Source: Blastocladiella emersonii ATCC 22665
Lineage: Eukaryota; Fungi; Blastocladiomycota
Direction of reading: 5' to 3'
Assembly (NCBI GenBank): GCA_025594325.1
Contig: JANHCV010000012.1
Location: 372,001-436,000 of the forward strand
Length of the DNA stretch: 64,000 bases
This document shows, in pieces, positions 1-64,000 of the stretch (the stretch's first letter is position 1; every line of letters starts with the position of its first letter). The notes beneath the pieces were generated by a model, which did not search any database, had not been told where the DNA came from, and worked only from the letters and a program-made list of their open reading frames with translations. Position numbers and translations under genes: made by a program.

Positions 1-485
1 GGGCGCCGTGCGAGAAGGTCACGGCGAGGCCGAGGGTGATGCGGACTAGAAGGAGGCGGGGTGAGTCGAGGGGCGCGGTGCGAGGGGAGAGTGGAGGGAG
101 GAGGACGGACCCGCGTGCAGCATGACCCACTTGACATCGTCGACGGGCCACCCGGCGAGCTGCATCGCCCATTTCAGCGGCGAGACGGCGGCGGCGAGGA
201 GCAGCGGGCCGAGGAAGGTGCGCGGCACGACGCCGGGGAACTCGTGGTGGTCGTACTACGCGCCACCGGTGTGTCAGTCCCATTCGGCTCAGCGTAGCGA
301 CGAGAACGAACCTTGTCGAGGTCAGCGCCGTGGAAGAGAATGTCGTGAGTGGCCTGCAGGTTGAACGACTCCTCGACCTTGGTGAAGGGCGCGGCGACGG
401 CGAGCGCGGCGATCAGGGCGCCGAGGAGCGCGGTGGCTGCCGTGACGGTCCACGCCGGACATCTAACTGATACATGGTTGGTCAT
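1..485 (-). CDS. ALG12: Dol-P-Man alpha-1,6-mannosyltransferase, 5' part (runs off window)
   Basis: [16 protein letters not shown] and spliced [17 protein letters not shown] motifs; intron 256-311 (GT..ACTGAC..AG) and a second intron near 47-107; start codon choice uncertain. Confidence 0.9.
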
Positions 486-743
486 TGCCGTTGGCGTTGC
501 AGGTGGTCGCTTCTTCATTTTTCTTTCGGGGCAGAGGAGGAGAGGAGACGCGCCCCGTTTCAAGTGCGTCAGGTGACGGCGGGTGACCGGCGGGGGCGCC
601 TAGCAACGGCACGTGTGAGCTCCGGGTGCCTCCGGGCACTCGGCGGGATGCCTCAGATGCGGCGCAGGCGGGCAGTTCTGTTCCGCCTCTCTTGACAGAC
701 AAGGAAGTCTTTTTCTGAACAGACGAGCCTGTCCCTTTTCACC

Positions 744-1318
<575 letters not shown>

Positions 1319-1735
1319 GGTGTTTTTCTCGACCGATGTGTCCCTGAGCGTGCTCCCAATACACCGAGCCCCGTTTCTGCATATCTGCATCGTCTCTGAG
1401 TGACTCTCTAGCTAGCTCGAGTGGGCTATCGTGAGCTAGTAGTCTTCAGCCGCGTTCTGACTCTGAGCTCGACAATGTTGGTCAAGCACACTTCGGAGTC
1501 TTTGCAGGTCAAGCAATAAGGCTGTATCATGTATGTAGCGAGGCGAGGGAGGGAGGGGTACGAGGGCGACACGAGAGAGCAACGACGACAGCGAGACGAG
1601 CGAGCGGAAGGGGAGGGTAAACGGTTGGAAGAAATCAATCAAGACACACACACACAAACGGCGGGGGCACCCCCCTCTCATCACAGCACCCACCCGACAC
1701 GACGCGGGCAGGGCAAGGGAGAGAGAGGGGTCCAC

Positions 1736-1954
1736 CTACGCAATGGTACACGCGCACGGCCCGCCCATGGGCCCGTAGGGGTCCTCCTTCTTGTCGACGG
1801 TGCCCCAGACCGAGGGCACCAGGTAGTCCTTGGTGGTCTTGACGTACTTGATGAGCGACTGCGACGCGTCCGAGACGGTCAGCCGCGGCATGTCGAGCTG
1901 CTCCTTGAGCCGGTTGTTGAGCTCGAGCAGCTTCTTGAGCTTGAGTTCCGACAT
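1736..1954 (-). CDS. Heterotrimeric G-protein gamma subunit
   Basis: 72-aa GGL-type sequence ([31 protein letters not shown]) ending in CaaX CTIA; in-frame upstream ATG at 2338 possible. Confidence 0.9.
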
Positions 1955-3378
1955 GGCGGTCGCGGTGCGGGGCGAGAAGACGGAGGTGGCGGCGGCGGGG
2001 CGGGGTTGTGGTGGCCGTGGGCGCGAGGTGAGCGACGCCGACGACGAGTAGGACGAGAGGGCCGGCGACGAAGCGGACGCGTGTGGCTCTGCTGCTGGCG
2101 CTGCTCCTTGACGGCTGAGCGACGAGGATGACGCGAGGCGCGGGGCGGATCGCTGGTGCTGCTGGTGCTGCGACCGAGGATGATGGTGCAGGAGCGGCTG
2201 CGTGACGGACGACGACGGCTGCTGCTGCGGTTGAGGAAGGTGCTGGCGCTGGCGCTGCGACTGCTGGTGGTGCGTCGTCGACGAGTAGTAGGTGGACGTC
2301 ATGGCGGCGACCGATGCGGGCGATGGCGAAGAGGACATGGTTGTGGGCGAGCGAGGCAGTGAGTTAGCCGATGAACAACACGACGACGGCGGACGACGGC
2401 GGCGGCACGACGCGACGCGATCCGGTGGCGAGCGAGAAGCGGAAAGCGCGCGGACGGGGACGGGAGGTCGAGCGAGCGAGAGCGGCGAGCGAAGGGAGGG
2501 TCCCGAACCAGCGACGATGCCGTGCCGGTCGGACAAAGTTAATTTGGGTGCAAGGGGAAGAGGTACGGCGAACCGACGCGAAGAACCACGCGCGCGCCGA
2601 AGCGCGAGCCCGAGTGGTGCGGATGCGCGGCGGGCTGGGTCGGACCAGCCGGCACAGCAGGGTCCCTGCCAGCGTACGGCGACGGCGACGCGTGGCAGCA
2701 GCGTGGGTTCGATGGATCCATGGCGCGGGGCGGCGCACGACTCGGGAGGGCAAGCGGACGGGGGAGGAGAGGGGGAGGGTGGCGCAGGTGGGTGTCCGAA
2801 TGGCGGGCGGCGCACACGGATCGCGCGCGCGGCGGGGCAGGTCGTCGATGCATGGGCAGGCGGTGATCGTACGTGTACGACGACGACGGCGGCGGCGGGC
2901 GGCGGTAGCGACAGCAGGTCAAGGGTGGATGCGTGCGATGGAGAGCACGGTTGCAGCGAGTCTTGCTACGAGAGAGCGAGCGGGAGCGGGAGGGGGGAGG
3001 GAGAGAGCGCGCGCTGGACGGGTGGGTGGGTGGCGGTGGCGGCGGGCGCGTCGGTGCGTGTGCTGGTTGATGAAATTATTACGCGCGTGCGGGTGTGTGG
3101 CCCAGCACAGCTCTCCCCCCAGAGCGCCACGGTGGCGGCGGTGGTGGGCGAAGCGAGGCGGGAGACGTGGCGCCGCCGCATCCCCCACCCGAAGCGTGAC
3201 TTCACGCCGTCCCGCGTTGTCACCTGCCCGTCACATGATATGGCGGCGCGTTTCTCGCCCATGTTTTCCCGCGCGTGCCAAGGAGGTCAGGAGACACTCA
3301 TTAATCACCCCCGATTATTTAGTGGGATATGACTCGACGCACTCGGATCGCCATGTCACCTACTCCTCACCTCACACC

Positions 3379-4750
3379 ATGCCATCAAATGATCTCACCG
3401 CCGTGACCTCGGAGCGCCGGCGCTGCCGCGCGTGCGGGTGCCTGGGCGCGTCGAGCGGCCGCTTGTTCCGCGTCGTGTGCTGCGCCATCTCCGTCAAGCA
3501 GTCGATTGCGTCGCGCCTGCTGTACTGCCTGGGCTTTGTGGTGCTCGGGTGCGCGGCTGTCGGGTTCAAGAACGCCTCGCCCAAAATCCTCGACGCCGTG
3601 TCGCGCGACACCGCGTGCGCTTCCCAGACCTGCCGCGCGAACCTGGCCGTATTCCGCATCGCCTTCGCGGGCGTCCTGTACCACGCCCTGCACATGGTCC
3701 TGCTGGCGGGCATCCGGTCAAGCGCCGACCCGCGCGCGTACATCCAGAACAGCGCGTGGCTGGTCAAGGCCGCGTTGCTGGTCGGGGTGGTCGTCGGCGT
3801 CTTCTACATCCCGAGCGCGCACCTCGTCAAGTTCCCGATCGCCGCGCTGACCTTCACCACGGGCTTCCTGCTGATCCAGACGTTCCTGCTCGTCGATTTC
3901 GCGCACTCGTGGGCCGAGCGGTGCCTCGTCAACTACGAGTCGACGCGCGGGTTGCGGTGGAAGCTCGCGCTCATCGGCGTCACGCTGCTGTGCTTTGCGC
4001 TCACCTTGGCCGGCGTCACGCTCCTGTACCTGACGCTGCGCCCCGACACCCCAACCTCGGGCTCGCCATGCTGGCTCAACCCGTTCCTCATCTCCGTCTC
4101 GCTCGCGCTCAACCTGGCCCAGATCCTCCTCTCGATCTACCCGCGCGTGCGCGAACACAACCCGAAGTCCGGGCTCCTGCAGTCGGCCATCATCGCCGTC
4201 TATACCACGTACCTGCTCGTCAGCGGGCTCGCGCCCGACCTGTACCAGTGCGGGTCGCGGTTACCCATCTCCCTCGTCGGGAGCCCCGTCGCCGTGTCGA
4301 CGAGCTCCGCGAGTCTCGCGGACGTGGCCAAAGTCGGCGGCGCGCTCATCAGTACCGCGGCACTCAGCTACAGCGCGTTCGGGACGGCGAGCACGCGGTT
4401 CTTCGTCTCGACGTCGTCGAACGGGTCGATTGCGGTCGCGGGAGAAGACGCGGATGACGAAACGGACCAGACCGTCTACTCGTACTCGTACTTCCACCTC
4501 GTGTTCGCGCTCGCGTGCTTTTACCTCTCGGTCGTCGTGTCTGACTGGGTCACGCAGGCCGCGGACGATGATGCGGGGAGTGTGAGTGTCGCGCCGATGT
4601 GGGTGCGCGTGGGGACCGGGTTCATGGTCGCGCTGCTGTATATGTGGACGCTCGTGGCGCCGCTGGTACGTCGAAAAGGTGAGGTGAGAGGGGTGCAGGG
4701 CTAACGCGTGAATGAGCGTGTAGGTGTTCCCCGATCGAGATTTCTCGTGA
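3379..4750 (+). CDS. TMS1: SERINC/TMS1-family multi-pass membrane protein
   Basis: Multiple TM helices, SGLLQSAII, DDE..VYSYSYFHLVFALA; intron 4666-4723 restores the conserved LVAPLVFPDRDFS C-terminus. Confidence 0.92.
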
Positions 4751-4839
4751 GCCAACAACGAACATGTATAGAATCGAGCACGATGCGCATGAGCGAGAGC
4801 GAGGGAGGGAGGGGCGAGGAAGGCCGCCGACCCGCGTCC

Positions 4840-5662
4840 TTAGGCGTGCTTCTCAAAGTACTCCTTGGCCTTGTCGTGGCTCGGCGTCATGGACGGCGCC
4901 CCCTTCTTCCAACCCGCGGGACACACGTTGCCGTGCTTTTCCGTGAACTGCAGGGCATCGATGAGCCGGAGCGTCTCGTCGACGTTGCGGCCGATGGGCA
5001 GGTCGTTGACCGTGGACTGGCGGAGCACGCCCTTGTCGTCGACGATGAAGGTGCCGCGCAGGGCAATGCCCTTGTCCTCGAGCAGCACGCCGTAGTCGCG
5101 GGCAATCTTCTTGGTGATGTCGGCGACCATGGGGATGCGCGTGGGCCCGAGCCCGCCCTGCTTGCGCGGGGTGTTGGACCACGCCAGGTGCGAGTGCTCG
5201 CTGTCGACCGAGATGACCAGCACCTCGGTGTTGAGCTTGGCGAACTCGTCGGCGCGGTCGTTGAACGCCGTGATCTCGGTCGGGCACTACACACGTGCGG
5301 ACCGCGGGGTCAGGGACGAGGGTGAGGGGGCGAGGGAGAGGAAGGACGTACCACGAACGTGAAGTCGAGCGGGTAAAAGACCAGCGTCACGTACTTGCCG
5401 AGGTAGTCGGACAGCTTGACCGTCTTGAACTGCCCGTTGACGACCGCCGTCGCCTCAAAGTGCGGCGCCGGCTTCTGGATCTGCGCGTGGTCTACACCTC
5501 GCTGCCGTAAGCTATGCGGCCGAGTACTTGATCTCGAGCACACATACGGCGAGCAACCGCCGAGGTCGAGAATCGGGCGGCCATGGCCGGGACCGACGCA
5601 GCGGCGCGGAACGCCGGGGCGACGGTGGCCGCGCGGGCAAAGGCGGTGCGGAACATGGACAT
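4840..5662 (-). CDS. Typical 2-Cys peroxiredoxin (AhpC/TSA) with predicted mitochondrial presequence
   Basis: FYPLDFTFV|CPTEI peroxidatic and VCPAGW resolving motifs, C-terminal EYF; introns 5492-5547 and 5287-5351; Arg/Ala-rich N-terminus. Confidence 0.96.
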
Positions 5663-5907
5663 GGTTATGTTGCAGAGCGATACATGCACACAAGGAGAGA
5701 GCGAGAACTGAAAGCGATCGCCCTCCGCCGAAAAGAGCAAACGCGTCGGTTGGGGCGCGTCAGGTGACGGGGCGCCACGGCTGTCAGCGCGGGCGATCGC
5801 TCACTTGGCCACGCGCAACGCCTCTTCGTCGCCTTTGCCGCCCAGCGACGCGCCACTCTTCTCACCCTCTTGCGCTTGCAACGCACCACGTAGCAAACGA
5901 ATAAACC

Positions 5908-7196
5908 ATGACCACGTCGCCGCAGACGCTGCTCAACCTGTCGGTCCCCGTCACGGCGTTTGCCTTCAACGCCGACCGCTCGCGTACGCGTGCTCCACCC
6001 GCGAGTTGTAAGGGCGATCGCCCTGACGAGTCCATCGTGTGTAGAGGTCGCCGTGTGCCCCAACACCGAGGACGTGCACATCTACGCCCTGACGGATGCG
6101 GGCTACGTGCAGACGCACACGCTGTCCAAGGTACGCGATCGCGCGCTGCCCCCGCTCGACCGTGGCGCTGACCCGCCCATCCGCAACCCCAGCACGGCCA
6201 GCTCGTGACGGGCATCGACTGGGCGCCGACGACGAACCGGCTCGTGACGTGCTCGCAGGACCGCAACGGGTACGTGTGGACGTATGACGCGGCGTCCAAC
6301 ACGTGGGTCCCCGAGCTCGTGATGCTTCGGATCACCCGGTCCGCGACGGCGGTCCGCTGGTCGCCCAACGAGGACAAGTTCGCCGTGGCGAGCTCGGCCC
6401 ACGTCGTCTCGGTGTGCTACTTTGACGCCGAAAACGACTGGTGGTCGTCCAAGCACCTCAAGAAGCCCCTGCGCAGCACGGTCCTCTCGCTCGACTGGCA
6501 CCCGAACAACGTGCTGCTCGCCGTCGGCGGCGCCGACAACCACGCCCGCGTCTTCTCCGCCTTCATCAAGGGGCTCGACGCTAAGCCCGCGGCCTCGGCC
6601 TGGGGCGAGCGGCTCCCCTTCGGCACCGTGTGCGCCGACGTGACCACGGACTCGCTCGGCTGGGTCCACGGGGTTGGGTTTTCGCCGTCGGGCAACGCCC
6701 TGGCGTTCGTCGGCCACGACTCGTCCTTCAACGTCTACTACCCCGAGCAGAACGCCATCGCGACCGTCCGCGCCCCGCTCCTCCCGCTCCTCGGCGTCCT
6801 CTGGATCAACGAGTCCGAGGCCCTCGCCGTCGGCCACGACTGCACCCCGGTCCTCATGGTCGGCAATGCCGACGACGGGTGGCGGTTCGCCGGCCGCGTC
6901 GACGAGGGCAAGAAGGCGAGCGCCGGGACCGCGACTAACTCGGCGCTCGCCAAGTTCCGCGCCATGGACTCGCGCGCGACTACCGCGCCCCAGGACACGG
7001 ACCTCACCACGGTGCACCAGAACTCGATCACGTACGTTACGTGACCTCGGCCGAATATGCGCAGCCACTGACCTCGCGCCTGTGTAGCTCGATCCGCGCC
7101 TACGACGAGTCCAAGTACGTGACGGCCGGCGTCGACGGCCGCGTCGTCGTGTGGAACTCGCTCGACGAGGCCATGAAGCGGCTCACCGTAGCCTGA
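5908..7196 (+). CDS. ARC40: Arp2/3 complex subunit 1 (p41, WD40)
   Basis: AFNADR.., VTGIDWAP..NRLVTCSQDRN.YVW, WWSSKHLKKPLRSTV, SAWGERLPFG; three introns (5984-6044, about 6131-6191, about 7031-7087). Confidence 0.97.
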
Positions 7197-7273
7197 TCCC
7201 TCCTTCCCACAACTACCCTCCTTTTTTTGATACAACACACCTTGGTATGATATGATTTTCGTATGTACATCAA

Positions 7274-9084
7274 CTAGTATCTACCCTCGCGCGAGAGCAG
7301 CGACAGCCCCGGCGGCGGCACCAACGTCGACGCGGCGGGGCTGAACATCGAGTCCTGCCGCTTCGCCACCGCGTGTGTCGCCACCTCCGCTGTCGCCACT
7401 GCCGAAGGGGCAGCAGAGGACCACGTCGCCGTCCACGCGAGACCCAGGACCCGCGCCTCGCTGCGCGCCGCTGCCGTGAACGTCGACGGGTCGCGGTCCG
7501 GCACACGCATGGAGACCCGCGCGTCGTGCATCTCGCGCGCGAGGAGCGACCGCGGCGCCACCGCCGCCGTGTCGGGCGTCGTATTGTCGGTGCTGCGGAC
7601 GACGGGGACGAGGTCCGTCGTAGCCTGGGCAATCGAGGCGGCGGGTTCGTCGAGGAGCGTTGCGAGCTACACGCGGACGACGGGTCAGTGGATGTTGACG
7701 TGAGACCCGAACGACGTACCCAGCTCAGCTGCGCGCGACTCCCCTCAAACTCATCAAACGCCCCCTGCTCGACGACAGCCGGCACCGGGTCCGCGTTCCA
7801 CAGCGCGCGAACGCGAGCCTCGGGCCCGGGCACGACGCGCACCGCGAGCCCGAACTGCGTCTTGACCCCGCCCGCGCCGCGCAGCAGGACCACGGGTTCC
7901 GTCGCCCACTCGGGGACCACGGCCGCGGTGCCGACGACCGCCACAGTCTCGGCCGAACTCGAGCCCGTGATCGCGGCCGCCGCCGCGCCCGGCACGAGCT
8001 GCAGCAGGCGCCACGCCGACGTCAGCGACACGCCCACGACGAACGCGAAGCAGTCCGTCACCGCGTGCGGCGGGTACCGGCCCGGCGCCAGGAGGACGCG
8101 GCACACGGAGGTCACGGCGGCGGTCCCAGCGGTGAGGTTTTTGGGCGAGGGGAACCGCGCGGCTAGGTCCTCGGCCGGCGCCCGTGAGTGCGGTGCAACG
8201 GCATTCCACGCGCCATGGAACAAGACCATGGCGCCAGCGACCTTCGCCGTGCTCGTCACCAGCCCCGCGCAGCTGCGCAGCGTCAACCAGTACGGCGACA
8301 GGACTGGCAGCGACCACGCGTCGCGCGGCAGGCCGGACTCGCCGACGGCCGCGACGTGGGACGCGAGACGCGCCAGGACGTCGTCACCCGCCCTCACCGC
8401 GTCCGCTGGGAACTGGTCCGCGTGCTTGGCGACGAACACGGCGTACGCGGCGGCACGGTCGCGCCACACCGACGGGATCGAGGCGAGGTCGGAGGAGAGA
8501 GAGATCTGCCGCAGGAACGGCAGCTGCATCGACAGCGTCTCGCGCAGCCGTGCGGCCGACTGGAACACGTACGGCGCGACGGTCAGTTCGCCGTACACCC
8601 ACGCCGCGAGCCACGGCGACAGCGTGCGCGTGGATGGCGGGGTAGCGAGGGCGGATGGGTGGAAGGACGTCGGGGTCGGGCTCGGTGGGCTCGCGCTGCG
8701 TGGGTGGAACGACGGCGGCGCGCCGACGGGGACGGGGGTCGTGCCGTGAGCGGGTTGCGGCGGGTGGAACGACGTCCGGCCGACGGGACCGGTGCCGCGG
8801 ACGGGCGTCGGATGGTACGACTCGGGGCCGACGGGGCCCGCAGTGTGGCCGGACTGCGGCGGCGGCGGGTGGAACGATGATGGCCCCGATGGGCCGCGGG
8901 CGGGTGTCGCGTGGTACGACTCGAACCCGACGGGGCTCGCGCTGCAGGGAGGTGCCGGCGGGTGGAACGACGATGAACCCGCTGGACCGGTACTGCCGCG
9001 GGCGGCCGGCGCCGGGTGGAACGTCGCCGGGTAGAACGGGCGCACGGCCGAGACGTGGTGCGCGGACAGCGGGAGCGGCGCCAT
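7274..9084 (-). CDS. Hypothetical protein with N-terminal S(F/Y)HP repeats and a possible OB-fold region
   Basis: Long ORF with native codon bias; canonical intron at about 7666-7718 (GTACGT..ACTGAC..TAG) joins it to the 7274-7561 ORF. Confidence 0.75.
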
Positions 9085-9810
9085 GGTCGACGATGGATAC
9101 GGCGGGCGATGACTTGGTGCAGCGTGTAGGCGAGCGGGATCCGGTCGTGGTCGGCGGCAGCAGCGACAGGTCGAAGATCAGATCGAGTGATTCATGGGCA
9201 GTGCAAGGCGGTACAAGTTTGAGGAGGAGCAGTAGTAGATGGCTGGGTGGCGTATGACCCGAAGCCAAGAGGGTGATGATGATGAAGCGTTGATGGGTGA
9301 GGGACACTCGACTCGACCCGCGATCCGGGTTGGAGACCCGCCACACACCCGCCCGGCTTATACGATAATATTGCATCAACATGGCGGCGGTGGATCGGGA
9401 CCCGCCACACTGGCCCGCGACGGCGGCGGCGCTCCCATTGCTGCAAGTGTCCCAGGTAACGGATCACTGGACCTGGGAAACAAATCTTCGTTCATGACCA
9501 GCTGGGCCACTGCCGCCGGGTGATGTTGCGCGAGGTCATTTTTGCGCGCGTGAGCCGTCGCGCACGCGAGACACGGGCGGACCGCGCGAACAATACGTGG
9601 GCAGCAAGGGATACACGGGCCGAGCTGTTGGGCGCATCGCCGGCGGGCGGCGCAGGAAGGCGGGCAACGACGCGTCGCGGAACGCGTCTCGCGCGCCGCA
9701 CGTGAGGTGACCTGGCCGCGAGACACTTATCTTCGCCCGGCTTCCCGTGACCAATTATCACTTCTTATGTATCGCCGATCAAAGGAAATCACCAAAATCA
9801 ATTTCCGGGC

Positions 9811-9819
9811 GCTCATCGC
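9811..9819 (-). promoter_or_regulatory. PAC-like element (GCGATGAGC) upstream of NOC2
   Basis: Exact match to the yeast PAC motif about 207 bp upstream of a ribosome-biogenesis gene; the motif also occurs elsewhere, so chance is possible. Confidence 0.35.
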
Positions 9820-10025
9820 AAAAACCCAGGCTTCGGGTCCAGGTAGCGACAGCTCACGTGATCCCACGCGACACGAATCAACGCGCCTCCTCACCCTCCC
9901 GCTCGCGCCTGCACCCTCGCGCCCCGCCGTCACCGCCGACCTCGCGCGCGCCACACGAAATCCCCTTGACGGACGACGACCACACTACCACGTAGCTAGC
10001 TCCCCGCATCCGATCCACCACCATC

Positions 10026-12449
10026 ATGGCCCCTCGCGGAAAGGGCAACTTCAAGAACAAGGGCGGCGCCGCTGCGCCCGCGCCGGCCAAGAAGGCTGCC
10101 GCGCCCAAGGCCGCTGGTAAGGCCGGTAAGGCCGCCGCCGGCAAGAAGCCCGCCGGCAAGTCGGGCATGTCGCTCGACGCCTTCCTCGCGGCCGAGCCCG
10201 ACATGGACGACGAGGAGGACGCGGTCGCGTCGGATGTCGACATGGACGACATGAGCGACGGCGAGTACGGCGATCTGCCCGCGTACTCGGACGACGACGA
10301 GGACGAGGATGCCGATGACGAGTCGGACGCGAGCGATGCCGACGAGGAAGAGGAGGCGTCGGACGACGACGAGGAGGACGCCGAGGCCGAGGACGCGGAC
10401 GAGGCGTCCAAGCACAAGCGCGAGCTCGAGAAGCTCAAGGAGTCGCAGCCCGAGTTCTACCAGTTCCTGCTCGAGAACGACAGCGGGCTGCTGGACTTCG
10501 ACAACTCGGACCACGAGCTCGAGGACGACGCGGCCGACGCCGAGTCGGCGCAGTTCATCCAGGAGGCGGCGGCCAAGGCCAAGACGGTCATCACCAAGGA
10601 GCTGATTGGCGAGTGGGAGAAGGACCTCGACGCCAAGGTCACCACCAACAACATCAAGCGCATCGTCGTCGCGTTCCGGTCGGCCGTCCAGGGCGACAAG
10701 GACTCGGAGACGCTCGGGTTCTCGATCGGCAGCACCACGGTCCACCGCAAGATCATCATCCTCGCCTTCAAGCACGTCCCCGTGTACCTCACCGGTCTGC
10801 TCGGCACCTCGCCAACGTACGTTTTCTCGTGGTCCTCGTCTCTCGACGACCTTCGCACTGACACGCACACGTCCGCCCCAAACAGAGTCGCGTCGTCGCC
10901 CAAGTGGAAGAAGGTGTCGGCCATGGTCAAGGTGTTTGTGACCAACGCGCTCAAGCTGCTCAAGGACCTGACGGACGCGTCCATGGTCGAGTTCCTGCTG
11001 CAGGAGTTGCACTCCTGCGTGCGGTACCTGCTGGCGTTCCCGCGCGTGTCCAAGGACTACTTCCGCCTGCTGCTCTCCCTGTGGGGCACGTCGCAGCACG
11101 ACCACCTGCGCGTCAAGGCCTTCGCGAGCATCCGGTACCTGGCCGAGACGCACCCGAAAAAGTTCCTGGAGCCGGCGCTCAAGGGCACCTACATGATGTT
11201 CGTCAAGACGTGCCGACGGACCACGGTGCACACGCTGCCGACCATCAACCTGCTGACGCGGTGCGCGGCCGAGGCGTACGGGCTCGACGCGGACATGAGC
11301 TACCAGTTCGCCTTCATCTACATCCGGCAGCTGGCGATCCACCTGCGCAACGCCATGGCGGCCAAGACCAAGGAGTCGTACAAGCTCGTGTACCAGTGGC
11401 AGTACGTGCACTCGCTGCGGTTCTGGGCCAGCATCCTGATCACGTACGCGCCGCGCGGCGCCAAGCACCCGCTCGCGGCCCTCGTCTATCCGCTGGTCCA
11501 GGTCATGTCGGGCGTGATCCGGCTCGTGCCCACGCCGCACTACCACCCGCTGCACCTGCACCTGCTCGCCTCGCTCACGGACATTGCGCGCGTGTGCGGC
11601 GTGTACATCCCGCTGGCGCCCTACTACCAGGCGATCCTCGACGGCACCACCGCCGACGCCAAGGCCAAGAAGTCGACGCTCAAGCCCCTGTACCTGCCGA
11701 CGTACATCCGGTGCCCGAAGCAGTACGCCGGCACCCGCGTCTACGCGTCCAACGTCCGCAACGCCGTGTACATGGGCCAGCTGCGGTACCTCGCCGCGCT
11801 GTCGGCCAACATCGCGTTCCCGGAGCTCACGATCCCTGTCGTCGTCGGGCTCAAGGCCCAGCTCAAGGCCACCAAGGACCCCGCCTGGCACAAGACGGTG
11901 CAGGGCTTCCTCGACAAGATCGACGAGAACCGCAAGTTCATCGCGGCCAAGCGCCAGGCCGCGGACGTTGCGCCGTGCGACGCCAACGCCCTCGTCAACT
12001 TCATGAACGCCATCGAGCCCAGCGACACGCCCCTCGGCAAGTTCGCGGCCGGCGTCGAGAAGGTCGAGGCCAAGCGCATGGCCATGCTCCAGGCCTCGTT
12101 CACGGCCGACTACGACGCGTTCGGCGAGTCGCTCCACGACGATGCCGCCGGTAAGAAGAAGAAGGGCGGCAAGCAGCAGCAGGTGTCCGACTCGGAGGAG
12201 GATTCCGAGGACGACATGGAGGTCGACTCGGACGAGGACGTGTCGGAGGACGCGTCGGACGAGGAGGAGGCCAAGCCCGCGCCCAAGGCTGCTGCCGCGA
12301 GGAAACCCGCCGCCGCCAAGAAGGCCGCCGCGGCCGGCAGGAAGCAGGGCAAGAAGGCCGACCTCGCCGACGACGACGACTTCATGGCCGAGCTGCGCGG
12401 GCTCACGACCGTGTCCGACGACATGGACATGGACATGGACTCGGACTAA
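10026..12449 (+). CDS. NOC2: Nucleolar complex protein 2
   Basis: Acidic N-terminus, LKESQPEFYQFL, FAFIYIRQLAIHLRNA, VYQWQYVHSLRFW; in-frame intron 10817-10885. Confidence 0.97.
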   Translation: MAPRGKGNFKNKGGAAAPAPAKKAAAPKAAGKAGKAAAGKKPAGKSGMSLDAFLAAEPDMDDEEDAVASDVDMDDMSDGEYGDLPAYSDDDEDEDADDESDASDADEEEEASDDDEEDAEAEDADEASKHKRELEKLKESQPEFYQFLLENDSGLLDFDNSDHELEDDAADAESAQFIQEAAAKAKTVITKELIGEWEKDLDAKVTTNNIKRIVVAFRSAVQGDKDSETLGFSIGSTTVHRKIIILAFKHVPVYLTGLLGTSPTYVFSWSSSLDDLRTDTHTSAPNRVASSPKWKKVSAMVKVFVTNALKLLKDLTDASMVEFLLQELHSCVRYLLAFPRVSKDYFRLLLSLWGTSQHDHLRVKAFASIRYLAETHPKKFLEPALKGTYMMFVKTCRRTTVHTLPTINLLTRCAAEAYGLDADMSYQFAFIYIRQLAIHLRNAMAAKTKESYKLVYQWQYVHSLRFWASILITYAPRGAKHPLAALVYPLVQVMSGVIRLVPTPHYHPLHLHLLASLTDIARVCGVYIPLAPYYQAILDGTTADAKAKKSTLKPLYLPTYIRCPKQYAGTRVYASNVRNAVYMGQLRYLAALSANIAFPELTIPVVVGLKAQLKATKDPAWHKTVQGFLDKIDENRKFIAAKRQAADVAPCDANALVNFMNAIEPSDTPLGKFAAGVEKVEAKRMAMLQASFTADYDAFGESLHDDAAGKKKKGGKQQQVSDSEEDSEDDMEVDSDEDVSEDASDEEEAKPAPKAAAARKPAAAKKAAAAGRKQGKKADLADDDDFMAELRGLTTVSDDMDMDMDSD

Positions 12450-12597
12450 GGCCGTGGTGCTGCGTGGTTGCGATGGTATTAGCGAATATATAGTCTCCCC
12501 GTTTTGTTCAAGTCGCCGGAGTGTGTCAGCGAGAACCGAGGTCGATCAACACGGCCACGAGCCGACCCCATCTCCTCTTCAACACGCTACAGCAGCC

Positions 12598-13677
12598 ATG
12601 TATCTCTCCCACCTGCGCACAACTACGCGCAACCTATCCACCTCGGCCCTCCCCTTCGCAGCGTGCGCACACCTCGCGTCGCGCCGCGTGCTGGCGGTCC
12701 GCGGCGCCGCGGCGACCGACTTCCTGCAGGGCCTGGTGACGCAGCACATGCCGCGGGTCGCGTCCTCGGCGCCGCTCGCCCCGCACTACGCCGCGTTCCT
12801 GACGCCGCAGGGCCGCGTGTTGTACGACGCGTTCGTGTACCGGTCCGGCGAGGAGGACGGGTTCTTGCTGGATGTGCACGCCGACCACGCGGTGCCGCTG
12901 CACGCGCACCTGCGCCGGTACCGGCTGCGCACCAAGGTCGAGGTCGCGGACGTTTCGGCGGGGTACGGCGTGTGGGCTGCGTGGGGCGTCGCCGATGTGG
13001 GTAGTGCGGATCCGCGGTGGACCGGGCTCGGCGCGCGCGCGCTCGTCCCTGCGGGCGAGGCGGTGCCCGAGTGGAACGCGGAAAAAGTCAGCGAGCAGGA
13101 GTACACGCTGCGCCGGCTCGTGCTGGGCGTCCCCGAGGGCACCGATTTTGCGCCGGGCACGGCGTTGCCGCTCGAGAGCAACTTCGAGTACTTGAACGCG
13201 AGTGCGTCGCCGCTTCACCCTCTCGCTCTCGCCGTCGTGATAACTGACGCGACCGCCTGTAGTCGACTTCCGCAAGGGCTGCTACGTCGGCCAAGAGCTG
13301 ACGATCCGGACGCACCACACGGGCGTGGTGCGCAAGCGGATCGTGCCCGTGGTCGTCGAGCGCGCCGACTCTTCCCCGTCTTCCTCGCCCAAGTCGCCGG
13401 CCGAGGCGCTGGACCGGACCGCCGACATGGCGCTGCCGAGCCAGGGTGCGGATATTGGTGGTGAAGGCGGGCGCGCGGTCGGCAAGTGGGCGGCGGGCGC
13501 GTGCAATGTCGGGCTCGCGCTGATGCGGCTCGAGGCAGTCGATGGCGTGCGGCGGTTCGAGGTCAAGGGGGCGCCGGGGGTCGTGGTGCGGCCGGTGATT
13601 CCTGGTACGTTTCTCTGGGTGCAAACTGATGAGAGGAGAGCTAACGCGGAAGAGTAGAGTGGTGGCCCAAGCAGTAG
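12598..13677 (+). CDS. IBA57: Mitochondrial Fe-S assembly factor (GcvT/YgfZ family)
   Basis: [18 protein letters not shown], spliced [14 protein letters not shown]; introns 13202-13262 and 13605-13657. Confidence 0.93.
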
Positions 13678-13735
13678 CAGCAGTATAAGAAGCAGAACAA
13701 CAAACGAACGAATATACTGACAACGACAAACTCAC

Positions 13736-14550
13736 TTAATCCTTCTTGAGGTCGTACGACTCCTTGCGCACGCCGTCCTTGGTGATGATAAAGATCTCGA
13801 CGCAGTCGCCCGTGTAAATGTCGCGCTCGGTGGCCGAGGTGAAGGCGTCCTTGACGAGCTGGAGGGCCTTGGCGAGGGGCAGGAACGGCGGGTTCTTTTC
13901 CAGCGGCATGTTCTTGAACCCGACCTGGTTGTCGAGGAACGGCTGGATCAGGGACACGCCCGACCCGGCGGCCTGCCACCGGTACTTTTCGAACGACCCG
14001 ACCGGGTCGTAGTTGAAGATGCACCCGCGGCCCTCCTCGTCGAGCCCCGCCAGGATGTTGTGCACGTAGTACGGGAAGAAGCGCTTGCCGTACAGCGTGA
14101 TGGACAGCAGCTGCGCGAGCGCCGGCGTCGACATGGGCTTGTCGTGGTCGAACTCGTACTGCACGATGCGCTGCTTCAGGTACGTCGTCAGCGCCGTCGC
14201 GTCCGCGTAGAAGCCGCAGCACGAGACGACCGTCGACTCGTTGCTGGACGTGTGAGCGGGGGTGTTAGTGCGTGTCGGTGTGTGGTGCAGCGAGGGAGCG
14301 TACAGCTGAAAGGCCTTGGGCGCGTTGCGCGAGTTGATGTTGTAGCCCTCGGACTGGCGCGTGTCGGCGGCGATGATGGCGTAGTCCTCGCCGGCGATGG
14401 CGACGGCCGTGCTACACCGGGAGTGTCAGGCTCCCGTCGCGCGGCAAGCGGCGAGCGAGCGCAGGCATACCCGCCGTTGTCGGCGTAGGGGTCGACGCGG
14501 CGCTGCATGGCGGCGGCGTGGTGGGTGGCGGCCGGGGCGTCGGCGAGCAT
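13736..14550 (-). CDS. PRE7: 20S proteasome subunit beta-6 (PSMB1)
   Basis: DPYADNGG|T.VAIAGED..IAADTR, LYGKRFFPYYV, FTSATERDIYTGD; two introns. Confidence 0.97.
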
Positions 14551-14754
14551 GGTGTTGATTCGTAGATGCGTAGCAGGTTCCTGGGAACGAGCGGAGAAGA
14601 AAGTGAACGACGCGCCGGGCGGCGATGACGGCGGAGCGACGCGCGGCAGTGACACGTTTGGCACGCCGCCGTCACGCCCCTCGTTTTCCCCGGTCGGCCC
14701 TCCCTCCTCTACCGTTCCCCCTAAATCACCGCTACGACGCAACGACTGCATGCA

Positions 14755-15546
14755 ATGAGCTCCGCGCGACCCATAGATCAGCCCACCCCCGCAAAGCCCG
14801 ACGACGGGTGGACGACGTGCGTCGACGAGGCGTCGGGCGACTCGTACTACTGGAACACGGTGACGGGCGAGACGACGTGGGACAACCCGTACTCGTCTTC
14901 CGCTGCCGCCAAGCCCGAGGCACCGCGCCTGCCCGGGTCCGCGCCCACGGCCACCGACATTGACCTCGACGCGATCCACCCGGACCGCCGCGCCTTCTTC
15001 ACGGGCGGCGCACCGCCCCAGTCGACGAGCGACTTTGGGGGTGGCGGGAGCGGCTTCTCCAAGGCCAACGAGGCGGCCGCGCACCTCGACCACCTGCTGC
15101 ACACGATCGACGCCGTCAACAACGGGACCGCGCGCGCGAGCCCCGCCGAGCTGCTCGCCATGGCGGGCGCGAGCGGTCCGCGGCCCACGCTGCGCGCCGT
15201 GCGCGGGGTGCTGGCGTCGCGCACCGCTGGCGGCGACGTTCCCGCGGCCGCGGTCGCACCACCAGGAGTCGGCGACGGCGTCGCGCCGCTCGACCCGGAG
15301 ATTGCGGCCATCATCGCGTCGGCGCCCATCACGTCGACCTCGTCGCGCACGGGCGGCGGGATCATGAGCCACTACTTTGACGAGGACGCGTACCAGGACG
15401 AGGTCAACCGGCGGAAAGCCGCCGAGCGCGAGGCGGGCCCCGGCCAGGAGCGCCGCAAGGTGTCCAAGACCCAGCTCGCCAACTACCGCGCGAAAAAGGA
15501 GGAGCACAAGAAGCGCAAGTTCATGTCCAAGTTCGCCAACATCTGA
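14755..15546 (+). CDS. WW-domain protein with basic C-terminal helix
   Basis: W..CVDEASGDSYYWNTVTGETTWDNP WW motif; C-terminal MSHYFD..Y..EVN...KKEEHKKRK. Confidence 0.85.
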   Translation: MSSARPIDQPTPAKPDDGWTTCVDEASGDSYYWNTVTGETTWDNPYSSSAAAKPEAPRLPGSAPTATDIDLDAIHPDRRAFFTGGAPPQSTSDFGGGGSGFSKANEAAAHLDHLLHTIDAVNNGTARASPAELLAMAGASGPRPTLRAVRGVLASRTAGGDVPAAAVAPPGVGDGVAPLDPEIAAIIASAPITSTSSRTGGGIMSHYFDEDAYQDEVNRRKAAEREAGPGQERRKVSKTQLANYRAKKEEHKKRKFMSKFANI

Positions 15547-15959
15547 TGCTGTCCGATTGAATGAATCCCATTTGCGGAATGAGCCTCGTCACGTTGCGCT
15601 GCGACCGCGACAGAGAGATCTGCGAGAGGGTGTATTACCAGCCCGACGAGGCTGGGAGTAAATGCGGCACACCCGCCGCGCCACCCTTTCCGCGCTGCGC
15701 CGCCACCCTCGCTCTCCTCTCCCGCATCACGGCGACCATCATTTATCACGGCCATCGTTAGACGACGCGGGGGAGAAGAAGCGAAACGAACGGAGAGCGT
15801 CACGCCGCGATCACACCGGCCCGCGCTTTAGCGTTTCCGGCCCGTCCCTGCATCCCGCCCTCTCTCTCCCCACCACCAACGCCGCACTACTTGCTACGCA
15901 AACAACAACAACTGCACTACCCGCACTGCACTCGGGCCGCCCGCGCCACCGACCGCACC

Positions 15960-18194
15960 ATGTCGAACATCGGGCACTTCCTCATCCTGCCGAACCCGGC
16001 GCACAAGCCCAACTACTACGCCGGGTTCCCGGGCATCTCGCCGTCCTTCCCGCCCTCGATCGTGTGCATCGTGTACCTGCAGCTGCTCGCCGACGTGCCC
16101 GCCACCGCCGTCACCCTGACCCTCAAGACCAAGCTCAAGGCCTCGGCCGCGTGCGCGCCGTCCGCCGCCGCCACGGCCGCCGCCGAGTCGGCCGTCCGCG
16201 AGTCCCTGTCGGTGCCCGGCACGCCCGACCTCGACCACGGGTCTGCGTCACCATCATCGGGCCCCGCGGCAAAACCCGTGCGGTTCCCGCTCAAGAGGCG
16301 CATCCACCACACCCAGTACACGCTGTGGGAGCACGGCAACCTGGTCGACGAGGCGTACCAGGACGCGCACCAGTTCACGGTCCGCTACGTGTCGCCGTCG
16401 AGCGTGTACACGGTGCGGCAAGACGTGGACGCGGTGCTGCGCGCGCAGCTCGAGCAACGCGCGGCCGCCGGCGTCACGTCGCCGACCTTCGAGACGCACG
16501 AGTTCCTCGAGAAACCATCGCTGTTCCCGCACAAGCAGTACCCGGACCCGACCCGCACCCTCGCGCGCGGCGTGCACCTGTTTTACGTCGAGCTGCCCGT
16601 CCCCGACACGGTCCCCGGGACCCTCGCGCTGCCGATGTTGGGGGTGAGCCACACGCTGACGTGCAAGCTGTACACGGCCACCCCGAAGTTCCCGCTCAAC
16701 CTCGTCCGCCGCCGGTGGGTGTCGCGCACCGACGCGCCGATCCGGCTCCCGCGGTACAACGTGCTCGACGCGTACCTCGCCGACAGCCCCGTCCGCGTGC
16801 GCAACGCCCCCGAGAGCGCTGTCGGGTTCGAGGTCGCGGTGCCCTCGCAGGCTGTGGTCGCCGGCACCATCTTGCCCGTCACCGTGCGCCTCGTCCCGGA
16901 CCCGCGCTTCTTCACCCAGCCCCCGGCCTCGGGTGTGGACGTGATTGGCGGCATCCCTGTCCCGACCACTGCCCGCACCCAGCCGCCCGCGCCGCGCGTC
17001 GAGCTCGCCCTGCACCAGACGGTCATCCTGCGCGCGTGGCGCGCCGGCAGCCGCCGCCCCGCGGGCGACCGCCGCATCACGACCGTCCTCGGCCAGACCG
17101 AGGACGTGTCCAAGCTCAGCGGCGACCTGTGGTGCAAGACGATTGGCATCCTCATCCCGCGCACGTCCACGTTCATGTACACGCCCGGCCGACCGCCGAG
17201 TTCACGGTCGCTCGTGCCCAGCTGCCATTTCCGGATCGATCTCTCGGACCCGCGGACCCGCGGCAGCGGGACGGGGGAAGGGAAGAAGCCCCGTAAACTG
17301 CGCCGCCGCCGCGGGGATGAGGCCACCATCACGTCGCCCACGGCATCGTCGCTCGCGAGCTGTGACGAGTTTGGCGGCGGGGGTGCGGAGAGCGAGTTCA
17401 GCGACTGGTACGGCGACGGCGAGTCGGGCGACGACGACGAGGACGTGGACCTCGCGAGCGAGTGGGACCCCGAAACCCGCCCGCGCCCGTCGATCGAGTC
17501 GCGCGTCCACTCGATCCTCGCGCGCGAGCCGCCCGCGCGCGCCGCGACCCCCGCCTCGTCCCAGACCGCGGGGTCCGGCATGTTCACGCACCTCCGCCGC
17601 GCCATGTCGTCGCTCAGCCTCGCCGCTGCGCCGTCTGCGCCCACGCCGGGTGGCGCGACGCGCGTCCTCGAACCCCGGTCCTCGTTCGCGTCGCTCCGCG
17701 GCGGATCCGCGTCCGCCGGGTCGTCCCCGCGCACGCCGACCCCGCGGCCCATCTACACGCGCACCGACTCGGTCGGGACCGGCAGCACGGGTGGCGGGCT
17801 CGCGATGTCGTCGTCGTCGTCGTCGGGCGCGAGTCTCCGCAGCCCGCCGCCCAGCGCGGCGGCGTCGCCCATCGCCATTGCGCGACCCGCGAGCCCGTGG
17901 TCGTCGTCCATCCGCTCCCCCGTGCCCGCGGCGGCGCCCGTCGAGGTCAACACGCTCCTCCCGCCGTCGTACCGCGAGCTCGACATGCCGATGCCCATGA
18001 CGTGCGCCGCCGAGACGGACGCCGACTTGTTGCCCATGGGGACCGAGGTGCTCGAGGTCCGCGTGCGCCACGAGCTCGTCGTCTTCGGGACCGTCGGCGG
18101 TGGGGCCGAGAAGGTGGATGTCCGGATCCCGATCTTGGTGAATGAGGGCGACGATACCACGCGGGCCGAGATTTTGCGGTACGTGTGCGCGTAA
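15960..18194 (+). CDS. Alpha-arrestin-like adaptor with PY motif
   Basis: Intronless native-codon ORF; beta-sandwich-like segments (FYVELPVP..PGT, AVVAGTILPVTV), S/P-rich insert, LPPSY followed by VRHEL. Confidence 0.6.
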   Translation: MSNIGHFLILPNPAHKPNYYAGFPGISPSFPPSIVCIVYLQLLADVPATAVTLTLKTKLKASAACAPSAAATAAAESAVRESLSVPGTPDLDHGSASPSSGPAAKPVRFPLKRRIHHTQYTLWEHGNLVDEAYQDAHQFTVRYVSPSSVYTVRQDVDAVLRAQLEQRAAAGVTSPTFETHEFLEKPSLFPHKQYPDPTRTLARGVHLFYVELPVPDTVPGTLALPMLGVSHTLTCKLYTATPKFPLNLVRRRWVSRTDAPIRLPRYNVLDAYLADSPVRVRNAPESAVGFEVAVPSQAVVAGTILPVTVRLVPDPRFFTQPPASGVDVIGGIPVPTTARTQPPAPRVELALHQTVILRAWRAGSRRPAGDRRITTVLGQTEDVSKLSGDLWCKTIGILIPRTSTFMYTPGRPPSSRSLVPSCHFRIDLSDPRTRGSGTGEGKKPRKLRRRRGDEATITSPTASSLASCDEFGGGGAESEFSDWYGDGESGDDDEDVDLASEWDPETRPRPSIESRVHSILAREPPARAATPASSQTAGSGMFTHLRRAMSSLSLAAAPSAPTPGGATRVLEPRSSFASLRGGSASAGSSPRTPTPRPIYTRTDSVGTGSTGGGLAMSSSSSSGASLRSPPPSAAASPIAIARPASPWSSSIRSPVPAAAPVEVNTLLPPSYRELDMPMPMTCAAETDADLLPMGTEVLEVRVRHELVVFGTVGGGAEKVDVRIPILVNEGDDTTRAEILRYVCA

Positions 18195-18940
18195 CGAAGA
18201 GGAGGTGATAGAGAAACTGGTAATACATTGCTTTGAGACTCAACGATGGGGTGGTAAAGGGTGTGAGGGTCCCGCGGCGCGTTGCGGCTCCCTTGCGCGA
18301 GTTGGACCCTAGATGAGCGGGTACCGAGAATGATGGATTCACTCATGGAAACATGCAACCAACGCACGCGCGAGCGCGTAGAACGGAGAGTGCGACGCGC
18401 GTCGTGCTACAAGGAGCCGCTGGCGGGCCGGTGCATCGAGCTGTAGCTGCCCGCGCTGTCTCACACGGCAAGGGTAAGGCCATGCACGGCCGACGCGACA
18501 CTGGTTCGCTGCTGCGCATCGTTCGGCCACGGACCTTGACGTAAGGCTTCGAGCCTGTGTCGTTCGCAAGGTGCACGGCGCGGCCAGATCAGCGCAGCGT
18601 TGTTGCTGAGAGCCTCGCAGCCTAGCGCTGGCGCGTGCGTTTGAAGATATGGTTTGTAGGGCTGTGCATCCATCGGATCGTCCAAACCGGCTATCGTGTG
18701 CAGAGATGGTGCAGCCCATCGCCAATCAACGGTCAACAATTTGGCGACTCGGTCGGGTCCCGCGAGGCGCCGCGGCGAGGGGTGGTTCGGGCGCAGGCGC
18801 GCACCAACTATGTCTACCAACAAACGGGGCGCTTGCCACGTCTCACGACGGTTCGTTACAACCTACTTCATTCTCACGCGTTCGCGCTGGCGAGCACTTG
18901 GACGGCACGCGCGGCGGCGACCCGTCGTCGCCCTCGAGTG

Positions 18941-19225
18941 ACCGGCTGATCATCAGCTCACACCGCTCGCCGTGTAGCCCTGCACCCGCGCCTCGACTCG
19001 CAGCTCATCGCACAATTCTGGGACATGCCGCCGGCGCTCGCACCACTCTGGACGCGGTCCGTGGTCCCGCGACCCGTTGCTCCCGAGCGACCGACCGATC
19101 ATTAGCTCACACCGCCCGCTTGCCGTGTAGTTCCACAGCCAATCTTTGACGGAACTCAACCCGCACGTCCCGATCATGGCGCCGTCTCCCGCATTACTCT
19201 GGACCCGGTCCGTGGTCCCGCGCAC
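18941..19225 (+). repeat. Diverged tandem duplication, period about 150 bp
   Basis: gatcat.agctcacaccgc..gccgtgtag and actctggac.cggtccgtggtcccgcg each occur twice (about 18950/19100 and 19045/19195). Confidence 0.8.
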
Positions 19226-19400
19226 GCACCGGCTCGCGCGTCTCTCCGCGACGCGGCAGCAGGGACAGGGGATCGCGTTCCCTACCGGTCTTGCGGCTCG
19301 ATCGAGACGCCGTGCGAGAGTCGCGTCTCTCGTGCGTTCGCTGCTGCGTCGTGGGCGGGCTGCGGGAGAGCCAAGAGGTGCGTGCGCGGGGCCGCCGATC
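19199..19400 (+). mobile_element. MITE-like element, family 1, copy C
   Basis: Left end ggtccgtggtcccgcgcacgc, right end gcgtgcgcggggccg (inverted); internal GGGATCGCGTT and CGAGAGtcgcgtCTCTCG blocks shared with other copies. Confidence 0.55.
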
Positions 19401-20350
19401 GCAGCCTTGGAGGTACGCGAGTCGAAGATGATGGTGAATAGATAGATGATGGTGAATAGATTGTCTTCATTGCGGTCGTGCTGACTGGGCCTCGCCTCGA
19501 GGCGTGTTTAGGGCGAGGTGAGATGGAAAACGCGTAGCTCACATCGGCGTGACTCGAGAGATCAGCTCGGCGCGGCTGCGCGCGGCGCTCGCTCACTCAA
19601 CGGCACCTCCCCCGAACCATACACACTAGATAAACGAATGAAACTTGATGCATTGCGATGCGTAGCGCTCCCGGAGCGACCTTATCTCTTGTGCCGGCCG
19701 TGTTGCACGAATACTTGCACCCGTGAGTCAAACCGACCGCCGACAGCGGCGCACGCGCGGCGACCGAAGACCAAGTCAATATGGTCTGTTCAAGCTTGGA
19801 AGTCCAGCACTACACACGCGTTTGGGCCGGTTCGCTTCCTCAAGCAGAGATGTTGCGGGTCGCTTGATCCCTCGCAGCACCTGTGTCAGCGGATGTGTCC
19901 CTGTATGTCGCCTTGAACCGAATCCAGACGCGGCAATCGAGATTAGACGGTTCTCGCTCATCGCTGCGCAAGCACGTTTTGTACGGCCTCTGCGAAAGGT
20001 CTTAGCAGCAGACGCGATTTGGTTTGTCTGTCCAGGACCAATCTTGGCGCCTCGTGCATCTCTGATCCACACACATTTGCTGGAATGCTATTCACGCTCC
20101 TGCCGGGTCAAACCTGCGCGTCCTGCTTTGGGCTTCCGATGTGTTCGTTCGACTCAACTTGCATGGACGGCTTCAGCGGAGGTCGTTGTTGACATGCCAT
20201 CGCGCAGCCTTTCATCTCTTCGCTCGTCTACGCGCCGCAGATCGGTCACGGACACGTTCTGCGCGTTCAATTTGCTTCGGCCATCGGCTCGACAATCAGC
20301 CGACATCTTCACTCAATCGCATTTCCACACACATCTCAAGTATCGCAAAT

Positions 20351-20611
20351 CAGGTCCATGGTCCCGCGCACGCGCTGGCCGCTTCGCATCGCTCGGGAGC
20401 CAGCTCGGCGACTTGTCGTCGTCCTCGCTGCGCGGTGCAGCCGGGGTCGGGGATCGCGTTTCCCTCCACCCCAAGTCCCGACCAGGACGGCGCGAGAGTC
20501 GCGTTTCTCGCAGCTGCTGCGCTACACAGCGGGCATGGCCGTACCTCCGTTGCTGAGCTTCTTTCCCAGCATGCAATGGCCCACGAGCGCGTGCGCGGGG
20601 CCGTGGATCTG
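20351..20611 (+). mobile_element. MITE-like element, family 1, copy A
   Basis: caggtccatggtcccgcgcacgcgct ... agcgcgtgcgcggggccgtggatctg imperfect terminal inverted repeat of about 26 bp; no TSD identified. Confidence 0.6.
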
Positions 20612-21886
20612 ACCCTGCAGCTCTTGGGGCGGATGTGTGGCATGTGTACTCTCCCTCTCCCGCTATAAAACCGTATCGGCTGAGGAACTGTCCACCGGCG
20701 CAAAAGTGGGACGACGTTTTCGTTACGCGGTCCCACAGCGCGGATCGAGCTGAACCGCGTTGTTCACATTCGCGTGACGCGGGCGTGTTCGGCGCGCGCA
20801 CTAAAGTATGTCGGGGGAGGCGAACATATATATTCCCTGCATTGGAGGCGGAAATGTACACACGACTAAACGACTACTCCGCAGTTACGGGTCATCGCCT
20901 CAACTTGGGCGTCCAGCAACTGCATGATCTGATCCCGCGCGGCAACGCCGAGCTGGGGCTGCAACATCTCGCCTGCGAGCTTGAGCAGATTGTGCCAGTC
21001 GTCAATTTCAAACTCCTCGAGGCGGATATCGAGGTTCTCGATGACGGGCGATCTGCCGGAGTGCGGAAATGTATAGCCCGCATTGCCGTGATGCGTAAGC
21101 CAGCACCTCGTGCGAATGCAAGTTGACTTCGGATACATCAGAGCGAAAGACAGGCTGTGAGCGGCTCGAAGCGTAATTCGTCGCGCGTGCTCAAAGACGT
21201 CGTCACGGCAGAGTCGCTTTGCGTCGCACCAATCCGGTCGGGAAGGTCGGCGTCTCGCCTAGCCCCAATCGGAAGGACACCCCGAGATCTTGAGTATTCA
21301 GAAGAAGGTGATCTCGGTCATCGAATGCCGATACACGGACGGTAGGTGGTCATCGTGTCGTCCCCGGCGGACGGCACGCGCGATCGGACACGGCGGATCA
21401 GGTCATTTCAATAAGTTTTCATTAGCTTTCGCATCCATTACCATGATAATTGACGTTGCAGCAAGAGAGAAGGGGAGGCGAGTGCGAGAAACGAAGAGGT
21501 ACTTTGGATCTGGCAGCGCGTCACGCAGCGGCACGTGATGTTTGATCGGCCGCCCGAACGGCCGCCGTCGTCCCGTCCTCCCCCTCTCCGGATCGGGTCT
21601 TGCAACACCCCTCACCATCGCCAGCACTCGCCGGGACGGCCCGCCTGCAACGTATCGACTCTGTGCACCGAGTCCCGCCTCCGGCTCGACGCCCGCCCGG
21701 CCCCGGGGCCCGCAATTCTCGCCCGATCTGGCCCTAGACGGCCCTCGTCTCCTCTACATGTACACAGCGGGACTCCCTACTCGTCCATGTTGCCCACGGA
21801 TCGAGTGAGCTGATCGCCGTGCGGACCGTGTAGCCTGCCCTGCCCGCCGCCCTCGCTCGCCATCCCCCGCCGGCCCGGCCCGCTGC

Positions 21887-24800
21887 ATGTCCATCTGCGC
21901 CCTGCTCCGATCGAGGCGTGCCTCTGCGCTGCGCACCACGGTCGCTGTTGCTGCGTCTACTGCGTCGCTGGTCCCACCATTGCCGCGGTTCGGGCATGCT
22001 GCGCGATCACCGTGTCCGCTCTCGCTGTCGCCGTTCCCGCCACGAGCTCGGCTCTGCAGCACCGCTGCCCCTGCGACCTCGGCGGCGTGTCCCGATGCAC
22101 TCTCGTGGCCTCATAGATTACCGGAATCTCGCGCCGTGCCCCTGCTGGTGCCGCCACGACCGCACCCTCGCCCGCCACTCGCTCCCGTACCCTCCACCCC
22201 CGTGCACCAGTGCGCGCCGAGACGATCCATGGCCACCTCAGCCGGAGCGCGTCCGTTGCAGTACGACCAGGCCTCAATCGACGCCTACGTGTCGACGGTC
22301 AAGGCCGACCTAGCGAAGCGCGGCATCCACCCGCTGCTCGAGGGCCCCGACGTCTACGTCGCACGCACTTCCGAGGAGGCCGACCTGCTCGCCGCGCTGT
22401 TCCGCCGCGACCCGATCCTCGGCATCGACACCAAACTGCTGCCGCCGCACTACGTCCCGTGGGAGCACCTCTCCTCGTCGTCGGCCGGCAACGCCGGCGG
22501 CGACCCGCCACCACCACACTCGCCCGACCCGTCCGAGTCGCCGCCACCATCCGACGGCGACGCCTACTACGCGGGCGCCGAGCCGCTGCCGCAGATCGAC
22601 GTCTTCACCGACGAGTTTGCGCCCGAGCGGAGGACCCGGCCGCCGCCAAATCCGCGGCAAGCGTTCGTCGATGCGCTCCCGCCCGACCTCGTGCAGTACC
22701 ACCTGTCGCGCGCGCCGCTCGACCAGCCGCACCGCGGCCTGCCGACCATGGCGAACCGGCGGCCCGTGTCGCTGCTCCAGATCGCATCGCACCACTCGTG
22801 CGTGCTGTTTCAGGTCCGCCGCATCCTGCTGCAGCCGCCGTTCCGGTTCCCGCCGCAGCTGCGCCGGCTGCTGGCGAACCGCCGCGCGGCCAAGTATGCC
22901 GTCAACGCGTCGCGCCTCCGCCTGCAGCTGTCGCACTCGTACCAGGTGTTCCCCGCCACCGCGCTCGACATCCGGTCCGCGTGCGAGGCTGCGCAAGTCG
23001 GGTCCTCCAACGGCGCCGCCCTCGACTGGGAGGAGCTGCGCATGCTGTTCCGCCCGGGACCCAACTGGACTCTGCGCGCGCCCGCGCACATCCACGACTA
23101 CCCGCAGACCGACTGGGACGCGCCCCTGCTCGACGCCACGTGCGCGCGCCAGGCCGCCGACGAGGCGTTCCTGCGCTACCTCGTCGCGGTGAAGCTCGCG
23201 TCGCACGGCGCCCTGCCCCGCGGCGTCTCGGTCAACTCGCTCGTGACACCGCCCTCTGCGCCCGACGCGCCGCCGTCCACCGTCGATCCCGCGGATACGT
23301 CTGCGGTCGCCGTCGACGACCGCGAGGCCCTCGCCGCGCTCGCGCGCAAGTGCATCCACCACAAGCTCGCGGACCGCGCCGCCGCCGCCGCCTCGGCCAA
23401 CCCGGCTTCGCCCGCACCACCATCACTATTCGCCTTCATTCCCGCCGTCTCGGCGCGCCACGTCATCCACTACATGTCCTCCAAGTATACCCCGTGGCGC
23501 GCCGCGTACGGCGAGGGCGACCGCACCAAGCGGCTGACGGCGCTGCTCCTCGACCTCGTGCGCGACGGCGCCCTCGTCCTGTACCCGTCCCTGACGCCTG
23601 GCGCGCCACCCGTCGACCCGGGCGTCGTGTCCCCGAAAATGGTACCCGCCATGTACCTCGCGGTCGCCGAGCGGCGCGCCGCTGCCGCCGCTGCGGGCCT
23701 GACGCTCGCTGTCCCGCCATCACTACCCGTGGCGCCCGCCGAGGCCGCCGCCGACGCGGCCGCGCACGGCGACCTCGCGATGATCCCCGAGTCCGAGATC
23801 TGGGCGACCGCGCCGTTCAAGGCGGCCTTCGTGCGCAAGGTCGCCGACGCGCTCGCCGCGCACGTGCGGTCCGCGCACCCGGACCTCGTCGTCGACGCGC
23901 CCGTCGCGGGCTCGGCGGCCGAGTTCCGCGCCACCACGTCCGTCGCCGCTGTCCGCAACCTCCTCGCGCACTCGCCCGCGGTCTCGGGCCTCCCGCTCTC
24001 GCTCCGCGCGCGTGAGGCGCTCGTCGACCACGCGCTGCGGCTCCTGCACCTCGACGGCGTCGTGCTCGCAGACCCGCTCGACCCATCGCGCGTCGCGTGG
24101 GCGCGTGGGGATCCGACGCGGATCACCGCGCAGCACGTCGTCGATGCGGGACCGTGTCCCGACGCGCTCCTCCTGCGCCTGTTCGACGCGGTCACCGCGA
24201 CGTCCGTCGTGCGCACGTCCCGCGCGGTGCGGCGGGACGCGCTCGCGCGTGTCCTTGTCACGGGGACCCGGATGCTGCCCTGGATCCGCGCTGCGTGTCT
24301 CGGGTCCGACGCCGCCGAGGCTGCGGGGTGGAACGTCGACCGCGACGGCGCCGCGCTCCTCGCCGAGTGGGTCATTGACGGGTGGTGCGACCGGCACGCC
24401 GCGACTGCGTTCACGGACGATCTGGGCACCCGGTTCGTGCACCTCCACACGCCCGTCCCGCTGCGGAAGCCGGCACCTGCCGTCGCTTCGCCCGCCGAAA
24501 CCTCGACCACGCTGAGCGCGCTCGGCGGCTGGCACCCGGACTCGATGCGCGTCCTCGCGGGTCTCGGGATCCCGCGGACCCCCGACACCCCGCTCGCCCT
24601 ACCGCGCGTATCCGCCGACGACCTTGCCGTCGTTGCATCGGCGCTCCGCCGCGAGCGCGCGCACCTCGACGAGTTCAAGCTGTCGGCACTCGACCACTGG
24701 CTGCGGTTCTCGTTCCCGGTCCAGTCGCTCCCCTCGCTCTCCTCCAGCAGCAGCCAGGGCGCCGTCACGGACCGGCAAGTCGCCGCCATCATCGACGCGT

Positions 24801-25309
24801 GCGTCGCCGCGCGCGTCCTGGTCCCGACCACGGGCCGCGCGCGGTACGTCGTCAACCACGCGGCGCTGCTCGCCGACCCCGACGCCGCGGCCGCGATGCC
24901 CGTCCCGAAACCGTACGCGTTCCCGGACCAGGCGACGATCCAGCGGCTCGTTCTCCCCGCGCTCGCGAGCCCGGGGAGGGGCGAGGGGATGGCGCCCGAC
25001 ACGATGCGCGAGACGATTGCCGCGGCGCTCGCGGCGGCCGCGTCGCCGTCCAGCGTGCGGCGGAGAAGCAGTAGGGCCGAGACGGACGAGGTCGTCGAGT
25101 GGGTCGTCTGGCTCCTCCGCCGCCGCGGGTGGATCGCCACCGAGAGCGTGGTGCGCGTCACGCGCACGGGCGAGAAGAAGGCGTTTGTTCCTGCTGGTGG
25201 AAGCGCTGGCGAGAGCGGGGCGAGGAGGAGGAGCGGCGACACGGCGAACCCAGCGAAGCCCGCAGCGAAGAAGGCGGGCGAGGATTGGCGGAATCGGAGG
25301 CGGAAATGA
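21887..25309 (+). CDS. Large protein with a degenerate WRN/EXD-type 3'-5' exonuclease domain and possible tandem winged-helix repeats
   Basis: ILGIDT, VSLLQIAS..SCVLFQV, P.LRRLLAN...KYAV, TDWDAPLLD...QAADE; N-terminus resembles a mitochondrial presequence; alternative start 22229. Confidence 0.7.
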   Translation: MSICALLRSRRASALRTTVAVAASTASLVPPLPRFGHAARSPCPLSLSPFPPRARLCSTAAPATSAACPDALSWPHRLPESRAVPLLVPPRPHPRPPLAPVPSTPVHQCAPRRSMATSAGARPLQYDQASIDAYVSTVKADLAKRGIHPLLEGPDVYVARTSEEADLLAALFRRDPILGIDTKLLPPHYVPWEHLSSSSAGNAGGDPPPPHSPDPSESPPPSDGDAYYAGAEPLPQIDVFTDEFAPERRTRPPPNPRQAFVDALPPDLVQYHLSRAPLDQPHRGLPTMANRRPVSLLQIASHHSCVLFQVRRILLQPPFRFPPQLRRLLANRRAAKYAVNASRLRLQLSHSYQVFPATALDIRSACEAAQVGSSNGAALDWEELRMLFRPGPNWTLRAPAHIHDYPQTDWDAPLLDATCARQAADEAFLRYLVAVKLASHGALPRGVSVNSLVTPPSAPDAPPSTVDPADTSAVAVDDREALAALARKCIHHKLADRAAAAASANPASPAPPSLFAFIPAVSARHVIHYMSSKYTPWRAAYGEGDRTKRLTALLLDLVRDGALVLYPSLTPGAPPVDPGVVSPKMVPAMYLAVAERRAAAAAAGLTLAVPPSLPVAPAEAAADAAAHGDLAMIPESEIWATAPFKAAFVRKVADALAAHVRSAHPDLVVDAPVAGSAAEFRATTSVAAVRNLLAHSPAVSGLPLSLRAREALVDHALRLLHLDGVVLADPLDPSRVAWARGDPTRITAQHVVDAGPCPDALLLRLFDAVTATSVVRTSRAVRRDALARVLVTGTRMLPWIRAACLGSDAAEAAGWNVDRDGAALLAEWVIDGWCDRHAATAFTDDLGTRFVHLHTPVPLRKPAPAVASPAETSTTLSALGGWHPDSMRVLAGLGIPRTPDTPLALPRVSADDLAVVASALRRERAHLDEFKLSALDHWLRFSFPVQSLPSLSSSSSQGAVTDRQVAAIIDACVAARVLVPTTGRARYVVNHAALLADPDAAAAMPVPKPYAFPDQATIQRLVLPALASPGRGEGMAPDTMRETIAAALAAAASPSSVRRRSSRAETDEVVEWVVWLLRRRGWIATESVVRVTRTGEKKAFVPAGGSAGESGARRRSGDTANPAKPAAKKAGEDWRNRRRK

Positions 25310-25365
25310 ACGAGCGAACGGTGTGGGGTGGTGTTCCAATACAGATCATGTACTACCTCATGTAT

Positions 25366-25900
25366 TCAGCCTTGCGTGACGGTTAGACCGCTGATCGTTT
25401 CGCTTGGGTAGAGTGAAGAAGCGACGATGAGAAAGTGGAGGCGGGACAAGGTCCTTGAGCAGAGCAACGACCACATCCGACTCGCAAGTTCTGCCAAAGG
25501 ATTACGAGCGACGCGTTCGTGGGGAGCGCCTTGACCAACGTAACGAACCATGCGGGTTGTTCCTGACGCGGGAGTCCTCGAGTTGCGGCAGGAAAGCGCC
25601 TGAGCGTTCTCAACCGTGATGTTGTTCTCATGAGCGACAAGAGCCGCCAGAAAGTACGGCCGACGCGTCTCAAGCATCGCGAAACACCCAGGTTCGCGCT
25701 GACAACTGTTGAGCTTCAGTCGAATCAGTTGTTGAGGCAAGTGTCGAGCAAGGCGGGCCTGAGGTTCACGAGCGTCCGCGAACGACCAAGCCCAGTGAGC
25801 GAGCGCGGAACCGAGCGGAAAAGAACATTTGCGTCCTGCGCGCTACCCAAAGCGTTATCGAACACGTCGAGACGCTTCAATGGGTGGTGGAACCGGGGTA
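25366..25900 (-). pseudogene. Degenerate LRR fragment of the F-box/ankyrin/LRR family
   Basis: Broken frames encode PLKRLDVFDNALGSAQDANVLFRSVP and QQLIRLKLNSCQ..ENNIT, collinear with LRR-2. Confidence 0.7.
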
Positions 25901-27283
25901 CAAATCCGTGAGAGTCAGCGGGAGGCATGCAGCCAACTGCTTGAGCCCCGAGTCGCTGAGCTTCGCGCCGGCGAGGCTCAGTGACGAAAGTCGAGGCCAG
26001 CAGCCGTCCGCGAGAAAAGGGACACATGCGTCCGTGGCGTTGATCCGGTCCAAACGTAGAATCCGCAAACGAGAAGCAGTTCCCTTGGCAAGCTCGCGGA
26101 GCCCCTTGTAACCCAATGGATTGCTGCTAACGCTCAACTCTTCGAGATTCGGAGGAAGGTGGCGCGCGAAGAGCGCGGCCTCGTTGCTCGTAAAGTTGTT
26201 TGAGTTGAGGCGAAGAATTTTCAAGGTGAGCGGGAGGCCTGGGACAAGTACTGCAACACCCAATGGCGGGAGCTCGCAATGAGAGAGGGTCAGTTCTGTG
26301 AGCTGGCGCGGTAGATACTTGGCAAGTAAATCTACGCGGTCGGCATCGAGCTGCGCGCCAGCAAGGTCGAGCGAGGAGAGCATGGGTGGAAGCAAGCGGA
26401 ACAAAACCTCGGTGTCAAGCACATCGCCAAAGTCGTTGAATGAGAGGTCCAGACTCTCCAAAGTAGGCGGGAACGGCGAAGTATGGTCGATCCGGCCAAT
26501 TTGCCAGCACCCACACTCACCCAGTTCCGCGGAAGCTCGAGCACCTTGACGGACTTGGGAAGCCGCATCGCGCCAAGTGTCGTGAAGGTAAGGTCGCAGC
26601 AGTGCAAGGCCAAATACGCAACGTTTGCAGCGGGATCGGCCAGGGCGTCCGATATTTCAGCGATGCCGGCCTTGGTGATCCGCATGTGCGCGCAGTACAC
26701 GTCGTTGATTGAGCCATCACGCACGTCGGGAAGCATTCGTTTGAGCACCTCGTCGCCTGGCGGATATGCCCCGCACTCGAGGTCCTACAAACCACAGTGA
26801 GTATGCTGCACTAGTCGGAAACAACGTTAAATTTTGACTTACATAAGCTCGTTCATCAATGTGGAGTTCGCTCTCCTCCCCTCCTCGTCCTCGACACAGG
26901 TCCTGTTGAAGTGCACGTGGACTGTGAACCCGACCATGCAGTTGGGTAGCGGAAGCTCCGTGTGACGCCTCCACCAATCGAGCGACTTGTACACAAAAGT
27001 AGCGTCGGTGTTTGCGTGACTCGTGTACTCGAGTGGGCGCGTGGAGCGAACCCAAGCCTCAAGTACGTTGATGCGGCCCGTCGCGCTAGCGTAGTCCATG
27101 GAGATTGACATGGTATGGTCCTGGATCGCTCGATGGACGAGCGGAGCATGGGCGCGGGGCATGACGCGCGAGTATCGAGACATCGCGATGACGTCGTCGG
27201 GGTCGTGCGACCGGACCGCAAAGCAGGATCCAGTCGAGAACAATAAGTGGCAATGCAGGAAGTCTCGTATTCATTGGATTCAT
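25877..27283 (-). pseudogene. F-box-like/ankyrin-like/LRR gene copy 1 (frameshifted)
   Basis: Clear paralog of 30263-31744; 2-bp deletion near 27222 and 1-bp offsets near the intron donor (intron 26785-26842) and near 26495. Confidence 0.8.
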
Positions 27284-27377
27284 GGTGTGTGTTTGGGGTA
27301 CGGTCCGCTGGAGAGTTCAGTGCTGACAAGCGGCGCCAGGGAAGGCAAGCGCCATGTTGGGAACGGTCAGCTTGGAC

Positions 27378-27398
27378 CCCGTGAGTGGCGCATCGCGT
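27378..27398 (-). promoter_or_regulatory. Conserved upstream block shared by LRR copies 1 and 2
   Basis: CCCGTGAGTGGCGCA identical to 31829-31843, 85-95 bp upstream of both ATGs, while the flanks are diverged. Confidence 0.45.
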
Positions 27399-27479
27399 GC
27401 TTCAGCAAGTGTAGCCTTTCTATACCCGCTCAATTCGAGTCATATGAGGGCACCAAAACTGCGTTCCATTTGCGAGCGT

Positions 27480-29819
27480 TCAGGCATTGTCGACACCATC
27501 CATGAGCCCGTCACAGGCCTCGTCGCGCTGCTTGCGCGCGCGCCGCTGCAGAGTCGTGAAGTGGGTCGACTGATTCACAACGACGCCTTTGCCCCGAACT
27601 GCCGCCGATCCGACGGCGCACGCCTCCGTGTCGTCAACCGGCGCGAGTCGGACCACGCTCGTTGGGGGCTCCGTCGGCAGCGCCACGAGCGCGAGCGTCG
27701 TTTCCTGGAGCAAGTCGATCTTGGTCGGCCCGTTGGCAATCGTGTTGAACGCCGTGTCGCCCGGCCGGCGCGGCACGAACGCAAACTCGTACATGGTCGC
27801 GATCACCGCCGAGTGCAGGTTGCCCCAGTTGAGCCCGAACGCGAAGAGCAGGACGGCGAGGAGCGCGACGAGCGAGGCGACAAGCTCCCACACCTCGACG
27901 CCGACCACCGTCTGGACAAACAGCTGTGGCCCGCCGGGCAGCTCGTACGTCGGCACGCTCTGCGTCTCCTGCAGCCACCCGCCCGAGTTGGCGAGGTTGA
28001 GCAGCGTGCGGCCCCACCCGTCCGTACTCCCGACGCCGACGGCGGGAGACGACGCGGCGGAAGCCTTGCCGCCACTGGAAAAGTACGTGTTCTTAACGGC
28101 CGAAAGCGCCGTGGTCCACGTCCACGGGCGCGACCCGTTCTGGACGTTGAAATTGTCGAGACACTGCACGGACATGGGCTGTGGCTGCGGTGCGAGCTGG
28201 ACGGCGCCGACGAGATCAATCAAGCTGTCGTAAAGCGAGCCGCCCGAGTCATCGGTCTCCCACGCGGTCTGCGACGTGTTGAACTGCTGGATGCGGGTCT
28301 TGCACACCTGCGCGCCGGCGAGAAAAGTAACGAGCGGAACCGGGTTCCGCGCGCTGATCGAGTTGAGGAAGAAGCGTGAGGAAGCCGAGGCACCGCTCGC
28401 TGAAAGCGTGCACGACTTGAGCTCGCGCTTCGGGTCGGCGCCCTTGGCCGCCAAGTCGCCGAAAAGCGTGAAGCGCGACGTGTTCTTGTTCTCGGGCTCG
28501 GGCGACGAGACGCCCGGCTTGAAGACGCCGACCGACTGCTGCGTCGTGTTGCACGCCATGGAGACGCGCGTGCTGAGCGCCTCGCGCAGCGTCGAGTCCT
28601 GGTACTTGGTCGCGTTCCAGTTGAAGAAGTCGGACGCGACGGCGAGCGCCGTGCGCTTGTCCGTGGGCGTGCCGCTCGACTCGGAGCCAAAAGTCAAGAA
28701 CTCCACCGTCAAGTTGTTGAGCTTGCTGACCGTCGTGTGCGCGAAGATGGCCACCGAGTACCCGACGGCGGCCCGCGACTGGTACGGAAGGTACTCGGCC
28801 GCGTCGAGGAAGAACATGGTGCCCGAGTTGCCCGGGACCGTGTTGTTGACGTCGCCGGGCGAGACGAAGATGGGCGGCGCGCCCTTGGTCGCCTCGTACT
28901 TTTCGGCAAACCACGCGTCCACGTCTTCGGGAAGCAGGCCGCACTCCATGGTGTACCCGATCGCGTCCTTGCCCTCGGCGATGACGCCGCTGATGGGCCG
29001 GCGCTGCATCGCGAGTCCGCCGCCCGCGTCGCCCGTGGCACTCGCGAGGTCGCTCGACGAGTCGGACGTGTAAGCGTACGGCACTGGGACCGTGACGTAG
29101 AAGTTAAGCCAGCCCGTCTTGGATCGGGAAACGAGTTGGAGCACCGAGAAGAACTGCTGGAACCCGAACGTGTTGTACCGGCGCGCGTTGAACTGGACCG
29201 GGACCGGATAGACGAGCGAGCCGCGGTCGACGCCCAGCTTCGTACCGTCCATGGGCTGCACGGGGTTGGGCGCACTACCGCACGCGCCCGGATAGAGCGT
29301 GGCAAGCGAAGCGTCAATGTCCGAGAACGAGCCCGCGGTCCGCAGCCACGCCGAGTCGGTATCCGGGCGAGGAAGCATCGAGTTGAGCACGCCGAGCATC
29401 GCGTCGCGCGGCATGGGCCGGCCCGTGACCAGCGTCGGGATAAACTTGCGATCGGTCGGGTTGCTGGGGCGGGAGAACACGAGACGCATTTCGCGGCGGT
29501 CGCGTATGGCGCCGAAAGCAAACGAGAGCGTGATGTCGACGATGGTCGCCGTGGCCGAGAGGACGAAGAGAGCGAAGACCCAGCCGAGCTTGGGCCAGCG
29601 ACTGCTGCTGCCGTCGGCGCGGCGCCACTGGGTGGCGGCCTGGAACACGGTCGAGACAGCAGCGGCGGGGAGCGAGAGACTGGACAGAAGGAGCAGACCG
29701 GGGCGGCGCGAGAAGACGAACTGGTAGACGAGCGTCGCGAGGGCGCTCGAGGCGATGATGCGGGTGGCCGTGGCCCACGCGCTGAACTCGGTCAGGCCGA
29801 GCAAGATGGGCGGCGGCAT
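27480..29819 (-). CDS. Hypothetical membrane glycoprotein (two N-terminal TMs, large ectodomain, one C-terminal TM)
   Basis: Intronless ORF; hydrophobic stretches at the N-terminus and at WELVASLVALLAVLLFAFGL; sequons NNT, NLT, NAT, NTT, NTS x2, NGS. Confidence 0.75.
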   Translation of the reverse strand: MPPPILLGLTEFSAWATATRIIASSALATLVYQFVFSRRPGLLLLSSLSLPAAAVSTVFQAATQWRRADGSSSRWPKLGWVFALFVLSATATIVDITLSFAFGAIRDRREMRLVFSRPSNPTDRKFIPTLVTGRPMPRDAMLGVLNSMLPRPDTDSAWLRTAGSFSDIDASLATLYPGACGSAPNPVQPMDGTKLGVDRGSLVYPVPVQFNARRYNTFGFQQFFSVLQLVSRSKTGWLNFYVTVPVPYAYTSDSSSDLASATGDAGGGLAMQRRPISGVIAEGKDAIGYTMECGLLPEDVDAWFAEKYEATKGAPPIFVSPGDVNNTVPGNSGTMFFLDAAEYLPYQSRAAVGYSVAIFAHTTVSKLNNLTVEFLTFGSESSGTPTDKRTALAVASDFFNWNATKYQDSTLREALSTRVSMACNTTQQSVGVFKPGVSSPEPENKNTSRFTLFGDLAAKGADPKRELKSCTLSASGASASSRFFLNSISARNPVPLVTFLAGAQVCKTRIQQFNTSQTAWETDDSGGSLYDSLIDLVGAVQLAPQPQPMSVQCLDNFNVQNGSRPWTWTTALSAVKNTYFSSGGKASAASSPAVGVGSTDGWGRTLLNLANSGGWLQETQSVPTYELPGGPQLFVQTVVGVEVWELVASLVALLAVLLFAFGLNWGNLHSAVIATMYEFAFVPRRPGDTAFNTIANGPTKIDLLQETTLALVALPTEPPTSVVRLAPVDDTEACAVGSAAVRGKGVVVNQSTHFTTLQRRARKQRDEACDGLMDGVDNA

Positions 29820-30262
29820 GGTTGCGATTGCATTAGCTTCGTGGTGAGAGTGCGGCGAGTTGATGCTCTCGTTCGGGGAGAGAGAGCGAGAATCCGGGGC
29901 GCGGGGCAGGCCGCAGCGAGCGCACCGGATTTGCGTTCGTCCGGCGAGCGCCCGCTGTGCCCACGTGGCGCCGCCGCGCGACCCCGGATCCCCTTGCGCT
30001 AAGGTTAGCGACGAATTCGGCAGGATGCTTATCTCTCGCGAGTCCCTGCAACCTGGCATCGGCACGAACTTCATGCATTCTCTCCAGCCATGCGTGATGA
30101 GACGAACGAGTAGGAGAATGGGAGAACGCGAGGATGGCGGACGCGCGTCCTTGTCAAGCTCACGTCCAATGAGCTCGTCCCTGCGACTGCCTGTGATGTT
30201 GGGGCTCACAGAGAAGGCAAAAGAGATCTATTTACCCGCGACGCAACGACGCGAGCGCGCGT

Positions 30263-31744
30263 TTACCTCGTCGTAATATGAAGCCCGGGTCGTACGGTTC
30301 CGATGAGGGGAGCAAGGTCGCGAGTGATGCCTGTCGCGGGATCGATGCAGTTGCGAAGGAAGAGAAGCCTGACTGTTGGCGGAAGATTGCAAAGCACGCG
30401 CTGAACACCTGCGTCGCTGATTGTTGCGTTGGAAAGCTCCAGCCGCTTGAGCCGAGCCGGAATGCGGTCCATGAGCGCGGCCACGCCGGTATCTGTCGCA
30501 CGAACCGAGCCCACGAGCAAGTCCGTGCGACTCGGGCCGAATGCGCTCGCAAGCGTAGCAACACCCTCGTCGCCCAGAGGATTCCGCCAACTGAAAAGGC
30601 TTTCAAGCTGCAGAGGAAGGTGCCGAGCGACCTGCACTGCGCAGTCGGCCGTGATGCCGTTGTTGGTGATATCAATCTGGGCGAGGGTGCGCTGTAGGCG
30701 CGGCACAAGTAGCGCGGTGCCTTGTGGCCCAAGCTCTCACGAGTTGAGCCGTATCTCCTTGAGCTCCTGCCGTACGCACGTGTCGAGGGCCCGCGCGTAC
30801 TCGCCGTCAAGCTTGGTCAGAGTGAGATTGATCGAAGCAAGTGATGGAGGAAGCGAGCGGAACAGCACCTCCGAGTCTTGCACGGTACCAAGGTTGTTGC
30901 TCAAAAGATAAAGCGTGTGAATGCTCGGCGGGAATGGGGTGAGACTCGGGTCGTTCAAAAACTTGGCGGCACCGACGCCCGCCCAATTGCTTGCAATCTC
31001 GAGCGATTTGACCGAGTTGGGCAGCCGCATCGCGCAAAGTACTTCGAAGGTGAGATCGCAATAAGTAAGGCTCAAGTCGTGCACCGTGACAGCCGGATCG
31101 GCCAAGGCGGGTGCAAGAACATTTGCGCCGGCCTTGGTGATGCGCTTTTCTGTGCAGCAGAAAATGGTACCGGAACTGGTCCGCAGATTGGGAAGCTGGG
31201 TCGCAAGGTGGGCATCGCCAGGAGGATGATCGCGGAGCTTGAGTCTCTACGGATCGGTCTTGAAGCTAGTGAGTGTGTTGGTAGCTACTGCCATTAGACG
31301 AGTGAGAAAACGTACGAATGATCGGTCTTCCACGAAAGGGTTAGCCCGTTCCCCGCAAATTCCGTTGAAATGAGCCTGTACCACGAACCCGACCTCACAC
31401 TCGGGCAGCGGGATCGCCGTGTGACACCGCCACCAATCAAGCGAGCGGTAGAGTCGAGAAGCGTCGGTGATGGCGCGGCCCGCATATTCGAGCGGGCTCC
31501 CTGACCGAACCCACGCGTCAAGCACATTGAGGCGGCCCGTCTCACTGGCCTCATCTATGGAAATCGACATGGTGTGGTCCTGGATCGCGCGGTGCACGCA
31601 AGGGGCGCGGTCGCGCGGCATGACGCGAGAGTACCGCGACCTGCCGTGGACGTCGTCCCGGTCGTGCAGTCGGACCGCGCAGCACAGGATCCGATCGAGA
31701 ACAATAATTGGCAATGCAGGGGGTTCCATATTCATTGGATCCAT
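30263..31744 (-). pseudogene. F-box-like/ankyrin-like/LRR gene copy 2 (in-frame TGA)
   Basis: LPIIVLDRIL, YSRVMPR, IDEASETGRLNVLDAW..LDWW, intron 31247-31315, LP..L..L.L..N repeats; single TGA at 30737-30739. Confidence 0.8.
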
Positions 31745-32116
31745 GGTGCGTGTATTATGCGACTGAGGGGAGAATGTCTCGTTTTAAACGCCACGCGTTC
31801 GGGTGACGTCAGGCTATGGACCCAAGATCCCGTGAGTGGCGCAACGCGTCTCGCACAGTAGGCGCTGTGGAACGCGTGCCGTTGCCACCCGCAACAGGAC
31901 GCATCAGAAACCAGAATGATGTTGCTTCAAAAAGCGCATGCACGCATGGAGCACCAATATATTCACAGTTCAGGTCATGCGGCCAGTCCGCGAACTGCAG
32001 CGCGTGGCCGAGACCAAAAACAGCGAGTATCCGCAGTTTCGACATTTTATGCATCAAAAAAACTTAATGCATTGACTCGATGATATGCAGTCAGTTCCGA
32101 TGAATGCAAACTAGGG

Positions 32117-33262
32117 ATGAGGGGCGTCGCGACTCGCACCAGCGTGAATCCGGCGGCGAGAGCTCCCGCTCTCTCATCACCCGACTCGCCTTCGACGACC
32201 ATGACGACTGCAACGAAAGGAAATAGCCGCAATGATGATTCCCTGACGCTCAGTTGCGATCTTTCTCTTCCCTACAGCGTCATCGAGGTGATTCCCAGAC
32301 ACGCTGTGACCTTGCATGACCCAAAGGAGACTCGAAGCTTTCGAACGTACTTGCGTGTCCTCCCGCGCGCTCACGCTCCGAGTGTTTGCAAGGCCGTTCT
32401 TCGCCGCGCGACCTACTTCTCGATAGACAATGCGGGCATCTTTGGCCGGCTTCCCGTGCTCAAGGAGTGGAAGCGGTCTGGCCTCCGGCTCAAATACACG
32501 GACACATCCCTCTCCCTTGCGTGGTGCAACCGATCCTGCGACATTGTCGAGTGGTGGCGAGAGTCTGGCCTTGAGCTGAAACTCCACCCCGATTTTCATG
32601 CTGCTGGCCGCGCCTTCATAATGCCATGCCAAGAGTCTGTGCCTCGCGAGTTTCGTGGACACGTACTCATAGGCGCTGCCGACCTGCACCTTGCGGAGCG
32701 TTATGACGAGCTTGTGTCCGGAAAACTAAAAAAGCTGCGTCTCGAGTCGATGCGGATTACCCACGGCGGTGCCGAGCTGCTCGCTGACGTCCTCGCACAC
32801 CGAGAGAGCAAGGTGACGGCCATCGAGTTCTACGATTGTGCTGTGACTATGCATCTCCTCGAGGCTATACAGATCCCTGCTTCAGTGCGAACTTTGAAGC
32901 TCGAGCGAAACCCGCTCAATCACCAGTTTGGCGAAGTGTGCCCTTCATGGCTCCACGACGGGCTCGAGAAACTTTCGCTGGAACATAACACGTATGGATT
33001 TGGCGATCAGCAGCTTGATTTTTCGCCCTTCCCCTCGACTTTGCGCAAGCTTCGCATTTACTATGCTCAGTTTTCCCTTTTTACCGCGCTCTCGTTGATT
33101 CGCGCCCTCCCTGTGCAGCTCGAAGCTTTTGACATTGACGAAGCGCGACTGCCAAACGAGGCGGTCAAAGAGTTCGCGCTGCGACTTCCCGAGCTGGCGA
33201 GGACTTTGACGATCGCGCTGCGCGGCGGTCGCTCCAGAAACACTGCCCAAACTGCAAACTGA
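32117..33262 (+). CDS. F-box-like/ankyrin-like/LRR gene copy 3 (intact ORF)
   Basis: LPYSVIEVI, YLRVLPRAHAP, IDNAGIFGRLPVLKEWKRSGLRLKY..VEWWRESGLELK, then LRRs; start at 32117 or 32201. Confidence 0.8.
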   Translation: MRGVATRTSVNPAARAPALSSPDSPSTTMTTATKGNSRNDDSLTLSCDLSLPYSVIEVIPRHAVTLHDPKETRSFRTYLRVLPRAHAPSVCKAVLRRATYFSIDNAGIFGRLPVLKEWKRSGLRLKYTDTSLSLAWCNRSCDIVEWWRESGLELKLHPDFHAAGRAFIMPCQESVPREFRGHVLIGAADLHLAERYDELVSGKLKKLRLESMRITHGGAELLADVLAHRESKVTAIEFYDCAVTMHLLEAIQIPASVRTLKLERNPLNHQFGEVCPSWLHDGLEKLSLEHNTYGFGDQQLDFSPFPSTLRKLRIYYAQFSLFTALSLIRALPVQLEAFDIDEARLPNEAVKEFALRLPELARTLTIALRGGRSRNTAQTAN

Positions 33263-33461
33263 CGAGTAAGTGGCCGATGAAGTAATCTATTGCGAAGGAA
33301 GCTCTATTTAAGCTATCACACGGTTGCGGAACCGATCGAGTTCGTGGCGGCGCCACTTTGGCGACGCGCCGCGCCACACTTCCCCCGAACCCATGGAGCC
33401 AGTTTTTGATGGAACTTTCAAACTCATGTATAATATCAGACAACCGCTATCTCTTCAACCG

Positions 33462-35555
33462 CTACTGCACCGACGACAGCGCCTCGTACTTGGCGCTCTT
33501 CTTCTTGCTGCCGGACGCGGGCGGCGAAAAGTCGACGCGCTTGACCGAGTTGACGACGCGCCACAGGGCAAAGTACGAGGCGATGAGGAGGACGGCCCAG
33601 TACGCGAACATGACGATGAGATTGACGGCGACCGAGCCCTGGTCCTCGAGCGCGAGGTTGGCGATCGTGTCCTCGCCCGGCTGGCAGCCGCGCGCCTGCG
33701 TCCGCGCGTCGTCCTTGGCGGACGGACAGATGACCAGCCCACTAAATTCGGACTTCACGAGCGCTGCGAAGCCATATTTCATGGGGCTGAGCCACTTGAT
33801 CCAGTCGAGGAACGCGGGGACGCCGCTCGCGAAGTAGCCCGAAAACAGCATCATGGGGAGGAGGGCTGGATGGACGGCGATGGCGTTTTCGATCTCGTTA
33901 ATGGTCTGTTCATCTGCTTTTTGAGCCGAAAAAAACAAAGAAAGTGTCAGCGTACCGAGGGGAACAATGGTCAGCGCGACACTGAGGTCGTCAAACGCGC
34001 AGGCCGAGAGCGTGCCGATGGCCGACCCGCACAGCGCCATGGCGATGGTGACGAGCGCCGTGATGACAAACTTGCCGGCATCGTGCTGGAGGCCGACCAT
34101 CCAGTACAGGATGGCGACGAGGAGGACGGGCATGGCGATCTGGAACGGCAGCTCGACGGCCATCTTGGAGAAGAAGAAGGCGGGCAGGCGGTAGTACCCG
34201 CCGCTGTACTCGCGCTGGAACACCTGCTTCTCGGCGGCGAAGATGGACAGGATGCCGATGGCGCCGCCCATGACCTGGTTGATGGCGAGGAAGAAGAGCA
34301 CACCGATGCGGTCCTGGATCTGCGACGCGGCCTTGCGCCCGGGGATGTTGAGGTACAGGAGCCCGATCAGCACGGCGATGAACAGCGTCTGGCCGAGCTT
34401 GGCCTTGATGATGAGCGAGTTGCGGAACGCGTTCTTGCTGGCGCGCCCGAACAGGACCGCGAACTGCTCGGCGAACCGCGGCACGTACTTGAACGAGGCG
34501 CGCGTGATCCCGTCGGTGCGCGGCGGGCGCGCGATCGCCTCGAGGACCGCCTTGTTCTCGGGCGAGTGCTTCCACACCTCGAGCAGCCGCGGGATGCGCT
34601 CCTCGGGCGTGTAGGGACCGGTACCGGACCCGACGCTCGCCGCGTTCAGGATGTCCATGAAGAAGTAGTCGGCCGGGTTCGAGTACTGCGGGCACGGGTA
34701 CCCGGCGCGCGCGAAGTACGCAATCGAGTCCTCGGCGGGCCCGTAGTACATGATCTCGCCCTGCGACAGGATGCACAGGTCGTCGATCAGGTGGAAGATC
34801 TCGGACGACGGCTGGTGCAGCGTCGCGACGACCGTGCGGCCGCTCGCGGCCAGGTCCTTGAGCAGGCGGACCACGGACACGGCCGTGAAGGCATCTAAAC
34901 CGCTAGTCGATTCGTCGAGCCACGCGATTGGTGGATTCGTGATGAGCTCCATGGCCATGGTGACGCGCTTCTTCTCGCCGCCCGAGATGCCCTTCATGGT
35001 CGCCGTGCCGATGAGCGAGTCCTTGCACTTGTCGAGCCCGAGCATGGTGATGGTCTCCTTGATGCGGCGCGAGCGCTCGGCCTCGGGCATGTCGTGCGGG
35101 AGGCGCAGCTTGGCCGACATGGTGATGGCCTCGAGGACCGTCTGCGTGCCGAGCACCACGTCCTCCTGGTGGACGAACGCCGACACGCGCTTGATCTCGG
35201 CGCCCGTCGACCGCTTGCCGTTGAGGTACAGGTTGCCCGAGATGGTGCCCGCCGTCGCCTGGCCCGCGATCGCGTTTAAGCACGACGTCTTGCCCGAGCC
35301 CGAGGCGCCCAGGATGACGGTGAGGCGGCCGGCCTTGAACGACGAGGCGAGGTTGCGCAGGATCGGCTTGTCGACGGCGTCCTTGCCGCTGCCGACCTTG
35401 ACCGAGTAGTCGAGCTCGTCGAACGCAATGTCGATGCGGTCGGCGACGGGCAGCTCGGGGATGTCGTGCTGTGACCCGCGGCGTTGGCCGTTGCCGCCGT
35501 CCGGGACGGCGATGGTGATGTGGTCTTCTTGCAGCGCAGCGGAGGAGGTGGTCAT
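33462..35555 (-). CDS. ABCG (white-like) half transporter
   Basis: GASGSGKTS Walker A, ISGGE signature, LDESTSGLD, LHQP, C-terminal TMD; in-frame intron 33866-33955. Confidence 0.97.
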   Translation of the reverse strand: MTTSSAALQEDHITIAVPDGGNGQRRGSQHDIPELPVADRIDIAFDELDYSVKVGSGKDAVDKPILRNLASSFKAGRLTVILGASGSGKTSCLNAIAGQATAGTISGNLYLNGKRSTGAEIKRVSAFVHQEDVVLGTQTVLEAITMSAKLRLPHDMPEAERSRRIKETITMLGLDKCKDSLIGTATMKGISGGEKKRVTMAMELITNPPIAWLDESTSGLDAFTAVSVVRLLKDLAASGRTVVATLHQPSSEIFHLIDDLCILSQGEIMYYGPAEDSIAYFARAGYPCPQYSNPADYFFMDILNAASVGSGTGPYTPEERIPRLLEVWKHSPENKAVLEAIARPPRTDGITRASFKYVPRFAEQFAVLFGRASKNAFRNSLIIKAKLGQTLFIAVLIGLLYLNIPGRKAASQIQDRIGVLFFLAINQVMGGAIGILSIFAAEKQVFQREYSGGYYRLPAFFFSKMAVELPFQIAMPVLLVAILYWMVGLQHDAGKFVITALVTIAMALCGSAIGTLSACAFDDLSVALTIVPLGTLTLSLFFSAQKADEQTINEIENAIAVHPALLPMMLFSGYFASGVPAFLDWIKWLSPMKYGFAALVKSEFSGLVICPSAKDDARTQARGCQPGEDTIANLALEDQGSVAVNLIVMFAYWAVLLIASYFALWRVVNSVKRVDFSPPASGSKKKSAKYEALSSVQ

Positions 35556-36404
35556 CGCGAGGACTGGTGCTTACTGCTTCCCATTTTCGAGCGCGGGGAT
35601 CCCTCATTTTATACATTCTCGCTCCCACTTGTACGTTAGCCGGCCTCCGACGCGCCGTTACGCCGAGGCGCGGATAACCAGCGAGCCTGGACCGCGCGCC
35701 GCGCCGTGTTCGCGGCTCAGGGACCGCCGTGTGGCTGACGGCCTGTGCGGATGAAACAGGCCGCGCCGCGCGGATATCCGCGCCCCGCGTCACCCCGCTT
35801 CGCCGCACCGGAACGGCTACCTGCCGGCGCTGCCAGGGACCGGAGCGTCTGGGGTTGGGGTCGGTTACCTGAGATCGCGGATGTCGTGGCGCACAGGGAC
35901 GTGTGATGGTCGCCGCGCCGCGAAAGCCGCATCGTTGGTGGGGGTTGTTTGCGATTCGATGCGAAGAGCGGCGGCCATCGTTTTGCGACAGTGCTGGGTT
36001 GCCGTCGATGGTGAGTGCGATCGCGAGGGTTGACGGTCGTCGCGGAAAGCGCAGCGGCCACGGTCGCGAACTTGGCCATGGCCACGCGCGCTCGCGCGAT
36101 GTCCCAAGCCTGCTGTCGGTCCGGCGTTCGCCGCAGCGAGCCACACTCACGCTCGAGTCAACCGAGCTGTCGACCGTGGAGTATGAGACGCGAAGCGAGG
36201 TGGCTTCGCGTGGCCAATCTTGGCGAGTTCTCGGTTGACGCGCCTCAGGTTCAAGTCGCTGAGTGGAAGGGGCTTCAAGAGAGACAGTGGAGAGAGTCGG
36301 ACACACATCGTTATATGCACAATCATGCTCGCAACACATCACCACACGAACCACCGCGCCGCACGCTTCCCCACTCGCGAGCACCTGCTTCCGTCACAGC
36401 GAAC

Positions 36405-36677
36405 GCGGCCCGCGGCCCCGTGCATGCGCTCGTTGGCCACATCGCGACTCGAAGGAACGAGCGGGCGTCTCGCCCGCGACGCGCGCGACCTCGGCGAGGT
36501 GAAGCACACTTCGAGAGACGCGACTCTCGCGTGCCGTCGCGGGAGGAAAGGGAACGCGATCCCGGATCCCCTGCTGCACCGCGGCGAGGAGACGAGCGTC
36601 AACGGAACGACGAGCCGCCGCGAGTCGTTCGAGAGCGCATACGGCCAGCGCGTGCGCGAGACCACGGGCCGGATCCA
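36405..36677 (-). mobile_element. MITE-like element, family 1, copy B
   Basis: Reverse complement begins tggatccggcccgtggtctcgcgcacgcgctggcc and ends gagcgcatgcacggggccgc; same internal blocks as copies A and C. Confidence 0.6.
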
Positions 36678-37698
36678 TTATGACTGGACGGCGAGTGCGA
36701 GAGTCGAGTGGAGAGGGTGTGGCGAGGTACTTGGCGTTACGGCGCTCGGCCAACACACCGATTGTCGACCAGCTGTAAAAATGGTAGAAAGGTTCGAGCG
36801 AGTACGATGTTGAGCGCTGCGTTGGGATCCAGTCGCCAGCTCGATACGGTCAGCGTAAACAGGAAAAAGTGGATCGAGCCGCCGCGCGCTTGGAGACGGA
36901 GACCGGTCGGCACCGGTCGTCGATCTGCTTGGCCGGCACGTGTGTCGCAGCGCGCCGGTTGTACCGGACATTTTTCACGACGGCCGCCCGTGTCCGGCAC
37001 GACGTTGCCGTGGCAAAAATTGTCATGCGGAGTCGCTGAAACCACAACCCAACCAAGCGAGCGGGCACGCCAGTGAGCGAGAGCGCAAAAACGCTTGACA
37101 AGCGACGTCGAGGACCGGTGCTGGTCCTGGTCGGCGAGCGCCGCCGCCGCGCGGAGCCGAGTGCCGGTTTCGGGGCCCGTCACCCTCCAAGCTGTGCGGG
37201 GTCGTGTAGAGATGTGAGCAAGAATGAATGTGCAGCGAGTCCATTTGATCCCATGGTGCCGAGAAAGGGTGTAGAGAGCGCGAGAGGGGGAGCGTCGGTG
37301 GGCGGGCTGCGACGCGCAGAGTCGGCGACCGAGCTCGTTCGATCGGCGAACTCCTCGTTCCTCTGCCTCCAGAACCGTTGCTCTAGGTAGTCTGCTAAAC
37401 CTCTATATCATCACAGTGTATCTCAATATCATCCCCTCCATTTAACGCGTCATCCAACCTAATGGGAAGCATCCCGATACCCGCGATGGCGCGAAATAAG
37501 CGGCGGCGATCACGTTTCCAGTTGCAGCCACCGCGGCGCACGCGTTTTCGCTTTTTCTCGCTGCGACTCGACTCGGCCGGCGGAGCGCCACCGGACGCCT
37601 CCTCTCTCTCTCCCTCTCTCCCCCTCTCTTGTAACCCCAAGAAAGCCGAGTACCACGCATCTGCTCTGCATCAACGCCTCTGCACCCGCCAAACCGCC

Positions 37699-39595
37699 AT
37701 GAGTGCCGAGCCTGCCGCCGTCCAGCAGCTCACCCCGATCGCCGCCACTGCCGACGCCGCCGCCGCCTCCGTGACCGTCGACGACGAGGCCATTGCGCGG
37801 TGCGTCTTTCTTCGCACATGCGAGAGAGAGGCCCTTCGCTGACGCGCTTTTGGCGGAATGTAGCCTCCTCCAGCAAGAGTTTGACGACGAGGCCCGCGAA
37901 GCCGCTGCCCTAGCTGCCGCCGCCACCGCCGCCGCACCCACCGGCAACGGGTACCCGGGCCAGGAGTACTACACGCCCTCGTTCCCCGAGCAGCTGCCCT
38001 CCACTACGGAGCCGCAGCCGCCGGCGTTCGGGATCCAGGAGGCGCGCGACGCGGTGCGGTCCAAGCTCACGGACCTGCTGACCTTCATCAAGACCGAGGC
38101 GCAGCGCGCGGGGCAGAGTTCGGCCGTGACGTCGCCGACGAGTCCGTCCGCCACGGGTGCGCCCGAGCGCAGTGTTTCCGAGACCCCGACCTCCGCCGCG
38201 GTCCCGCACTCGCCGCCGCAGGCGTTCGATTTCGCCAAGTTCCTCGAGCAGATGCGCGACCGGCGCGCGCTGCCGCTGACCAAGTACTTCCGCAGCTTCC
38301 TGCGCGAGTTCACCAAGCGCAAGTGGACCGTCAACGAGCAGGTCAAGATCGTGCACGACTTCCTCGACTTCATGGCCGTCCAGCTCGCCAAAAACGAGCT
38401 GTACGCCAACGCGTCCGACGACGACCTCGAGAACGCCAAGGAGGGCATGGAGAAGCTGCTAATGAACAAGCTGCACCCCTTCACCTTCTCGCCGTCCACG
38501 TCCGACGACGGCGTGCGCGACGAGGTGCTGTTCAAGAAGACGTCGATCCTGCAGTGGATCGAGCTCAAGCACCTGGACGTGCACATTGCGCCCGAGACGG
38601 CCGGCCCGTTCCTGCGCGTCGCGCAAAAGGAGCTGCTCAAGATGAACGACTACAAAGCCCCGCGCGACAAGCTCATCTGCATCCTCAACGCGTGCAAGCT
38701 CATCTTCGGCCTGCTCAAGCAGGTGCACGCCCAGGAGACGGCCGACAGCTTCCTCCCGCTCCTCATCTTCGTCGTGCTCCAGGCCAACCCGCCGCACCTC
38801 CACAGCAACATCCAGTACATCAACCGGTTCCGCAACCCCGCCAAGCTCCAGTCCGAGGCCGGGTACTACCTGACCAACCTCATGGGCGCCGTGTCCTTCA
38901 TCGAGTCCATCGACCACTCGGTCCTCTCCATCGCCAAGGACGAGTTTGACGCACGCATCGAGCAGCGCATGCGCGAGCTCGAGGAGAAGGAGGCCGAGGC
39001 CCGCGCCGCGCGCGCCCTCGCCAAGCTCGACACATCGTCGTCCGACGCGGCGGCGCCCGCGGCCTCGCTCGTCGGCCCGCAGCAGCTCGAGCAGCTCGAG
39101 CAGCTCGCGGCCAACGTCAAGAAGCCCATCGAGCTCGTGTCGCGGTGGTTCGCCCAGGCCACGCAGTCGCTGACGTCCGCTTCCTCCTCGCCCTCGACCC
39201 CCTCGACCGCGTCGCCCGCCACCCCCACTGCCGCCGCCGCTGCCGACTGCAACACGGCCGCGGCGGTGTCGGCCGAGATGCAGCCCGTGGACCTGTCGCA
39301 CCTGAGCATGGAGGAGCGCGCCATGATGACCGACTACGAGCTGCAGCTGGCGATCGCCATGAGCATCTCGCTCGAGGAGGAGCGGCTCGAGTGGGAGAAG
39401 GTGCCCGAGGACATGCTGGGCGGCGACGCCGGGCTTGCGGCTGCTGCTGCCGCGGCGGCGGCGTCGGGCCCGACCACGGCCGTCGTCAACGACCTCATTG
39501 ACCTCGACGGCGAGTTCGAGGGGTTCTCGCTCCAGGAGTCGGCGAGCGGCGCCAAGCCCACGGCGACGGTCACGGCGGCCAACCTGCTCGTCTAA
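37699..39595 (+). CDS. VPS9: VPS9-domain Rab5 GEF with N- and C-terminal UIM-like motifs
   Basis: YKAPRDKLICILN, ADSFLPLLIFVVLQANPP.L.SNIQYINRFR, SEAGYYLTNL; intron 37800-37863. Confidence 0.95.
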
Positions 39596-39674
39596 GTCTT
39601 TGTTGTGTGTTGTGTGTACCATTCATTCCCCCCTCATCGTTGTTCGTGTAAACAAGATTTGTGTATCTCCTCTC

Positions 39675-40661
39675 CTAGTACGGGTTGAAGCGGTGCTTGC
39701 CGCGGTCCGTGAACCCCGTCATCCCACGCCCGCTGCCCGTCACGCCGACCTTGGCCAGCGGGTTATCGGGCGTCGCGAAGATGGACTTGCGCGCCGCGAC
39801 CCCTGGCACGGGCGGTACCGGTTCCGCGGCCGCCGCCTTCTTCCCCTTCTTGGACTGGCCTGACGCAAAGGCGAGCCACGACTGCTGCTGCTTGCGGTGC
39901 TGGGCCTCGAGCTCCGACACCTTGGCCGCCTTCTTCTTCTCCTTGACCGGCGGCGCGGGAGCCGCGGCAGCAACGGCCGCGGCGCGCGAGGGACCGCCCG
40001 TGACCGTCGGCGCGGACCCGAACACGGGCGTCGCGCCGTGCACCACGGCCGGTGCAGCTGCGTACCCACCCGATGCGCGCGGTTTGGACTTTTTCCCCGA
40101 CGCCGCGCTCGCCGCCGCGCGCGACGCCGCCGCCGCCGCGGCGGCCGCCGTCAGCTGGCGCAGGATCGCGGGGTCGTACGCCATGGTGTTGGCCTGCTTG
40201 ACGAGCTCGACGGACGTGTACCCGGCAAAGGTGACCGAGTACGTGATGTCCTCGGGCGAGGCCGCGTCGCGCGTCGAGACGGCGGTGACGGCGGCCTCGT
40301 ACCATTTCCCGTTGGTCGACCATTTCGCGAGGATGGTGTCGCCGACGGACCACTGCGGGGTAAGCGCGGCGGGGGCGGGGCGTGGTGGTGGGGATGGTGG
40401 AGCGGCGGCGGGAGCGGCGCGGGTGGTGGGAGGGAAGGCGGGGCCGATTTCTTCATGGTGCGAGTGGGATGGTTCCTCGACGGGCAGCGCGGCAGCCGAC
40501 GCAGCCGGTTCGGGCTCGCCCAGCAGCGTGCGGGTGAGCGCAATCACCTCCTGCAGGTCGGCGCGCAGCGTGCGCAGCTCGACGTTGTGCGGGTCGGCGT
40601 CGAGCGCGGCCTCGATCTGCTGCAGCTGGTACTGGTACGACTCGAGTTCCTCGGCGCTCAT
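39675..40661 (-). CDS. SPF30: SMNDC1/SPF30 Tudor-domain splicing factor
   Basis: ELESYQYQLQQIEAAL, WSVGDTILAKWSTNGKWYEA Tudor, SIFATPD...KVGVTGSGRGMT. Confidence 0.93.
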   Translation of the reverse strand: MSAEELESYQYQLQQIEAALDADPHNVELRTLRADLQEVIALTRTLLGEPEPAASAAALPVEEPSHSHHEEIGPAFPPTTRAAPAAAPPSPPPRPAPAALTPQWSVGDTILAKWSTNGKWYEAAVTAVSTRDAASPEDITYSVTFAGYTSVELVKQANTMAYDPAILRQLTAAAAAAAASRAAASAASGKKSKPRASGGYAAAPAVVHGATPVFGSAPTVTGGPSRAAAVAAAAPAPPVKEKKKAAKVSELEAQHRKQQQSWLAFASGQSKKGKKAAAAEPVPPVPGVAARKSIFATPDNPLAKVGVTGSGRGMTGFTDRGKHRFNPY

Positions 40662-40899
40662 GGTTTCATGGGTTTGCGTTTGTGTGAGGGGAGAGAGAGG
40701 GAGGGAACGAGCGCGGTGAGCGACGAGGAAGGGGAAGAAGAAGAAGGACCGGGGAAAGCGTCAGCTGAGCGCACGCCACACGGTTTCGATGGATCATCAA
40801 CCTCTCTCTTCGCTCCGCTCTACTCCCCTCACCGAACGTATCAGGGCAGCTGTACCACCTAGCACCCGCTCCTACTCCCCGCAACGTAACTCCCACACG

Positions 40900-41253
40900 A
40901 TGGTCGTCCGGATCCGCTTCTCGCGCATCGGCGGGCGCAACAACCCGCTGTACCGCGTCGTGGTCGCCAACAACAAGACGCGGCGCGACGGTCTCCCGCT
41001 CGAGGCCGTCGGCTTCTACAACCCCGTCCCGAAGACGGACGGCACCAAGTTCGTCGACCTCGCCGGCGAGCGCATCAAGTACTGGCTGTCGGTGGGCGCC
41101 CAGCCCACGCCGCCCGTCAAGAAGATGCTGGCGCGCGCCGGCTTCATCCCCGAGCTGCCGTTCCACCTCCGCCCCTTCATGCTCGACACGCCCAACGCGC
41201 GCCGCGTCAAGCACATGCCGCCGCTCAAGCCCGAGGGCGCCGCGTCCAAGTAA
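40900..41253 (+). CDS. MRPS16: Mitochondrial ribosomal protein bS16m
   Basis: MVVRIRFSRIGGRNNPLYRVVVA..RRDG, ERIKYWLSVGAQPT. Confidence 0.96.
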   Translation: MVVRIRFSRIGGRNNPLYRVVVANNKTRRDGLPLEAVGFYNPVPKTDGTKFVDLAGERIKYWLSVGAQPTPPVKKMLARAGFIPELPFHLRPFMLDTPNARRVKHMPPLKPEGAASK

Positions 41254-41301
41254 TTTCTCTCGATTTCTAGCTGTTCATGTATAAACCTTGTCCTCCATTC
41301 A

Positions 41302-42755
41302 TCACCGCCCGCCCTCGGTGCATCCCGGACAGTTGTGCAGCACGTCGTGAATGTACACGTCGCAGTCGAGGCACACGTGCACGCCGCACCGCGGGCACGC
41401 GAACCGGCCCGTGCTCGTGCGCGCCGATGTCAACGCGACCGCGACACCGTCCGTGCCCGGTGGCGCGGGCAGCGGTGACATGCACCCGCCGCATTCCATT
41501 GACGTGATCCTACAACTTCGGGGTCAGTATACCCGGGTAACGCGAGACCCCCGAAAAACACGTACTGGTCCCAGTCCGTCACCTCGGCGAAATTGGGCAC
41601 CGGGAACAGGTGGTGGTACGACCGCGCCAGGTGCGGCGACAGCACCAGCGTCAGCCCGCACACGACGCAGTCCGACGGCACCGCGCACACTTTCGCCGCG
41701 CACCGCGGGCACGTGAACCCCGCCGTGCTCGGTTTCGCGTGGCTACATACACACACGTCGTCAGTTTACGCGAAGGTGAGGGAATGCGAGTGAACGTACC
41801 ACGCGCACAGCGTGTGCGTCGTGCGCACCGCGTAGTTCGGGAACCCCATATGCATGAGATTACTCGCCTTGCGCGCCATCGCGCGGAGCGCAATCGGCGG
41901 CGGCGGGACGTGCTCGAGGATCAGCTCCTTGAGGTGCGCGTCGTGCATCGCCACCGAAAACGTCCCGCGCGTCTCGGCCGCGATCTTCTTGCAGATGCGG
42001 ATCTCGGCCGACAGCGCAATGATCGACACGCGGACCGAGTCGCGCACCAGCGCCGCGAGCGTGTCCAAGATATTCCCCGGGTCGCACGTCGTCAGCGCCG
42101 AGAACAGCACCACCACCTCGCGCGTCCCGTGCCGCGGCACGTGCGCCAGGATCCCACGCGCGAGCTCCAGCGCGTTCTGCAGCGACGGCTCGCCCGGGTC
42201 CGACGCCGACCCCAAGGTCGCGGCGCGCTCGCGGATCCGCTTCAGGTGGTCGCCCGGGTGCGAGCTCAGCGAGGACACCTGGAACGCCTGCTCCGTGTGC
42301 GTCACGACCAGGGCGACCTGCGCCAGCGGGTTCTGGTCAAAGAACTCGACCAGGAACGCGTCCAGCAGCGTCGCGCAAGCGTCGAGGCGGGAAGGAAACA
42401 TGTCCTTTTCCCGCGACGCCGACGACAGGTCGACGACCACCACGACGTGGCGTACTAGGCCCCGCTGCAGCGTGCGCGTGTCGCGCAGCAGTCTACACGG
42501 ATGGTGTGAGCGATCGCCCTCGCCGCCCTCGCGGAACCCGCCGTACCGCTTGCGCTTGAGCTGGTTCGTCAGCTCGGCGACACTCGCCGAGATCAACCCG
42601 TTCTCGTCCTCCTGCAGCACGTCCCACGACCGCTTGTACGTCTCCTCCCACGCGTACCCGCCCGCGGCCCCGAGCGCGCCCGCTGCGGGGGCCGGGCCGG
42701 CGCGGTCGTGGTCGGGCGAGTCCGGCGAGATGTACGTCGACGTGTCCTGATCCAT
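41302..42755 (-). CDS. SSL1: TFIIH p44 subunit
   Basis: [18 protein letters not shown], vWA domain ([10 protein letters not shown]), C4 finger and C-terminal RING-like [18 protein letters not shown]; three introns. Confidence 0.97.
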
Positions 42756-43010
42756 GTGTTTACGTTGTTGCGGGGAGTTCCGGAACGGTGGAGCCCCTGT
42801 TTGTTGATGGAAGGGAGGGGTCGGTCGAGTCAGAAGGGGCTGGGCAGGGTCAAGCAAGAGTGCGCCGATGCGCCGCGGCCGGTCGCCTCTCTCTCCCCTG
42901 CACTACTCCGCCCCCTGCATGTATCATTGATATTCCGGCTGGACGGACACCGAGCACGCATCAACGCCCACCATCTGCACCGCGCCAAACCTACCCGATC
43001 GCCGACCGCC

Positions 43011-43424
43011 ATGGACCACGGCGGCCCGAACACCAACCCGGCGTGCCCGGCCGGCAAGATCGTCCGCGTCGACTACATGAACATCCGCGAGTGTGCAGGG
43101 ATGATTTCTTTCAATCCGCGGCTCAGTCTGCAGGACAATCTCAACAATCTAGTGAAGGTACGACGTGATTTGACCCGCTAGAACACTTGGGGGACGTCCC
43201 TGACGCCGTCCGGACCGGTCCCACGGCGTTTCCGCCTGTAGCAAAAGCTCAACGAGGTACCCAACCTGCACCGCGTCATCTCCATGAACTACACCGAGTC
43301 GTCGAGCGTCATGCGCAAGAACTGCGCCCTGTGCACCGTGTGGTTCGAGACCCTGGTCGACGCGCCGGCGCCCGGCACGGCCTTGGCAACGCCTTCCTCG
43401 ACCACCTCGGCCGGTACCGATTGA
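43011..43424 (+). CDS. Small hypothetical protein (about 110 aa, two exons)
   Basis: gccATG context, native codon bias, phase-0 intron GTACGA..CCTGAC..TGTAG keeps the frame. Confidence 0.65.
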
Positions 43425-43488
43425 GAGAGTGTGTGTGTACGAGCAAGGAATGAAGTGTATATACCGCCGCCGTCGATTACCGAAAGAA

Positions 43489-44669
43489 TCACGACATGAT
43501 GAGCATCGGGCGCGACCCCTGCGGGTTGTTGGCCGCCTCGTTCTTGCGCTCGAGCTCCATGCGCTTGGCCATCAGCTCGATCACGTACGTCACCGACGGG
43601 TGCACGCAGAAGAACTATCGGGCTGGGTGTCAGTGACGCGACAGAGAGTTTGGCGCGGGAAAGTCGGACCTGGATGACGAGGAAGATGCCGACGCGCCAC
43701 GTCCACTGGTCGCCCAGCACGCGCTGCGCCCAGTCCGCGTCGCTGCACGCGCGCTGCCGCTTGCTCCCGCATAGGATCTCGCCCGTCTGCCAGTAGCTGT
43801 ACGCGCGCGCGGTGGGTCGTCAGTGAGGTGGGCGACGGGAGGATGGGAGAGTCGAGCCGACGGCAACGTACTTTCCGTACGCCATGTAGTACCCGCACCC
43901 GATCAGACTGATGACCATGGTCACCGCGACGTACTACTCACCGCTAACGCGTCAGTTACTCGCACGACGAGCCACATACACCCCAAAGTCGTACCAGGAC
44001 CGTAATGTGGTACTGGTGCCGCACCGCGTACCCGGACAGCGTGCCGGCGAGCGCGAACAGCGACACGACAAACTGCGTGTACCACAGCCACCGGCAGTCG
44101 GCGCCGCCCGGCGAGATGCGGTCCGCGGCCGACGCCGGCTGGAAACTAGCCGGCAGCGCGGGCACCGTTACGTACGCTTCGACGAGCACCCCGAAGCAGA
44201 ACGTCTACACGCGTGGGTCGTACGTCAGTCCCCGCGTGCCGTCCCACGACCCGGCGCAACGCACCATCTGCAGCGCACAGCATATCCGGTTGTTCAGCTT
44301 GTGGTTGCTGCTGAGCGCGTAGACCTTGTTGAACCACGCCTGCACCTTCGGCGAGTACTTGGCCAGCGCGCCCGGCAGCTTGAGCGTCGGCGCCTGCCCC
44401 GCGCCGCTGCCCGCCGCCCCCGCCGCGGTCCCGTTACCGCTGCCGCCCGTCACGGACCCGAGGTTCGCCGTCGCCAGCGACCCGTTGACGGTCCCGCCCG
44501 AGTACCCCGGCTTGAGCTCCTGCGACAGCGGCGAGTGGCCCGTGCGCGACACGGTCGCGTTTGCGTTCGGGGCCCCCGCGGCAGCGGCAGCAGCGGCCGC
44601 AGCGGCGGCGGCGGCCATGTGCGCCTGGTGCTGGTGCGCGACCGACGGGCGAGCGCCGATCCCGGTCAT
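43489..44669 (-). CDS. Hypothetical four-TM membrane protein with poly-Ala N-terminus
   Basis: Four canonical introns with CTGAC branch sites join exons into one ORF with four hydrophobic helices. Confidence 0.7.
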
Positions 44670-44947
44670 TGCAGTGGAGTGTAGTTTCGGTGGGTTGAGG
44701 CCAGGTTACATGAGACGCCGTGCGTGAGTGGATCAGGGGAGCGGGTGAGGCGAGGCGCGAGACAATTTCCGCGCGCATGGGAGGAAGGGAGAGAAACGCG
44801 TCGCGTCCCGGCATCATGTGACCGGGCGCGTGAGCGTGGCGCCGCGCGATCGGCCGCCCACGCGTCCGGTGGGCTGCGTGCGAATGGGGCCTCCGTTCTC
44901 GCGCTCCTTCTCTCGCTGCAAAGGATCTGAACGAAGCACGCGGAACC

Positions 44948-46316
44948 ATGGTAAGCAGCACCGCATTGACTTCCGGCAACGGCGCCGCCGGCGCGGCCAA
45001 GCAGGGCAAGGAGGAGTTTGAGCTGACGCCCGAGGCACGCACCGCCCCTACCCCGCCTGCTCAACCGCACTCTGACCACGTCCCGCGCATCAACAGGAAA
45101 TCGAAAAGTTCTCGACGGCGTTCAAGGACCCGCAGTTCCGCGACCTGTTCCGCGAGTACATGGACGAGATCTCGGACCCGGCGAACCGCGCGCGGTACGA
45201 GGCCGAGCTCGCCGAGCTCGAGTGCGAGCGCGGACACACCATCCGGTGGGTCCGCCCGACCCCGCAGTTCGCGCTCCGCACCACGCGCCGCGCCAGCGAT
45301 CCGTTGCCCGCCGTGATCCGCGAGTCGGCGTCGACGGTCACCATCGACTCGACGACGTGCTACGTCAACCTCGCGTCGTCGGACGAGATCGAGAGACCCA
45401 CCAGCCAGGTCAAGAAGCAGGGCGGCAAGCAGGGCGTCGCGTGGCAGATCCCGCACAGTCTCACGCCGCCGCGCCCGGATTATGGGGAGGGCGACGATGG
45501 TACGCGCCCACGCTGGTGTTGTCGCGAGAGACTCGTATTGACTGGTCGTTTTGTGTAGCCAAAAAGACGTGCCTCATCTTCGACGTCGTGTTCCACCCGC
45601 TGGCCTTCGAGCTCAAGGCGCTCGAGCCAACGCTCATCTCGTCCGCGCTCGACTCGATCAAGGCCAAGTTCGGCACCACGCTCGACGCCAAGACCGCCAC
45701 CAAGCTCGCCGACGACTTCAAGTACAAGGGCGTCCCCGTCAACACGGCGATCCGGGAACCCGTCGCCCCGGCCCCGGCCCCGACCCCGGCCCCGGCCCCC
45801 GCCGCGGCCAAGGGCAAGGGTAAGGGCAAGTCGCCCGCCACCGCCGCCGCCGCTGCGAAACCCACCTCCGCGGCGCTCGAAAAGCTCGCGTTCCTCGCCG
45901 ACCTCGAGTCGCGCGCGGCCGTCCCGCCGGCGCCGCCCGTCGCCGAGCCCGACCATGTCATCGTGCACCGCTTCGACACGGACATGCAGGACTTCACCAA
46001 CTCGACGCCGTCCACCGCATCTACGCCCGCGTCGATCCGCCCGCGCGCGCTCGTCGTCCGCATCCAGCTGCCGCGCGTCACCGACGTCGCCGAGATCGAC
46101 ACGTCCATCAGCGACGACGCCACCACGCTCGTCGTCGAGGTCCCGAAAAAGTACCACAAGGTGATCCCGCTCCGGTACGCCGTCGACGAGGCGCGCGCGA
46201 GCGCCAAGTGGGTCGTGGATAAGAAGGTGCTCGAGCTCGTGCTGCCCGTGGTCGCGCCGCGGGTGGTCGAGGTGGTGGGCGCGAGTGGAGCGACGGCGGA
46301 GGATCACGTGGATTGA
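44948..46316 (+). CDS. DNAAF2: Kintoun / dynein axonemal assembly factor 2 (PIH1 domain)
   Basis: AFKDPQFRDLFREYMDEISDPANRARYEAEL...VRPTPQFALRT, CYVNLASSDEI, FDVVFHP; GC-AG intron 45035-45096 and intron 45500-45558. Confidence 0.92.
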
Positions 46317-46582
46317 GACGGATACATGCTGTACTTTTTGCGCGCAGCGACGCTGAGGTACTGAGCCCATTACCGCGAGGAAGGATCAGATGTGATGTAG
46401 GACACTTGCGAGGCGAGGTGCACGGTGTGGTACGACAGCTGCGAGACAAGAAACGCGTCGACGCGATCGGTCACGGACTGATCGCGTGATGATGTTTGAT
46501 GGCACAAGCCGGAAACGGCGTCCGCGATTGCCCCTCTCGCCCCACACACATGAAACGAATGAATATATCAACGAGCGACTCC

Positions 46583-48395
46583 ATGCAACAGCCCTTGCAT
46601 CAACGTTTATCGCCAGAGCTATGGCTCACGGTCCTCTTGCACCTCGCCGAGATTGGTGGGGCAAGGGACGTGACCGCTGTTATGCGAACGAATCGCATGC
46701 TCCACGCCCTCGCGCGTGACGAGCGTGTCGCACACACACTCTTCCTTGCGTTCAACAAGCACCTTGCACTCGATATGCACGGCCGCCCGCCACGCCTTGG
46801 CGAGCTGCCCATTTCGTGGTGGGCGGTTGTTCGCGACCAGGCCCTGACCCACCGCACTTGGGCTCGCGGCGCGTACAGCATCACGCAACTTGACTTTGCG
46901 GCGCCGAGCGACCCGACTGACAAAACTGATTTCTACGATTGGGTCCTTGCTGACAAGTCGTACCTCGTCGCGATCGCCTTCCGAAGCCGCGAGGAAGGCT
47001 ACCGCGGATCTGCTTCTACGACGACCGAGTCTACATACGACTTTGAGCGCTACGCCTGTGCACACGTTCTTTCCCTACCAACCCTCGATCCAGTCGCTAC
47101 GTTGCGGTTCCCTGGGCTCAAACTCGCAGCTGAACTCGGTGATAAGGGCTACGAATTTGAGCCTCTGCTGCTCGACTCGCCTCAATGCCGGTTCCTGCTC
47201 GCTGTAAATCCAGCGCTCGGTGGTAACTCGCCCTCGACCATTATCTGGTGGTACTGGAATCGCAACGAAGACGACGCCATTGTCGAAACGCGAAAGTACT
47301 CTCCCTCGCAAGATAGTTCGTGTCACTGGATTGGGTACTGGAAGGGAACGTCAACTGACTGTGCGCGAGTGAAATCGTGTAGGCTTTGGGGCGTTCTTCA
47401 TCAATGGCGATACGCTTGTTCTCTCTTACCAGGAGGCAAACACCGACTTTCCGGTGTTCGAAATCCTGGATCCAATCACTCTCTGCTGCACCTCGCGCAC
47501 GGTCGTTCCGCGCGAATGCGACTACACAGTCCGTCTTGCTCCGTTCAGCCTTGACATGGTTGCGCTAATTCCTTCGGATGGACCCGTCGCGCTGTACTCG
47601 GTGACGAAACAAGCGATCGTCGAGGAGCTTCAATTCATCGACGGTATCAATCTTATGGGACTTGACCCTCGGCCTTGGTATCGTCCATCGCTTCACTCGG
47701 AGACCAGCTTGATCCGAACCTCCTGCACTTCACCGCTTGCTCAGCGTCGATGGCAGCATTTCTTGGTGGACAGCGATCACTCGGACACGCCTGACGCAGC
47801 TCGGATTACACGTGCCGTTCGCACACTTCCTTCTGCACCCACTCGTGCAGCAAGTGATGACCACTCGGACTCAACGGCTGGGAAAACGCTCGTCTCCTTC
47901 TTGAACCCGCACAGCGTGGCAATGACCCTCGTTGGCTACCACATCTCGATCACGCTTTCCATGCAAAATGAACTTCATGTCACCGATCTCAGGTCGGGGG
48001 CCTCGCTCGCGACCCTACTCGATCTTGATCCTATCCCTGCCAGAGCCATGCAGGCTGACGGTACCGCCATCCGCCCGTGGCCCACACGAACAGCGGACGA
48101 AAGTTCACGCGCAACGCGCGCGTTGGAAGCTCGAAACGCGCACAACGCGTCGCTGAGGCATGTCACCCGGTCCGAAGCTCAGGGAGCAGCACCGCTTGTC
48201 ATGATCCAGTATTCAATAGCCGCCTCCGAGCTCTCGCATTATATCGGTCGGCCTGGAAACGCAGTTGCCCAAAGCGAGCTCAGCAAAATGCTCAGTTATG
48301 ATTCGTTCGAGCTTCGCTGGCTTGGGGATCGCTACGACAAGCTGGTCGCGTACCGCGGGCCGTACCTGTATCTGCTCCAGGCGCTTGAGGAATGA
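46583..48395 (+). CDS. F-box protein with divergent beta-rich C-terminus
   Basis: RLSPELWLTVLLHL..DVTAVMRTNRMLHALARD F-box-like motif; intron 47316-47382 (GTTCGT..ACTGAC..TAG) joins the two overlapping ORFs. Confidence 0.75.
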
Positions 48396-48531
48396 TTGAA
48401 GGATTGAATGTGTGAATATACTCTGCTGCTTTTACAAGGTCTCTGGAACGAATCTGATGTCGTCTCAATGCTCGGGGAGAGAGGAGAACTCGTTGTGTCT
48501 CTTTCGTAACGCATCACCAAACCGCGCCCGC

Positions 48532-48752
48532 CCAGGCCCCATGGATCCAGGGTGGATCCACCTCAAGCTTTCCAGCGCTGGGTCGATCTCCCGATCACCG
48601 CTGTATCCAGATTTTGCCGACTGGATCCACAATAATGACAGGTGGATCCAGCCTTGACCGAGATGTGCTGGGATGAGCTTGGCGGCCACCTGGATCAAGA
48701 TGTCGATCCACAATTAAGAAACTGGAACTACACCTTGATCCACATGGCCTGG
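48532..48752. mobile_element. MITE-like element, family 2, rich in (T)GGATCCA motifs
   Basis: ccaggccccatggatccagg ... ccttgatccacatggcctgg inverted ends (16/20 match) and about 10 GATCC-like motifs in 221 bp; no TSD. Confidence 0.5.
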
Positions 48753-48862
48753 ATTAACTTGTTGACAGAGTTCGTTTGAGAAGCCACCTTTTGACAGTTG
48801 AGCACGACGGACATCTATCTATCTATATTCAGCAATATTCACCCCGGCCATCAACGAAACGC

Positions 48863-50030
48863 TCAAAGGCGCCGCTTGCGGCACGGGTTGGGCTTGTCCG
48901 GGTTGTTGGCGTGGAACTCGACGACGAGATCGGGGTGCTGGAGTTCGCTGTACGGCTCCCACGTCGTGTCGCTGTAGCCGGCCCACTGGACGTGGTACAC
49001 AAAGTCGCGGCCGTCGCGACGCACGTCGAGGATCGCCTCGACCTGGTATTCGTTGGCGTCGCTGCCGCCGTTGCCTTGGACGTACTTCTTGGCATCGCAA
49101 TCGTAATCGCTGTCCGAGGAAGAAGCATCCGAGATCTTGGAGATCTTGCGCTTGCGCGACGGCCGCGAGCCTACTGCTACTGGATCCGCGGCAATCTGAG
49201 CCGGCTGTTGCTGCTGCAACGCGATCAGCTCGACCGTCTTGGCGTGCGCAGCGCGCTCCTGCTCGAGCCGAGCGGCCGCGAGGTCGCGGTCAGCTTGAAC
49301 TGCATCGAGGTGCGACTTAGAGTCCTTGAGCCGAGAAACGAGGCGCAAGTTCGCGCTCTGCGCCGCGGCCAGCTGCCCGCGCGTGTCGGAGAGCTGGGCG
49401 AGCAGCTCATTGACTTTGAGATGCTGGCCAGAGCGCTCAGCGCGGTCAGAATCGAGCCGGGCCGCGATTGCCGCGAGCTGCTCGGTCATGGCCGCGCGAG
49501 CGGAACGTGCCTCGGCGAGCTCACAAGCGAGTTGAACGGAGAGGAAGGACGTGCACGCCTGCGTGTCCTTAAGCTGCTGGGACAGAAAGTTGCGCTCGCA
49601 GGTGACCGAGTTGAGGCCATACAGCGTCTTCCAGGCCAGGTCGCGAGCATGGGATTGAGCAGCAGTCGCGGCAACAAACTGGGAGGCGAGGTGGTTGGCG
49701 TGGACGACCGGATGTGGAGGAGAATGAACACCAGCGGGAAGTTGTGCGCCAGTCGTAGGTCCGGAGAAATGTGCAACGGGCTTGACGACAACAGGCGCGG
49801 AAGGATGCGGAGCGTTGGACTTGGGATACATCTTGAGACCGCCTGGCTTTGACACGGACGGCGGAGTACCAAAAGGGGAAGACTAAATACATCGGCAGGT
49901 GTTAGGACACGAACGTGGGAGGGCAATGGGCATAGGCAGATCGTACAGTCACAGGAAGGATTGATGAGGGGTGCTGCTGCTCCTGCGGAAAACGAACTTG
50001 GACTTGGTAGGTGCGCTGATCCATTTTCAT
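48863..50030 (-). CDS. Coiled-coil protein with NLS and C-terminal chromodomain
   Basis: EYQVEAILDVR..YHVQWAGYSDTTWEP..L...LVVEFH..NPDKP; exon 1 50030-49947, intron 49883-49946 (GTACGA..CCTAAC..TAG). Confidence 0.85.
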
Positions 50031-50104
50031 TCGATTGCTGCTGCTGCGTGGAGAAGAGTTTGAGATGGTTGATGAGAGAGAGAGCCTCAGCAGGACACGT
50101 CCCA

Positions 50105-50111
50105 TTTTATA
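50105..50111 (-). promoter_or_regulatory. TATA box of the chromodomain gene
   Basis: TATAAAA about 75 bp upstream of the predicted ATG, followed by a pyrimidine-rich tract. Confidence 0.5.
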
Positions 50112-50472
50112 GGGGCGGCAAGTGCGACACGCGTTGCACAACAGTATGCAAGGGGGCCGGGGAGACCCTGACCTTTCCTCCTCTGTTTGCCTGCGCATCT
50201 CCCACTTTTCGAGATTATTCACGTGGATTTCGTGACTTGCGACGCGTCGGAAAGTCTCCCGGACTGCCATATCTTTCGTGTCACGTTTGCCAGTGCGACA
50301 GAGGTCTCCCACGATCACGCATTTCAAGTGGTCCACAGTGTGACACGCGTCTTTTTTTGGCGGATTTGGCACCACCGCTGCACTGGTCCAGCAACTCAAA
50401 GGCGCTCAACGCGCTCTGATCAGGTCACGTATGTGGCGCAACGCGTATGTTTGAATTGAGAGTTTCCTTCGA

Positions 50473-52175
50473 TCAACGAATAAGCTCATGCATTCCAGGA
50501 TACCAGTTAATAAGAATTGCACAACACCAGCCAGTTAAGTTCCCAGTCAACACTTGAAAGCGAGCAAAGCTTGCCGGGAAACCATCAAGAGCGTCTGGAT
50601 CAAGAGCTGACGGGTTGTTGCGTCTCAACGAGAAATCTCTGAGTCCTCTTGGAAGAAACTTGCCAAGGGTTTGCACTCCCACGCGGGTAATCAAGTTGTC
50701 ACAGAGCTGCAGTACAGCGACCGTGTGCGGAAGCGCTGGTGCAAGGGCCTGATAGCTCGGTCGTCAAGATTTGTAGACGAGAGAATCATAACCTGAGGAG
50801 CCACGGGTATGTGGAGCGCGAGAAGCATTGCTCCTTCGGGTCCCAAGTCGGCACTGTAGAGATTCAGCGAGACTAGAGTGGGTAGGATTCGCGGAATAAC
50901 GGAAAGCACGCTGTGTCTCGTAGGTTGACATCCCATAAGGTCCAAGTTTCTCATGCTTTGAGGTAGCATTCGGGCTAGCGCCACGACTGCCTCGTCCTGA
51001 GACGCCAAGAACCGGAGCGAGAGATGGCCAAGTGAGAGCGGAAGCGCTGTTCCAAAAGAGCTGACCAGATATTCATTCAGGATTTCTCCCTTGAGTTCGA
51101 AAAATGTGAGGGGAGCTGGAAGTGCACAAGTAGCCGCTTGGATTGTTTTGGGCGACGCCGCTGATGCAGATGAATCATGATCCTGGGAGATAATTAGCTT
51201 GCCGACAGACAAACTTTTCAACGAGTCTGGAAAAAGCGGGAGGAATGAAACAAAACACTGGTCAGTGATTTGGTTTCCACGCAACCCAAGCGTTGTGAGG
51301 CATGGGGGAAGCACGCTAACAAGTTGGCGGAGAGTACGATCGTTGAGGCGGCTATTTTCGACAGTCAACGACTGCAGGGTTGCGGGCAGAGTTGCAAAAA
51401 GATACGGAACAGCGGCGGAGAGGTTTGCCGAGGAGACATCCAGGGACTGGAGGCTCGCGGGCCAGGACTTCGGAGTGAGATGCGCCGCTGACGAGGGGAC
51501 GCTGCGCATCCAGCAGCTTTGAAGCTCTGCACAACGTAAAGATGACGGAAGTTCAAGAGCCAGGAGACAAGGAAGGTCGATCGTGCATACTGAGACGTGA
51601 ATAAACTCCAATTTCTGCAACGGGCTCGACATGGCGGCGTTGAGAGCGTTGATCCCTGTCATAGAGATGGGGAGCTGCTCAAGCCATTGCGCGTCGGTCT
51701 CACCTGCCGCAACAGCGGTGCACATTTCGGCGATACCCGCGTCAACAGCGACAGGCCCTTCGCCGTCTGTGGTACGGCGCACTCCAAGCGCAACGTGTGC
51801 ATCGGGCTCTTGCTCCCGCTCGTCAAGCCAGAGCTTCAACTCGTGGGCGTCGAGCGAGCCTCTATCCCGCCACCACTTGAGCGTTTCGAGATTGCGTGCG
51901 TCGATAGCGTAGCCAAGCGCGTCGTGCGAGCAGCGGAGCGGGATTCCAAGCGCTTTCCACTTGTTGAGTACTGTCATGTTGCCGCGCGCGGTGGCACTGT
52001 CAAGCGAGACACTCGGGCAGTGCGTCAAAAGCGCGTTCTCGATGCGTGGAGCCATTGCCCGCGGCAGAACGCGCGCATAGTGCAAGAACTGGTCCGTGTC
52101 GGCCGAGTCGTCGAGCTCGATCGCATAAACAAAAATTCGCTCGAGCACTTCAGGAAGGTGGAGTGTCTCGAGCAT
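50473..52175 (-). pseudogene. F-box-like/ankyrin-like/LRR gene copy 4 (single late frameshift)
   Basis: LPEVLERIFVYA, YARVLPRAMAP, SLDSATARGN..LNKWK, LKWW, many LRRs; the LRR continues in another frame after about 50748 (ALAPALPHTVAVLQLCDNLI). Confidence 0.75.
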
Positions 52176-52399
52176 GTTGCATGAAGTTTGCGTTGCGTTC
52201 AGTGTGGTGAGTGGAACTGGGGCTGGAGCTTCACTCGATGTTGCGTGAAACGGTGAGGCGGAGCGGAGCGCGTGCGACCTGAAACACGTCACCTGATTGA
52301 CCGACGCGTCTCTCAATGTCTCAAATCCGGTCCGCGCGGAGAGCACGCGTGCTAAAACTCGCGCGGGCGTGCTAAAAAAATGACGGGATATAAATATGG

Positions 52400-54491
52400 T
52401 TACATATTTCCCCAGAACTTGTCCGAGTTATCGTAATACGTTGGGAACAGAGGGAGGAGAAGGGCGCGTTTGAGCTCGCCTTTCATGACAACGAAGGACG
52501 CGGCGGTGGCCGAGGCAGTCCTCTCGCTTTTCTGCTGCGGGAATTCGTTGATGACAGGCTGCGAGTGATCGACCGATACGGCGTGACAGTAGTCGAGATA
52601 CTCGCCAATGGCTTCGCCGTGCGCCTCGAGCCGGGTGATCAAGGGAAAGCGTTGTTCGCAATGGTAAGCGTACGTCTTTTCGGCCGCATCGAGTAGCTTA
52701 CGCAGCCGTTGAACCTCAACGCGCTTGGCTGGGGAATCTGATTTGGCTGGGAGAGGCGGAAAGTACACGTAGCTGACATCAAGCGCGGGCGTGATACCTG
52801 CAGCGTTACCTTGCGGAGGAATCACGGCGGCGATGTGAAAGTAAATGACTGCTATCGGGCCGCGAGGTCCGCTGCCGTCGAGGCGCAGAAAACACACGCC
52901 GCCATGCTTGGTCGCGTAGTGGAACAGCTCGAGTACAAGCAATTTGAGCCCGACGGCGCTCCACGCACCAGCCCGGCCCGGTGGCGCTGGCCCGATTATA
53001 GTTGAGAAACCGCTTGCTGCAGTAGGAGCTTCCTCAAGTGTAAGCGTCTTGCCCCAGTACCTGAAAGCAGCCGTGACAAGGAAGGTGGAGACCCGCGGAA
53101 CGCGCTTGGGATCGGAAAATGACGCGAAACGGGGAATCAAGGGACCAAGGCCAAGCGCGGGAGCGACCGCAAGCCAGACCTTGCGGATAGTCACAATAGC
53201 AAGGTGGGCTTTGGCATCAACTGCGACTTTGGTCGCGTGCCCCGGGTACGGCAGCTGATACGTTTGCACCTTCCCATCAACAAGCAGCGCAACGGCTCCG
53301 CGGTACTGGACGAGATCGTGCTCGGGTACAAGCTTGATGGGAGTCTTGCCATGACTTCGGGGCAGTTTGAGTCTGAGCTCCGCATGGACGTCGCTCACGT
53401 CGCAGACGCTCAAGATGGCAAGGCACGCCAACGGTACACGAGCAGCAGCCCGTGATGCGGCTAACTGAGAAGCTGCACCAGCCGCGGATGCCATGATCCC
53501 ACGAAGCGCACACTGCATGTTGGCAAAGGAGTCCACGGTCATGACGACCGGGCTAGAATCGTTGGCATCGCAGCGCAGCTCGTCGCTGATTCGCACCCAC
53601 TCGACTTTCGCATCAGCGGGTTGGTGGTGCCCAAAAGCCGGGCACGCCCAGAGCGAGGCGTAGGCGGCTAGTACGTGTCGTGGTTCAGCATACCATTCCA
53701 CTTCGATGGTGCCACCAGTCTCGTCGTGCGAGTGGCGGATCGCATCGTAGTGTACGGTCTCGTCCTCCCATATACAGTGGACACGGATGACCGAGACGGA
53801 CGGCCCGTTCCACCAAGACTTCTCGCACGGTGCGCCGACAGTGCTTGCAGTCGCTATTGGTACACTCCGAGTGGGGCTCCTCGACGCCAGTCACCCGGCG
53901 GTGCTCGAGCGCGAGCGAGTCGAGCATGCGTCCACGCGCATCCACTTGCTCGGTTAGCTGACGAGGGGACTCGCCGAGCTTAAGCCAGCGCGACCAGCAA
54001 CCGCGGAGCGCCTGCAAAGTCTTTTCGTCGAGAACTTGCACTGGTGAAGCAGGAGAGAGCCAATCAAACTGGATGCACTTGCGAAGCAAATCCAAGCACT
54101 CAAAGTGCGAGTGCAGCTCGAGCTGTTCCGAGAACCACAGCTGACTCATCATGACGTAGAGTACCTCACGGTGCCGAATGGAGGCAAACATGAGTGCATG
54201 TAAGATGAGGAGCGAGCGGGCGATCGGCTCAGGGCGCAGGTCGCTGAGCGTGAAAGCCATGGCCGCGCGCGAGCCCTTGCGCCTTGCCTCCAAAAGCGTG
54301 TGCGCGACCGAGCGCAAGTCATGGAAGCCGCAGAGGAGCGCGCTCAGCTTCCGCTCACCGATTCCTGTGCCGTGGTAAAGAAAGACATCGGAGGCGCACG
54401 AGTCGCGGAACGGGTCGAAGCACTCCGCAGGGTCGGCGAGCAGGACTGACGCGCTCGTCTGCGTCGGCATAAAACAAGACGCTGAATTCAT
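52400..54491 (-). pseudogene. DUF4470-like gene split across two frames
   Basis: LLCGFHDLRSVAHTL, FTLSDLRPEPIARSLLIL, QLWFS resemble DUF4470; the second ORF is in another frame with no clear intron; no MYND finger seen. Confidence 0.5.
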
Positions 54492-54890
54492 TGCGACAAG
54501 TTATTTCATGTGTTTGCCATCAGCGGAGGTGAGCTGCGCAGGCCGAGCGGACCAGGAGGGCGACAAGGCGTTATGGGCCGTCGCGAAATCGTGTCGCGTG
54601 AGTGCTGCTCACATGATTTCTCGACGCGTCGCTCATCCCACCTGTCGTTGCGCCCTCGCAGTCCCTCCTTTTGCTGAACGTATCCGTTCGGCGCTAGGAT
54701 GCGGCTCAAGACCCGTGGTACCGCGGCTGATGGAGGTGGTGGGAATTGGTACAGCGGAGAATCAAGTCGACCAAAAATCAAAATACATTTGCGCGTTTAC
54801 GAATACGCAAGAGTGCCAAAGCTACACTCGTGAACAGGTCAAACCTTTGAGGAAGCAAAGGCGGCAGCGAACCAACACAGCGAAAGGAGG

Positions 54891-55502
54891 TTAATCGTTG
54901 ACGGCGGGCTTGCTCTCGCTGGCGTACTTGCCATGCCCGCGGCGGCCGCGGCCACGACGGCGGCGACGAGGCTGCTGTTGCTCTGGCTGCTCAGATTGCT
55001 GCGGCGACGACTGGCGCTGCGCCTGCTGCTGCTGTTGCTGCCGCGGCAGAACGCTCGCCGTGGTCTTGGCCTTAGCGAGGCGGTCTTGACGCTGGCGCCA
55101 CTCGTCGATGCGGGCGCACAGCGCCTTCATGCCCTTCTGCGACAGGAGCGGGAATTCGTCGCTGATGGGAATTCCGTTGACGTACGAGGTAATCGTCACA
55201 TTCTTTCCGTCCAGCAAAAAGGAAGTGTCACACGAGCGCACGAATTGCGGGCTGCCCGCGGCCGCCCCAATAACGGGCTTCCACAGGTAGGAGCTGATGC
55301 GTGCGCGAGACCACAGACCAGATCCGCATGATGAGCGCAACGCACTTGAGAGTAAATGCGAAACGGCGCCTTCCATGGTCATCGGTTTTTGACGACGTGT
55401 AATTAAACTACTGCTGCACCGCGTGCCCAGTTTTACGCTTCTCGGCCGCGTGCAATTCTTCTGGAAGTGTGAGACACGCAGCCAATTTGTACAGGACCAC
55501 AT
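54891..55502 (-). CDS. Possible small ORF or relic with Gln-rich and Arg/Gly-rich tail
   Basis: 203-aa ORF ending QQQQQQ..RRRRRGRGRRG; 5' part unconvincing, no homology recognised. Confidence 0.3.
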   Translation of the reverse strand: MWSCTNWLRVSHFQKNCTRPRSVKLGTRCSSSLITRRQKPMTMEGAVSHLLSSALRSSCGSGLWSRARISSYLWKPVIGAAAGSPQFVRSCDTSFLLDGKNVTITSYVNGIPISDEFPLLSQKGMKALCARIDEWRQRQDRLAKAKTTASVLPRQQQQQQAQRQSSPQQSEQPEQQQPRRRRRGRGRRGHGKYASESKPAVND

Positions 55503-55995
55503 TGAGACGCCCTTGACTTGATCGTCTGTGAGGCCAACGGCACTGTTTAGGACGTAACAAGATCCGGCAGAACAGATCTACTCCCTTGTCCATGTTCTCG
55601 AGCGCCTGCGCCGTCTGGTTTCTTGGCGGCACAGTCCCGTGTCAGCGTCACACGTGCACCGTCCCCATTCTGGTCGGACGGGCCCATGGCCGCGATAGGT
55701 TCATTGGCTGGACCATGTAGCGTTGCATCAAGTGCACTCGCCCACGGCTGGCTGCGACCGAGGAGCAGGGAGAGGAGGTCGACCGTCGCTCGCTGATCAG
55801 CGTGCGTGAGCGCCTCGCTTCGCTCAACCAGCAATTCAGCCACGCATGTGACCCTACTTCTCGCGTGTTGAGCTGCCAGTTCAGCAGCCCGTCGTCCCTG
55901 GCTCTCCCCTCCTGGCATGCGTACCGAGCTGAAGCAACCATGAAACCTAATGCAACCGCTCCCTTGTCGCGCAAAATGACCGAGGAGAAGATTAG

Positions 55996-56688
55996 CGCGT
56001 GTTGGGCGCCGCCGAGAACGCGGCCGCGTTCGGCACGTATCTCCGCCAACGCGAGCTGATCGTGCTCCACTTCCACACGGACGGGACGCGTTCGGGCCAC
56101 TTCTTTGGCGCGGCAGTCGCGTGGAAGGTCGGCGGCGCGAGCACCATCACGCTGTTCGACCCCGTGTGGGGCGACGACGCGGCGAAGCACGACGCGCTCA
56201 TGGACGACCTCACGGACCTGTTCACCGGCCTTCTCGGCCCGACGCATTCAGTCGCCCGCGTCAAAGTCGCAAGCAGCCACCCGCAAGCCGTGCCCGACTG
56301 CCTGCTGTACGTGCTGCAGTGCGGGCAGCACTACGGGTACCTCGCGGTGCAGGCGTCAGCCCGCGCGTCGCCCGAGGACAAGCACGTCAAGCACTTCCCT
56401 TTGGTCCGCCACGGCGACCTGTTTGGTGCGTTGGACGATTGGGTGCCGCCGCCGGGCGCCATGGACGGGCGAGAGCGGGTTTCACGTGCGGATTATGAGC
56501 AGTTTCCGGTTGGAGCCTTACCGCGCCGGCTCGCGGTGCTCACAGATGTAATGGTTCGTTTCTGCTGCTTGCCTGCCCAGGCACTCAGGCGGTGGGGAAC
56601 TGAGCTGGCCCGAACGTGTAGGGGTATGTGCGCACGCACATCGACGAACCCAACTTCTCAGCTGAGCCCGTTGATTTTGTGGGCATAA
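55996..56688 (+). CDS. Ulp1/SENP-like (CE clan, C48) cysteine protease domain, 5' end unresolved
   Basis: GHFF (His 56098), TLFDP (Asp 56158), HPQ (Gln 56284), PDCLLYVL (Cys 56299) in H-D-Q-C order with Ulp1-like spacing. Confidence 0.6.
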   Translation, partial: RVLGAAENAAAFGTYLRQRELIVLHFHTDGTRSGHFFGAAVAWKVGGASTITLFDPVWGDDAAKHDALMDDLTDLFTGLLGPTHSVARVKVASSHPQAVPDCLLYVLQCGQHYGYLAVQASARASPEDKHVKHFPLVRHGDLFGALDDWVPPPGAMDGRERVSRADYEQFPVGALPRRLAVLTDVMVRFCCLPAQALRRWGTELARTCRGMCARTSTNPTSQLSPLILWA

Positions 56689-56853
56689 TGATGGTACGCG
56701 CGGTCGTGCAGGTGGCATGGTTTGATCGCGTTTCGCTCACTTGTGTGTGCTCGCATCCAGGGAACGGTTCTTTGAGCAAACCCAAAGTAGTCTTTATATT
56801 GCAATTAATCGATCCATACACGCGTATATCTCATAAATACTCATCCTCTCTCC

Positions 56854-58103
56854 TCACCCGCGTGGCGACGGCGCCGGCGGCGCGAACGGATACTGCCCGT
56901 TGACCATCTCGGACGCGACGTAGACCGCCGCCCCATGCCGCGTGATGACGCACGGCGTGCGCGACTCGATGTGGTGCATGGCGATCCGCATCATCATGTC
57001 CGCGAACCCGGCGGGCTGGACCGCGTGCGAATTCGGCGGCGGTACGGCCTCGCTGATCGCGACACGCCCGTCGACCAGCACCTCGACGCGCACGTGGTGC
57101 GTCGCCGGGTCCTGCAGCACGTGGCGCGCCGCCGAAACGAACCACGGCTGCGGGACGGGCGCCGCGGGCGGCAGCAGCGGCGGGGGCGGTGCGTAGCTCG
57201 GACCCGTCCGCTGCGCGTGCATCTGCTCCTGCGCGTACTGTTCTGCGGCGATCGACTCGGCGATGGCACGGGCAGCTGCGGCCGTAGCGGGATCATAGTA
57301 TGGAGGGGGTGCGAGAGTATGCGGCGGGAGGGCGGCGCTCGTTGAGGGCGGAAGTGGCGGACCCGATGAGCTGGGCTCTGAGGACGACGGCGTGCGCATG
57401 TGCTGTAGGTTCTGCTGCTGCTGTTGAGGCGGCGGCGGGAGCACCTGGCCCTGCTGCTGGAGCTGGTGCGGCTGCAGCGGCGGCGGGACGACTCGGGGCG
57501 GCTGCTGTTGTTGCTGGAGCTGTTGCTGCTGCTGAGGGTACGTCTGCTGCTGCAGGGCCTGCTGCATCGGCATCGACGTCTGGAGCGGGGCCGAAGGCTG
57601 CTGCATCGCGGGCTGCGAGGTGACGGGCGGAGGCGCGCCGCGCGCCACGACAGTGATCTCGGAGCCGTCGCCGATCCCGTGCTATAGATTCCGCGGGGGT
57701 CAAGTGTGAGCGGAGGAAGGAGATCGGCACAGAAGTGTAACGTAGCTCACCTCCTGGATGGACGCGTTCGAGTTCGGGTTGAGCAGGGCGTTACGGTGGT
57801 AGTACTGCAGCGCGTCGACGGTCGTGTTCTTCTGCGCGGCAAAGGCGTGGGTGACCTTGGAGAGTTTGGTCGTTGCCTTGAGCTCGACGACTGTCAAGTA
57901 CGAGTGTGAGACAATGGGACGAGTCTCAAGCACAGCAAGCGGCGCGTACTCGTCTCCTCGCCCGTGGTCCCGTCGAGGAGGCGGACCTGCATCGGCGTGA
58001 CGGTCGCAGCCCCACTCGCACTACTCGCGCCGGCGCCAGCGGGGCTGCTGCCCGTGGTGTGCGGCGTGACCGATGCACCGAGTTGTTTTCCGTTTTGATT
58101 CAT
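56854..58103 (-). CDS. SUMO/Rad60-like ubiquitin-fold domain fused to a P/Q-rich linker and an unknown C-terminal domain
   Basis: Spliced QVRLLDGTTGEETIVELKATTKLSKVTHAFAAQKNTTVDALQYYHRNALLNPNSNASIQEHGIGDGSEITVV; introns 57891-57949 and 57682-57750. Confidence 0.75.
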
Positions 58104-58196
58104 GGGACGGTATCTATTGTGTGTGGCGGCGGAGAAGGGAGCGACGCGGCGCGCGCCTCAACCGAGACCGCGAGGGGTGACTCACGCAAATCATCA

Positions 58197-59924
58197 TTAC
58201 ACGACGAGCAGCTCGACCTTGCGCTGCCACCCACGGCCGGCGTACCGGTAGTACCCGACGAGCGTGGCGGCGCGCCGGCCCGCCATGCGCAGCGCGAACC
58301 ACACTGTCACGAACCCCGCGAGCCACAGCACCGTCCACGCGACGAGGTCCACGCGCAGCGGGCCCGCCTCGGACTGCGCGGCGGCGCAGTGCTGCTCGAA
58401 CCACGGGTCGGGGGTCCGCGATCCCGTGCTGGGAGCCGTGTGGTACGCCGTCGACAGGTACTCGGCGATCCCCGCAAGCGGCCGCCACGCCGTGTACACG
58501 GGGTTCCGCGCGCGGACGGGTGGCGTGTACTGCGTCCCACGCGCGTCGTGCAGGAACGCGGCGCGCGCCGGGTCGCGCAGCGCGGCGAGGATCGAGTTGG
58601 CGGTGACGGGTGCGCCGTCGGCGACGTTGATCACGGTCCACGCGTGCGCGGGTCCGCCGATTGCCGCAGAGTCGGCGCCGTTGCTCGCAGTCAGCAGCAG
58701 GTTCGCGCGCTTCCCGCGCGCCCACTGCGCGGTCGCGAGATCGAGCGCGGGACCCGAGGCGACCGTGAACCCGTCGACGCCCCACTCTACGAGCTGGTCG
58801 CGCGTCGGCGCGCGCTGCTGCGTCGCGTCGTCGTTAGCGGCCCACGTTCCGTAGTTGGCAATCGCAATCCCGCCGAGCGAGTGGGCGCGGGCGATCGCGG
58901 CGCGGATCTCGTCGTCGGTCGGGTCCCCCACCGCGGGTGCGGCGATGGTCTCGTTGACGCCGAGCAGCGACAGGCGCACGCGGCACGACGCGAACTCGAC
59001 GCCTGGGATGACAACAATGCGGCGGTCGCCGGTAGAAAACTCGGGGTCGTCGCGCGTGAGGGCCGCCGCAGCGAGCGCGCCGTCGACCGAGTTCGGGGAC
59101 GTGATGGCGACGGCCGAGTACCCGTTAGCGACGGCGAGGCGCAGGCGCTCGCGCGGGGACAGGCCCGCGGGCGGCGCCACCGCGGCGTGCAGGTCGAGCA
59201 GCACCGAGGTCGCGGTGAGCGCGACACTGGAGTTGAACAGTACGCCGAGCCCGCGCTTGCGCACGTCCGTGGACCATGCGAACGCCGCGTCAGGTTGGCG
59301 GGACGCAAACTCGGGCCCGCGGTACACGGAGCGCACGACCAGCGCGACGCCGATGACCATGGCGAGCACGGCGGCGGCGCGCAGGTACGCGAGGCCCGCG
59401 AGGGCGAGACACTGGCGCGTGCGGTCCGCGGCGGTCGGCCCGTGCGGCTTCTCGGGCGGGTCGGCCGAGTTGGCCACCGTGTGCGACAGGTGCGAGGATG
59501 CGGCGAGCGACGGGTTGCGCGCGCGCGGCTTGAGCTTCTCGTGCCCACCGCTGCCGCCGTGCAGCGTGGAGGAAGACGAACTTGGGCTGCGCGCGAGCTG
59601 GCTCCCCACCGCCGTTGGCGCGGGCGAGTACATGGGCGCGTCGCCCATGGGCAGCGACCGCACGGACCCCGTGTCGGTGAAGACGGTGAGCCGGTGCGCG
59701 GCGGGCGGCGTTCGCGGGGTACCGGCGCCGGGAACGCGCTGCAGCGGCACGTCGGCCATGGGCGTGCCCGCGGCGACCACGTCGACCGAGTAGGCCGGGA
59801 TCGCGGGCTGCCGCAGGTCAATCGACGACGGCGCGCCGGGGCGACGCGAGCCCGTGGCCATGGTGCGGAGTGATGCCGAGGCCGCGCTGGTGCGGCGTGT
59901 CGAGGCGGCGGCGTCTGTGTTCAT
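58197..59924 (-). CDS. Membrane-anchored PHP-domain-like protein with degenerate metal ligands
   Basis: LLDLH, LSP.ERL..A.ANG.SAVAIT, VIPGVE, IARAHSLGGIAIAN, LVEWGVDGF; one TM before and one after the domain. Confidence 0.7.
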   Translation of the reverse strand: MNTDAAASTRRTSAASASLRTMATGSRRPGAPSSIDLRQPAIPAYSVDVVAAGTPMADVPLQRVPGAGTPRTPPAAHRLTVFTDTGSVRSLPMGDAPMYSPAPTAVGSQLARSPSSSSSTLHGGSGGHEKLKPRARNPSLAASSHLSHTVANSADPPEKPHGPTAADRTRQCLALAGLAYLRAAAVLAMVIGVALVVRSVYRGPEFASRQPDAAFAWSTDVRKRGLGVLFNSSVALTATSVLLDLHAAVAPPAGLSPRERLRLAVANGYSAVAITSPNSVDGALAAAALTRDDPEFSTGDRRIVVIPGVEFASCRVRLSLLGVNETIAAPAVGDPTDDEIRAAIARAHSLGGIAIANYGTWAANDDATQQRAPTRDQLVEWGVDGFTVASGPALDLATAQWARGKRANLLLTASNGADSAAIGGPAHAWTVINVADGAPVTANSILAALRDPARAAFLHDARGTQYTPPVRARNPVYTAWRPLAGIAEYLSTAYHTAPSTGSRTPDPWFEQHCAAAQSEAGPLRVDLVAWTVLWLAGFVTVWFALRMAGRRAATLVGYYRYAGRGWQRKVELLVV

Positions 59925-60414
59925 GGCAGTGACAGTGGCGGTGGTGGAGAGAGAGGCGGTCCCGGTTCAGGGACCCGGCGAAGATGGCGGCGGCGTGCGG
60001 GGGCGAGAGAGAGCGGGCGGTCCGTGCGAGTGATGCGCCTGCTGATCAAGGCCGCCGCTGCTGTGGCGTCAAGCGCGGCCAACGTGGGAGCTCTCGGCAA
60101 CGGGTGGCCGCCCACTGAAGCGCGCCACGTGAGGCGACCGCCGCGCTCTCCCCTTTACAACGTCGGCCGCGCCTCACCAGCAACCGTCGCAAGCCATGAC
60201 AGCGTGGCCGATGCACCAAGTCGCCGGCTTGGTCGCCGCGGTGCCGGCCCGCGCGAGGTGGCGCTCGTCGGCGTGGCGTCGAGGCGCGTCGTCGTTCGGC
60301 GCACGTCAGCTGACGCTGCCCATCGCTGCTTGCGAAGCCGACACGGTCGACCCGTTTCTCCCCTCCTGCTGCATGCGCATCTCACGCAATCGAATGAAAT
60401 AACCGCATGCAACC

Positions 60415-61001
60415 ATGACCTCGAATACCGGCAACGTCGTCCTCGAGACCTCCATGGTGCGCGGCCCGGCCACTTCTCCCGCACGGCGGGACTGACGCTC
60501 GCCGACCTCTAGGGCCCGATCGTGTGCGAGCTGTACTGGGACCACGCCCCCAAGACGTGCAAGAACTTTTTCGAGCTGGCCAAGCGCGGCTACTACAACG
60601 GCGTCAAGTTCCACCGCATCGTCCCCAACTTTGTGATCCAGGGCGGCGACCCGACCGGCACCGGCCGCGGCGGCCAGTCCATCTACAACGGCAAGTTCGC
60701 CGACGAGATCCACCCGGACCTCAAGCACACGGGCGCAGGGATCCTGTCCATGGCCAACGCCGGGCCCAACACCAACGGATCTCAATTCTTCATCACGCTC
60801 GCACCGACCCCGTGGTTGAATGGCAAGCATAGCATCTTTGGCCGGGTCTCTTCGGGCATTTCCGTCGTGCAACGGATGAGCAGAGTCGAAACCGACGCCA
60901 ACGACCGCCCGCGCGTCGACGTCAAGATCATCTCCGCGCGCACCGTGTCGCCCGGTGACGAGGACGACGAGGGCGCAGCAGAAGAGCTCGTGGATGCATA
61001 A
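60415..61001 (+). CDS. PPIL1: Cyclophilin peptidyl-prolyl isomerase, PPIL1 type
   Basis: ELYWDHAPKTCKNF.EL..RGYY, FHRI, IQGGDPTGTGRGG, SMANAGPNTNGSQFFITL; intron 60457-60512. Confidence 0.96.
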
Positions 61002-61029
61002 ACTGACCGGATATATTCTCACCCTTCGC

Positions 61030-61717
61030 CTACTTGCGCTTCCACACCCCAATCTTCTCCTTGCCCGCGCGCGACTCGAAACTCTCGCACTCGCGCACCT
61101 CGACCTCCTCAAAGTTGTCGAGCAGCAGCGCGCGGTACCCGTCGACCGACTGCGGATACGGCGGGCCGTCGTCCTGGTCCTTGTCGACCAGCGGGTACAT
61201 GAGCGTCACCAGCGTCCCACCCGGCCGCACCACCTGCGCCACGCGCGCCGCCCACGCCCCGCGCAGCGACGGCGGCAGCGCGCACAGGAACGTGTAGTCG
61301 TACATGGCGTCGAACTGCGGCACCGCGTCCGCGGGCTGGCTCGCGTCCAGGTCGTGCTCCGTGAACGCAAAGAAATCGGCGCACACGAACCGCGCGGTCG
61401 GCGGGATCGACCCGGCGTGCTTTTCGAGGCAGGCGGCCACGGCCGTCGGGCTGATGTCCACGCCGTACGCGACGCGGTCCGCCGACGCCAGCGCGAGCAC
61501 GTCGTACCCGCCGCCGCACCCGGGGACCAGCACGCGGCCCGTCGGGATCCGCCCCGCGGCGAGGAGGGCGACGAGCGCGGGCGCCGGCGTGCCGTGGTCC
61601 CACGGCGTGTTGGACGCCTGCCACTTGGAGTCCCAGACTAGCCGTGAGAGGAGCAGGGTGAGCGCGTTGCACCAGGTGAAAGGGGATCGAGGTGCTTACA
61701 TTCTTTGCCAGCGTTCA
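61030..61717 (-). CDS. Thiol/halide S-methyltransferase (TPMT/HOL family)
   Basis: FWDSKW....PWDHG.P.PAL, VLVPGCGGGYD, YDYTFLCALPP..R..WA; intron 61638-61699. Confidence 0.92.
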
Positions 61718-62287
61718 TGGTGGGCGATCGTCAAGGAGAGCGAGCGTTGGGGACGGGCGCCGTGGCTGGCTTTTGTACGCTGCACGATCGGGCAAACACG
61801 GGGCGGCTGAACCCGCGAGTTAGCACCAGCCGATGACAGGCGCGTCGGCGGTGGCGGCCGATTGGTCGCTTCGACGCCACGCGGGTGTCTCGCGGAGCTG
61901 AAACGCGACGCGTCGGATCGGCGTGCTTCCCGACGCGTCGAGCGCGGTCGCCCACAACAAAGCTCTTCTCCCAACTCCACACAGGCTGCAACGCAGACGA
62001 ATGGAAGCTTGCCACTAAATGCACTGGCCGCGGTGCGCCACGTCGTTGCTCGGATGGTCGCGCTGGCAGCCAACGACGCAGTAATTTAATCATTGCTGGG
62101 CCGTTCGCAAGTCGATGCCCTGCACAGCTTCGAGGACGCGCTTGTCTGAGCGTCTCGCGGGATGAAACACAATCAATGCCTTGGATGCTCACGTGAACTG
62201 GTGGAATGCAGTCCTGTCTTGGTCTGCCTTGCAGTGAATGCTCGTTCGCCCAGGCGCTTCCTCTCCCACTTCACGCTACGGTAACCG

Positions 62288-63517
62288 ATGGAACTGCCAA
62301 CTGGATGCATTAACGAGACTTTGGCCATTTTGCTTGACCACTCGCTGCAATCCAGCGCTTCGACCAACATGGAGCCCGCCTCCCGCCCACGAATCAATAT
62401 GCCGCACGTGCTCGAGAACATCCTCGTTCGCGCCGTGTTTGCGCACAACGACCCGTGCGACGTGGCCGGCTTCACACAGTACATGAAGGTTACCTTTGCT
62501 GAGGTTATCCCCGCAGTCCATTGCGCGGTCATCCAGCGATGCCTCAAGTTCCACGCGAATAACGCATTCGCAGCGGGTCGGGCCGCGGTACTCGAGAAGC
62601 GACGTCAGCTCGGCCTTTCGCTTCGCGCTACGCGCACTGCCATCCAAGCGGCGGCAAATATTCGCTCGCTTGCCGTCTTTGAGTGGCTTCGGGAGACCGG
62701 AGCGAGTTTGGATGCGAGCTGGCTGAACCCGCACGCATCCGCTGCACTTTACGGAGCTGTTTATGACCACCCGGCGAGCACTCCAGGCGACGCTTTTGTC
62801 CTAGAGAATCGAATCGTGACGCTCGAGGCGGCTCGCAATCTTGGTTTGACGTTGGCTGCTCCGAACACCAGCGTTCGCCAGCTGCGGCTCACTGCTTGCA
62901 CCATTGATCTTGCGCGACTGGTAGTACTTCGCTTTCCTGACAGCTTGGCCAAACTCGAGCTGGACCTGTACTGGTTGCCCCGCACTATTTCCGCAGATTC
63001 GTTCAAAGGTTGGCGATGGCCGCCGCACCTCGAACATCTCAAGCTCGCCAATATCGTGTTTGCCTCGACGACTATGCGTCCGCTGCTGCTGAAATTTCCC
63101 GCGACCCTGACGACATTTATCTTGGATGCATGTAACCTCGGCGACGACGGCGTACTCCGTGTCATCCAAAAGCTCCCGTCCACCCTGACAAGCCTCGGGC
63201 TCGTCGCTTGCGAAATCACGGGCAGCGGACTTGAACGCGTCCTTGTGCGGCTCCCAGTTTCTCTGACTAGCCTCGACCTCAGGTCAAACCGACTCAACTT
63301 CTTAGTTTACGAGAAATCGCGATGGGCGTTTCCCAGCCCGCTCACGCACCTTGTTCTCGACAATAACAGATTCAAACCGACGGGGATCGTCCCGCTTGGA
63401 AACGGAGTCCCTGCTGGACTCCAATCTTTGAGTCTCAAGTCCTGCGAACTGTTTTCCTGGGACCTTCATTACTTGCGAGCGCGGCTTCCCGGGCTCAAAA
63501 ACCTGGAACTTCGGTGA
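62288..63517 (+). CDS. F-box-like/ankyrin-like/LRR gene copy 5 (intact ORF)
   Basis: MPHVLENILVRA..HNDPCD, ankyrin-like ANNAFAAGRAAVL..FEWL, then LP..LT.L.L..C/N repeats; start at 62288 or 62369. Confidence 0.8.
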   Translation: MELPTGCINETLAILLDHSLQSSASTNMEPASRPRINMPHVLENILVRAVFAHNDPCDVAGFTQYMKVTFAEVIPAVHCAVIQRCLKFHANNAFAAGRAAVLEKRRQLGLSLRATRTAIQAAANIRSLAVFEWLRETGASLDASWLNPHASAALYGAVYDHPASTPGDAFVLENRIVTLEAARNLGLTLAAPNTSVRQLRLTACTIDLARLVVLRFPDSLAKLELDLYWLPRTISADSFKGWRWPPHLEHLKLANIVFASTTMRPLLLKFPATLTTFILDACNLGDDGVLRVIQKLPSTLTSLGLVACEITGSGLERVLVRLPVSLTSLDLRSNRLNFLVYEKSRWAFPSPLTHLVLDNNRFKPTGIVPLGNGVPAGLQSLSLKSCELFSWDLHYLRARLPGLKNLELR

Positions 63518-64000
63518 TCCGGATCCGCGTTGCCTTAAACAGCGCTTGCTGTGGAATTCAACTGAACTCAAACTGCTCAAGCACGTCGGTTACTGACGCG
63601 AAGCGACGTGGAGCTTCTGTTCTAGAAGCGGAAAAGGCGTAGTGGCGATCTGGGCGTCAAAAGACCATATATAGTACCTGCTGTATTGGGAATATTGAGG
63701 CGGCGGGTTCGCCTGTCAGGCGATGTGGGCGCCGTTTCAATGCCGAGTCTAAGCTTGGGCCGTTCGTCGGTTAGCCGAACAGTCCCGCTCTCTTCCATTC
63801 GTCAGATTGACTTCGTGACTTTTCTGAGATCTCTGCAAAACGATCCTAAGTGAAATGCGACACATTCGAGAGTCAAGGATATTGGTGACATGGGCCGCAC
63901 AGGCCCTTCCCGCCTTTCAACTCTGTCAAATGGCACGGATTATTGGGTAGTCAGCGCGACGTGGTTGAGTCGTGCTCCTCGTCCGGCCATCGGGCAAGGC

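Follow-up and report, generated by a model that had tools for sequence, protein, structure and literature searches.

An undescribed Blastocladiella emersonii gene family that joins a conserved three-helix head and ankyrin repeats to a variable leucine-rich-repeat tail

We report an undescribed gene family of the fungus Blastocladiella emersonii, in which a three-helix head, conserved between the members, precedes two ankyrin repeats and a tail of variable leucine-rich repeats (LRRs). The window, a 64-kb stretch of contig C4 of strain ATCC 22665, contains five copies, and a family profile of 553 positions was built from 33 intact paralogs. It is plausible, although we hold this reading tentatively, that the members are soluble modular adaptor proteins, greatly expanded in B. 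emersonii, and that the head is a derived F-box for docking onto Skp1. The genome paper of B. emersonii, which counts roughly 10,000 annotated genes, makes no mention of F-box, ankyrin or leucine-rich repeats (PMC9730499).

Domain architecture and the copies in the window

The head, ~57 residues long, lies at the extreme N-terminus of the members and is followed by two WW-type ankyrin repeats and then by LRRs of the ribonuclease-inhibitor type. The header motif that the initial annotation had drawn from the window is real: across 34 heads, six residues of the consensus (L15, A18, Y33, R35, V36 and P43) show a conservation of 90% or more. In the AlphaFold2 model of copy 4 (pLDDT 88.3, pTM 0.87), three head helices (residues 7-21, 27-34 and 43-52) are followed by the ankyrin helices and then by 12 LRR strands. 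The members begin directly at the head helix, without a leader, and the reading as a secreted effector was rejected on this ground.

The WW-containing units, previously described as ankyrin-like, proved to be true ankyrin repeats, as the head-plus-ankyrin profile matches a DARPin over profile positions 58-102 (E = 2.6e-7). The database search gave 1188 matches at E ≤ 1e-10, mostly ankyrin arrays, and Pfam Ank_4 was carried by 104 of the 110 database matches that were scanned; no Pfam Ank match was obtained in the 16 family members scanned. Similarly, the proposed divergent LRR tail was borne out by Pfam LRR_6, which passed its cut-off in most paralogs and in all copies of the window except copy 3, for which the Pfam matches are weak or absent. 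The PDB profile search with the LRR region retrieved ribonuclease inhibitor (E = 8e-43), a GALA protein (8.5e-32) and FBXL2 (1.7e-16), and Foldseek with the model retrieved ribonuclease inhibitor, NLRP, COI1 and FBXL17 (E = 9e-10 for the LRR class).

The family profile recovered all of the pieces that had been claimed in the window. These had been listed as a relic and three copies lying together, with two more further on; the five copies stand, whereas the relic is probably the 3' end of copy 1. The broken copies were scanned with Pfam piece by piece, and GT..AG pairs were checked for restoration of the frame. The features are as follows.

25369..27283, minus strand: copy 1, a pseudogene (family-profile matches 25901-27222 and 25576-25755)
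27086-27283, minus strand: open reading frame with the header helix of copy 1, in its own separate frame
26842-27243, minus strand: head and ankyrin repeats of copy 1
26785-26842, minus strand: linker intron of copy 1 (GTAAGT...TAG, 58 nt)
26335-26784, 25880-26461 and 25369-25842, minus strand: LRR pieces of copy 1, the last of which is the supposed relic
30263..31744, minus strand: copy 2, head and start codon intact (family-profile match 30350-31744)
32117..33262, plus strand: copy 3, an open frame of 381 aa (family-profile match 32243-33256)
50476..52175, minus strand: copy 4 (family-profile match 50608-52184)
62288..63517, plus strand: copy 5, an open frame of 409 aa with the head from about 62378 (family-profile match 62369-63511)

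The pieces of copy 1 are collinear and lie in differing frames, at family-profile positions 25-115, 152-239, 244-447 and 461-520. The supposed relic (positions 461-520) sits 146 nt downstream of the last LRR piece (244-447) and, because it is collinear with the other pieces, it is best read as the 3' end of copy 1 in a further frame.

The initial annotation had counted three of five near-full copies as disrupted. The disruptions were confirmed in copies 1, 2 and 4, and copies 3 and 5 are truncated C-terminally, so that the window has no full-length copy. A short GT..AG intron of 54-69 nt in the linker between the ankyrin repeats and the LRRs is conserved among many contig C4 copies, and the linker stops of copies 1 and 2 fall within it. 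In copy 2, this intron (31247-31315, 69 nt) is in-frame and holds the first apparent stop; a real nonsense codon follows at 30737-30739, inside an LRR, and family-profile positions 310-405 are missing. Copy 1 carries several frameshifts, and its 58-nt GT..AG intron leaves the frame unrestored. Copy 4 begins at a methionine directly 5' of the header and stays open for 494 aa (50691-52175), with a 1-nt frameshift near 50752-50765 that places the final two LRRs (50476-50763) out of frame. Since this site lies outside any homopolymer run, an assembly error is unlikely there. Copy 3 consists of a head (about 32252-32422), two ankyrin units and about seven LRRs, and it ends at profile position 349 of 553, adjoining the 3' end of an ABCG transporter gene. 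Copy 5, in which the stop is followed by no further LRR, ends at position 423 of 553. By exact look-up, none of the three open frames of the window is present in the protein collection.

Is the head a derived F-box?

The F-box identity first assigned to the header was not upheld by Pfam, by profile-profile comparison or by fold search. Pfam F-box models (PF00646/PF12937) had no match at E ≤ 1 among the 16 members scanned, and none of the genome's 40 above-cut-off PF12937 matches falls on the 150 best head loci. When the head was aligned with 20 of the genome's own F-boxes, the hhalign probability was 4-5%. Nothing among the PDB sequences matched the head profile at E ≤ 10. Furthermore, the head-only model (pLDDT 85) had no Foldseek match below E = 4, F-box proteins being absent, and its top 50 VIA-align matches were generic helical repeats with no F-box chain, at Z scores of 4.2-5.4 that are expected to be low in any case because the domain is so small. 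The best-conserved head residues (Y33, R35, V36 and P43) are not known to have an F-box counterpart. A word-indexed protein search gave no matches with the head and only generic LRR proteins (NOD2-like, NLRP3-like and plant kinases) with the whole-family profile; as this type of search also missed B. emersonii's own paralogs, the result was not taken as evidence of absence.

The features seen in the ESM Atlas and an enlarged set of SKP1-like genes are nevertheless suggestive of an F-box. Two heads that share only 41% identity had nothing but F-box among their top named ESM Atlas clusters, with scores of 0.76-0.82, where anything under 0.9 counts as a lead only. The genome holds three loci with a Skp1 C-terminal domain (one canonical gene and at least two divergent ones) and eight Skp1_POZ matches; Skp1-like genes lie at C15:2012k, C1:792k and C1:3199k and in a cluster at C15:360-414k. 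In helix 1 of the head, proline is present in 21 of 34 members, and the helix retains the hydrophobic spacing of the F-box, with hydrophobic residues at P+3, +7, +8 and +11, and with the glutamate displaced. Over helix 1, the heads of chytrid ankyrin-WW proteins align with the F-box profile of the genome (hhalign 65%), and they reach 20.8 bits against the Pfam F-box-like model.

We propose how such proteins might work. The head and the two WW-type ankyrin repeats would dock every member onto one common partner, most likely a Skp1-type protein, in which case the head would be a very derived F-box. The members would then be substrate receptors of SCF-type ubiquitin ligases, and the concave face of the LRR solenoid, which is variable between paralogs, would select different targets.

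Could the members instead act as adaptors or scaffolds outside the SCF system? The head would then cap or extend the ankyrin stack N-terminally in a way specific to this family, and would bind another common partner or associate with itself, without recruiting a ubiquitin ligase, as in inhibitors or scaffolds such as ribonuclease inhibitor, RanGAP and CARMIL. This agrees with the negative outcome of all the direct F-box tests, with the best LRR matches being ribonuclease inhibitor and NLRP and not FBXL, and with the head always being contiguous with ankyrin repeats, also in ankyrin-only proteins of Blastocladiomycota (Allomyces, Catenaria and B. britannica). On the other hand, the ESM Atlas features of the two diverged heads, the enlarged SKP1-like gene set and the LPxxI-type N-terminal helix common to the chytrid ankyrin-WW proteins that graze the F-box models all point toward an F-box, and we consider a role outside SCF somewhat unlikely.

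The Skp1-docking reading can also be carried further, to a private SCF-like system in which hundreds of receptors, with heads that have drifted too far from the F-box to be recognised by sequence models, are paired with the extra, diverged SKP1 paralogs and not with canonical Skp1. Such a system would have arisen by the joining, across an intron, of an LRR domain to a head-ankyrin module present throughout Blastocladiomycota; it would be a fungal counterpart of the F-box/SKP1 co-expansions of nematodes and plants, and it might serve non-self recognition. We regard this extended version as unlikely.

Expansion, selection and decay of the family

With the head-only profile, 439 first-look candidates and at least 150 head matches, all at E ≤ 4.5e-16, were found genome-wide. 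At a minimum of 150 heads, and perhaps some 400, the family may outnumber every other gene family of this model zoosporic fungus. The best 150 head loci are concentrated on a few small contigs, with 32 on C2 and 24 on C20 compared with 6 on the 5-Mb contig C1, and exact mirror duplicates exist (e.g., C4:909k and C4:978k). The mean column identity is 23% over the whole protein and 45% in the head. The inference of a large, clustered and fast-diverging family with broken members was supported.

Purifying selection on intact paralogs is indicated by their dN/dS, which is about 0.3 in all domains and stays so where dS exceeds 1. In pairwise comparisons, dN/dS was 0.15-0.33 in the head, 0.29-0.75 on the predicted concave face of the LRRs and 0.26-0.36 at the other LRR positions. 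The concave face is thus the fastest-evolving part, at 1.5-2 times the rest, and the head is the most constrained; together with the identity values, this gradient supports the modular build of conserved head and variable LRRs that had been suggested. The arms race that had also been proposed was not supported, as dN/dS exceeded 1 in no site class and no pair of intact paralogs, the concave LRR positions included.

These results bear on the possibility that the family is a diversifying repertoire for innate immunity or non-self recognition, in which NOD-less LRR sensors, with or without ubiquitin ligation, would be engaged in an arms race with viruses or parasites. The very high copy number, the clustering and the pseudogenes, the faster evolution of the LRR face and the resemblance of the LRRs to those of NLRP and NOD2 are what such a repertoire would predict. 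However, relaxed constraint alone also predicts faster change at exposed strand positions, dN/dS stays below 1 throughout, and Pfam found no NACHT, NB-ARC, TIR or death-fold domain in the 16 members scanned, the model consisting of head, ankyrin repeats and LRRs only. We consider an immune repertoire quite improbable.

At one locus with two tandem copies (L041), the DNA of the heads is identical, while dS is about 1.5 elsewhere, which points to gene conversion of the 5' end. The family would have grown by tandem and segmental duplication accompanied by such conversion, and members would have been lost by frameshift, nonsense mutation and truncation, with the five copies of the window mostly on the losing side. 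The relaxed codon bias noted earlier for these copies was confirmed, with a GC3 of 0.61-0.77 compared with 0.86-0.93 in the neighbouring genes. No repeats of ≥80 nt flank the copies; the sole DNA repeat of this length in the window is between the heads of copies 1 and 2 (74% identity), and transposon carriage was rejected on this ground. A further possibility is that segmental duplication has scattered the family through gene-poor compartments of low GC content as mostly dispensable DNA, which does little for the organism and is decaying in the majority of its copies. This would fit the five broken or truncated copies out of five, their low GC3, the mirror duplicates and the crowding on small contigs, but it is very unlikely given the purifying selection on intact paralogs (strongest in the head), the age of the paralogs evident from their low mean identity, the lack of flanking repeats and the conservation of the head in other genera.

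Relatives and known systems

Proteins with the head and ankyrin-WW repeats were found in Allomyces macrogynus (KNE64573.1), A. javanicus (KAJ3357586.1), Catenaria (ORZ32920.1) and B. britannica (KAI9223998.1). These Blastocladiomycota and chytrid proteins are true relatives of the N-terminal half of the family: like the family, they have a Y-x-R-V/M-x-P/R head directly before WW-type ankyrin repeats. Unlike the family, they lack LRRs and carry long arrays of ankyrin repeats. The fusion to LRRs is present only in B. emersonii among the best 150 database matches.

Recruitment of a Skp1-type protein by the head would make the family a measure of how far an F-box can drift, and an early-diverging fungus would join the few lineages with an explosive co-expansion of receptors and SKP1. 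Otherwise, the head is a partner-binding module of a new kind, conserved throughout Blastocladiomycota. On either outcome, the family clearly illustrates a fusion of domains and its later amplification, documented by the intron at their junction and by relatives with ankyrin repeats only.

By sequence and by fold, the tail is matched best by ribonuclease inhibitor and by the LRRs of NLRP and NOD2, which, unlike the family, have neither the head nor ankyrin repeats; the NACHT domain of the NLR proteins is absent from the family. Legionella AnkB and the poxvirus ANK/PRANC proteins combine an F-box-type module with ankyrin repeats and hijack or use SCF ligases, the F-box of AnkB being N-terminal, ahead of the repeats, and the PRANC box C-terminal. 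In contrast to the family, they are pathogen effectors with F-boxes recognisable by sequence and no LRR. F-box/LRR proteins (FBXL2, Skp2, FBXL17 and plant TIR1/COI1) and the GALA effectors of Ralstonia differ in that the family head matches no F-box model or structure; moreover, in the family, two or three ankyrin repeats stand between the head and the LRRs, and the LRRs themselves are nearer to ribonuclease inhibitor than to FBXL. Nevertheless, F-box/LRR proteins and the GALA effectors share with the family a short N-terminal helical module and a curved LRR solenoid, and F-box/LRR families, like this one, are large and fast-evolving, with many pseudogenes in some lineages.

Family copies in the window and the linker intron

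A family profile of 553 positions, built from 33 intact paralogs (alignment A5), was searched against the six-frame translation of the window (C4:372001-436000) and found five family copies, four of which are set out below.

Family copies 1, 2, 3 and 5 in the window
25369-27283, minus strand: copy 1, a wreck spread over several frames
27086-27283, minus strand: header helix of copy 1, in its own separate frame (ORF limits)
26842-27243, minus strand: head and ankyrin units of copy 1 (family profile)
30263-31744, minus strand: copy 2, single frame with two stops
32117-33262: copy 3, open frame ending at family-profile position 349 of 553
62288-63517: copy 5, open frame ending at family-profile position 423 of 553

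The LRRs of copy 1 are spread over three further frames. The "relic" that the initial annotation had set apart as a locus of its own covers profile positions 461-520; it is collinear with the copy 1 piece covering positions 244-447 and follows that piece at a distance of 146 nt. It is best read as the 3' end of copy 1, not as a fourth locus. Copy 4 is an open frame of 494 aa starting with the Met at 52175, and a 1-nt shift near 50752-50765, outside any homopolymer, moves the final two LRRs out of that frame. In copy 2, the second stop (30737-30739) is a true nonsense codon that breaks an LRR, but the first falls inside a 69-nt GTACGT...TAG intron, after removal of which the frame is kept. The disruption originally claimed for the copies thus holds for these lesions in copies 1, 2 and 4 and fails for the first stop of copy 2. 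Overall, most copies of the cluster in the window are decaying or shortened; the parts of broken or split copies were handled as separate pieces. Their proposed relaxed codon bias was borne out, GC3 being 0.61-0.77 in the copies compared with 0.86-0.93 in three neighbouring genes, one of them the flanking ABCG transporter gene.

Two further minus-strand open frames without a Pfam match were observed. The 909-aa frame between copies 1 and 2 (27480-30209; GC3 0.86) appears to be an ordinary, though unnamed, gene, and the 433-aa frame adjoining copy 4 (52400-53701; GC3 0.64, low like the family) is perhaps a further gene confined to this low-GC island.

How much of the apparent decay is real? Many copies, mainly on contig C4, share a break point between profile positions ~120 and 152. 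The gap there is 54-69 nt and has three signals: GT(A/G)CG(T/C) or GTAAGT as donor, a branch site of the CTSAC type and YAG as acceptor. When this predicted intron is removed, copy 2 and family loci L003, L010, L011 and L022 elsewhere in the genome, each with a consensus donor, read as a single open frame, so that part of the apparent decay is, judging by sequence, probably an intron at the ankyrin-LRR junction. Copy 1, L008, L012, L018 and L023 do not regain their frame when it is taken out. In a roughly unbiased sample of loci (L001-L030), ~7 have a single open frame, ~9 are split at the intron only and ~6 are clearly broken.

Family size, spread and selection

The family is a real, very large and undescribed set of head-ankyrin-LRR adaptors. 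With the head-only profile (58 positions), we obtained 439 first-look candidates and at least 150 genome matches, all at E<=4.5e-16; a 110-position profile behaved in the same way. The best 150 matches of the latter include 32 on contig C2 (1.7 Mb), 24 on C20, 13 each on C4, C5 and C21, and only 6 on the 5-Mb C1. The genome paper (PMC9730499) makes no mention of F-box, ankyrin or leucine-rich repeats. The assembly measures 32.65 Mb in 21 contigs, for which that paper gives 34.27 Mb, and C1 is 5.14 Mb at NCBI.

Exact mirror duplication is seen at several family loci. In the pairs C4:909k/978k, C11:825k/876k, C20:1532k/1604k, C18:365k/634k and C6:682k/893k, the two loci score identically and lie on opposite strands, which points to large inverted segmental duplications.

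Selection was evaluated by Nei-Gojobori counts in seven pairs of intact paralogs, with site classes projected from the model strands.

dN/dS by site class
Head: 0.15-0.33
Ankyrin: 0.15-0.32 (0.85 in the gene-converted L041 pair)
LRR core leucines: 0.11-0.50
Other LRR positions: 0.26-0.36
Concave-face x positions: 0.29-0.75

These values indicate that the intact members are kept by selection. The fastest change falls on the putative binding face, with 15-38% amino-acid identity compared with 35-54% in the rest of the LRR. No site class rises above 1 in these seven pairs; positive selection was not demonstrated, and the suggested arms-race role is unsupported so far. The gene-converted pair belongs to L041 (G000:C15:2553400-2562500, G000 being the assembly), a locus of three tandem family genes; in this pair, head DNA 100% identical beside an LRR dS of ~1.5 indicates that the 5' end has recently undergone gene conversion or recombination.

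The head and the Skp1-like genes

Is the head an F-box, as its initial description as F-box-like implied? Pfam gave no F-box match on the family members scanned, the genome-wide PF12937 scan did not land on head loci, and the head profile on its own found nothing in PDB. Furthermore, hhalign of the head against 20 F-boxes of the same genome gave 4-5% probability, and fold searches with the head model (pLDDT 85) returned generic helical arrangements only. None of the best-conserved head residues (Y33, R35, V36 and P43) is an F-box feature, and only 21 of 34 members have a Pro following the first Leu. On the other hand, the head is N-terminal and keeps the F-box hydrophobic spacing in helix 1, and the top named ESM Atlas clusters for two heads (41% mutual identity) were all F-box, with scores of 0.76-0.82 that serve as a lead only. 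The heads of chytrid ANK-WW proteins matched the F-box profile in helix 1 (hhalign 65%, 17 columns), and Pfam F-box-like was grazed by 2 of 110 scanned proteins (20.8 bits).

The Skp1 C-terminal domain occurs at three genome loci (L071-L073), one canonical and two divergent, and Skp1_POZ has a total of eight genome matches, which include mirror duplicates. Skp1-like loci lie at C15:2012k, C1:792k, C1:3199k, C15:360-414k, C1:816k and C17:740k. Most fungi are expected to have one Skp1 plus Elongin C, a number that the B. emersonii set exceeds, and this set is suggestive in favour of the F-box reading. An F-box/SCF mechanism, though unproven, is the likeliest single reading; that the head truly binds Skp1, as predicted, we hold to be possible, at somewhat under even chances.

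Anatomy and relatives

The AlphaFold2 model of copy 4, made with the family alignment (pLDDT 88.3, pTM 0.87), has three head helices (residues 7-21, 27-34 and 43-52), paired ankyrin helices to ~residue 130, a linker and then 12 LRR strands. The WW units, initially termed ankyrin-like, are ankyrin repeats, as the head-plus-ankyrin profile matches DARPin (E=2.6e-7, positions 58-102).

When 1.84 billion representative proteins were scanned in full with HMMER, 3921 matches were obtained, mostly WW-type ankyrin repeat arrays. Head-containing matches with an LRR were B. emersonii head-ankyrin-LRR proteins, whereas those of Allomyces macrogynus, A. javanicus, Catenaria anguillulae and B. britannica share the head and ankyrin array but lack the LRR. 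The head-ankyrin module is therefore Blastocladiomycota-wide; the LRR fusion is confined to B. emersonii among the best 150 of the 3921 matches, a provisional range. In two B. emersonii gene models, P0052 (KAI9179536.1) and P0057 (KAI9188824.1), a TEX47/BLUF-like region or a SART-1 domain comes after the head and ANK-WW repeats, which could reflect either true fusion or the merging of gene models. Many top WW-type ankyrin matches (e.g., database proteins P0021, P0025, P0027 and P0033) come from unnamed metagenome sources, are AT-rich and have N-termini unlike the fungal ones; they may be giant-virus proteins, as was suspected earlier for 32400-32590.

The tail is Pfam LRR_6. In sequence profile, its LRRs are like those of ribonuclease inhibitor (E=8e-43), a GALA protein, NLRP and FBXL2, and in fold the tail matches ribonuclease inhibitor and NLRP as well as COI1 and FBXL17.
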